Below the pieces are notes generated by a model. That model ran no database searches and was not told the origin of the DNA. It saw nothing but the letters and a program-made list of their open reading frames with translations. A stretch of 64,000 bases of DNA. Source: Guillardia theta CCMP2712 (Eukaryota > Protista > Cryptophyta). The position numbers were made by a program, and so were the translations under genes. This document shows positions 1 through 64,000 of the stretch, one piece after another (positions within the stretch are counted from its first letter, which is position 1; each line of letters begins with the position of its first letter). The stretch spans positions 13,190 to 77,189 of the forward strand of contig NW_005434506.1 in the NCBI RefSeq assembly GCF_000315625.1, given 5' to 3'.

Positions 1-5193
<5,193 letters not shown>

Positions 5194-5751
5194 CCGTGAA
5201 ACGCAGGAGCGTCGGGCGATCTTTGCGTGAAGAGCAGCAGGTTGAAACCTTCGTCTGTAAGGATCATCAGGACGGTGAGAAAGACAAGGTTTACAGGTTG
5301 AGAGCTCCACTATGATCGGATATCTGTGCTATCAGTTCTATCACCATACACCGGCAACATGATCGTGATATGCTATCTTGATGATAAACTAAACCACCTC
5401 AAAACAAAAAATGATTGAAAAATCTAGTAGCTTGCAAGACAATCCTTTCCCTTCACCCTCTATTGACATTCTCTGTCTTTCTACCATGTCTCTCCGTGTA
5501 CCTTCCTCACCCCGGATCTCTCTATCCCATCGACACTCTCTCCTGTCTCCGTCCATCGGCTCCTCTGCCCTGGTGTTTTCGCGGCTTTATCACAAGCATT
5601 GCGGGGGACGCGATCGACGCACATAGAGGTCATTAGAGGGGGTAGGTGTAGGGATAGGGGTAGGTACCCTCATAAAGCCATTGTTCAGTCGGGTGTTAAA
5701 AAAAGGGGGGCCCGAGGGGTACTCAAAACGGGGGCAGGGTCAGGTACTGAG

Positions 5752-5795
5752 GGGTCAGGGCAGGGGTCAGGGCAGGGGTCAGGGCAGGGGTCAGG
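5752..5795 (+). repeat. 12-nt tandem repeat (GGGGTCAGGGCA) x about 3.7, G-quadruplex potential
   Basis: Read directly upstream of the MFS gene. Confidence 0.85.
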
Positions 5796-6063
5796 CCTCG
5801 GATAACTTGACGAGTCGGAGGGCCCGCTCGTCCTGGCACGCCGGGCCGGGCTGCCAGTGAATCAAGTTCTCGGTGCCCGGCGGTGCCTCACTGACCATGA
5901 CCGTCTCCGAGGCTCAAGCTCCGACGAGGCTCACGCCTGAGTTCCGCCGGAGAGTCGCTCAGTTCAACCGTTGAACCCGTGCCCCCGGCGCGGCGAGTAC
6001 TGCCATCATGGCATTATGGCACCGTGGCACTCGGTTCGACGGTCTGTGGCACCGCAGTCACGG

Positions 6064-7752
6064 TCACGGTGGAAGGCCCTTGAAGGTATACAAGACTTTA
6101 ATATGAGCTGAGAGAAATCCTCTGAGCTGGGGTGCTCGCGTCTCGGCGATGAAGGTGCTTGTGACGATCACCGTGAGAGAACTGGAGGGGAGTCGCAGGG
6201 GGCGGGGGGCTGGGAGGGTTCTGAGCGAACATGGAGGGATACTCATGAGCACTGGTCGTGCTGGAGTGTCTCCTACGGTCGTCCTGGTGGGTTGGAGTCC
6301 ACATGCTCGGGTAGCTCTTTCTCGTGTTTGCCACCTCCTTCTCTTCCTGAGCCAGTCTGACGCGCAAGCCATGTCAGAAGACCGACAGCGTTCAAGTCAA
6401 CATGCCTGAGGCCCTCAGCAGCCTCCGCCAGCTGCTGCTTGAGTGAGCGATAGCGCTCTTCTGCAAGTCTCGTCTTCTCCGTTGCCACATGATACTGCAA
6501 GAGGTTAGGCGAGAAGGAGCTATGAAACTTCACCTTGTACTTGGATCTTCGACTTTCAAGCACTGGAGAGTCTGCAGATACAAGTCAGTTGTACCTTTTG
6601 AGTATCTCAGTGACAACCTGGAACGATCGCGGCATAGTCTCGATCAGCAGCTTGGCTGAAGCTTTTCGCTGCCAATAAGAGATGAGGCGTGAAACAGACG
6701 AAGACGAGGACACCTAGCACGTGACCTTGACGCACGATAGTCTTGAGCAGCACAAGAGCTTGTAAAACCTGGAGGAACAAAAGATCAATGCGATCACGTT
6801 GAGTGAAATGCTACAATCTATTTCTTTCTCATCGTATACCCCGCTTTCATCCCTGACCAAACAGCCCCACCCTCACTCCAACACCCGTGAATCCCACCGC
6901 ATTTCTATCAACCACAAAATGCGCTTGCTTCAATGGCAATCTCTAATCCTCGTCCTCGTCCTTGTCCTTATTGGCATCTCTTGTTCCATACCAAAAGTTT
7001 CCAGAAAGCTTGTGACCAGATCGCGGCAGACTCGGACACCAGAGTTTTCATTCCATGACTGAACCCAAACCTCATAAGGGCATGGAGCAGTGCCACAAGG
7101 ATTCTTACCGGGTTGGCGTTGATGGCACAAACTTTCTGGCAGCATCGGGAATTCGTTTTGTACAAAAATCGAGGGCTCGCAGATTGCATATGGAGCTCCA
7201 AAACAAATGAAAGTATGCAACTATGGTGGACATATATCTGACAAAGTTGAGATTGAAGGATCTTCTTTCCTTTGGCATCGAAGAGGATTTTGTGCTGTTG
7301 GTGATTCTTGCTTTCCCTGCTTTTGATCTCGGCAAGTAGGAGGTATTCAAGGAATTTCTCGATATCTCTTCCAAATGCTTGCCCCCGTCCTTCATCGACA
7401 TATTGAAATCGCTATCCTCAATCTGAGACTTCTGCAGCGACCATGGTCTATCTCGGAGATCAGCCATTTGCGAGATTGGATCAAGAATCCGAGAAAGGTT
7501 TCTGTTGTTGCTTGAACGATAAGCTTCCTGCATGAATTCATCGGCGAACGCTTCCGACTTCTGACTAATTGCAGAATCTGCATGTGTGCTTCTTTTTTGG
7601 AATTCTTCATACCTTTTGTTCCTGTCTGAGTTCAAGTTCAGTCTCTGACTGCTCGGATGCGAAGGATTGCTTGACTGTGTCGAGAACCTGATTGAGTCAA
7701 CAAGTGACAGAAATGACAAGAATATCACGCCGAGTACCCTTCTATTTCCCAT
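6064..7752 (-). CDS. Uncharacterised multi-exon protein with N-terminal signal peptide
   Basis: ORF 7105-7752 begins MGNRRVLGVIFLSFLSLVDS; downstream GT-AG-flanked exons (YHVATEKTRLAEERYRSLKQQLAEAAEG; EEKEVANTRKSYPSMW). No family recognised; 3' end approximate. Confidence 0.55.
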
Positions 7753-8085
7753 TTAGGTATTTTTAGTATGTCATAAAGGTACGGATAGACCACTGTGTTG
7801 ACGAATTTTGTGTAAGAATTATCTGCGAAAAGGGTCTCAGATCTTGTTGAGTGTCAAAACTATCTACAAAGGCATTAGCCCTCATATGTATCACTGTCAG
7901 AGTTGTCACAAAAGCAATGACTGATTCAACACCTAGTAGAGCCCTAGAGTTGCTAATGAACTTTGATAGATTGCACACGTGGATAGGCATGAGAGAAATG
8001 TAAACTATACTCCTCCAATCAGGAAGGACAGCAATCTCCTCGCAAAGCAAACCCAGATGTCACATCAAGAAATGAAATATAGCTC

Positions 8086-8137
8086 TGTACATCATCAATG
8101 GAGGTGTGTACATCATCAATGGAGGTGTGTACATCAT
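8086..8137 (+). repeat. 21-nt tandem repeat (TGTACATCATCAATGGAGGTG) x2.5
   Basis: Read directly. Confidence 0.9.
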
Positions 8138-9034
8138 AACCGGTGCATGACCGATATCACCACTTGAAGCATGTTCAACATGGTTTGCGGCACTAAACAC
8201 ACGAGGTTCAAAAGTTTGAAATGATGCTGATAACCCGCATCCCCGCTCAGATCCACTCTTTGTGATCCGGAATCCGGGCCCGCGCCAGGTAATTTTTAGT
8301 CTGACCCGGCGGGGTGACCGGGCGCCGCGCGGCGACGGTGACCTCCGCGTGACCAGGTGATCTGCTGACCGGAGGGGACGAACTCGCTCCCGGTGTGTAG
8401 TAAGTTATGTCACTTCGAACCAATTGAGGGAGTGAAGGAGCCAAGATACGTGCCAAGATGATGACTGGCGGCGGGCCAGCACCGCCGGTAATCATGTGAC
8501 CTTCCCGGGGATCGGACCGTGGCACGGGCACGGTGGCTCCGGCGCCGAGTCCCGGCTGAGTCACTGGACTCAGCCAGCCTGGCAGAGTATTGTTAGAAAC
8601 TGGCTTCAGCCTGTGCGAGCGCCTGAGGACAATCATGGCATTGGAGCTGCAGTCACGGGAGTGGAGGAGACTCTTTGTTTGATCAGCGCGTCAAATCTAC
8701 CAACATACCTCACACTGTACTGACCTGTACGGACTACCGTCATTGATGCCTTGACTCATGATGATGATAGCCTTCCCCATACTGCCACGGTCTGAGGCAC
8801 CGCCATTGTCACCCAGTGTCAGTGCCGGGATGCCACCTGCCCTGATGAGCAGCTCCCAGTCCGAGGGTCTAGGCAACAAAGCACTGAGGGGATTAAACGT
8901 TCCCGTCGTCGGAGTTAGGATGGACAGTGGTTTATTGGAAGGTGAACGTCGTTTGCTGTCAACCATTCATTTCTACAAGTACGTGTTCAACACATTCATG
9001 GTGTGAGTGTGGTATTAGAATATAATTCTTTATA

Positions 9035-9892
9035 TCAATCAGAAGTCCAGCAACCCGCAAGTGAAATCTGGTCTTCCTGATCGTAAAGGAAATTCGTATT
9101 CGCGCCTTCTCGTGTAGCACTGGGAAAGAAATCTACACCTTCTACATTCAAGGCGTCCTCGATTGTTACCTCACTCAACTGATCGAACCATTGATCCTGC
9201 TCTTCGCTATTCCACGAGAGTTCAGAAAAGCGCGGCTGCTGGCAGCTTGAACCGCTGGTGAATTCCTCGACCACACTAGGCAAGGTATCTGATCCGTGAG
9301 GAAGTATGCTATGAAAATCGTCTAAACTCGCGCCTGTGACACTTGAGTTTCTGTCTTCCAGCACAGCTTGCGCTGGTGTATTCGTGAGCTCCAACCAGAT
9401 GGTGTTTTCATTTTCTTCAGGCTGAATGTCTCCAGCTCCGTGTTGCTGAGTTCGCACCTCAGCAGATCTGTTTGACTTGGCACTCTGCCCCCACGAGCTG
9501 TGCGAGACGAGCTGCTGGCTGTTGCTTGAGGGATGTCGCATGAGCACCTGCCTTGTCTTCGAATCCTTCGTGTAAGGCCACCGGCCTATGCCCAGCTTGC
9601 GACAAGCGATCTTGAAGCTCGTTAAGGAGACTCCCTGAGCGCCCCACGTCAGTGCGACCAGAGACAGCGACAGAGACAGAGACAGAGAAGATAGAGAAAG
9701 AGAGAAAATAAGAGAGCTTACCAGCATGTTTGCTGCTACGTCTTGCCGGAAACGAAAAAGTTCTTGCAGGACGCCCTGACTGAGGACCACCGGCCTGTCT
9801 TTGCGGATGAGCCCAGTCTTGGTCCGTGTCTCAATAATCACTGAATCTGTGGGAGCCTGGATGCGAGCATGGGTTTGCTTGCCTTGCGCCAT
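9035..9892 (-). CDS. RWP-RK domain transcription factor (one 87-nt in-frame intron, 9635-9721)
   Basis: After removing the GTAAG...CTCAG intron: VVLSQGVLQELFRFRQDVAANML-GVSLTSFKIACRKLGIGRWPYTK, an RWP-RK signature, followed by an acidic tail. Confidence 0.9.
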   Translation of the reverse strand: MAQGKQTHARIQAPTDSVIIETRTKTGLIRKDRPVVLSQGVLQELFRFRQDVAANMLVSSLIFSLSLSSLSLSLSLSLVALTWGAQGVSLTSFKIACRKLGIGRWPYTKDSKTRQVLMRHPSSNSQQLVSHSSWGQSAKSNRSAEVRTQQHGAGDIQPEENENTIWLELTNTPAQAVLEDRNSSVTGASLDDFHSILPHGSDTLPSVVEEFTSGSSCQQPRFSELSWNSEEQDQWFDQLSEVTIEDALNVEGVDFFPSATREGANTNFLYDQEDQISLAGCWTSD

Positions 9893-11636
9893 TGCACCGA
9901 TGAGAACCCTGTGATGTTGCCGTGCTCCTGCCGCCGTGCGTGAGAATTTAGCCGAGGAAGCAGGTGTAAGCGTTCCTCCGAGTCTGCTCAGTCGTCACAT
10001 GATGGCCAACGTAACGTGACCTGTCGGTCTTAATGTCAGCGTCCTCAGCATTTTATCCGGTGGCACACCGGAGCATCCGACGCCCGTTGCCCTCTTTGTC
10101 ATCCGGGCACTCACACCGCAACGGTTCAACGGTTGGGCAGCACGCCGGCAAGCGCCGCGTCACGGCCGCAAACAGTAACCGTGGAAACTTTCAGTTAGCG
10201 GAACTGAATGCGGCTACAACAATGAGGCCCTACACTGTGACAAGGCCACCGTGTGATCAGACCGTTCAGGGGCCGTGCCAGGACACGCCCGCCGGGCACC
10301 GCCGCGGCACCGTGCCACTGCGCGGCGGCCCACTGTTAAGTAAGTTCCGAGAGTCACTAAGTTCAAGTTGAAACTTCCGAAAACTGCCATCGGAAAGCGG
10401 GGGCCTTCCGGTTCCGAGACGGTTCAGAAGTTCACGGTTCATTGTCAGTTCCCGACGCGGCCGCGCGCCGCGCGCGGCGGCCGGGGCCCCTCCGAGGCTC
10501 GGCGATCAAGTTGCTGACTCAGTGAGACTCAGGCCGCTCGCCGCCCGCTCCCGCAGTCCGATCACTCGGCAGTGCGCCGCCGCGTAATCAGTGATACTAG
10601 CCTAGCGGCTCCCCGGACCGCTCCGCCGGTCACTGTCGCACAGGCCAAACGGCGAGAAGAGAAAAGACAGCGAGAACCAAACCTAATCCTGCCGACACAG
10701 TGTGATGCCGCCCCCGGCTTCAACCGTACTCAGGGGTACGCCCCATAGCCGGCCGGGCCCGGGGGCGCGCCGTCACCCGCCGTGACCGTGCCACCGTACG
10801 GCACCGTACGGTGGGGGTGGCCCGGCCGCTACGGCCCGGCACCGTACGGTACCGTCACGTGCCGGGCCGGGCCCGGGCCGCCAAGCCGCTCAGGCGCGCG
10901 GCTGGGCCAGTGACCGAGGCCCTCCGAAGCCAGTAGTGGGCCCGGGGCAGCGGGATCCGACGAGCATTTGCCCCTCCCTTCGCCTTCATGCCTTCCAGCC
11001 CTCCATGCTCCTCGTCCCCTCCTGCCTCCTCTTCCTCTCCTGCCTCCTCTTCCTCTCCTGCCTCCTCTCTCCCTCGCTTACCTCTTCTGGACTTACCTAC
11101 TTTCTCCTTTTCTTACTTGTTCTCCCCTACCTCCTCCCTCTCTCGTTCTCCTAGACCCTCTTCTTCTACCTCCTCTGTTTCTCTCTTACCTCTTTCTGGC
11201 TCCGTTAGCTGTTTCTCTCACTCTCTTCACCCCTCCCTCCCTCACGACGCCCCTCCTCTCCTCCTCCTAATCCAGTCTTCAATTTACCCCCGAACTTCGC
11301 ATGCCCTTCATTTGTCATTTGCCGCTCTCTCATTTCATTCCTTCTTCCCCTCCCCTTCCTTTTCCTTCTGCCATTCTCCTTATCCTTTCACTTGCTAAGA
11401 GGAATAGTTTTCCTCCTTTCATACCAGGCTCAGCCACTCCCATAACCGTCCTCATTCTTGGATGCGCAGCTCCAGCCTCGTCCCTTACCTTAACTTCCTC
11501 GCCATTCCCCTCCCTCGTCTCTCCTGCCCTTCACAACCACACCTGCGCCTCATCAATCGCTGATTTTCCTTCCGCTCCTGTTCACGCTCACGACTGTCCT
11601 TCTTGCAGGCAGCTTGCAGCACAAGTGGAATGTCGC

Positions 11637-12404
11637 ATGCTCACAGGTGATAGGGGATATCGGACCCTCTTCCTCCTCCTTCTCCTCCTCTTGGAACAGA
11701 TGCGGAGAGCTTCACCCTCTCATGGCTGCCCGAGGGCTGCTCGTGGAAGCACGGGTTTGCTGCTGCGGCTGAGAGGAGGAGAGGAGCAGGACTACGAGGC
11801 TGAGCGAGAAGCCAAGTTGAGGAAGAACGCGGAACTGCTGCGGCAACTCGGGCTGGCGTCCTCGGTTGTAGCGACCGCCGACCCCTCAAGAAAGAAGAGG
11901 ACGAGGACGAGGAATGGGCAAGGGAGGAAGGAGCCGGTGACTGAGGGGATGGACGACAGCTTTGTCCGCCGATCGCTCAGGACTCGAGCAGCCGTCACGT
12001 ACGCCGAGAGCAGTCAGGCGTCTGAGGACTCCGGGTCTAGCAGCCCGTCTGAGAGCATGTCGGAGGACGAGGAGGACGAGGAGGTACGGTGGGATGACTT
12101 GAGGCCTCGATCCCGAGGAAGACCGTCGGGTCAGTACGGGAGGTACATGCTGAAACATGGACCGACCCCCACCGGACCCGGCCGCAACTCCTCCTCTTTC
12201 GAATGCCCGGAGTGGGCGCCGGCGGCAGAGGTGAAGGAGCTTTACGAGTTGCTAAAGATGAAGAGAACGAGGATTTCCAAGGCATCGAACGTACGAACTT
12301 TCAAGGTGAGAGAATGAGGCGAATGAAGGACAGAAGGAGGGGGAGCAGGAGGACCAGGAGGACCAGGAGGACCTGAAGCGGGAGGAGCAGGCGCAGGAGC
12401 AGGC

Positions 12405-12476
<72 letters not shown>

Positions 12477-13905
12477 ACAGGGGAGTCAAGCGCAGAAGGG
12501 CAGGAGGAGGGGACGGTAGTGAGAGAAAGGTGGAGGAGGATCGAAAATTGCAATGACGAAAATGGACGGAGGGGGGTCGGTGGCGAGAGTTGTGCGGAAA
12601 CAGAGAAATGACGGGAATGAAGGTATCAAAATGCAGGGGAGGAGCAGAGATGAGTTAGGAGCAGGGAGCACTGAGCACCGAAGAGCGAGGAGGAGGAGCA
12701 GGGAGCAGGGAGGAGGAGCAGGTTGGGAAGTTAGGGGGACTGAAGATAACGATGTAGCAGATCGCTCATGATCGCGCGCTCTGGGACATTGCCCTGCACC
12801 TGCCAAAGACCACAAACGATCTGATCAAGTGAGTGTATGAAGGAGCGAATGAAGAGATGAGGGGAGAAGGCGGCGGGGAGAGGTGGGAGATGGGAGGTGG
12901 GGGGAAGGAGGAGAAGGAGGAGAAGGAGGAGAGGGAGGGGGGAAAGGATGGAAGGAATGAGGGAAGGAAGGAGAAAGAAGGAGGAGGGAATGTTGGAGGA
13001 AGATGATGGGCTGGTGTGTCCGGCGGTTGCAGATGTTGGGGGTTCGGATCTCAGAGGACGAGGAAGTACGGCGAAGAATTCCTGCAGGTCTTGAATGCCT
13101 TCAATGCATCATGGAAGCCGCCACAGGTAGCGTCTCCTGCCCTCTCTCCTCGCCTCACCCCTCACCCCTCATCACCTTCCTCCCCTCTCCCCTCGTCTCC
13201 CTTCTCTCCCCCTTCTTCTTCTCTCCCTCTTCTTCTCTCCCTTTCTTTCTTTGGCTACTTCTCTTCCTTGCTTGCTCTTGTCCCCGCTCGCTCCGCTGAC
13301 TTTGCTCCTTGCTGCAGCCCACTCGTCTTTCCCCAACCTTCCGTATCCCGAGCATACAACGGGTTGCGGTGAGTCATAAGGAGGCAGGAGGCAGGAGGCA
13401 GGAGAGAGGAGGAGGAGGAGGAGGAGGAGGAGGAGGAGGACAAGGAGAAAGAAGAGGGGAGGGTGGGGGGGGGGAGAGAAGGAAGGGGAGGGGGGAAGGG
13501 GGCTTATCTGACTAGACACCACCACAGGCCCCTCGTTCCTCTTCTGCTTCCACCATTCCGCTCGGCTCTGTCTTCTTCAACGGCACCTGGTACCTCCCCG
13601 TCCCCAACAAGACGTTGCCCTGGCTGCCCTCCTCCTGCAAGAGTTTCTACGGCAGGTGGTACGTGCCCATGGGAGCTTGCAAAAAAGTCGTTCCCTCCTA
13701 CCCTCTCGATCTCTCCCCCTCTCCCCTCTCTGCTCCCGCACAATCCAATCCAAGGAAAGAGCCGGAGAAGGAGAAAGAGGAGCAGGAGGAGCCGGAGAAG
13801 GAGAAGGAGGAGCAGGAGGAGCAGGAGGGGGAGCAGGAGGAGCAGGAGGGGGAGGAGGGGGAGAATGACAGCGAAGGGGCTGAAGTAGAGCAGGAGGTGG
13901 GATAA
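11637..13905 (+). CDS. HRDC-domain protein with hydrophobic presequence ending in LRLRGG
   Basis: Exons ending 12305, 12761-12828 and starting 13033 splice in frame to LYELLKMKRTRISKASNVRTFK-IAHDRALWDIALHLPKTTNDLIK-CWGFGSQRTRKYGEEFLQVL, an HRDC pattern; last exon ends EQEVG*. Confidence 0.75.
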
Positions 13906-14164
13906 TTGTGGGAGGTGGACAGGGATGAGGACGAAGAAAACAATCAAGGGAAGGAGGCAGGAGGGAGGGAAACGATAGAGGAGGAGAAGGATTATTCATA
14001 CGTCAAACAACTTTATGTTATCAGAAGGATTGTAAATATGCACTAACGCTCGTAAACCCTCCATCTTCTCTCCTCCCTCCTTATGTCTTTTCCCATTCCC
14101 TCTCCATTGTCCCTTCTTTCCTTCTTCCCATCTTTTCTCTGCTCTGCTCTGCTCTGCTCCCCTC

Positions 14165-17555
<3,391 letters not shown>

Positions 17556-19357
17556 GATCTACAGTCGGAGGGTGAAGACTGCGACAGGTTGACCAAGGAA
17601 ACAGAGCTGTCTGTCCTGCTTGTTCGAGACAGCAACTCCTCCTAGCTTACCCCTGCTGACCTACACAAAAATGGTAAGACACAGGTTGCGAATCTCAGCA
17701 AGTCGCTGAAAACATAAATCCAATATTTCCTTTCCATCAACAGTTCACTCGTGCACAGTCCGAGAAGATCATCTCGATGTTAGCGCCATGCAGAGTAGAA
17801 AGAAGGAGTCGAGAGAAGCTATCTTCACATAATCATGTGTGTGTCCATTCCACTCTTTGAACTGCAACCTCTTAAGGCTGGAACATCCTTTCACACCCGC
17901 CTCCAACTTCGAACTCGGCTTCAATGCTTGCTTTGCCTCTTGTTCGCCCTCACCATCTCTTACTCTTGTCCCAAGGTGCACGTGAAGTTAGTTTACTGTT
18001 GTTCTCGCTCTATTCATTCCTTGACACTCTTCTCTTCCCGGTCACCTAACTACCTCTCTCCTGCTCCTCGCTCCTCGCTCCTCGCTACCTTCCTTTGCTT
18101 TACACCACTGACCTCCGATCTTGTCTCTGCTCCTTTCACTATCCCTTCTCCACTCCCTGCACCTCTTCTTTCTCCTGCTCCCCCTGCTCCCCCTGCTCCC
18201 CCTCCTCCTGCTCTGCTTCGCTTGCCCCACCCCATGCCATATTTCCTCGTGGTGTTGCCTGTCCTTTACCCCTACCCCCTCTTGACCAAGGCTTTGCGGG
18301 TTAAGATAGGGGGTTATCAGCATATTTTTCCTCATTACCCCATTGGTTTCCCAGAACACTACCCCATGATTGAGACAGAGACCTCATCCCCTCACTGACA
18401 ACACAACTTTGAGTATGTTTTCTAAAATCTCTGGACATATTTGGAATATGATAGAAATATTTCGAATAGCTTTGGTTCCCATACAAATGATGAGACTAAA
18501 AATTCTGACGACGACCTGTGCACCCCATCCCTTCTACTACCCACCCCGTGGGTGGTTGGTCTCGATTTTAGATTTTCATGAAGGCTTCTATAGGTAACAC
18601 ATTTCATAAATGAGTCCCTATCAAATAATCCACTCTCATGGATATTGGACCTAACATGCGATTTAGGGGAGATTGAATGACCCCTGTACCCCTTCATAAC
18701 CTTTGATGACAATACCCCCACCACCGAAATTCATTGTGGACCCGGAGTGTCCGTTGCTTCGCAATGCGTTGAGACAGCGCATACTGTTCCAACATGTTGC
18801 CTCGCCTTGCTGGCTAACATTGAACTTCCGCATCGCTATTATTCGTTCTTGTTCTTGTTCTTCTCGTTTTTGTCATCACCTTTTTCTCATTCCCTTGCCT
18901 ATGGACCTCGCCAACCTTAACGTCGGCCGGGCGCATTGTCTTGCACTGTCTTCACCATCTTGAATCCATCGGCATCCGTGAACTTGATAAGATCCGAGCT
19001 CATTTTACCTCACGTTCTCATCAAGCAGATCTGCGTCGTTCCTCTTTTCTTCTTACCTGACTTGTCTGAAACCCTTTCAAATCATTTTCGCAGGCACAGT
19101 CGTAAATCTGACATTTTCACAGCGCCCGATAAACTGGTATACCTTATTGGCTAGTTTGTGGCATCATACTAGGTCATCTTAAACTTGTCGTCGTCGAGAT
19201 GATGTCTTATCATCTTTTAGGCAAACAACTCCGCGAACTCATCTTCAACCACACCAACTGTTCTACCGAATCTTGCTTGTGCTTTTCGATTCTGCCACTC
19301 GAACTCGAGGAGCTGACCCGTGCTCCGATAGCTAGGAAGCTCTTTGATCACTATCCA

Positions 19358-19866
19358 ATGGGAGGCTGGTGCGCTTATTTGCAGTCATGTTTTCCTCTGA
19401 CACTGCTTGCAGTTGCTCGTCAGGAAAACCTGTCCCGCCAGGAGAGAAGCCGGCGCCAGCCCCAGCCCCTGGAGCAGCTCCAGGAGGAGGAGCACCTGGA
19501 GCGACAGTGAATGACCTCAAGACAGATCCCAGCACTCTGCCTGTTGCTGACGTGCCGAAGCTCAAAGAGCAGCTTGCGAAGCCTGGCTGCAAGATCGTTG
19601 ATTTTCGTGCTACCATTGAGTTCGAAGTCGCCCCCCTTCTCGCCGGTGCCATTTCCGTCCCTTCCGGCCCTGACACCTGCATCGCCAACGTGCGCAAAGC
19701 TGTCGCAGATGGCATCATCCCGCAGGACAAGGACACGCCCATTATCACTCACTGCAGTCTGGGAAGGAGAGGGTCACTCGCATGCGCAGCCCTCATGGAT
19801 ATGGGCTACACCAACGTCATCAACGGCGGAACAATCGAAAACCTCGAGGAGGCCATGGAGGCCTAG
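19358..19866 (+). CDS. Single-domain rhodanese/sulfurtransferase with N-terminal MGGCCSS acylation motif (intron 19369-19412)
   Basis: IVDFRATIEFE..LAGAISVP, active-site loop IITHCSLGRRGSLACAALMDMGYTNVINGG; a 44-nt GT..CTGAC..AG intron joins ATG GGA GGC TG to T TGC TCG TCA. Confidence 0.88.
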
Positions 19867-21066
19867 AACACCCTCAGGCTGAGCTCAACTCAATGTGGCA
19901 GCCGCCGGTAATCTCGGCTAAGTGCATACAGGATTGCCAAGGGTCCGATCGAAGTTCAAGATGATTCCCATGGTCACTGTTACGCCAACGGTCTTGCCCA
20001 CTGCGTTTCATCCTATCATACCCTTAATTCGCAGTCTGCTACAGTGATTTCTTCCCGTCACTATGGTTCTCGGAACTCGAAGCGGGAGTCACTGAAGTTG
20101 AAGTAATAAACTGTTTGAAATTGATGTTGCCGTGAACGATTCTTCACGCCCCTTAGGACTTCGGAGCCCGGATTCGGGCGGCATGTGGAACATGCCCATC
20201 GTGGTTGACACACCAGCGGCGGCGCGGCTTGAGCCGCCGCGCAATCATTGGCATTGGCCAATGATCCTGATCCGATCCGACGATGACCGTACCGTACTCA
20301 GGCCGCCGCGGCGCGGCGCCGGGCCGGGCCGCCCGGGCCCAGTCCGATCCGCAGGCCCTGGGCCGAGCGGACTCCGGGAGGCGCCCGGCCCCGGGCCCCG
20401 GGTTGACTCAGGCTGGGACCAGAGAGTACGCCGGTCCGAGCCACCGTTGTCCGATCCGACACTGGCATTCGCCGGCACCGTGTGGCGGCCGCGGCCGGAG
20501 TCCGGCCCGGGCCGCGCGAGTCAAGAGACTCTTCCCGGCCCGCGGCAGCGCCGGGCTAGTCACCGTTCCCACACAGGCTAAGTGACTGCAGTGCCGGGAC
20601 CGTACTCTGCCCTGGTGGCTCCGACCGTACGGTCCCTCGGTCACTCAGTGCTCAGCTGCTGCCGCCACAAACCGGCGGACGCTGCAGTGCTCTCACTGCA
20701 GAATCAAACGTTGAATTCTTCGCCGGGAAGGTGATGCGGCACTGGCAGGCCCCTGAAGTGGACACTGGCAGTCAACGAATCATTGCATCGCCGTTCGGAC
20801 GAAGATCAGAGTGTTGTCGGAAGTTGAGCGACAAAACTCCGAATCATTACCGTCAGGGGACTGGTTGACGTCTGATTTTGACCTCAGCGTAACTTTCAAT
20901 CACTGAACTTCGGAAAACCTGAAGCATGTACGAACTTGCTGATTTGCCCAGTAGAGAGAGGTGCATGCGTTGACAAACGCTAGCAAGGGCTTACTAGGGC
21001 TCAGGCTGTTATCAAATGTTGGTATAACATCAGACGTTCAGATATCGATGCGGTCAGAGCCTCCGC

Positions 21067-21301
21067 TCAGTTCAATGGGACCATCGAAACATTATCGTAG
21101 CTGATGGAAACACCTGTCTTGGGGTCGAGGACAGAGCTGGTGTACTTGTGAGAGTAGGACTCGGTGAAGTTGCTCTCATGAGGTTGAGGCTGCAGATCGA
21201 ACAAACAGAGCGACGTCAAGAGACGAAGAGAATAATCATTGTAGTTCACACCTCAATGCAAACAGTGTCCGTGGGATTGCAAAGTGAATCTTCAATTCCC
21301 T
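21067..21301 (-). CDS. 3' exons of a small uncharacterised gene
   Basis: Two exons with canonical splice sites: EGIEDSLCNPTDTVCIE / PQPHESNFTESYSHKYTSSVLDPKTGVSISYDNVSMVPLN*. 5' end not resolved. Confidence 0.4.
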
Positions 21302-22727
21302 CCTGCACCAAGATCAGCTTATTCAAGCAAAAATGCACAAGGGTATAAATAAGCCAGACGTCAAGCAGAGGATACACATAGTCTAGTTAAACTACAGGCA
21401 AGAGTGTATTTTCAGATAGAGTTCACAGCTGCTTCTGTCAGATAAAGACATCTTTACACCCCAAACTAAAAGCGAAGGAAAAATCATCTGGTTGCGACCT
21501 TATTCCAACTCCCACATAACTTCCTTTGACCTCCCCCCTACGCTTGTCAAGAAATCCAACATGTAGTTTGCTATTTTGAGTTTCCAGACCCTACTGGAGT
21601 ATCACGCTAAACTCAACTGAAAGGCATCAGGCAAACTTTCATTCTGCACCCACTACCAAACTTCTCCAAGTGATCATAAGCACAGTGCAACTTTACATCT
21701 GGATAAATGGTAGAGGAAATTCTTGCGAATGTTTGCTCTAAACTAATGTATGTTTTCATCCTTGCTGTTGAATTTTCGCCTAGGCAGCCCCTCTCCCCTT
21801 GCCCCCCAAATCCCCACGAAGACTTTTCAGTTTCTGTCCTTTATCGTTTTCCTTGAGACACATTCATTTCTGTCTCAGATATAGATTATCAATTCTTTCA
21901 TCAGTTACATTACGTCTATGCCTCCATCCCATCTTCTCTTTCATGCTGAGTATCTGTTCCTGTTGTTCACAGCTCTTTCAACTCTCCCTTGCTCTTGGTC
22001 TGAACCATCTCTCAGCCTTCCTCCTTACCATCTCATCTTCCCTTCACGTGGTTTCCCTCCCATCTTCCTCTGCTCATCTCACCTGCCCAAAGGGCAACAT
22101 CGTCGCCCGAACTCCAGCTAGCCGCCAGAAGCGCATTGCGAAGAGGCGTTTGATATGATGTACAGGACTTTTAAAACCCCAGCAAGGTACAGAAAACTCT
22201 AACAAATGTATACAGAAACTATAACATACTTTGTATGAGATTCTACAAAAAAAATGTATTCAACATTTAGTTCATTGATTAAAGCAGTTACAAAGCCGTC
22301 CAAGCGCGGTATGACAGTAGTGTACTGAAAGGTTTACTCATCACAACAAACCCGGGCATCACTGAACTTCCGAACCCGGGGCCGGCTACCCGGTAGCCTA
22401 CTGACCGGCGACGGTGCCAGGGCGCGGCCCGGCTCCGGACCGACAGGCTGGGACCGACGGCCCCGGGCCCGGTCGGGGACCGAGTAATCCAATGATCAGA
22501 TGATCACCGTGAATGAGTCAGTGGCATCGGATCATGATACTGCGGCCGGCAGTGCGCGCAGTTGCCTTTAAGTGAAGGTATCAATTAAGTTTGGCAAGTT
22601 GGGGGACAGCAGTCGGCAGGAATAGGTCAGGGTTTGGTTCTCGCTGTCTTTTCTCTTCTCGCCCTCAGTTAGTTCAGCCTGTGCGACAGTCCGTGTCCCG
22701 GCGGATCCGAACTTCAAGCCTCCTCGT

Positions 22728-22858
22728 CTCTCCTGATTGTCCTCGTACTGATTTTTAACTTAACTTTGAGTAAAGATCTGTACGTATTTTAAAATCCAGG
22801 TCGACTCTCCTGATTGTCCTCGCACAGGCTGAAGTTTTTAACTTAACTTTGAGTAAAG
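22728..22858 (+). repeat. Imperfect direct duplication containing CTCTCCTGATTGTCCTCG and TTTTTAACTTAACTTTGAGTAAAG
   Basis: Blocks at 22728-22745 / 22805-22822 and 22752-22775 / 22835-22858. Confidence 0.9.
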
Positions 22859-24994
22859 TCAATCAGGTGGCAGTCACTGACCGGTGACTGGAGCCGCCGG
22901 CTCGGCGGCGCGGCCTCTTGACCCATCACTCCGAGGCTCGCCGGGTGGGCCCGTGCGAGTGCGCTGGCAGACTCGGACATTGTTCTAAAACATGGCTATT
23001 CAAAGTGAGTTTAAAATAGTTCTAACACATTGGGATTTTTAAATTATCGAACAACTATTTTTTCGATTATCAAAATAGTTTTAAACTGTTTATGCGGACT
23101 GCAATCTTGCTACTATCTCAGAGCAATTTCGAGATCTCCCACTTGACTTAGTTTGAAAAGACTTAATTTGGATCCAAATCTGCTGACATCTCACCCCGCT
23201 AAAACTATTTTAGAATACTATTCAAAACCCTGAGGCCTCCGACTCAGTCCATCAGACATTAAGGTCCCCACCGGTCCAATTGGACCCCGTCTCCTTTCAC
23301 AATCAGGATCCCCGCCACAAACATGAGTCACCTTCAAGATCTCGTTTTCTGTAAATGTACACATAATAAATTCATTAACCTGCTGACATTCGATGAAATA
23401 CCACTACCCCCTTAATCAAGTACCCCTTTGTTTGACGGGAAACAGTACCCCACCCCTAGTTCCCAGGCTTATTTTAGATCGTCTCTGTGATTGTTCTTCA
23501 GAGCTGCCTAGGGCGTATTTTCAGGAACGGACCCCACCCCTTGACACACTTCTTAGAACTACCCCCATTTCCATCTAGTTTGAGAGAAACTGGTGGGTGG
23601 TACACAAGGGAATTCTTCATGGGTGTAGGGTGGGGTTTTCTGAGTGGTACGGTTGTCCGAATCGATTGCGGAAGGTATAGGGGTACTCCGACTAGACGGG
23701 AGATGGAGGGAGGGAATCGAAGGGGTAGTCAAGTCTGTGGAGGGGTGATGGGGGCAGTCCAAGATTCGAAGGAAGGGTCATAGGGAGAAAGGGGGTGGGA
23801 GAAGCAACAGAAAGGGGTGGGGTAAAGGGGTGATATATCACAAGGGGGGAGATACAAAAGGAGATCGCCAGGAGATCAAAGATTAATTGAAAGTACGTCG
23901 TTTCAAGTTAAGATCGGCGATCTTGTTTAAAATCTCTTTTACTTCCTTAAGCATACCCTACCCCAGTCATGAGCATACAACTGTCTACAAAATTTGACCA
24001 AGAGAGGTCCCGAATACGGGTAGACCCCACCCCTTTTGATTCAAACATTATCCCAACCTTTAAATTCAAAGTCTCCAACATAAATCTATTGTTCAAATTG
24101 GAATTATGTGAGAAAGGCCTAAAAAAGAAGTGAATACTTCTTAATGGATTGGGAAGACCCCCACCTACTGCAATCCTTTAAGTATACCCCTGCAAAACCA
24201 ACCCACCCCCTGTTTTAACCTCATTCGCACGAAACCCCCCTCCCCCACCCAGACATCTCCCTTCATCTCTTCCTGAGATCCAACCCCCCCGATGCTTTAT
24301 AAATGAACCCGGGGAAAGCGACACGATGGGGAGAGAAGCAGAGGAGGAGGAGATGTATGACTGTCAGGGAAAGATGGAGGAACGAAGACAGGAAGATCAG
24401 AGAGACGAGGCTGGGCAGATGGAGGCGTTCACAGCATTGAAGAGGAAGGTAGCGGAACAGAATCGCGATGTCAGCCTACGAAGATGTAAGGAGGCTACAA
24501 GAGCAGATCAGGATAGAGGTTCAAGACGAAAGGGCAGACAAAAGATGAATGTTGGAGATTGAGTGAGAAAGGGGAGCGGAGCAAGTCAGGATGGGCAGCA
24601 GACGGAAATGTTGCGCAGGGTATAAGCAGGGCAGGTTGAAAGAAGAGAATAAAACGACGCGCACATCAAGAGCGGATTGAGTTGGAAAAGAACAGTGTGA
24701 ACAGATGAAAGGAGGGTGATGTAGATAGAGCCGCATAAAGATGTCAAAAACGAGAAGTCTAGTTGATAGAAAATAGAGATCCGATCCTATTCGGTATTAA
24801 GGCGAGGATGTGCATCTTTACAGTGAAAGAGAACACCATTGAGATCTGAGGGGTGTAGGGGGATCACACATGACTTGTATCACGCAAAGATGGTATATTG
24901 GTTGCTTCAGAGTTTGACCTTTGTCCACAGATCATCTAGAGTTACAAGCAAAGGAAAAAGCGAAAGAATACCTTCCCCGCTCTTCGTCTACGTC

Positions 24995-25672
24995 ATGGAC
25001 GGAGACAAACACAGCGCAGAAATGCCTCTACTCCTCAACAACTCTCTACAGCCATCTATGTGCAGCCCACGCTTCCACCCACTGTCTACTCTGCCTTTCA
25101 ACATCCACGGGCTGACCTTGCAAGGGTTTGAGGGCTCGGGCTTTGCGGCCTCTCAGATGGCGATGCTCCTTGCTCCCCACGATGACTCGGTGAGGTCAAT
25201 CTTAGCGAAGCGCAAGCTGGAGAAGGATGAGACGGAGACAGAGGACAGCGACAAGTCATCTTCCAAGAGCGGCGATGACCATGAGACAGACAGGGCGAAG
25301 TTAAGGCGGCTCGCGTTCCAGCACGAGGAGCTGAAGACGAGGCTGGCGGAGTCAGAGTGCGAGCTGGACAGGCTGCGGGTTGTTGTGGCTGATCTGCTGG
25401 AGGAGAACAAGAAAGATAAGCATGAGGAAAGCATGAAACAGGACGTGCCCAGGAGATACTGGCTCCAGGAGGAGCACGACAAGTTCCTAGAGGCTCTGCG
25501 CATGTACGGCCCTAAGGCCATGAAGGCGATCTCGGACCACGTGAGGACGAGGACGCCGGTACAAGTGCGGACACACGCTCAGAAATACTTTCAGAAGCTC
25601 GCAAGGATCTCGACACAAGGTGGACAGACGAGCGGGTCGTCGTCAGACACGTTGGACGACATTGCTATCTAA
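24995..25672 (+). CDS. Myb-related SHAQKYF-class transcription factor with upstream coiled coil
   Basis: RRYWLQEEHDKFLEALRMYGPKAMKAISDHVRTRTPVQVRTHAQKYFQKL; heptad segment HEELKTRLAESECELDRLRVVVADLLEENK; a short intron near 25060-25124 is possible. Confidence 0.92.
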   Translation: MDGDKHSAEMPLLLNNSLQPSMCSPRFHPLSTLPFNIHGLTLQGFEGSGFAASQMAMLLAPHDDSVRSILAKRKLEKDETETEDSDKSSSKSGDDHETDRAKLRRLAFQHEELKTRLAESECELDRLRVVVADLLEENKKDKHEESMKQDVPRRYWLQEEHDKFLEALRMYGPKAMKAISDHVRTRTPVQVRTHAQKYFQKLARISTQGGQTSGSSSDTLDDIAI

Positions 25673-26049
25673 GAATGTGTATATGAAAGCTTCACCTTCA
25701 CTGTTGTAGAATTATTCCTGCATGTAAGATGATTTGTTCGTTTAATGTAACTTGGTTTGCGACTATTTTCTTTTCCCTTTCCATTCTCGGCCCTCCCTCT
25801 ACACTCCTCCGCTCCTACCCCCACACTCGATGTCGTCAGCACTTTCCGCGTCTCGGCTGATCCTTCAGCGAAGAATGCTGGCAAATCTTGCACTTCTCAT
25901 GTCTCATGTGTTGACCCCCAGACCCTCCAACTAGCTCAGTGTCAGTACCAGCGAATGTCTTAGGATCCCTGCTGCCCTACTATGGCCTACCCATCTTTCC
26001 TGCTCCTTACAAACTTTCTTCTCCCCCACCCTTGCCCCCAACCACAACC

Positions 26050-26930
26050 CCTTACGATGCCAGCTCCCCCCTGCTGCTCGCCGTCTCCAGCACCCTTCCT
26101 CCTCGTCCCCAGCTATTCTCACCTTATTCTCGTTGTTGAGGTCTGCCTTGTTCATCACTCTTGTCGCAGCTGCAGGAGCGTTGGCAGCCTCCGCCTCCTG
26201 CAACACATGGTTATCAGCACAGCTCAGGAAAGTGTCCAGCCACTCACTTCCTCCTCTTCTCCCGGCTGTTGCTGACTCGAGCTCGATCCCCAGCTGAAGA
26301 GCCCATTCCACTGCGCTTCCAGCTCGTCGAGTCCTAAAGGGCAGAGTCAGAGGGACCAAAGGACGAGGCTGCGAGTCTTACCTGGAAGTTTCCGAGGATA
26401 GCGCTGGTCCACAATGCTCCCCTCCCCTAGATTGTCGTAGTCGACCATGGAGACCGGTACCTCCAGGTCTCCTCCTCCCACCTTGTAGTCATTCTCGTAT
26501 CGGATGGCAGGAGCGTCTGCCTCTGCCTCCTCCTCTTCTTTTTCCGCAGCCAAGGCCTGGACCCTGACTTGCTTCAACTTGCGCGCCTGCTCAGCCAACC
26601 CATCAGCCAGACGCTCTCCTCAGCACCAAGAGTTTACCCTTGGCATGTAGACAACCCTGCCGCTCTGGCGATCAACAAGCATCTCCATCTGCGCGAGGGA
26701 GGTCGTGCTCTGCCAAGTGGTCAGGCCCGGATGCTTCAGATGTGAGTTCACCTGGGAGAAGTTGCCAGAGGCCCCATGGTAGACGATGGCGATGATGGAG
26801 ATAACGAGAAGGACGAAGGATGCTGTACCAACACAACCTCAGCGACCGATGGCAGGAGATGCTGCCGTATCACCCGCTGTGAGGGAGGCAGGCGCCTGTT
26901 GGCTGAGCCTCTCTTCCCAATCCTGACAGA
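26050..26930 (-). CDS. Uncharacterised single-pass membrane or secreted protein, multi-exon
   Basis: Spliced: SLTA-ASFVLLVISIIAIVYHGASGNFSQ / STTSLAQMEMLVDRQSGRVVYMPR / ARKLKQVRVQALAAEKEEEE..YPRKLP; ends approximate. Confidence 0.55.
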
Positions 26931-27723
26931 TCAAGTCAGTGTCAAGCACAAGATCGTCATGCGGTACATCAGGACGCGACTATATATGTTGGAACATAGA
27001 ATCAGTGCAACATTCCATTTGCACATTAACGGTATGTTCTGGCTATCATACAACACCCCTTGAACTCATGTCCTGACCGTCTGAATTTTCTTTCCTTCTC
27101 CTTTCCTTATCCTCTCGCTCACGCAGCCTTTCAATCTGTCTACCTCGAGTGGGAACAAAAACTAAACTGACTTCCACCGTCGCCTCTCCACTCGTTCATC
27201 AGCTTGTCGTGGTGGAAAGGAAATGCGTGCAGAGAAGGAGAAGAAACCATGGTTGCTATCACATCCCTCTTCCAAGAATGCCAATGCAGAATCCTCATCA
27301 CGGCTGGTAACACAAAATCGCAACAAACGCGTTCAAACAAACACTTCTACTCTGCCTTCCTGTCGCCGCCACCCATCACCGCCATGTAGAGCTTGGCCAA
27401 TTATCTCCATCTACTTCACCATGGTTGCATTCCTCCGAAATTCTTTGTTAGCTTCACTCACCATGTCGCTTCCCCTCCTCCGCCCTCCACGCTCGTCGAG
27501 CATGCCGCGTCTCTTCACTGGCAAACCCTCTTCCCCCCTATTACCCAATCCCACCCACCTCTCCCAACGCCCTTTCTACTACCCTCAAAACTCCCTGAAA
27601 ACCACCTACCCCAGATGATTGTTACTACCCCCTAATTTCCCCAGAAAAACACCCCACTCGATGTTGAGTAAACTTGTGGAAGGCATCGGGGGAGGCCAGG
27701 GAAACAGCGATATGCGAGATAGC

Positions 27724-30513
27724 ATGGCGCGGCATCGGCTGCTGCTGCTGCTGCTGCCTGCAGCGTCCTTTCTCCTCCAACCGACACTGTCCTTCTCGAT
27801 CAAGGGAACAAACCCTGGCATGCGATGCTCCCCGGCAGCCTCGAAGCTGCTGAGCATGCTGAAGCATAGCAAGGAGCCGATTGCCGGGAAAGCAGGCCGG
27901 CCTGCGAGGCTCAGATTTTGCCCATGGTCGATGTCTTCGGTCGAGAACCAGGCTGAAAGATATCTACAAGAGATGAACCAGTGTAGGATACTCGGTGATA
28001 GGTCAAAGACAGTCACCATCTTCTGGGTTGAAGGGGGCATGCCCGTCAACTACATGTACGAGCGCTCTGATCCTTGTTGAGGTCTGACAGATGTGCAGGA
28101 TAGACAAGTCAAGGACCCTGCAGTTTCAGAAGGGGCAGCTGATTGTATGCGCGGAACTGGGCTGTGTGAAGGACCGGAGTTTTAGGAGGCTTATAGAGAA
28201 GGTTATGGGAGCAGACTTGGAAAGTATCTCTTTCACCTGCTTCGGGGATGAGGAGGCGTTTTCAGAGGCCAAGAGGGTGAGACGCTGCTGCTGCTCCCTC
28301 TCGCCTCGAGTAGGATGATGCTGCTGTAGGTGTACGGGTTCTGCCAGCGAGCAGCACAAGGTTGGGAGCGAGAGCAGCCCGTCGACTGGTACGTTCAGCC
28401 TGTTGACAATCACATGGGGTAAATCAGTCCCTGCAGCTACAAGATCTGCCAAGTGAGCTACGACGAGAATGAGAGGGAGACGAGTAAGGTGCCTGGGTGG
28501 ATCGAGAAGTCTAAGGTATGGAGCCGCCTGCTCTTGACTGCTGCCTCTTCTCCTCTCGCTGGCCAAGGTATGACGAAGGGCGAGAAACAAGTTTGGGAGG
28601 AGGAAACATAGAAGATGAGCGAAGGAGGGAGGGGTAGAGAGAGACGGAAAGAATGCACGGGGTAAGAGGGGCTGAGTGTGCGTTAAGCGGCGGGGGGGGG
28701 CGGGGCTGTGGGCGAGGGGGAGGGAGAGGGGGGAAGCAGGTGCAGCGGGGGAGATGGATGTTTCTGACGTTTGTTCAACAGTCTTCCCCAGGCTCCCCTG
28801 GTTTCTCTCTCGTCGTCTCGTCGCCTTCCTGGGTCGTCTTGACGCGATTGACGCTATGCGGTTCTACCCCGAGAGAGTCAGCTCGCAGCTGAACCCTCTA
28901 CTTGGGATCGGCATCCTTCCCCTCCTCTCCCAGCAGGAGTGCCAGCTTCTGATCGAGGACGCGGAGGAACATGGGAGGCAGCACGGGTGGACTACGTCGA
29001 GGCACAAGACGCATGCTACCACTGACATCCCGATCGACCGCCTCCCCCGAGGATCGGAGCTGTGGAGGCAGAGCATCGGGCCCAGGATCGCGGAGAGCAT
29101 CGGGGAGAGGTTCGGGTTCAGAGCAGGAGAGGTTACCCCCGTCGACGTCTTCCTTGTGCGGTACACAGGAGCAGGACAGAACCAGCTGTCGGTCCACAGG
29201 GACGGGGCTCTGATGACTTTCTCTCTCCTCCTGAACGAGGCGTCTGACTTCCAAGGAGGAGGGACGTTCTTCGAGGAAGACGGGCTGGTGTTCCGCCATG
29301 AGCAGGGAGTCGCCGTGCTGCACAGCGGAAAGATTCGCCATGGCGGCTATCCGATCTCCTCCGGCAGTCGGTACATCCTCGTGGGGTTCTGCCTGGTAGA
29401 GTCAGAAAAGTTGACGCCGCTGCTCAAGGAGTGGAGGTGGGGAGACCCGCGCTGGTACTTGAGCTCGAGCATCGTCAGTGACGAAGAGGTTCTGAACCGG
29501 ATCTACGACCCTCGCCGGTCCGCTGCTCCTCCTCTCGCTCAGCCGGCCGATGTGGCAGCAGGGGGGGAGGAGGCGCCGCGTGCTGTGCGAGGAGCTGAAA
29601 ATCCCAAGTACCGACAAGCCGCTGAGAGCATCGCGAGGAAGGTGTGGGGGCGACCGGCTGCTGCTGGTAGTCTGGAGAAGGGGGAGAATGGGGCGAGCTA
29701 CGAGGAGACGCTGGGAGAGGGGAGGACCGTCCGATGCTTCTCGGATTCGGCGGAGGGAGACCTCTCCTGCCTGCTCTTGGAGGGCGAGCGAACCATCGGG
29801 CATGTGCTCGCAAAGGACGCGGGAATGAGCGACGAGGAGCTGGGGGAGACGATTCGACGGCTATTCCCGGGGCAGGTCGACAAGAAGGGTGAGCAGGGAG
29901 TGAAAGAGGAGGAGGAGGGATGACTTACTGTGCTACCGCAGACACCTCGAGCGTAAGGATGATCGGTCTAGTTTCAATCGTCCTAGACGATGAGTTCCGG
30001 TAGCTTTCTCTCGCCCGCCCTTCCTCCCTCCTTCCTCTCCCTCCCTCCTTGCCTTTACTTCCTCTCCTTTTACCCTCCCTCCCTCTTCCTCACTCTTCAC
30101 CTTTCAGAGGGAAGGGTCTTGGCGTGGAGCTCATGAAGACAACGATGCGGTTCTATCAGCTCCTCGGTTTCGACTTCATTCTCCTTCAGCAGCGCGACAC
30201 CGGTGCGAATACCTCCCTCCTCCTCCTCCTCCTCCTCCAGCCCCTCCCCCCCAACTTCCGCCCTCCAGCTCTCTTCCCTCCCTTCCTCTTTTCTCGTCGT
30301 CTCTCAGTCCTCTCTACTCCCCTTCTCTCTTCCCTGGCATCTCCCTCGGAGCCTCCGATGCTCCGCAGGCTCGCCGTGACGGTCAGTCTGCCAGGTAGCG
30401 GCAAACTCATTCGCTTCTACGAGTCCCTGGGCTTCCGGCAGGCCTACGACTTCATTGAGCTGGCAATGCTGGCCCCCTGCAGAGCTCAGAGCCCAGCAGA
30501 GCTGAGAACTTGA
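27724..30513 (+). CDS. 2OG-Fe(II) dioxygenase (lysyl/prolyl hydroxylase-like) fused to C-terminal GNAT acetyltransferase, with bipartite presequence
   Basis: VFLVRY..QNQLSVHRDGALMTFSLLLNEASDFQGGGT..VLHSGKIRHGGYPISSGSRYILVGF (HxD..H..R); after introns 29889-29941 and 30000-30107: IGLVSIVLDDEFRGKGLGVELM..KLIRFYESLGF (GNAT motifs); N-terminus MARHRLLLLLLPAASFLLQPTLSF. Confidence 0.8.
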
Positions 30514-30642
30514 GGCCGCTGGGCTGCGGCAGTGAGCCGGCGCCGGGCCCGCCGAGTTCCAGTTCTTCCGGTTCCGAGCCTCTGCCACGGTGGCCAGTGT
30601 CTGCCACGGCGCGCAGCGTCAGCACGTGATATCGGACCGTCA

Positions 30643-30942
<300 letters not shown>

Positions 30943-31245
30943 TCACAGTCACAGTGTTGCTCAGCCCTCACAACAGAGTCAGTGAAGCAGTCGCACTGTA
31001 CTGACGTCAGTGCAGCCCCGTGGCGCTGAACGGTTTTTGGATTTTTAAGTTCAAAAAGTTTAGAAAATTCAGTCGGCTGCTGAGGTTGGTCACGGTTGAT
31101 CCCACGTACAATCAGCGGCTCACGGGCCCGCCGGTCCAGCGGTGTGATGGGGGGCAAAATACAGTAGACCTAGTCAGGCTGAGCGGCATGACCGTCAGTC
31201 AGTGACCGTCGCCGACTGAGTCAGTCACGGTGCCGCATTGAGCCT

Positions 31246-33093
31246 TCAACCGGCCGCGGAGTCCCAGGTCGCCGCATACTCTTCAATTCTTGCTACGGCG
31301 TCTTGCATGGTCAATCGATCTCCGGGGTTGTCGAATATGCAATCTTGTGCAAGTCGCTTGAAGAACTTGGCATCTTCTTGATACTCGATCAGATAATGGA
31401 GACCGGACCGCGAATCAAGCAAAGTGCAGCCGAAGCTGTATACATCGCAGGCAGAGCCGTAAGGTAGCCCCTTGCAAATCTCTGGCGCGATGAAACCGTT
31501 TGTCCCTACCAATGTCATTGCCTGTTGGTCGCTGGACAGCAATCGGGCCTCGCCGAAGTCCGAGAGTTTGACAACCCCGTTCTTCTTCACCAGCACATTG
31601 GCGGGTTTGACGTCTCGGTGGATCACGCCCATCCCGTGAACATGACGGATGGCCCGGGCAAGAGCTCCGACAGACCTGATCGGGTCCTTCCAGAAGATGT
31701 CTTGACCGCTGGGACCCATGCCGCTTCCCTGGTGCGCCAACGTGAAATCGAAATGCTCGAGGATGAGGAACTCATCACGGACATAACCTGTCACCTCCAG
31801 TACTCCGAAGAGAATCACCACGTTTTCGTGCTGGCACTTGTGGAGCAGGTGTCCTTCATGCCTGAGCTTGTTGGCCAGGATCGTATCGGCCGACCGCTTC
31901 AACGCGTACGTCCCCGGGGCCTTACCGTCAACAAGCAACTTTGCTTTGAAGACCCGGGCCGACCCTCCGGAAGCAAGTGAGTCAAAGGGCTTTTGCACCA
32001 CACAGTCGTCATTGAAAATCTTGATCTTCTCAACTTCCTCGCATTCCACTTCAAGAATTTGCAGCTGCTCATCGCAGATGTGGTGGATATCAGCTTCACA
32101 CTCCTTCTCATCGATCAGCTTCTGTTTCATCATCTTCGTCGAACTGTTCTTCAACGTATGCTTCAACATGAGCGCGCGCTCCAGAGCATCTCTGGTGAAC
32201 GTCGCAAGGTTGGACCCCACGTCTTGAATTACCTGGGTAGACATAGAAAATAGATCATGCCTCGCACACCACGTGAGGGAATGAGCTGCCTTGGAGAGAT
32301 TACATTCTTCATGAGTAGGCAACATGTTGCCAATGATGTCGTTCTTCTCTGGGTCTTGGCAGAAAGCCAGTACATGATCCGCATGCCATCGAAGTTCGGG
32401 ATCAATATGGCAGTTGCACAGATAACAAGTACCATTAGCGTTTTCCCAGATATACTTCCTTTGCTTCTTGGTGAGGTGTCGCCTAACGCGGATTTTCCGT
32501 ACAGAGTCTGAAAGGAGGATGGTCACCCAGCAAGGCCATTCTTCTTCGTCTCTCTCCTTAATTCGTTCTCCAAGTTCTGTTGCAACTCCCGAAAGCAACT
32601 GTTCCTTGCTGCCCTGGAGAAGTACACCGCGGCCGTTCTGGCAGGCTTGCCTATTGATTTTATGGAATTTTATGAAATCCTTTTTCAAGTCTTCCGTGTC
32701 ATATCGATGTCCAAGAAATTCTTGGAGGTATTCACTTCCTTTGACTTTCAAGAGGTGGATACACTGATCTATGACACTCAGATGAGGCCGACTTTCATGT
32801 TTGCAATTGCACTGCCTCTCCGTTTTTGTCTCGGTACGGTTGTTTTTCTTGCTCAGGCAGTAGAAGCAGCAGTAACAACAGAGCAATGAACACAGCTCAC
32901 AATTCTTGGTTAAATCTTTGCTTTGTTTTCGCATCTGCTTCTTCTTCACCTCTCGTATTTCATCTTGTCCTTCTTGTCCCTTGTTGTTCTTGTACCTCTC
33001 TTCGTGTCCAGCATCTCCTGCCCCTTCACTCCCAATCATTTCAGGGGTTTCTTCCTTCTCTTCCTTCTCCGCATCTCGACCGCTGTCGCGCAT
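31246..33093 (-). CDS. HNH endonuclease - Ser/Thr protein kinase fusion (615-aa uninterrupted ORF)
   Basis: HNH (about 32281-32485): RRHLTKKQRKYIWENANGTCYLCNCHIDPELRWHADHV..NDIIGNMLPTHEECNLSK. Kinase (about 31270-31990): LASGGSARVFK, YALK, HRDVKPAN, DFG, GTNGFIAPE, DVYSFG. Confidence 0.9.
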   Translation of the reverse strand: MRDSGRDAEKEEKEETPEMIGSEGAGDAGHEERYKNNKGQEGQDEIREVKKKQMRKQSKDLTKNCELCSLLCCYCCFYCLSKKNNRTETKTERQCNCKHESRPHLSVIDQCIHLLKVKGSEYLQEFLGHRYDTEDLKKDFIKFHKINRQACQNGRGVLLQGSKEQLLSGVATELGERIKERDEEEWPCWVTILLSDSVRKIRVRRHLTKKQRKYIWENANGTCYLCNCHIDPELRWHADHVLAFCQDPEKNDIIGNMLPTHEECNLSKAAHSLTWCARHDLFSMSTQVIQDVGSNLATFTRDALERALMLKHTLKNSSTKMMKQKLIDEKECEADIHHICDEQLQILEVECEEVEKIKIFNDDCVVQKPFDSLASGGSARVFKAKLLVDGKAPGTYALKRSADTILANKLRHEGHLLHKCQHENVVILFGVLEVTGYVRDEFLILEHFDFTLAHQGSGMGPSGQDIFWKDPIRSVGALARAIRHVHGMGVIHRDVKPANVLVKKNGVVKLSDFGEARLLSSDQQAMTLVGTNGFIAPEICKGLPYGSACDVYSFGCTLLDSRSGLHYLIEYQEDAKFFKRLAQDCIFDNPGDRLTMQDAVARIEEYAATWDSAAG

Positions 33094-33699
33094 GCCCGAT
33101 CTGGTCGATTATCCATCAGTTTCGAGGATTGATACTGAAATACCCCCAGTACCCCCCAGTGTACCCCTGAAGTTTGATCACCCCAACTTGCTCAATTGAT
33201 GACCCCACCCTTGTAGGTGAACTTTCATTGATTCCTCTGCACTACCCCACCGCTCAGATGGGTAGGAGTTTTATTAATCGGATTGTAAAAATAACTCAAA
33301 CTGAGATGCCAGTACTTTGTATGGTGAAGAGAAGGCGGGGCACCTGTACACCCCACCCCGAGATTCTGCAGAAACTGTGCTGAGAAGTACCCTCCCCCCC
33401 CCCCCCCCATCCCGGGTGCTATTGTTTAGTTATTGGTTTAGCTCAGAGGTCCACCATTTTTACCTTAACTTTGAGTAAAAAGATCTGTTCAGACAGAACA
33501 CAAGAGGTAGAGTAGAGCCAAGGAAGATTGACGTGCAAATGAGGAAGCGAAATGAGGCATAAGGCCGAGAGATACGCGGAGAGTTCTTGAGGAGGGCGGG
33601 TTTGGGCTTGTAGTACAGCAGCGGCTATGGCGTAGTGCTGGCTACTTGCAATGATGGTTCGAGGGTGTTCGTACAGCAAAGACGTTACGCACAGTGAAA

Positions 33700-34860
33700 G
33701 ACACAGAGGTCAATACCTCCATCTTCTGGGATCCAAGAAGGTAAGGCAACCAATACCTCCGCACTAACGCCAAATTGAACTTTCATTCTGTTGTCTGTTT
33801 TGATCGATAGCTTGCGGCTCCTTGTGCAAGTTGATTTCGTTATAACACTTCCATCATGACGCTGAGTTTTTGCTTTTCTCGCTTCTACAAATCAAATCCC
33901 CAATCACCATCTGCCTTGTTGCGCTCTGGTCTTCAAAAAAGTTGAATAAACTACTTCATGCAAGGTGATGGTGAGAGTGAGCAAGACATGCGAGGAGATC
34001 GAACAAGACGTCTCCCTCTTGCTGTCCAGATTTCATACTGTTGTTGGACTTGACGCGGAATAGTGTTCGGGTAAACATGGTTGGTGTGTCGGTCTTACAG
34101 GTATTGATCCTCTTCGTACTGCACTGTGCTGTTGTTCTCTCACACACGTCCAAGCTCTCTTGTGAAGATGTCGCCCTCGTCATTCAGCTGGGAAGAGCGA
34201 TGAAAAGCTGCAGGTCGCCTCAACTCCCCAGGCTTCGAAAGTTGCTGGACGATGCCAGCATCGTCAAAGTTGGGATCAACATCTTTCATGTGAGTACTGG
34301 TCGCTACTGCATCAATAGACTCATTGGTAAACGATCATGACGTTGTCTTGCTCTTCTTTCCCGTGGACAGGATGCCGATAGGTTGGAGGCGTTGGTTGGC
34401 ATCAAGACGAGGTTGGAAAATGGACGACTTTGTCACAAAGCAAATGGCATACTGCCTTTGAAAACGTAAGGTCCATGTTAGACCTGCGATATCTGAGCTC
34501 CGTTCATCACATCGATGCATTCGGGTTGAAGGTCACTCATTTGTTACTCGGGCTAGCGTGATTGTTTGTGCCTTCAGTCTCTTGCCAAACACAGCAGGAG
34601 ATTGCTCTGCTCTACACTGGTCGCATCCAAGCTTGCGATGGGGACGGAGCAGTTTGCATCCTGCCTCCACTCCCCCTGAGTTGTTGGACCCTCCGTTTGG
34701 TGAGGACAAGAGAGGAAGGAGAGCGAAGAAACGCTCGAGCTCGTGCAGAGAGGAGGAGGAGAGGAAGAGGATGTCACACAAGTGTAAAGCTTCGATGCTT
34801 GCAACAAGACAAACAAGCTTGTATCACAACTGCATGCTGCTGGTGCGACACACGAGACGA
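33700..34860 (+). pseudogene. WRN/DnaQ-type (DEDDy) 3'-5' exonuclease, disrupted by a stop and a frameshift
   Basis: TVVGLDAE then TAG (34061-34063); in the +1 frame GVSVLQ / LSCEDVALVIQL..LPRLRKLLDDASIVKVGINIFH / DADRLEALVGIK. Boundaries approximate. Confidence 0.65.
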
Positions 34861-35609
34861 TAGGGAATCATCATGGCATCAGATTGTGACTGGATTGTTC
34901 AAAAGCTGTTCAGTCACCAGTGAGCTCAAGGACACATGTCTTCACAACGATGTCTGACTGAGGTTCTGAAGAAATACAGTGCATTTTAGCAGTGAGCTGC
35001 TCGATTGCTTGAAACAACCGTCACTCACTACCCGGTGACCGACGGTACCGGCGGTATGATCCACAGCACTATCACTAGTCATGATCAAATGACTCTGTGA
35101 CAAGCAAGTCTGAGTGGTTCCTGAAGGAGTCGGACTGCTGACCGTCGACCGGGCCGGCGGCGCGGTCCGATCACGATAGCGACCCCGGATTCTTAGTGAC
35201 TCAACTGACTAAGTTCCGTCATGATACATAAAGGTCGAGCTGCCTTTTCAATCATCCTATATCACTCCTGAGGGGGGCTCATAATCCAGTGTCAGCAGAA
35301 ATTGATGATGGAGATGCAAAGAGGGGGGAGAGGGCAGGGAGGGAGGAGGAGGAGAGGGCGGGGAGGGAGGAGGAGGAGAGGAAGAGGAGAAGAGGAGAGG
35401 CATCGACATGAGCATTGATGATGCCTAAGAAGAAGGAAAGGGGAGGAGTTGATGATCAGGGGAGGTAGGTATGATATCAGTGTGAAATGTTGCTTTCACG
35501 AACAAGACGGGACCTGGAGTGCAGAGGAAACTATGAGCAAGCAACATCGTCCTTGAATTTGATTCCTTCCTATCAGGATGATTGCACGCATCCCCTTCAA
35601 CACCAGAGC

Positions 35610-36073
35610 ATGGATTTCCCAGCATTTCGCATCGTATCGTGGCGCGTCTGTTCCAGAGCAATCGAGCCGGAATGGTTAAACCTTCCCCTGCCCTCGCCTA
35701 CATGCAAGTATGACGACAGATCAGGTCTGAGGTGCTTGCTGGGATGCTCGCAGAGCTCGAGGCGTCGGAGCTTCTCCTCCTCAAGGTCGAGAGCTTGGAG
35801 ATCCCGTTGCTCACTATCCTTCTTACACTCGCTCTGCAGTGACGGCAAAGAAGAGGAAAGCAACAAAGGTGAGAGTAGCAGAAGCAAATGCGGAGGATTG
35901 GGGTGGAGCAGGGAGCAGGGAACAAGGAGCAGGGAGCAGGGAACAAGGAGCATGGGGGCAGGGGGCAGGGGGCAGGGGGCGAGGGGGCGAGGGGCGAGGG
36001 GCAGGGGCAGGGGGCAGGGGCAGGGGGCAGGGGGCAGGGGGCAGGGGGCAGGGGGCAGGGGGCAGGGGGCAGG

Positions 36074-36133
<60 letters not shown>

Positions 36134-38609
36134 AAGGAGGAAGGGGGGGAAAGACAGATGCAGCGATGTCGTTGGGAACAGAAGGGAGCGGGTAGGGAGC
36201 ATTTAAGTATTTTTACCCTCAGAGCGATCCAAGTGGATAGGACGAGCAGCTTTCTCGGTCCCCATCGCCGGTGAAGGGGGAAGGAGCTGTTGGGGGGGGG
36301 CTGAGATCTTGCAGTGACGATGGGGCTCGGAGTCTGGCAGTCAAGGAGATACTTCGAGAAGATCGACGAGATTGAGATGAGGACAGCAGGTTGAAGCGCT
36401 GAAGAACCTCCCGCTCCCTCCTGCTCCTCGTCCTCCTTCTCTCCCTCCACCACTGCTAGCGCCATCACCACTGTTTCCTCCTTCAACCATCCTCCTCCTC
36501 CTCCTCCTCCTCCCTTTCTTCCTCCTGCTCCCTCCACTTCTGCTCTCACCTTTCTTCATTCTCTCAGCCATGACTTGGTGCTCCCTTCGCTGCTCCTTCC
36601 TATGCCACTGCACGCTACTTGCATTTCTCCTGTTCCTGCTGCTACTCACACTTTTGTTCTGCTGTTGATTTTGCAAGCACCATCACTATTTCGATCATCA
36701 TCAACATCATTTATGACATCATCTTCATTGGCAGATCTGTCGAAGAATGAAGTTGATCTGGACAAAATGAAGAAAGTTGAAGACTGGACGGCATTGCTTT
36801 ACAAGAAAGTCAAGGTAAACACGAGCTGTGCTTGTTCTTTGCTGCCCTCCTTCTCAGCTCCCCTACCCATCATCTATCCTCCTCCTCTCCTCCTCTCCTC
36901 CTCTCCTCCTCTCCTCCTCTCCTCCTCTCCTCCTCTCCTCCTCTCCTCCTCCCCTCCTCTTCTCTTCCTCCTCATTTATCACCACCGCCATTTCCCTCGC
37001 CCCCCGGGCTCCTAGAAATCTTCGCGTGGTCACCTTGTCATCATGGCCTTATGTTATTTTTCCATCAAGTTCCTGATCCTATCCCACTGACGCGCTGACG
37101 GNNNNNNNNNNNNNNNNNNNNNNNNNNNNNNNNNNNNNNNNNNNNNNNNNNNNNNNNNNNNNNNNNNNNNNNNNNNNNNNNNNNNNNNNNNNNNNNNNNN
37201 NTTCCTTCCTCCTCCATCTTTCCCTTCTGCCGCACCTTCATCTTCCTTCTCGATCTTGTCTCAGTCCTCCTCTGCCTCCTCCTCTGCCTCCTCCTCTCCT
37301 CCTCATCCACTGACTAGCTGACTGACAGCGGGCAGTGGATCCTCGTAAGTCGCGGTTGGATCCCGAGGAGGATGAGAAAGGACTATCCCATCAGTCAAGG
37401 TCTCCTCTCAGTTGACCTCGTCTCCCTCCTCCTTTCCACCTCCTCTCTCTCCTTCCCCTTGACTCCTTGCCCCTCTCTCCTCTCACCTCGCGTGCTGTTC
37501 TCCTTCCTTTTCTCCCGATCTTCTTCTCACGTCTATTGCCCTGCAGGGGATGAAGAAATCACCCTCGTCCTTACTCCTCAGCCCAAGGTGAACCAGCACA
37601 CAATTTCTTTCCTCTCCTCTTTCTCCCTTCCCCTCCTCTCGTCTCCTCTCGTCTCCTCTCGTCTCCTCTCGTCTCCTCTCATCTCCTCTCCTTTCGTCTC
37701 CTCTTCTCTCGTCTCCTCTTCTCTCGTCTCCTCTTCTCTCGTCTCCTCTCGTCTCGTCTCCTCTCGTCTCGTCTCCTCTCCGCTCCTCTCTTTCAACTCA
37801 TACCCTTCTCTCCTCTCCTCTCCTCTCCTCTCCTCTCCTCTCCTCTCCTCTCCTAACGCAACCATGGTTCTTCTCAGGCTGGAAGTCTCGCCCCTAAGAA
37901 CGATCCAGAGCAGAACAGCTGGTTCAGGTGAACAGCTGAACCATCACAATTCCTACCTTGTCCTCCTCCTCTCCCTCTCCTCCACTTCCATCCTCCTCCC
38001 CCAATATTGTCTCATCCCACTTCCTCTCCTCACTTCCGCTTCTCCTTCCTTTTGCTCATCATCGTCATAGTGTGGATCTAGCGGCCATGTCCGACTTCGC
38101 TCAGCTGCCGGAAGTCGCTCCCTTCGCGGAGCTCATCAGTGAGTAGAGAGGAGAAGATAGGGAGTGAGGGGAAGGGGAGGAAGGGAAGGAGGAGGCAGAG
38201 CAGATGGTAGGAGGAAGAAGGGAGAAAGAGACAGGGAAGGGAGCAGGAGGATGGGAAAATGGAGAGAGAGGAGAGGGAGGGGAAGAGCATAGATGGAAAA
38301 CGACAAAGCGAGCATGCAGAGGAGTGCAGGGGAAGGCAGAAGAGTGTCTGCTGACTGGCTGCTGCAGATCCTGTTGAAGGAGGGAAGTTTCCTCGACCCA
38401 AGAAGGTGGGGGCGCCTGTTATCCGTCCTTGTGTTGTGACACAGAGCAGGAGGGCGACCTGATCAACTTCTACGTCACTCCTGCTACGCATCTCTCCTAC
38501 GCTGCCACTTGGTGAGAGGCAACAATGATTGTCTTGCTCCCTCACTCGCCTCGTCAGGTACATGCTGTCGGGTGCAATGGCAGTAGCCACCTACTACCGT
38601 TTCAGGTGA
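35610..38609 (+). CDS. SURF1: SURF1/Shy1 cytochrome c oxidase assembly factor, multi-exon
   Basis: Spliced: AFSVPIA-VTMGLGVWQSRRYFEKIDEIEMRT / LLYKKVK / [gap] / QWILVSRGWIP / APKNDPEQNSWF-SVDLAAMS / GGKFPRPK / FYVTPATHLSYAATW-YMLSGAMAVATYYRFR*; Arg/Ser-rich mitochondrial-type leader; start uncertain. Confidence 0.9.
37102..37201. other. Assembly gap (100 N) inside SURF1
   Basis: Run of N. Confidence 1.
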
Positions 38610-38877
38610 AACCTGTCGACACACCTGACTGGTACAAACCGGGACGACCACGATGAAACGGACTTGTTGATTTGATCAAGATCAAGCCTAACATTTTCGT
38701 CACTGATGAAGGAAAAGCCCCACGTTCGCTGAGTCTATGTCATGTTAGCGTAAGAACGGCCAATCAGAGGCATCTTGCAAAAATGCTATGCAGTATGTAC
38801 TACAATGCAGTGCGGGTGAATAGGCCAAAGAGCATGAAAGAATACAGAGAGTTTTATTCATCGGCTCTTCTCATCGC

Positions 38878-39063
38878 TTACGAGCGGTTGTAGAAGTAGT
38901 CCCAGTGGTTGCGGGCGCGGACCCAGTCGTCGTAGGCAGCAGCATCGTTGGCCTTGTAGTAGGTGTCAGCGGAGGCGTTGTAGAGCTGGCGGGCCTGGGC
39001 GTTCTGGCCGGCGGCCTTGGCGTAGAGAGCAGCAGCAGTCTGTCCGTAGAGGGTCTGGAACAT
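38878..39063 (-). CDS. Small Ala/Tyr-rich protein (61 aa, possibly with an upstream exon at about 39305-39340)
   Basis: MFQTLYGQTAAALYAKAAGQNAQARQLYNASADTYYKANDAAAYDDWVRARNHWDYFYNRS*; strong C/G third-position bias; ATG directly follows a CAG acceptor. Confidence 0.65.
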   Translation of the reverse strand: MFQTLYGQTAAALYAKAAGQNAQARQLYNASADTYYKANDAAAYDDWVRARNHWDYFYNRS

Positions 39064-40560
39064 CTGGAAAAGAAACATGAGAAACTATGAAACCATTTGA
39101 GCCGCAATGGTCCTTCATGATCAAACAACCCATCAATCATCTTCTCTTCCTTTCCTGAGCTTCTCCCTCCCGAATCTCCTTCCAAAGCACCTTGATCTTC
39201 CTCTCTCTCAGCACCTGTCTTCTTTCTCTCCCTCCCTCCTCTCGATCGCCATCCCTCCCCATCCTCCGCCTTCAACATGTCGCATGCGCACAGGCATCGT
39301 CTCACCTTCGTGTGCAGAACGTCCTCCGCCGCTGCTTCATATAGACCCCCACCCCACCTATCCCTACCCTACCCGGGTACCATGATTAATTTAGAGCCAC
39401 CCAGCTACCTTCAACTACCCTTGCACATTCCTTTGGTCAACACCCCTACCCTGTCATTTCCGACTGGTTTCTCCGGGATAGTACCAGTACCCATGACCCC
39501 TTGTGGTCTGGAGCGATCGGTACTCTTTTCGGCGAAATGAGTTCAACTCTCCTTGTTCTCATGGGGTGGGGTGGTATTTGTGTGGGGTCCTACTACCCCC
39601 TTTCACAGAGGCATCCCGAAATAGGAAAAATGGTTGAGTAAAACTGAGAGGCTCGTAACCTGCTACTGAAGTAACTGTTGCCTAAACCCGGCGGGCCCGG
39701 GTCTGAGTCACCGGGCCCGGGCCCGGCCGGGCCGCCAGTAAGGGCCCGTCGGATCGGACCTTGCAGTGTCACACGGTTTCAAGTTGCAAGTTTCAGTGAC
39801 AATGATGGCCCTGGCTTGGAACAAACTGGCTTGGAACAAACTGCACTCAGCCGCGGCGGCGGCAAGCACTCCCGGAGCCTGACTCGCTGAGCACTGAGCA
39901 CTGCACACGGTGCCGCCGGGCCCGCGGTAGTGTCGTCGGCACCGAGCAGTGGCAGTGGTGTGATCATGATTCGCTGGAAGCGAGCCTAAGTTGAGTCCCA
40001 TCGGAGTCACCGGCGTCCGTCACAGCCGCCGGGCAGCCCGGGCCGGCCGGCCCCGCCCGCGGCCGGGAATCTGGATTATCCCTGCCGTATTGGGAGGTAG
40101 TGAGTCACTGGGCGGCCGTCCCGAGTCCGATCGGACCCGGCCCGGCAGAGTCTTAGTGATCAGTGCCACGATGCGGCGGCATGACTGGGTCCGGGACTGA
40201 GCGCCGGGCGGCCCGGGGCCGGCCGCCGGGCCGGCCGATCGGACTGCAAAAAAAACGGTTACAGAGCGTTACCTAACGAAGAGGCGCCGACAATGAACTT
40301 GGTACGGCAGTGACAAGGGGGGAGAGGGGAAGGGAGGAAATGATGTGATGGCGAAGAGGGAGAGAAGTAGCAGATGATGAGAGAAGATGGAACCAATGTG
40401 TAGATGGTGAGGATAGTGGTATGATTTGGGGGAGGAGAAAGATGATAGGTGAGGAATTCATGATTGAAGATGGATTTTTGTTTGTCCGCATGGGAATGGT
40501 CGAGGATGAGGCAGGTCGGTGAGACAAACTCGAAGAGGATCAGGTACAAAGCTTGAGGTG

Positions 40561-40667
40561 ATCTAGCCTATGTTGCAACAGATAAGAAGGAAGATAGAAG
40601 ATTGGAATGAGTGTATCTAGCCTATACTGCAACAGATAAGAAGGAAGATAGAAGATTGGAATGAGTG
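40561..40667 (+). repeat. 54-nt tandem duplication
   Basis: ATCTAGCCTAT(GT/AC)TGCAACAGATAAGAAGGAAGATAGAAGATTGGAATGAGTG twice. Confidence 0.92.
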
Positions 40668-40796
40668 CAAAGAGGAGACGTGGGCTGGAGCGAGATGGAG
40701 AGGCGATAATGCTGCTGTGTGAACGGGGCAGGGAGAGCGGATGAGGGGATGAATGAGAGAGGGAGGAGGGTGCGAAGTGCTGACATCTGGCGACAG

Positions 40797-41361
40797 ATGT
40801 CGCTCGAGAGGAGCTCGAGGGCCGTCCTCGTGCTCGGTTCACTGTTCGCAGTTGTGGCCCTGCTCCTTGCTCTCAGCGGATCGGCTGTGAGTACATGCTC
40901 CGCTGTTGTGTTCCTCCTTGACATATGCTCCCTCTTGCTTGTCTTCTTAACTTTCTGTTCCAGTCTGTCAAGCAGGCAAGACCAGCGGTCTTGATGCAGA
41001 GAGCAGCGAGGCAAGGAAAGCTGCGCATGACGATGCTGGAGGAGGAGGAGGAGGAGGAAGGATGTGTGTTGCTACATAGAATGTCCCTGCGCCCTCTCAC
41101 TGTGCTGCAGTTGTCCCTTTGGATGACGCTACCGAATACGACGAGAACAATGTCGGGCTGCACCAGAACGAGATTGATGAGGGGGTGAGGAGGAGGAGGA
41201 AGAGGACGAAGTGGGAGGGCAGTGGCGGAGGGGGGAGAGGAGGGGGTAGGGTGGAGGGGGGGGTGACGAGGACAAGGAGGAGGAGGAGGAGAGGACATCA
41301 ATGTGATACTTTGTTGCAGATCCCCGATGATTTTTATGAGGCCTTGAACGACTGCGATCAG
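40797..41361 (+). CDS. Uncharacterised N-terminally anchored acidic protein, truncated by gap
   Basis: MSLERSSRAVLVLGSLFAVVALLLALSGSA / SVKQARPAVLMQRAARQGKLRMTMLEEEE / PLDDATEYDENNVGLHQNEIDEG / IPDDFYEALNDCDQ. Confidence 0.6.
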
Positions 41362-41411
41362 GTAGGAAGAGAAAGCAGAGCAGAGCAGAGCAGATGTGAA
41401 TGATGAAGGGA

Positions 41412-41511
41412 NNNNNNNNNNNNNNNNNNNNNNNNNNNNNNNNNNNNNNNNNNNNNNNNNNNNNNNNNNNNNNNNNNNNNNNNNNNNNNNNNNNNNNNNN
41501 NNNNNNNNNNN
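41412..41511. other. Assembly gap (100 N)
   Basis: Run of N between two convergent incomplete genes. Confidence 1.
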
Positions 41512-41591
41512 AAGGAAGAGCAAGATAGAGTGAGCGCAGTAGAACATGGAGACAAGGCTGAATGGAGGGGAGCAAGACGAAGAGGAACAGC

Positions 41592-41709
<118 letters not shown>

Positions 41710-41740
41710 TGAGCATGAGCATGAGCATGAGCATGAGCAT

Positions 41741-41782
<42 letters not shown>

Positions 41783-41819
41783 AGAAAGGAATAGGAGTAG
41801 AGAAAGAAGTTTTCCTGAC

Positions 41820-43078
41820 CTTGATAGGATTAAGCAGATCCTCAAGCTCTACTCCATACTCCGCCTTGAGCTCTTGACGGATAACCTGTCGAAAGTTGAG
41901 GACAACGATGATGTAGAGAAGGAGGAGGAGAAGGAGGAGCAAGAGCAGGCAAGGAAGGGAAAGGCGACTACCTCCTTGAGAATCTTTTCGCGAGTATCCT
42001 CCATGAACATCAACTTCGACCTCTCGTCTGCAAACGTCTCCTCTGCTCCCCCGTAAGTCGGCTAAAGGAGGGAGGGAGGGAGAGAGTGGGGAAGGGAGGG
42101 AAGGAGGGTAGGAGGGAGGGAGGAGGAGTATTTCAACACCTGCAGTAACTCTTTCTACAATCTTCTCGATGTCCTCGCGTGCGATTCTCTCTTCGTCTCC
42201 TCCCTTGTTGTCTCTGCGTGAATCATTACGCCACTTGCACCACCACCTCCTCCACCACCGCCGCCGCCGCCGCCGCCACCACCACCACCTCCTCCTCCTC
42301 CCACTTACTCCACCCATCCAACGCGGGCAAGCGCTTCCTGAGCCTCATCCGGTAGATCGCCCTGCCAGATACCACGGGATGCGACCTGAACAACGACGAG
42401 CACGATTAGAAGAAAAGGATGGGAGAAGGAAACTTGAGGGAGAGGAGGAGGAGGGAGAGAAGCAGAAGAAGAGGCAGCAACAGACCTTGTCGATGAATGT
42501 CTTGCTCTCATCTGTGATTTTGATCAGAGACGAGGTTGAGATTGTAACTATTGGAAGAATAGAGGCAGGAGCAGAAAGGAGCAGGAGCAGGAGGTACCTG
42601 TATCCTTGTTGTTCATCCTCAAGCCACACAATCTACAACATGAAATGGTCAATGACGAAAGGGAGAGAGGAAGAAGGAGAGGGAGGGATAAGGGGAGGGA
42701 GAGAGAGAGAGGGAGAGGGAGGGAGTAAGGGGAGGGAGGCATAAGGGGAGGGAGAGGTAGAGGGAGAGATAAGGGGAGGGAAAGGGAGAGGGAGAGATAA
42801 GGGGAGGGAAAGGGAGAGGGAGAAGGAGAGGGAGAGGTTAGCTGGTAGTGCCGGAGGAAGGAGGAAGAGGCTCTGTCTGCTGCTACAGAATGAGTCACCT
42901 AGCTCGGCATGGCTTCGCAGTTCGTGACATGCCACAGATGCCGTTCAGCTGTGCTCCTTGACCGATGCTGTCGCAATGGTATCAGGAAGGGACAACAAGT
43001 CCTTGACAACCTGTTCAATGCTGGAGCGAACGCGCTGGCAGGTGCAAGGAGGACCAAGCATAGCAGGGCAAGCAGCAT
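41820..43078 (-). CDS. Plastid-targeted protein of unknown function (ASAFAP presequence), 3' end missing
   Basis: [141 protein letters not shown]. Confidence 0.75.
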
Positions 43079-43364
43079 GGATTGCGGTAAATGCTGATTG
43101 AAAATTTCACTATTTCAGCTTTTCGTTCTCTCATTTCCCCCTTCTCTCATTCCACACTCGCAACCTCGTCATCCGTCTGCTTTCATCTTGTGGTGAGCTC
43201 ACCGCAGACAGATCAACAACTGTACATGTCCCCTTGCATCTCCTGGCTCTTCACTCACCCCTTCAACTACTTTCACTCCGTCGCTTTCTCCCATGAAAGC
43301 TTCTTGTATTCTCAATGGTGCTGCTTCTTTCCTCGTAAGGCATCCTTCCTGGTCTCTCGTTCTT

Positions 43365-43406
<42 letters not shown>

Positions 43407-44674
43407 CTCCTCCTCCTCGTCCTCATCCTTGTCCTCGACCTCGTCCTCCCACCTCCCTTTGCTTACCTGCATGTGCTTATATATCTTGCAGGCCCCGGCA
43501 AAAATCTTGCCAGAGACTACCGTCTCTGGGCTCACCTCAGTACATTCCTAACAAAAATTATGAGGCAGCAAAATACTAATAGATGACAAGGGCAGATGAC
43601 AACCGTCGATTCACTGCCGCAGTGCGTGTCAATCTGATCACCGTCACACAGTACAGTACGGTAGTGCGGCAGTGCCCGTAGTACGGTACCCGGCCCTGGT
43701 TCGAGCCTGAGTCACTGAGTCCCGGCGATGTCACTGAGCGGGCCCGAACTGTCGGTCAGTGAAATGGCGGTGACGGTCGGACTCAGACAGGCTCCCGACT
43801 GGCGGCCGCGTGCCCGGCTTACTGCGGCAGTGCCCGATGTGGCGGCCGGGGCCAGCCTGGTTACAGTACTGAGTCATCGGACGCCGGGCCCCGGAGGCCG
43901 GGGTGAGCGCGGCCGCGGCAGTGACTCGGCGGCCAAGATGGCCGTACTGCAGAGTCCGACCGTCTGGGAGACAAAAAGAGCCTCGGAGCACGGGGCCCGG
44001 GGATCCGATGATCATAGGCTAGGCCCGGGCAGATGGTCGGTCGGGAGTCTGCAGAGGCACTTGCCAGCACGGCGGCACCGTGACTGCGGCAAATCTTGTC
44101 AGTGAGGTCATGATGCAGCCATCAAGAGAAACCGACCCGAACAGCCTAAGCCAGCGGCGTAGGGGACACGGAGACATGATCAGTGATGGTCGATGGTGAG
44201 GCATGCCAGCCAGAAGCCAGAGGACGGCCTAATCGACAGATCTGATCTCTTCGGAGTCGACGCGGAGTAAAAAACTTCCCAACCGTCTGTCATGCTCCTC
44301 AAAAGCACATCGCCTCGCATGGCTCTTCGAGCGATAAGGCCGTCAGGATAGCAACCGCTCCTGAAATCCCAGCGGTTGGAAACAGAATCAGGACTAAAGT
44401 AGTAAGCCGATCACGGTTTCCACTGCACGATCCTCGTAGTAAACATCCAGCCTCCACCTATAAACTCCGCAGCCCCGTTGCCCACTGCACCATCCGATGA
44501 GCTCCGCCCTCCAGCACCTCATTGCTCTTCCCCTCGACGCTCAAGCTCAGCTCGCTCTCGATCTCCCCTCGCTCCTTGCTCTCTGACCCCTCCTCCTCAC
44601 AATCTCTCCAACTCCCTTCTCCTCCTCCTGTGCAGATCTCCTGCATGACCACAACAGACAAGATGTGGCACCGA

Positions 44675-45600
44675 TGCTCGCGCTCCCTCCGCCGCCTGTC
44701 CGTCCACGCGTCTCCCCGCGCTGCTTCCAAGCCTCTCGCTTCCGAGGTTGCCGATGCCTATGCAGACCATCAGCCCGCATTCCCACGCCCCAACCGTCTC
44801 CTGCACTGCAGCAGCCTCTCTCTTCTGTCCTCCCGGATGTACGCCTGGCAGCTGGAGGACTTCGAGGAGCAGCAGGTCGCCTACAGGTCGCCGGGCTGCG
44901 TCACGTGCAGGATGTGCAGTCTTGAGAGCATCAGACGGCCAGCGATTGACCAGGGGGGCAGGCTGGAGGCTGGAGGGCTTCTTGGGGCGGTCAAGAGGGC
45001 CGGGTCAGGGCTTGGCCCATCCATCGACCGTGCGGGGAACTTTGTGATGGAAGGAGATCGAGCCCGATCCAAGAGCGCTCCTTGACCCCATCCCAGTATG
45101 GCGTCAGTGTGGACACGTGTGTCATCGGCATGTGGCCTTTGTCCGATAGGAAATGTTGATAGAGTCATAGGTTATTATACTTGAGAGATGCAATGAACTG
45201 CTTCATGAACTGCTACTTTATCCTCAGACTCCGGTTGATCATCCGTGAATACTAGGCGGTGCAAGTGACGCCGATCGGCGACCTGCAGGCGACCTGCTGC
45301 AAGCCTTGGCTGCCGCAGTGCTCAAAGTCCCGGGACTTCCCGTTGACGGTCGAGGCTGCCGGAGCACATCCGGGAGGACAGAAGAGAGAGGCTGCTGCAG
45401 TGCAGGAGACGGTTGGGGCGTGGGGATGCGGAGCACATCCGGGAGGACAGAAGAGAGAGGCTGCTGCAGTGCAGGAGACGGTTGGGGCGTGGGAATGCGG
45501 GCTGATGGTCTGCATAGGCATCGGCAACCTCGGAAGCGAGAGGCTTGGAAGCAGCGCGGGGAGACGCGTGGACGGACAGGCGGCGGAGGGAGCGCGAGCA
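44675..45600. repeat. Inverted duplication: 166-nt arms at 44675-44840 and 45435-45600, plus a 69-nt tandem duplication (45360-45497)
   Basis: Arms read as reverse complements; identical peptides appear in the + and - ORF tracks. Confidence 0.93.
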
Positions 45601-45824
45601 ATGGTGCCAGACCAGTGCGAAATGTTTTCGAGTTGTGTCGGAACCTTTGATGGTAGGTATAAGTGGGATGCCCTTGCACTGTCCAGCACTGAGTGTGAAA
45701 CCTTTGAAGCTATTGTTGGCTACAGGGAGTTGTCAACCCAAAATATCTCTCAACTGCAGTGACATTCACGGTGCATGAGGGTCGTCAAGTCAAGGTTGGA
45801 GTTCGATCATGTAGTGAAGAACGA

Positions 45825-48252
45825 CTAGCTCATGCTTTCAAATCTCTGCTGCTGTTTCTCACCTGAAAGAAGTCTTCGTTGCCTTGCTCTTTGGAGGGCA
45901 GGTGCACGGAGATGCGAGGGACCGGGTGGACCTGCCGAGGGGTCGGCATCTTGTCGAAACTTGAGTTGTGGCCCTTCTGCACCAACCAGAGTCAACCCTT
46001 GAAGGAGCATGACGACATTCATGCGGTGCAGGCTCACATTCCGTGCTGAGAGCGGCGCTGGTCTTGGTGCGTTAGGAGGGAAGGTAATGTTGTTGATCGC
46101 CACAGGCTGAACGGCCTCGTTCCCCTTGCGGAACTGCGACAGCATCAGTTCGAGGCAAATAAGCTTGAATCTGATCCACACAGTTTGGCCTTCTACGAAT
46201 ATCATGTCTTTTCCTGTCTTGAAGTGCTTGGCCACCATGATTCTTTTACAATTCAGGGACGGCAAACGATTCTTGTATTCCTTCCAAGCAAGTTCACGTG
46301 TATCCATTTTTTCCAGCTGAAGAATGAGGTCAGTGTGAGAACAAGGATCCTGAGACCAAGTACCTCAAAGGATACCCTTTCCTCTTCCAGCGTGCTGAGC
46401 CGCTTCTTCAAATCTTCCTTCTCCTGGAAGCGTGGTTGATAAGGTCGTTTTTCAAACCAGGCATCAAGTACCTTAGCCAATCTGTTCTCCTGAGCATCTA
46501 GCCTTTTCCTCTTTTCCGCAATGGCCCTTCTCTCTTCCTCCAAAGTTCGCTGGAATTGCTCAAGTTTTGACGAAGTGTGAGAAATTTCTTCTAATTTGCT
46601 CTTCACGTTCTTCAAATTGTTGAGATTGCTCTCTTCAATCTGGCATTGCTTTTCTCGTTCTTCAACCTCCCTCTCCCTCTCAACCACTTGTTGTTCCCTC
46701 CGCTCGATCATCTTGTTCTTCTTATCCAGAATTCGATGACGAAATTTCATGGTGGCCCTAGTGATCACAGCCTTTTGAAGTATTCGGCCGCAAAAGTCAT
46801 CCATGCGTTCTTCGAGCACTGAACAATTGTCGTCTCGCAAGATCTCAGCAACGACGTCTTTGTTCATATTGTACAACAACTTCTCCAACTTCATCACCCT
46901 GTTCCTCAAGTTCTCGATCAAAGAGTCTTGCCGCTTGACTCTGGTAGGCAAATCGCATTCATACAGGTGACTACGCTCCATCTTCAGTTGTATTCTATCC
47001 CTTTCCTTCGCAAACAACCTTCTCTGCAAAATGATCGCCTTTTCCCTGTCATCCCTTCCTTCTGTTTGCAGCCTTTCTTGGATGGTTGCAATCTCTTGAT
47101 CGAGGATTCTGATGAATCGTTCGCAAGCAGCCTCGCTCTGCTCAAGGTTTATACCGTTGAGAGCATCCACATCCCTCGTCGGCACCTCCAAGTTAGGCAT
47201 GTCTGCTTTCGTAGGCGAGACTGGTCCATACTCAGTGGGAGCTCTTGATCGCTCCGAATCGTCGCTACTCTTCTTGAAATCTGACTGATTCCACAACATC
47301 ACATTCTCTTTATCCATGTTAGCACCAGGAGAGCTTGAAGGGCCCTCGATGTTGCTGTCCTCCCTCGCTAAGAAATAGCTCTTCGGATGTTCTAATATCT
47401 CCCCAGCAAACGAGAAAGCCTCTGGTATCCAGTCCTCCTCTGAAGGCGCATTCGCATTCTCAATGGGGTGCAATCCGGTTTCGAGGGAATGGCTGAGGGA
47501 GATTCGCCGCCTCATATCCTTTAGGACCGTGTGATTGACTGGCTGTAGCTGACCCCCTCTGATTGCCTCTGCTCCTGGAGACGCCGCTATCTCTGCATTC
47601 TTTCTAGCAGAGAAGATGATATAGTCCTCATCACCGGCAGAATTCATATCCGAGACTGGTGTTAGGTCTATGCTTTGATTGTATTGAGCCATTGGAGAGA
47701 ACGGCTTGACCACCTGTAACAAACACGGAGTGTCACAACGGACGTAGAGAATGATACAAAAGAAGCAGAGCACCGATCAAACAAGCAAGTGCTGTGGCAG
47801 ATGAAGAATAAAGATAGTTTACCTCCAAGTGGATCAAAGTGTCAAAACCCTCGTCAAGACCTGGTTGGGTTTTGAGACGAAACTCAAGACTTCATGAAGT
47901 TCGAGGATGACTACTTCACGATTAGAAGATGTTGCTCTTTGACGGCAAACCTGTCACATGTTAATACGGTCAGCTGATGATACACTTCACATGCTTCTGA
48001 CAATCTCCAGCTACGATCGTCACTAGACTAAGCTAAATCATCTTTTAGCTTCTACCTCTTCGCATTCTAACGGAGGTCAATGATTGTTAATTCTTTTCCA
48101 TCTAAGCCATGGGTTGACTGATGCGCCTTTTTCAACCAAGCATCTACCGATGCCCTTGCAAGTACATGATCTTCTCTTGTTTCTGCCCCCTCCTTACTCC
48201 TTGAACAAAGCGCAGATATTGGCTGCTTATAAGCCCTCTTCGATACTTTCAT
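45825..48252 (-). CDS. Uncharacterised coiled-coil protein, multi-exon
   Basis: Long exon in ORF 46253-47773 with E/K/R-rich heptads; flanking GT-AG exons (LDEGFDTLIHLE-VVKPFSP; VSFE-LEKMDTRELAWKEY). 5' end uncertain. Confidence 0.7.
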
Positions 48253-49717
48253 GGTGTAGGTGAAAAATTGACAGAGCTAATTTACATGCGTCACACAACC
48301 AACATTTCCCTCTCCTTGTCCTTCTACCTTTACCTTTCAGTCTGTGATGCCTATATCTTCTCCTCTCTATCGCTCTCTATCTCTCTCTGTCTCTCTATCT
48401 TGCTCTCTCTCGCTCTCTGTCTCTCTCCCTCCCTCTCTCCCAACCTCCCAACATCCCTCCCTCCCTCCCTCCCTATCCCTCCCTCCCTCTCGCTCTCTCT
48501 GTCTCTCTGTCTCTCTCTCCTCTATGTCTTTCATCTCCACTTACATCTGCTATCTGTCTTCTTCATCTTTGTTCTACGATCCTTGGCTGTACTGTTTTGC
48601 TTTCCCGCATAGCTTTATGCCTTCCTGACGAAAATCAATTTTTCATTCGCTTTCGCCCTATTTCATGACTCTTTTCCCTAGAACTTCCTCACTCGCTCCC
48701 CCAGGCATTCCCCTACGTACAACAACTTCATCTCGCAGAGAGGTTCCTTTCTTGAACCCCCCGTGCTTCAACACCTCATTCTCAATCTTGCCGGCATCCC
48801 TTGCGTGAGTGCCATCTGTATTTCCCCATCATTTTCTCATCTGCTCCATTCCCCTAGTACTCATCCTCGTCTTTCCCACTCGCTCCTGCCATTTTTTTCG
48901 CCCAATGGCCGGTTGTTCTTCCTTTTCCCAGTTTTTCCTCATGAGATTTTAAAATCCATATCTTTATTGATTTTACTCCTCCACTACTGTTACCCACCCA
49001 CCCCACCCTGAAAACCACCCCACCGAGGCTTCTCTGAGTCATTGCACCCCTTTCTCTACTACCCACCCTGCTCGACACAATCATTCATCGCGAGCCAACA
49101 CAAGTGGCATCTAACACCCGTTCAAGGACCCCTTGCCACCCCTCAAGTACGACTACCCACCGACCGTCTACTGAAGTACCGTAACTTTATCTGAGTCATC
49201 ATACCCACCTACCCCTCCAACATGTCAGTAGACAATTTCAAATCTACCCTGCTGATTTCAGGTCCGTGTCTACATGTGACAGTCATTGAAACCTCTGGTG
49301 TAGGTCCGGAGGACGGTCATGGCCGCAGGGTAACCCGGTGGGTGCCTCTCGGGCCGGCCCTAGTCCCGAGGCCCGGAACTAGGGGTGGGGTGGTCATCAT
49401 TGAACTCCGAACCACTGAATCCGGCACAGGGTGGGGGTACAACATGGCTGAGTCTCCGAGGACGGGTACTTCATATGGGAGTTTGTAGGGGTCCAGCTCG
49501 GCGGTCACTGATGAGTCACAAGTACGTGCGTGGCGGCCGAACTTCACTACCGGACATACTACAAAGTAACTTAACTTTGAGTAAAGAACTAGGTAGTAAC
49601 TTGTAATCATTTTCCAATCATCAATTTTCCTTGAATTCATTTTCGTATCATCCAATCATATCTCCCAGATTTCTGCCCGGCTCCATGAATTGATACCTGT
49701 CATACCCAGACCCAAGT

Positions 49718-49864
49718 CCTTATCATCTCCTCGTACCTTCCTCCTTGTCATCTCCTCGTACCTTCCTCCTTGTCATCTCCTCGTACCTTGATCCTTGTCA
49801 TCTCCTCGTAACTTCATCCCTATCATCTCCTCGTAACTTCATCCTTGTCATCACCTCGTACCTT
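49718..49864 (+). repeat. 25-nt minisatellite x6 (TCATCTCCTCGTACCTTCCTCCTTG consensus)
   Basis: Unit starts at 49723, 49748, 49773, 49798, 49823, 49848. Confidence 0.95.
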
Positions 49865-49879
49865 ACAGCGACTTCCTCA

Positions 49880-51457
49880 ATTTCCTAGGATGAGCTTGAA
49901 TCCCTTGCAAGAAGTATTCTCGAGGGAACTAATCATGACGCAATGCGCTATGTGTTGATCTTCGTGGATGCCCTTTGTTGTTACATGGAGCTTGAACTGT
50001 GATGGGTTAACTCTTTATCGAAAGCTCTTCCTACGTCAATCGTAAAACGATTTGAAGTGCCACTGAAAGCCACGACAACAATTCTGCCAGACTAGATACA
50101 TCAAGAAGGTCGCCAATTCACCTGATGACGACTTCATCATACAGAAGCTGAGCTCCATACACTCTCTGACAACGTCCAGAGAATTGTCATCTTTCGTGCT
50201 TTCTTTGCGTTCTGGGCATGGGTGTGAACAACACAACCCAACTCCTTCAGCTCAGCAGTGCATCGTCAATCAAGATCTTATTTGACAACCGTGCACTTGC
50301 TCAGATGTAACTCGTCGAGCTCAACAAGGAAAACTTCGTTCCGGACCAGGTCTCGTCATATGATGAATTTGCTGATCTCTTAGTAAGATTCCATTTTACT
50401 TGTTTGTCGCAGTGCAATCGCCAATATCGGCTACATGCATCCGGATTTTGAATACCGCGGAAAACCAAAAAATCGCTGTTGTTGTTTTATGCTTCAGGGA
50501 ACCCGACTCAGACAATTTTGGCCGCAGAGCGCACTCTCCGTGGGGTCGGGTAAGTGCGATAGTCCAGGTCACAAACAACAGCAGAGAGTGTAATAGATTG
50601 TGGTGATGTGATGTACTAAGACTTAGAGCGGTGAACGAACCCATCCAGGATCATCTCCTGCAAGTGTTCGTTATGTTGATTTGACAAGGCTTTGGGAGAA
50701 ATCGCTCACGGGCGTCACCTGCTTGCTCCCGGCGTTGCGAGCTTCTTCTTTTCAAGTCCTCCCATCCCCCGGAGGCTCTCTCCCCCCTCCCGATGTAGAT
50801 ATATCCTGCTGATAGATATGCTCTCCCATTCTCCGTGGCACAGGCTTTTTGAAGCTTATTCGTTCCTAATGTCACCTCTCCCATCTTCTCTTCACCGGAT
50901 CGATGCGCCACAGGCATTGGGAATATATATACGTTCTTTCAATTTGTTCGGAGAGATGTTTTAATGCCAATCAAATACAGAATACAAGTAATCTGCTTTT
51001 TTGTCAGATATCTGGCTGCAATGCAGATCGTATGGTATCATCCCAAAGACACGACCACTCCATCGTCAAGTCTCTCCGTCGTCTCAGGTGCATTGCTTGC
51101 TGTCACAAGGTGCGCTGAACCGCAGAATGGTTCTGTTCCCATTCCGATCTCTACTATGATTAGCACTCGTTTACGCGTACCCGTCTGAGCCTTGTCTCCC
51201 TCGTTGCCGCATTTCTTCTTCTTGCTTTCTGGTTCGACAATTGACGGGGCTGCGGCAAACCATGTTCTACCTGCCCTGAAATGCAAGACCAGCCATTCAG
51301 TGTTGGAGCTTCTTGGCACGACAAATCCTTTACGAGCTTTTTCTGATAACGCCGATACCATGCGCAGGTTGACATCCAGATCCTGTGACAACAGCCCTAA
51401 AATGACGTCGAACAAGTATTCCGGGGCAAGAGGAGAGGACACGTTCTTGATCTCCAC
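49880..51457 (-). pseudogene. Coding-like but stop-interrupted region, unknown family
   Basis: Several short protein-like minus-strand ORFs (51038-51457, 50651-50917, 50036-50236) that I could not splice into one model. Confidence 0.3.
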
Positions 51458-51964
51458 TCACTATCGCGCTCTTTACTTCTGCTCGGTACATCAGAAATCT
51501 ATAACCCGATTGTCAGCTGTACATGGCATGCGAAACTGGGGAGATCAAGTGCAAATTTGGGGGGATCAAGTGCGAAATATATCAGTAATACCATTATTCC
51601 GCCAACCCACGTGACGATATTTGATTTTTATGATACTATCAGAGAGGCTAATGCGGTTCCAAGTGATGATTAGAAAAAACATTGACAACTACAGTCGTAT
51701 CGAAAGAGATCATTCAAACTGCATTTGCTTCTTTCCTTACTGCAATTCTTCCCGTTTGCCCGGCAGGCCTTCCGATCTGAGTCGGACGGCTAGTACTGAC
51801 TCCCGCGATAGTGACTGACACTGATCAGCCTGCAACAGTGACTCACCGCACAGTGACTGACTCGTGAGCGTGGGTGTGAGTCCGGGCCAGTGACCCTTGG
51901 CATGCAGACAGTGAGCGATGCCAATTTGGTGTTTACATCTGATCTGATTCATCCACCGGATTCT

Positions 51965-53523
51965 CTACCTCGTGGCGTCCCACCTCCAGATCGAACCATC
52001 CTCCGTTGCCGCCAGTACCGTCCTCCCGTCATGAGAGATGGCGGTCTGACGGACAGTCGTCGTACATTGTGAGTGAGTCAGCTTGCATGTTTCCTTCCCG
52101 GTGACCAGCTGCGTCAGGTCCCACAGCAATATCTGCCCGACCTAGAGCAATCTCAGTACCACACGCTCGCCTCGTGTATCCTATGGATGCCTGACCTTGT
52201 TTCCTACTGCAACGAAGTTGTGCTGGGGATCGATGTTGAAACGCAAGAACCAGATGTCGGACGAGCTGTATCGGCACTCCCCCAGCACGAGAGCTGCATC
52301 GCTGCCATGCGCCTTGGAAGGCTGCGGCTTCCAGATGACGATCTGAATGAGGAAAGCAGACAGAAGGTCAAGAACCAGAGATGTAGCAAGCAAGGAGAGG
52401 CGGACCTTGTTGTGGGTGCTTTTGGAGAGGATGTGATCACCATGCCATCTCACGCAGTCCACATAGTTGCGGTGGATCCTCGTGGTGGAGTATGTCGGCA
52501 GCTGCACAATCGCACTTCGGAATCTGCCTGTCGCGTCACCCCTGGAGGAGGGCAGAGCGTCGGCAGCTTGTTGCTGGAGGGTTGAAGCCTGCTTGATGGC
52601 TGGAGCGCACTGATCCAGCGACCATATCTGAGAGGAGCACACTCAACAACGACCACAACACTCCACACCTCAGCAAACCTTGATTGCGTTGTCCATCCCA
52701 GCGCTGACAAATTGCTTCCCGTCCAAGTGGAAGTCCAGAGACAGAACCTCTCCACGATGCGCTGAGTCGCCCGTGAAGAGAGCGACACACACGCAGGTTG
52801 CCACATTCCACAACCGGATCGACTCATCCTTGCTCGCACTCAGTAGCAGCTCTGGTTGGTACGGGTGGAAGCGAAGGTCGTTGACGCTGTTCCCGTGCCC
52901 CATCAGCGTTCGAGACACACAGTGCCGCATGCAGTCCAGGACGCGGATGATGCCAAGCTGGCCAGCAACTGCCAACAAGGGCTGCTCCTCACACCAGGGC
53001 GCCACGCTCCATGCACAACAGAAGTAGCTTTCCGATTGATCCTCGTCAACATACACCTATGCACCAGCATTTCAATGCGCCTCGCAACTGTCTCTGAACG
53101 CCTCTGGTGATTACCTGCCGGACCTCTATCTTCCCGTCCGGAAGGAGCTCATAGACCGTGGCACGATTTGCTCCCGTTGTTGCAAACAAGTTATACCAAC
53201 GTTCGTCATACAGGTTGATGGCGAGACCAAACAGAACCTGATCAAGAATCAACATGTCAGTTCCGGCAACAGAGAGCATGCAGACCCACTTGGCCATGAT
53301 CCTCTTTCACTCGACGGACGAGGGTCCAATGCTTGGGAACTGCTTGATTCTTCTGCTTGTTGGGTGTTGAGGCTGCTTCAGCATCTCCACTGTCAATCTC
53401 CTCCTCGGCAACCACTGCTCTCGGACCATGGTCATACTACCGGAACACCATTTTCACTCCAGCGAAGGCACGTCTACCTGCATCCGCGATCCCGGGATTC
53501 GTTCTCCTTCTCTTCTTGACCAT
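51965..53523 (-). CDS. EED: Polycomb PRC2 WD40 subunit EED/ESC/FIE
   Basis: VKEDHGQ-VLFGLAIN..FATTGANRATVYE / YVDEDQSESYFCCAWS..PLLAVAGQLGIIRV..GHGNSVNDLRFHP..LLSASKDESIRLWN..HRGEVLSLDFH..SAGMDNAIK-IWS / IHRNYVDCVRWHGDHILSKS / DIWFLRF..VAVGNK / TVRQTAISHDGRTVLAATEDGSIWRWD. Confidence 0.95.
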
Positions 53524-54604
53524 TGGAGGTGATCACTCAAGGGCCTCGCTGAAAAATCCTGATCAGAGTCTCTTATGGATCATGTGCAATGCTCTCACAC
53601 CTGAGCTCTGTAAACTTGCAGGATTCCGTCCTGTACGATCCGCGCCAGTTTCTCACTATTCAACCATACTATAAACGCCTTCAAACATAGATAAAAGTCA
53701 GTCTCGAACGAGCATTCGTACTCAGCCTCGCCGCTACAGGCATCTTTTTGGGGTCTCTGCCCAATCCTTCAGTAGATCTCGACTGGTCTTCCTCCGTCGT
53801 AAACCGCTCTCCGTGTGCTACACTTGCATTTGGTTGCCCTGTCCTCTTCTGTCTTCCCTCTGACTCAAGGTCCTCTTCACCTCCTCTTCCTCCTCCTCCT
53901 CCTCCTCCTCCTCCTCCCTGCCCCCCCCGCCCTCCCCTTCCTCCACCCTCGTACCTGAGTCACCGCACTTGCATTTCCCGCCGCTCCACCCCCACCCCAC
54001 TTTTTGATCGGATAGAGACCCTGGCCATGATACCCTACCCCCTGCTCTTCGTGCAAGGCCTTCGTACAGGGCATCTGGTATAGACGGGGTGGGGACGTAC
54101 CAGGTGGTGGTTTATTGGAGGGGGGTAGTCCTACATGTAGGGAAGGGTTGCTGGATGGCAGTAGGGGTGGTGGGGTAGTTTTATCTTGACTGGGAAGGGT
54201 AAGTAAGGTGAGATAAGTGCTGCCCTTATCGCTGATCTAGTACAGATTCTGAGGCGGACCTCGTCTGAAGTTCTCGGCCGGTTTGTGCTGCAACCTGCGC
54301 AACGGAGGGAGGATGGCGAGGATGGGAGGACCAGCGGACGAGGACAAGGAGGCAAGAGGAGGGAGGAGATGAGTGAGGTCAAGGACTGAGGGAGATGGTG
54401 TGGAAGAGAGGGGGAAGGAGGAGGAGACATAGCTACAGTAACAACTTGCATCTTCCGGATGGCGCGCAGGAGCATGTTTGCACGATTTTGAACGGAGGGA
54501 AAGGATCAGTGGAGGGAGATGAATCACGATGATGGCTAACAGCAAGCAAGCCTAAACCCTAAACCACCAAGGAAAAGTGATTCCCAGAAGGATCTGGCGG
54601 GAAC

Positions 54605-56162
54605 ATGATACCTTCGTGGATCATCGAGCGGTTTAGCCGCTCCTTGCTGAACAAGAAGCTCCTGCGGTCTGCTCCCCCCCCCCCCCCCCTCCCCTTTCCC
54701 CTACCCGTCCGTTACCTCCCTCCCCATCTCCTTCCTCACCTTCCCTTGTCTCCCACCTCCTCGAGGTTATCCGAACATGCGCTTGAACTGACCTCTGGCG
54801 CTGGGCGCCCAGGGACTTTCTCAAGACTGAATTGGAAGAGAATCAAAAAAAGTTGTCGCCCAAAAACAGGGGCTCTACCTTTACGACCTCGACCTTCGCA
54901 CGGACACCCTCAACGCAACCCTTCCTCCCGGCGGCCGATTTGCATATCTCCTCTGTCAAGGCTGCGCCTCCCTTGCTGACGTTCTCCCTTGGTACATGGG
55001 TGGACCCTGACCCCNNNNNNNNNNNNNNNNNNNNNNNNNNNNNNNNNNNNNNNNNNNNNNNNNNNNNNNNNNNNNNNNNNNNNNNNNNNNNNNNNNNNNN
55101 NNNNNNNNNNNNNNGGCTGACGAGTTGTCGTTCTGCAGGAGAAGCTGCCAAGGGAAAATCAGCTGACGGCATCGCTGACGGAGCTCAGCGATGCTTTGGA
55201 GAGAGAGGTAAGAGGATGATTACGGAGAGGTTGTCAGTTGGTGACGTGGAACATGGTGTTCAGGGGAAGATGGCGTTCGAGGATAGACCGGATGTCGACC
55301 CAACAGATGCAGATCCTGTATGATTCGATGGAGGATGCTGTGAAGTGCACAGAGATATCTTGATCCTCGTCTGTGTGATGGGACTTTGTTTCTGTTGTGA
55401 TGTTTTTCCGCACCTCATTTAAGTCGGAGTTACATCTGATATGATACTTGAAAACCGCGGTGACAATACTGTGATGGGAAGAGCGGATTTGCAGTATGAT
55501 GGTGCATGCGGCATGTTGGCAGACGTTGTGTGTTGGTGGCTGAGGGTTATTGGAGCTGCGCACCTTTCTGACCTCCACCACAGGAATTCATCGACTTCAC
55601 AGGCAGTCACGTTCGATCAAACCTTGAGAGAGTTATCGAGAGGGCGCTGGGTTGGTTCCCTAACATGCCGCCTGTTGGTTCTGACGGCGAGCAGGCGCGA
55701 CGAGACTGGTTGTGTCGAGCATCAAAGTGCAATACCACAACACGTCTGAGTTAGATGGAGTGAGTCGGACGGTGAGCTCTTGTTGGCTGTTGCGAAGTTG
55801 TGACTTTCATTTCAAGGTTGGAATTTCCGTGGATGATATCAGAGTAACTAACAACGACTCAAGAATACAATCTCTTTCAAACGTTGGACCCGGGAAACTT
55901 GTTTCGAAGATCGTTCAGTTTGGATCGGTGAAGACCAACACGCTTGCTTGGAGGGGAATTGAACACCGTCGCAGATCCGAGCATTCTGCAGCGAAGATGA
56001 TTCGGAGGAGGGTCAGGCCCATGAGGAATTCATCAGGTGGAGTCGAAGAGATGGAAGGGTGAAGATGCAGGATGATGTCAACTGCAATGTTGTCCTCAGT
56101 GATTAGTTCGATGCGGATTTGATGATGGAGATGATGATGATGATGATGATGGTGATGGTGAC

Positions 56163-56202
<40 letters not shown>

Positions 56203-56961
56203 ATAATAGTTGAGATGAAGATTGCAAGAATGGTTATGATTGAAATGATGATGATGATGACGGTGATGTTGGTGCACTACAATCGAAAATATTCAGACGT
56301 GAAGTTTGAAGCTTGCCTTCCTGCAGCATTGGAACAGACGAAGCGAAGGCATGCGATGTCAGTCTAGACTACGAGCACGGTGAAGTTGATCGGTGCTGAA
56401 CTGACTTTCTGTGCGTTTTACTGTGCTGACTCAAGTCACGATCTTCAGCTGTCTCAACACCAGCACGTCGCTGGACGCCATACACTTCCGACTCTCATCA
56501 GCAGCTCTTGAGGTCGGGGGCCATGTCGATGCGCGTCATGTGGAGATATCTGAGCTCCCTGTTCCTTTCAGATCATCAATGCTTCTCTTCAATCTCATGG
56601 CGAGAAGACTCAGAGTCAAACAACAGCATCATCTGCAAGTCCTTGTAAGTTTCGCTCGTTTCTCCTCCCTCAGTCTTCCTCAGTCTCCTCCATCCGTCTA
56701 CCGTCTGCATCCTCCCCCTCTCCCCCTCTCCCCCTCTCCCCCTCTCCCCCTCTCATCCTCTCATCCTCTCTCCTCCTTTCCTCCTTGCCGTCCGTCTCAC
56801 CGATGTCTCTCTCCTCCAGCTGCCGGCGCCTTGTCGGACGGGGCGTCGAGCAGTTGGCGTCTGACCAACAAGATCGCCGTGAAGGGCCTGCAAGTAGAAG
56901 CAGAGCACGGCGAAACAGCCATGACGCTGAAACTCAATGACATCCTTCTTCGACAGGTATC

Positions 56962-57056
<95 letters not shown>

Positions 57057-58880
57057 ATTTCTTCATCTACTTCTGCTGCTGCTGCTGTTGCGCTTGCTCC
57101 TGCTCTTTTGCTGCTGCTCTTGCGTGTCCTGCTGCTGCTGCTGCTCCTGCTCTTACTCCTTCTCTTGCTCCTGCTTCTGCTCTTTCCATGCCGTAGATGT
57201 TTAGGTGCTGCACCAACTGTTCCCTTCCACCTGTCCCTGGTTCACTTCTCACGCCTGCCCTCAGTTTGCTGTCTCGGGCTCGAGCAGCTCGTGGCAGCGA
57301 TGGACGACGAGGCTCATGGCTGCGACATTGACGTGCGGGACGGGAAGCGACTCAAACGCTCACGTGCTCCACCTCAACTTCGATCCCTGGATGGAAGACG
57401 CACAGCCCTTGAGCAGGTGCAACTCCGCCATTCCCCCTCTTCGCCTTCTTCCCCCGCTCCCTTCCTTGTTCTTGCCTCTTGCCATAGATCACCTTTCCTT
57501 TCGCACCACCCACTCACCGTCGCCCTTTCTTTCTTGCCCTTCTTCGCTTGCTGTCCTTGTAGTTGCCCTCTACTTCTTCTTCCTCGTCGTCCTCCTCGTC
57601 ATCGTTCTCCTCGTCATCGTTCTCCTCGTCGTTGTCCTTGCCCTCCTGTTGCCTCCTCACATTCATGGAACAGCGACATACGAAGTGCGCGGGACATCAT
57701 CAAATCCTCGACCAGCGCCAACTTGAAGGTGAAGGAGGAGCACAGGTTCTTCGACACGCCCAACAAGCTGCTGCAGGTGCATCTACTTTCTCCTCTTCTC
57801 CTCTCCTCCCCGCTTCTCTCCTCCTGCTTCGCCGCCTGCCAATGGGACCCGGCGCTGAAGAAGTTTGCGGCCCCACTCACGGACTGTGATCAGCTGCAAG
57901 AGGCGGAAGAGGTAAACAGGGAGGGAGCAAGGAAGAGAGGAAGAGGGAGGGAGGGACGGAGGGAGGGAGGGAAATATTCTCACTATTAGGGGATTCTTTG
58001 ACTGGTTGGCTCTGGTAGGAGCTTGTTGCTTTGCACTGCTCGCGGGTGTCAGCTCTGTTTGAGACGTCTAGCAGAGTTGAGCAGGAGAAAGGAGGGGAGG
58101 AGGGAGAAGCTGCTGCAGGAAGGAGCGACGAGGAGGGACGGCAGTCTCGGTCCCTCCTCCAAATCTCCATGAGCCCCTTGAGAGGTCAGCTCGAGCTCTC
58201 CTCCTCCTTGCGCTGCCTGCGGGACTTGGAAGTTGTCAAGGAGGAGCTTGAGAGGCTGCAGCGGGTCTTCGGAACTCGCGAGGGGGGGCGAGAGGGAGCG
58301 ACCGCTAGTTGGCAGGTGAAGTTATGAGGGGGAGGCGATCAGGTGGACGCTGATGTCGATGCCAGTCAAGTCTTTTCCTCCACTCGCTCTCCTTCGACGT
58401 CTCCCTCGATCGGCCATCCCCTCGCCCCCTCCCTCCTGCCCTCTCCCTACATGTCAGGGCCGTCATGGCTGGGTTCTCCTCTGACGCTCAGTCGGTGCAT
58501 GGGGAGCTCGGGCTCCGCCGCCTGGTCGTGAGCTTGAGGAAGGGAGGGCTGCGATGCAGGGATAAGGAAGAGGAGGAAGTCAGTCCGATCCTCGTCGTTG
58601 CTGGGCACTCGGCGAAGACGGATGTAGAGGTTGTTGCCGATGCTCCAACTTTCTGATCCTCCTGTGCAGGTCAAGATCGCCTTTGATGAGGGGCTCTCCT
58701 TCTGTGCTGCTCCTGGTCTATGCAAGAGCAGCAGCAGCGTGAATGCTGAGGGTTGTTGGAGATCCTCCTGCACTTGTTCTTGTGCCAACAAGTCTGCATG
58801 CGGGGTTGGCATGTGGGGCTGCGGTTGCTCGGCCCCGAGAAGGTTGCAAGTGAGAGGATCATGTTTGAAGATACAGGTGC

Positions 58881-58959
<79 letters not shown>

Positions 58960-61900
58960 CAATGATGATGACGATGACGATGATGATGACGAAGATAGCG
59001 TGATGGTGATTGATTGTCAACTTTACAGACTCTGTGATGACATGATGCTCAACTCGCAGATGACAAGGCGAGACTTGGAAGCAATAACAAGACTCCAACT
59101 TGACATTATAGCAATGATCGAGCAAGACAAGGGACTACAACAGCAGCAGATCGCGCAACAACGGCATTTCAATCGCAAGGGCAACAACGGCAACTCACAG
59201 TCATGGCTTGAAAGTTCGATGAGTGAGTACGTCGAGGAGGACTCGTGCTACATGTCAGCCGTACAGTCGTTGAACTCGTCTCAGTGGTTCCCGGCGAGGT
59301 CAGGGGGGATGAAGGAGGAGGAGGGGAGGCTAGTGAGGGAGACTTCGTCCTCCTCATCCAGAGATTCGGATAAAGATATCTTCAGGATCGTTTGCGAGGA
59401 TGAAGTAGAGGCTGTTCCCTTGCGAGCAAGAGTTTTGTTTGATGAGGTGAGGAGATGCATGACTTCATTCTCTTCTTCCTTGGTGCTGAGTGTTCTCGTT
59501 TCTACTAGTTTCTTTTGCTTTTCCTTTTCGTTTCTCTTCTTTTCGTTTCTTTTTGTTTCATGTCTATCTGTTTCCTGACCTTGTTTGCCTTTGACTCTTC
59601 TTCTTTTCCCTCCCTTCAGGTTTCTCTCAAGCTCGACGACATCGTCTTGAGCATGGAGCGGGCAAACCTGCACGCTCTGTTCAAATCCAAGAGATCACAA
59701 GACACCCAGGACAGCAGCGCGGGAGCAGCAGCAGCAGTAGACACCATCTGGCTACACACCTCAAGGGTCTGCGCTTCCTTGCAGGAGGACTGTTTCCTTG
59801 GACCGTTGCAGGACGTTAGCGAAGAGTTTCGTCCGAGCTCGAGCGCGATGCGAGCTCGCGGCTGCCATGCGGAGCCTGTGGAGGAGAGCAAGACGAGCTC
59901 CTCAGTGTTCTTCAAGTTGACCAGAACGTCGGAGCTCGCACACAAGGAGCATGCAAGCATCTCGTTCACTGCAAGGTGCTGCGGACTTGTCTTTGTCACC
60001 GACATCCTCCAACGGCTGGAACTCCTGGACCCGCTGTTGAAGTCGCTCTCCGAGATGTGGCAAGTTGGCGGAGCGACCAGGGGAAGCAAGCAAGGCCACA
60101 ACACACCTCCTCCTCTTCCTCCTCCTCCTCCTCCTCCTTCTTTACAGTCGCTGCAAGCAAACATCGACGTGCTGGATACTTGCGTCCTTGCTATCTCCCA
60201 TGCACAGAATGCGAACGATACAGCGTCCAAGATGGAGGAGGAGGTGGTGGAGGAGGAGGAGGACGAAGAGGAGGAAGAGATTCTAGGAAGCAGGAAAAGG
60301 ATTCGACTCATGACCATTGTGTCAAGGGTTTCCCTCGATTTCTCCTCCTCCCCCCAAGTTCAGCCTGCCAGGGCCCGGCAGGTTGAGAGCAAGTCAGAGG
60401 AGGTCAAAGTGAAGTTGATATGCCATTCTGATATCGTTCATGTCTTTCTCCTTAACCCCCCTCCACCTGCTCCCCATGCTGCAACCTGCATGCGAGAAAT
60501 CGTCGATTACATGCGCGATTGCGGTATGCCCTTGCCCCTGCCTATGCTCCTCTCTTGCTCTTGCCCTCCTGCTCCATCCCCTGCTCCTACTTCTCCTTCT
60601 AATGTTCCTGCTCCTGCTCCTGCTCGTCCCCCTCCTCTTCCATCTCCTCTTCCGCTTCTCCTCTTCCAAGCATCTAACGTTGTCATGCAGGGCACATCGA
60701 GTTGCTTCACATGTCTTCGTTTCATCTCGATCTCTCGCAAGAGAACAGCAGGGTCACTGTCTGCTTCCTCTCCCTTCCTCGCCGCTGACCTCCCGTCACA
60801 GGTTGATCTCGTTGCCAGTGGCCCTGATGTACAGGTGAGCAGAGGAGCTTCACGCTCCACCTCCCTCCTCCTTCTCCCTCCCTCCCTCCCTCACTCCCTC
60901 CCTCCTCCTTCTCCCTCCCTCCCTCCCTCCCTCCCTCCCTTCCTCCATATTTCTCTCTTTCCGTCCTCATCCTCATCTTCATCCTCATCCTCATCCTCAT
61001 CCTCATCCTCATCCTCGCTCTCCCTCTAGGTCTCACCTTGTCCTCTACTTGTCTAGCTCAGCGGCTGACTTCCTCTCAGTTCGGGGCGTGTGTTGACAGT
61101 CTCAACTCGCTCCTGCTCTTCTCTCAGTCTCCTCTCGTCACGCACTTGCTCTCCTTCAAGTCTCCTCCTTCTGAGCAAGACAGTGGGAGGAAAGTCAGCA
61201 GGGCGAGAAGGATGGAGGCCCAGCAAGAGGAGGAGGAGGAGGAAGACTGGGAGCCCATCCACACGGGGGATGTCGAGGAGAGGATGCTCCGCGAAAGCGT
61301 TGTGAAGCTGTTCTCCTCCTCCTCCTCCCCCCGCCGCAGCCTCCCCTACGACATGGAGGAGGATCACTTCAACAGGGCAAACCTGCGCAGCAGAAGAAGA
61401 GAGAGGAGGGAGAGGAGGGAGAGGAAGCAGCAAGTGAACGTGCTCCTGAGAGACGTTCACGTCTGCCTGCGCCTGTTTGGAGGGGAGGACCTCAGGCATC
61501 GGGGAGAGGCAGGGAGGACGGAGCGAGGAGCGAAGCGAGAGCAGCACCTGCTCATGGCGGAGCTCGGGGACGACGTGGTATCAGTTTCCTCTTGCTCTGG
61601 AAGGAGGAGCGAGAGTCTGGCGCAAGAGAGCTGGAGGCTGAGGGGAGGGAGGGGAAGGCAGGAGGATCGATGGATCGAAGTGTACATGCAGCAGGGCTCT
61701 CTGCAGCTCTCGTCGAGCAAGAGCGGCGGGGCAGGAGAGCAGGAGAAGGAGGATGGGGAAGAGGATGAGTTCAGCTGTCTGCTGACGCTGCACCACCTGG
61801 AGGTATCGGACGGTCTGTTCAAGCCAGCAGCAGGAAGCTCGTCGGAGTTCTCCCTCCTTCTCCACCAGGTTGAGCGTGCAGACGCTTCCAGCAGCGCCAT

Positions 61901-63060
61901 TAGGCATTCCCATGCTCTTCGAGTTGCATTGCGGCAGACTAGCGCCAAGGAGGAGGGAAGGAGGAGGAGAGGAGGACCAGGACCAGGACCAGGAACAGGA
62001 AGGAGGACGTGCGTGACAGTCTCTGCCTGCCCGATGCAGGTCAATCTTCATGAAGTCACGGCAGTCTTCATCATCAAGCTCGTCGAGGCCTTCGAGCAGG
62101 AGAGAGGAATCGCCGCCTCCGCCTCCTCCTCTGAGCTCGACCAAGATTTTGTCAGGGTGGACCTTGACGACTCACATGTCGTGATCGAACGGGGAGGAGG
62201 AGGAGGAGGAGGAGGAGGAGAGGGGCAGACGCTCTCCTTCTTCGTCATCCGCCCGTCCTACCTCAAGCTGAACCTCAAGAGGACGTACGAGGGGGAGCTG
62301 GAGGCGATGGAGACGGAGAAGCTGCTGGGAGGCTACACCGAGCGGCTCGTCAACCTTGTCATGCGCTACCTTGAGGGTCTTCCCGCCTTCTCCCTCCCCG
62401 GCATGCTCGTCGGCTGCGAGGGTGACTTGAGTTCATCCGACCTGCTCTCCCGCTACGCTCGCAGGTGTCAGAAGTCTCTCATCCAACAGTGCCTGGCCGG
62501 ACTCTACAACCGACTCAAGGTCCATCTCCTGCGCCCCCCCCCCTTTTCCTTCCTGCTGCTATTATTTTACTGTGTTTCCTTCACTTTCTCCCGATGTCTT
62601 GGTCCTGCCGCCCCCCCCCCCCGCCCCCTTCCTCCCCTCCTCCTCCTCCTCCTCATCTTCATCCTCACCCTCATCTTCCTGCTCTTGCTCTTGCTCTTGC
62701 TCTCCTCGTTCGTGCTCCGCCCAGTGTCTTTCTTTTCTTTCCCTTCCTTCTAAACTCACACAGCACGCAACAACTCAAATGCATCACTTTCATTCCTCCT
62801 CCTACCTCTCCTCCTTCTAGACTTCGTCCTCTTCCTCTTCCTCTTCCTCTTCCTCTTCCTCTTCCTCTTCCTCTTCCTCTTCCTCTTCCTCTTCCTCAAC
62901 TTTTTCCCAGGTTCCCATCCGAGGCGCATGCCATGGCTTCACTTCAGCTCTCGAGCGGCTGCTGGGGGACAGCAGGAAGCTCCGTGGGGTTCATCGTGGG
63001 CTGCTCTCCTGGTCCCGCGCCCTCGTTCATGCGGCGGCAGCCGCAGCCTCCTCCTCCTAA
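54605..63060 (+). CDS. ATG2: ATG2-like (VPS13/chorein-family lipid-transfer) protein, many exons
   Basis: N-terminus MIPSWIIERFSRSLLNKKLLR-DFLKTELEENQ..GLYLYDLDLRTDTLNATLP (Chorein_N-like); C-region QVNVLLRDVHVCLRLFGGEDL, PMQVNLHEVTAVFIIKL, FFVIRPSYLKLNLK, KLRGVHRGLLSWSRALV resemble ATG2 conserved blocks; includes a gap and local frameshifts. Confidence 0.62.
55015..55114. other. Assembly gap (100 N)
   Basis: Run of N. Confidence 1.
56963..57056. repeat. (CTG)n intronic microsatellite, about 31 units
   Basis: Follows the GTATCT donor in the ATG2-like gene. Confidence 0.93.
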
Positions 63061-63223
63061 GGTTGAGGGACGAGCGGAGAGGAGGGGAGGAGGGGAGGAG
63101 GGGAGGAAGGGGAAGCTAATTGGTACTTGTCCATCATGAAGAAGCTTTTATGATCTACTGAGCGCTTCTCCTGTTCCAGAGTTAAATGAGAAAGCACGAG
63201 CACAAGCACAAGCACGAGCATTA

Positions 63224-63254
<31 letters not shown>

Positions 63255-64000
63255 CAAGAGCTGGAGAAGGAGCGAGAGCAGGAGAAGGAGCAGAAGGAGG
63301 TAGGAGACAGGGAAGGAGCAAGAGAGCAGGCAAGGAGGGAGTGCATGGAAGATTTTGACCGATATCGCCGAAGGACTGAAGTCCAAACTTGGGTTGCATG
63401 CTGCCTTGTGAATTGTTTGCCTGCAAGGGAGATGAGATGAGATGAGATGAGATGAGATGGGATGAGATGAGATGTGATGAGATGTGATGAGATGAGATGA
63501 GATGAGATGAGATGAGATAGGATATGATGTGATGAGATGGAGAGAAGCAAAGGGATGCAGTAAGTGATGGGCTCACAGCAGTCAATGTGGTACATCCAGT
63601 CAGAACAATCTGAGATTATCAAGTTACTTCCAACATTTGCGAGCAACACAACAAAATCAACCAGAGTGTCAACTCCTCCATCATTGCCGAACTTCACGTC
63701 CGTGTCCAACCTGACATCCGGATTACTTGTGATCTACAACCTCACAGAAGTCTCCTCCCTTTCTCTTCCCTTCCGCCCCCTTCCCTTCCCTCTCCACCCC
63801 TCTTCCCTTTCCCCCTCTTCCTACCGATCTCCCACCATCACTGTGCGCTTCTTGTTCATCCCCTGCGCCAAGCTCAGTCCTCTTCCTCCTCCTCTTCCTC
63901 CCCCTCCTCCTCCTCGTACCTTGGAGCTTTCTAGGATGTCCAACATCATCGGGCCTGATTCATCTCAATTCATCAGCTCCTCATGCTTAAACTCCTTCAA
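63057..64000 (-). CDS. 3' exons of an uncharacterised gene entering from the right edge
   Basis: Exons such as LDTDVKFGNDGGVDTLVDFVVLLANVGSNLIISDCSDWMYHIDC and ANNSQGSMQPKFGLQSFGDI separated by repeat-rich introns; stop uncertain. Confidence 0.45.

What the first reader, a model, noticed from the sequence alone, without database searches (positions are those of the whole stretch)
31246..33093. Uninterrupted HNH nuclease-protein kinase fusion: candidate eukaryotic defence, effector or programmed-death module
Seen: one 615-aa ORF in an otherwise intron-dense window joins a Zn-type HNH domain (CxxC..DH..N..HxxCNxxK, catalytic His/Asn positions intact) through a helical linker to an intact kinase (Gly loop, ALK, HRDVKPAN, DFG, APE). 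Known: kinase-nuclease coupling underlies RNase L and IRE1 (KEN nuclease), and HNH or REase plus kinase pairings occur in Crinkler-type effectors and in prokaryotic conflict proteins. Inference: a phosphorylation- or oligomerisation-gated DNase acting against viruses or mobile DNA or in cell suicide, acquired by transfer or retroposition.
Basis: partly seen in the sequence, partly recalled or inferred. Interest (0 to 1): 0.9.

Follow-up and report, generated by a model that had tools for sequence, protein, structure and literature searches.

The report
Expressed HNH nuclease–protein kinase fusion gene
This alga makes one unspliced mRNA for a protein joining an intact-looking DNA-cutting HNH domain to an intact-looking protein kinase; the protein belongs to a scattered protist family for which I found no description or functional study, and it most likely acts as a kinase-controlled nuclease.

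Summary
Window 31246-33093 (-) is a 615-aa ORF. Transcriptome contigs cover it colinearly and without a splice.

- **Kinase:** residues 366-615 match Pfam Pkinase (E 5e-34), and every catalytic residue is present.
- **HNH:** residues about 200-295 miss Pfam's HNH threshold when scanned alone. However, 48 of 67 homologues pass it, a family profile hits solved HNH nucleases (E 6e-9), and the predicted fold matches Cas9 and Cap5 HNH domains. The Zn ligands (C223, C226, H261, C264) and the catalytic D239-H240, N256 and N265 are intact and near-invariant in the family.
- **Family:** at least 34 representatives (50%-identity clusters) show HNH followed by kinase, never the reverse. Named members come from a chrysophyte, a choanoflagellate and an amoebozoan. 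The two domains co-vary (r 0.78) and the kinases cluster together, which fits one ancient fusion.
- **This genome:** two further intronless tandem paralogues lie on another contig.
- **Absent:** no Crinkler header, KEN domain, signal peptide or mobile-element flanks.

Function is inferred only. The most likely reading is a kinase-regulated DNase used in biological conflict or cell death. The scan had noted this same stretch before (s1-430524).

The parts
31246..33093 (-). Complete intronless CDS of the HNH-kinase protein (615 aa plus stop)
   Evidence: ORF listing. Colinear transcript contigs cover 31031-33081 with no joints.
32914..33093 (-). Residues 1-60: charged, low-complexity N-terminus with no signal peptide. 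The alternative start M19 lies at 33037-33039.
   Evidence: Translation; low pLDDT. Assembled transcript 5' ends at 33081-33088 lie a few bases inside the first ATG. Paralogue C120a also starts with MRD.
32848..32904 (-). Residues 64-82: Cys-rich hydrophobic patch with 7 Cys between C65 and C79, conserved in the paralogues. Possibly an S-acylated membrane anchor (inference).
   Evidence: Sequences. Kyte-Doolittle 19-residue maxima on the patch are 1.3-1.7 in the three relatives C120a, C120b and P0002; in the window protein the patch scores below its whole-protein maximum of 1.32, which lies in the kinase. The stretch is too short for a classical TM helix.
32539..32811 (-). Residues 95-185: helical region of unknown function, shared mainly with the paralogues
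   Evidence: 56% identity to C120a; low-confidence helices; no Pfam match.
32209..32538 (-). Residues 186-295: beta-hairpin plus HNH (beta-beta-alpha-Me, Zn-finger type) nuclease domain. The core motif C223...K268 lies at 32290-32427.
31999..32208 (-). Residues 296-365: family-specific helical extension and a two-helix linker (298-328, 330-354)
   Evidence: AlphaFold models. The extension is conserved in the family alignment.
31249..31998 (-). Residues 366-615: Ser/Thr-type protein kinase domain with all catalytic residues
   Evidence: Pfam PF00069 at E 5.4e-34; PDB kinases at E 1e-17; conserved-residue table.
30993..31245 (-). 3' UTR, about 170-250 nt, with no genomic poly(A) tract
   Evidence: Transcript contig ends at 30993, 31031 and 31075. 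3'-biased raw reads with the first mate on the minus strand lie at 30960-31554. Sequence read.
33960..34850 (+). Divergently oriented upstream neighbour, duplicated together with the HNH-kinase gene. This copy carries an in-frame TAG at 34061-34063 and shows no RNA over the laid part (33935-34500), so it is a probable pseudogene relic.
   Evidence: tblastn and blastn against C120:176626-177900; sequence comparison; zero depth at 33935-34500.

Best explanation
SHOWN. This is a real, transcribed, intronless nuclear gene of a eukaryotic alga, probably a cryptophyte. It encodes one polypeptide with these parts in order: a charged N-terminus, a Cys-rich hydrophobic patch, a helical region, a Zn-finger-type HNH nuclease domain with a complete catalytic set, a two-helix linker, and a Hanks-type Ser/Thr kinase with a complete catalytic set. 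It belongs to a family in which HNH always precedes the kinase at constant spacing. The family is scattered across distant protist groups, has three copies in this genome, and fits a single ancient fusion.

INFERRED. The HNH domain is the effector, a metal-dependent DNA nickase or DNase. The basic RRR..R segment before the CxxC probably helps bind DNA. The kinase is the regulator or sensor. Autophosphorylation or kinase-driven dimerisation through the helical linker would bring two single-site HNH domains together, or release an autoinhibited one, so that DNA is cut only on a signal. The most plausible setting is biological conflict: restriction of viral or mobile DNA, or infection- or stress-triggered cell suicide. 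The logic would match REase-kinase Crinkler-type effectors, RNase L/IRE1 and HNH effectors such as CBASS Cap5.
For: The gene is real and expressed as one unit.

Both active sites are intact, and their residues are near-invariant across the family, so both activities appear to be under selection.

The HNH assignment rests on homologues, a profile and the predicted fold.

In 34 of 151 representatives the order is HNH then kinase, never the reverse, with about 240-300 residues between the motifs in most of them. Further members were confirmed by Pfam.

HNH and kinase pairwise identities correlate at r 0.78, with 0 of 2000 Mantel permutations reaching that value. The fused kinases group together against 40 other kinases.

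The distribution is patchy: Mallomonas, Mylnosiga, Sexangularia, an MMETSP transcript and this alga. This genome has a lineage-specific expansion with tandem copies.

dN/dS between close copies is fairly high at 0.5-0.7, and the HNH part is the most constrained at 0.36.

The genes are intronless next to genes that the gene caller split, on two metagenomic contigs with typically eukaryotic neighbours.

A published precedent holds that in REase-kinase Crinkler effectors the nuclease carries the toxicity and the kinase regulates it (PMC5289972).
Against: No assay, no known trigger and no partner or immunity gene supports the mechanism.

The neighbourhood is ordinary, with RWP-RK, Myb and ATG2-like genes and no defence island.

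The homodimer prediction gave no verdict.

The gene is expressed, with a well-covered contig, in ordinary transcriptomes. That would be risky for an ungated toxin, so tight autoinhibition has to be assumed.

The window protein's own HNH score is below Pfam's threshold, and one Zn ligand is His rather than the family's usual Cys.

Elevated dN/dS between young paralogues can equally reflect relaxed constraint.
Confidence: 0.45

Rival explanations
1. DNA-damage or replication-stress enzyme. The HNH acts as a structure-specific nuclease or DNA-structure sensor, as in ZRANB3. The kinase phosphorylates repair or chromatin proteins at the lesion. This would be a lineage-specific maintenance factor, not a weapon.
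For: The family profile hits the ZRANB3 HNH domain (E 7e-5) and small nicking-type HNH enzymes. The gene is expressed in ordinary cultures. Its neighbours are ordinary nuclear genes. The HNH is under purifying selection.
Against: The distribution is patchy, not universal, with only a few named taxa. The family shows multi-copy tandem expansion and fairly high dN/dS. No PCNA-, ubiquitin- or DNA-repair-type accessory domain was detected. A Cys-rich hydrophobic patch suggesting membrane attachment is odd for a chromatin enzyme.
Confidence: 0.2
2. DNA- or chromatin-tethered kinase. The HNH fold is kept as a zinc-finger nucleic-acid-binding module with little or no cleavage, and the biological output is phosphorylation only.
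For: HNH folds are treble-clef zinc fingers that often serve in binding (PMC4999995, listed). The AeCRN13 HNH-like motif is needed for DNA binding (PMC5289972). The kinase is the better-conserved Pfam match.
Against: The catalytic D/E-H, the central N and the metal-binding N of the HNH are 90-100% conserved across about 80 relatives. Only the Zn ligands would be needed for a purely structural role.
Confidence: 0.15
3. A gene of mobile-element or large-DNA-virus origin that spreads horizontally among protists. It would be a domesticated or still selfish nuclease-kinase used by a virus or element to manipulate its host.
For: The genes are intronless next to caller-split genes, in this genome and on metagenomic contigs with eukaryotic-type neighbours. 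The phyletic pattern is patchy. Some relatives sit on long, gene-dense, ORFan- or ankyrin-rich contigs that could be giant-virus-like: L010 from a 280-kb contig, L007 and L009. The nearest non-fused HNH look-alikes are bacterial and phage proteins.
Against: No terminal repeats, target-site duplications or poly(A) flank the gene. Composition is host-like. No family member was found in IMG/VR with the family pattern or with two single proteins. Neighbours are cellular genes. The duplication that made the paralogues was segmental and carried a flanking host gene with it.
Confidence: 0.15
4. A non-functional ORF, or an annotation or assembly artefact.
For: None beyond the sub-threshold single-sequence HNH score.
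Against: A 1,848-nt open frame; colinear transcripts in several independent studies; two intact paralogues; catalytic residues conserved.
Confidence: 0.02

Closest known systems
Crinkler/CR-type effectors with a REase-kinase C-terminus (e.g. Phytophthora infestans CRN8) and HNH-bearing CRN13
   Same: One polypeptide couples a DNA nuclease to a eukaryotic-type protein kinase. The published view is that the nuclease is the toxic part and the kinase regulates it. HNH-like modules also occur in CRN13-type effectors. These proteins are scattered in protists and free-living eukaryotes (PMC5289972; PMC12957317).
   Different: The nuclease here is HNH, not a PD-(D/E)xK REase. There is no Crinkler N-terminal ubiquitin-like header, no LxLFLAK motif and no signal peptide. 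The protein is therefore not a secreted or translocated effector by those criteria. The primary paper (Zhang et al. 2016) is not held in the library, so I could not check whether it lists an HNH+kinase architecture.
IRE1 and RNase L (kinase or pseudokinase plus KEN ribonuclease)
   Same: The logic of a kinase-fold domain whose nucleotide binding, phosphorylation or dimerisation switches on a fused nuclease in stress or antiviral responses.
   Different: Those nucleases are KEN-domain RNases placed C-terminal to the kinase. Here the nuclease is an N-terminal HNH that presumably acts on DNA. No sensor domain (luminal domain or ankyrin/2-5A sensor) was detected.
Prokaryotic HNH defence effectors (CBASS Cap5, Septu PtuB, Cas9/IscB HNH) and small HNH nickases (PDB 4h9d)
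   Same: Same HNH subfamily features: a CxxC...CxxC zinc finger, the D/E-H general base and the N...N residues. These are the best sequence and fold matches. The homologue P0006 hits the PtuB model at 6.6e-7. In those systems the HNH is a signal-gated effector.
   Different: None of them is fused to a Hanks-type kinase. Their gating is by SAVED/cyclic nucleotides, ATPase partners or guide RNA. The family-specific signature WH[IV]EH[VI]xAF was found in only one contig among 185,579 prokaryotic species genomes, and that contig may itself be eukaryotic.
Prokaryotic antiphage kinases (PD-T4-6, MADS MAD6, BREX PglW, Stk2)
   Same: The kinase domain matches their models (mad6 at 1.3e-37, PD-T4-6 at 9e-28). 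This shows that Hanks kinases are used as defence components.
   Different: The matches cover only the generic kinase core and lie far below the NCBIfam equivalog cut-offs (62.8 bits against 460 for MAD6). Any Hanks kinase would score like this. No HNH is present in those proteins.

Membership tests
HNH endonuclease superfamily (Pfam PF01844, beta-beta-alpha-Me) | Significant match to the family profile | tested here: met
   The protein's own segment scores only 12.3 bits against a cut-off of 21.4. However, 48 of 67 homologues match PF01844, the best at 5.5e-15, and the family profile hits solved HNH nucleases at E 6e-9.
HNH endonuclease superfamily (Pfam PF01844, beta-beta-alpha-Me) | Catalytic D/E-H general base, central Asn and metal-binding Asn/His | tested here: met
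   D239-H240, N256 and N265 are present, and each is at least 90% conserved in alignments A3 and A4.
HNH endonuclease superfamily (Pfam PF01844, beta-beta-alpha-Me) | Zinc-finger ligands (CxxC ... CxxC) | tested here: met
   C223, C226, H261 and C264 are present. The third ligand is His here, in the paralogues and in P0031, and Cys in most relatives.
HNH endonuclease superfamily (Pfam PF01844, beta-beta-alpha-Me) | beta-beta-alpha fold | tested here: met
   AlphaFold model of residues 185-345 has pLDDT 87. The top Foldseek PDB matches are Cas9 HNH domains and Cap5, at probability 0.92-1.00.
HNH endonuclease superfamily (Pfam PF01844, beta-beta-alpha-Me) | Metal-dependent nuclease activity | not testable with these tools
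   Needs biochemistry.
Eukaryotic-type (Hanks) protein kinase, Pfam PF00069 | Profile match above the curated cut-off | tested here: met
   118.2 bits against 31.7, E 5.4e-34, residues 373-580.
Eukaryotic-type (Hanks) protein kinase, Pfam PF00069 | Catalytic residues: beta3 Lys, alphaC Glu, HRD, catalytic-loop Asn, DFG, APE | tested here: met
   K399, E413, H492-R493-D494, N499, D512-F-G514 and P537-E538 are all present and conserved in the family.
Crinkler (CRN/CR) effectors | N-terminal Crinkler ubiquitin-like header with the LxLFLAK translocation motif | tested here: not met
   No Pfam family other than kinases matched at E<=1 over the whole protein. The N-terminal 200 residues are predicted helical or disordered. 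No LFLAK-like motif appears in the translation.
Crinkler (CRN/CR) effectors | REase (PD-(D/E)xK) nuclease coupled to the kinase | tested here: not met
   The nuclease is HNH.
IRE1/RNase L family | KEN ribonuclease domain C-terminal to the kinase | tested here: not met
   No such Pfam match. The protein ends 35 residues after the Pfam Pkinase match (residue 580).
Homing endonuclease / mobile-element-borne HNH | Location in an intron, an intein or a bounded mobile element | tested here: not met
   The gene is free-standing between cellular genes, with no flanking repeats, target-site duplication or poly(A).
Septu PtuB-type HNH | Partner PtuA ATPase encoded next to it | tested here: not met
   Only the homologue P0006 hits PtuB models, at 6.6e-7. 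The larger neighbouring ORFs showed no ATPase match in Pfam.

The most novel reading that the evidence does not exclude
The HNH-kinase family is a self-contained, single-protein innate-immune or suicide effector of eukaryotes. The kinase senses infection or damage, autophosphorylates or dimerises, and unleashes the HNH DNase on viral or cellular DNA. This would be a eukaryotic counterpart of abortive-infection HNH effectors (Cap5, PtuB) and a DNA-cutting analogue of RNase L. It would have arisen by one ancient fusion and been retained patchily in cryptophytes, chrysophytes, choanoflagellates and amoebozoans.
Probability: 0.2. Interest if true: 0.85.

Novelty: new variant of a known kind. Interest (0 to 1): 0.6.

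Why it matters
Nuclease-kinase coupling is a recurring design in immunity and stress responses: RNase L, IRE1, and REase-kinase Crinkler effectors. This report documents a distinct version that joins an HNH DNase to a kinase. Both active sites are conserved, the protein is made from one mRNA, and the family occurs in at least four distant eukaryotic groups, including choanoflagellates, the closest relatives of animals.

No functional study or description of such a fusion turned up in the searchable literature. If the kinase gates the nuclease, the family would be an accessible model for how protists, whose antiviral defences are poorly known, execute DNA-level defence or programmed death. It might also serve as a compact, switchable nuclease scaffold. 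If instead the protein is a repair or chromatin kinase, it is a lineage-specific curiosity.

Tried and rejected
1. Single-sequence Pfam on the HNH segment was sub-threshold. Homologues, a family profile and the predicted fold resolved it.

2. The search for homologous proteins found little. With the N-terminal region it returned only two hits, one of them from the same organism. With alignment A1 the results were flooded by ordinary kinases and were useless for distribution. With the HNH region of P0033 it returned three proteins.

3. P0001 (JGI 3300017164) looked at first like an independent 54%-identical homologue. It is in fact a transcript-like contig of this organism's own C120 paralogues, so it is not independent.

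4. Giant-virus or virus origin was not supported. The IMG/VR scan with the family pattern gave only short phage-type HNH proteins at 39% identity or less, and P0039 and P0026 gave nothing.

5. Prokaryotic origin was not supported. One hit appeared in the GTDB species genomes, on an 8-kb contig of an 'uncultured bacterium' MAG. It encodes a 992-aa HNH-kinase with a long extra C-terminal region, and its bacterial origin is doubtful.

6. No retroposition or transposon marks were found at the flanks.

7. Complex prediction on a homodimer of residues 185-615 scored 0.18 against a mark of 0.32. This is no verdict, and it counts neither for nor against dimerisation.

8. The PADLOC and NCBIfam kinase hits reflect generic kinase homology, not membership in those families.

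9. The upstream neighbour recalled a DEDD 3'-5' exonuclease by motif, from memory only. A PF01612 six-frame search of the genome, Pfam on single exons and PDB searches all failed to support this.

10. The careful maximum-likelihood tree and the one-clade test did not finish in the time allowed, so only the quick tree is reported.

11. Zhang et al. 2016 (NAR 44:3513) is not held in the library. Whether it lists an HNH+kinase architecture is therefore unchecked.

Following the tool's advice, I laid the part beside it, 3,541 letters, which is within the 6,000-letter limit.

Full report
**Observation**

The window holds an ATG-to-stop ORF of 615 codons at 31246-33093 on the minus strand. Its C-terminal half is an unambiguous protein kinase. 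Pfam Pkinase matches residues 373-580 at 118 bits against a cut-off of 31.7. The best solved relatives are ordinary Ser/Thr kinases at about E 1e-17. In an alignment of 34 fused relatives, the invariant kinase residues are all present in the window protein: K399, E413, H492-R493-D494, K496, N499, D512-F-G514, P537-E538, D550 and R593.

**The HNH half**

Scanned alone, the segment around residues 200-290 scores only 12.3 bits against PF01844, whose cut-off is 21.4, and E 0.016 against Endonuclease_7.

An exhaustive HMMER search with residues 95-345 against 1.84 billion representatives gave 165 hits at E<=1e-3 and 53 at E<=1e-10. All of them aligned over query positions of roughly 100-230, which is the HNH region. 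Of 67 aligned members, 48 match Pfam HNH on their own, the best at 5.5e-15.

A profile of the domain (alignment A3, 80 sequences) hits solved HNH nucleases. These are 4h9d at E 6e-9, IscB/Cas9-type HNH domains, a group II intron maturase, ZRANB3 and McrA. An AlphaFold model of residues 185-345 has pLDDT 87 and shows the beta-beta-alpha core. Its best PDB fold matches are Cas9 HNH domains and the CBASS effector Cap5.

In the alignments, C223, C226, H240, N256, C264, N265 and K268 are at least 90% conserved. The window protein reads C223-x-x-C226 ... D239-H240 ... N256 ... H261-x-x-C264-N265-x-x-K268. The only departure from the family consensus is His instead of Cys at the third zinc ligand, and the paralogues and P0031 share it. 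By sequence, profile and predicted fold, the HNH domain is real and its catalytic set is intact.

**Other parts of the protein**

- The full-length model (pLDDT 75.8) is confident for HNH (about 200-320) and for the kinase. It places two long helices, 298-328 and 330-354, between them.
- Residues 1-60 are charged and of low complexity. No signal peptide is evident.
- Residues 65-79 carry seven cysteines in a short hydrophobic stretch that the paralogues conserve. Hydropathy is borderline and the stretch is too short for a normal TM helix. An S-acylated membrane anchor is a reasonable guess but an untested one.
- Residues 95-185 are helical with no recognisable family.

**Transcription**

Thirteen runs hold half or more of the sampled words of 31000-33400. 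Laid on 30960-34500, one contig of run X9 (2,052 nt) covers 31031-33081 with no gap or joint. Runs X4 and X12 tile the same span. All three fall to zero depth between 33102 and 34500, which shows they are transcriptomes rather than DNA. Raw reads of a 2026 RNA run pile up at the 3' end, with the first mate on the minus strand.

So HNH and kinase are on one unspliced mRNA with a 3' UTR of about 170-250 nt. The assembled 5' ends (33081-33088) lie a few bases inside the first ATG. The start codon is therefore either M1 with a very short leader lost in assembly, or M19. Paralogue C120a also begins with MRD. Either way both domains are translated.

**Relatives in this genome**

The assembly (87.1 Mb, 669 contigs) has two more copies in tandem on contig C120. 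They have open frames of 599 and 639 aa, are also intronless, and are about 47% identical to the window protein. The apparent metagenomic homologue P0001 is a transcript-like contig of these paralogues, so it is not independent. P0002 is a close relative of the C120 copies from a metagenome.

Synonymous sites are saturated between the window copy and the C120 copies. Between the close copies, dN/dS is 0.5-0.7 overall and 0.36 in the HNH part.

The duplication was segmental. A divergently oriented, multi-exon neighbour just upstream of the window gene (about 33960-34850) has its only genomic counterpart just upstream of C120a. The window copy of that neighbour carries a TAG where the other copy has Trp, and the part of it that was laid (33935-34500) shows no RNA.

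**The family**

Among the 151 representatives retrieved, 34 show an HNH motif followed by an HRDxKxxN catalytic loop, and none shows the reverse order. The spacing is about 240-300 residues in most of them. Pfam adds further members whose loops vary: P0003, P0058, P0064 and the L093 ORF.

Named sources are Mallomonas annulata (chrysophyte), Mylnosiga fluctuans (choanoflagellate), Sexangularia sp. (amoebozoan) and an MMETSP transcript. Two metagenomic contigs carrying members hold typically eukaryotic genes that the gene caller split (KBP_C, LMBR1, CNNM and a mitochondrial carrier on one; TTL on the other), while the HNH-kinase gene is again a single ORF. Other members lie on long, gene-dense, ORFan- or ankyrin-rich contigs of unclear origin.

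The family signature WH[IV]EH[VI]xAF occurs in only one contig among 185,579 prokaryotic species genomes. That contig encodes a 992-aa HNH-kinase with a long extra C-terminal part, and its bacterial origin is doubtful. IMG/VR yielded only short phage HNH proteins at 39% identity or less.

HNH and kinase pairwise identities correlate at r 0.78, with 0 of 2000 Mantel permutations as high. In a quick maximum-likelihood tree, all 34 fused kinases group on one side against 40 other kinases, with one long-branch intruder and SH-aLRT support of 81. This fits one ancient fusion inherited as a unit. The outgroup sample is small, however, and the careful tree did not finish.

**Origin of this copy**

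I found no poly(A) tract, target-site duplication or terminal repeats at the flanks. GC (0.50) and GC3 (0.59) are close to those of the surroundings. Neighbours are ordinary nuclear genes, including RWP-RK, Myb and ATG2-like. Recent transfer or retroposition therefore has no positive evidence. The intronless state across the family and its patchy distribution keep an old horizontal or retro-origin possible.

**How it probably works**

Shown: the protein has two intact, conserved catalytic domains in a fixed order on one expressed polypeptide.

Inferred: the HNH is the effector, and the kinase regulates it by autophosphorylation or by dimerisation through the helical linker. An HNH domain has a single active site, so double-strand cleavage would need two copies. 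The basic segment before the CxxC (R204, R212) probably contacts DNA.

The closest published logic is that of Crinkler-type REase-kinase effectors, where the nuclease carries the toxicity and the kinase is thought to regulate it (PMC5289972). RNase L/IRE1 and signal-gated HNH effectors such as Cap5 follow similar logic.

The patchy distribution, local expansion, fairly fast evolution and intronless genes tilt me towards a conflict or cell-death role (0.45). The alternatives are a repair or replication-stress role (0.2), a DNA-tethered kinase with a non-cutting HNH (0.15), or a mobile- or virus-derived gene (0.15). The homodimer prediction gave no verdict and is not used as evidence.

**Comparison with known families**

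It is a member of the HNH superfamily and of the Hanks kinases, since all testable defining features were met. It is not a Crinkler effector, because it lacks the header, the LxLFLAK motif and a REase domain. It is not an IRE1/RNase L relative, because it has no KEN domain. It is not a homing endonuclease by location. The PADLOC and NCBIfam matches to defence kinases are generic kinase homology far below the family cut-offs.

Full-text searches for HNH-kinase fusions found no description of this architecture. Database pipelines have labelled one cluster member 'serine/threonine protein kinase/5-methylcytosine-specific restriction endonuclease McrA' and another 'Protein kinase domain-containing protein'. 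The key Crinkler survey (Zhang et al. 2016) is not held in the library, so prior mention there cannot be excluded.

**Organism**

Other first-stage notes call the genome cryptophyte-like. From my memory, the assembly size and contig number fit Guillardia theta CCMP2712. I did not verify this.

**Verdict**

I rate it a new variant of a known kind, nuclease-kinase fusion proteins, represented by a conserved and apparently undescribed protist family. Interest is 0.6.

Noticed in passing
window 33960-34850 (+) and G000:C120:176626-177900 (-), locus L098: A divergently oriented multi-exon gene upstream of the HNH-kinase gene was duplicated together with it. The exon blocks are 45-64% identical, one 243-nt block is 73% identical at the DNA level, and the match is unique to these two loci. 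The window copy has TAG at 34061-34063 where the C120 copy has the Trp of 'VVGLDAEW', three codons before a shared GT donor, and it shows zero RNA depth at 33935-34500, so it is a probable pseudogene. The motifs recall a DEDD 3'-5' exonuclease from memory only; the PF01612, Pfam and PDB tests did not support that.
   Followed up: partly
window 30590-30950: A long microsatellite lies just downstream of the gene's 3' UTR, with repeats that read as (His)n, (Pro-Ala-Ser)n or (Asp-Ala-Gly)n depending on frame. It caused the read-laying tool to refuse the stretch.
   Followed up: no
L093:1961-4939 (GTDB contig CAZEGK010000059.1, 'uncultured bacterium' MAG): A 992-aa ORF has HNH plus kinase plus a C-terminal region of about 550 aa containing a P-loop-like 'GKS' and a 'DLPG' motif (dynamin-like from memory, not tested). 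It is the only hit of the family signature in 185,579 prokaryotic species genomes, and the contig may be eukaryotic contamination.
   Followed up: partly
L010 (JGI 3300056827, 280-kb contig), L007 (JGI 3300056825, 56-kb contig), L009 (SRR24319187): Family members lie on gene-dense contigs. The surrounding ORFs have almost no Pfam domains, or carry ankyrin, PARP, AAA, DUF285 or RING domains. GC is 0.54-0.64. The contigs could be giant-virus-like or come from compact protists. No IMG/VR relatives were found.
   Followed up: partly
P0025 / P0163 (600-610 aa; P0163 lies on a 102-kb contig): The same HNH subfamily occurs in the middle of a protein with no kinase and no other recognisable domain, apart from a weak ABC_N hit at 0.007. 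This may be an alternative fusion partner.
   Followed up: no
L002 (JGI 3300017164 contig, 2,072 nt): This transcript-like contig is a chimera of the two C120 paralogues: the N-terminal E/K-rich part of C120b joined to the body of C120a. It shows that those copies are transcribed too, if the sample is a metatranscriptome, which I did not verify.
   Followed up: partly
window 9035-9892 (-), 24839-25672 (+), 61038-62753 (+): Ordinary nuclear genes surround the locus: an RWP-RK domain ORF, a Myb DNA-binding ORF and a weak ATG2-like match. There is no defence-island signature.
   Followed up: partly
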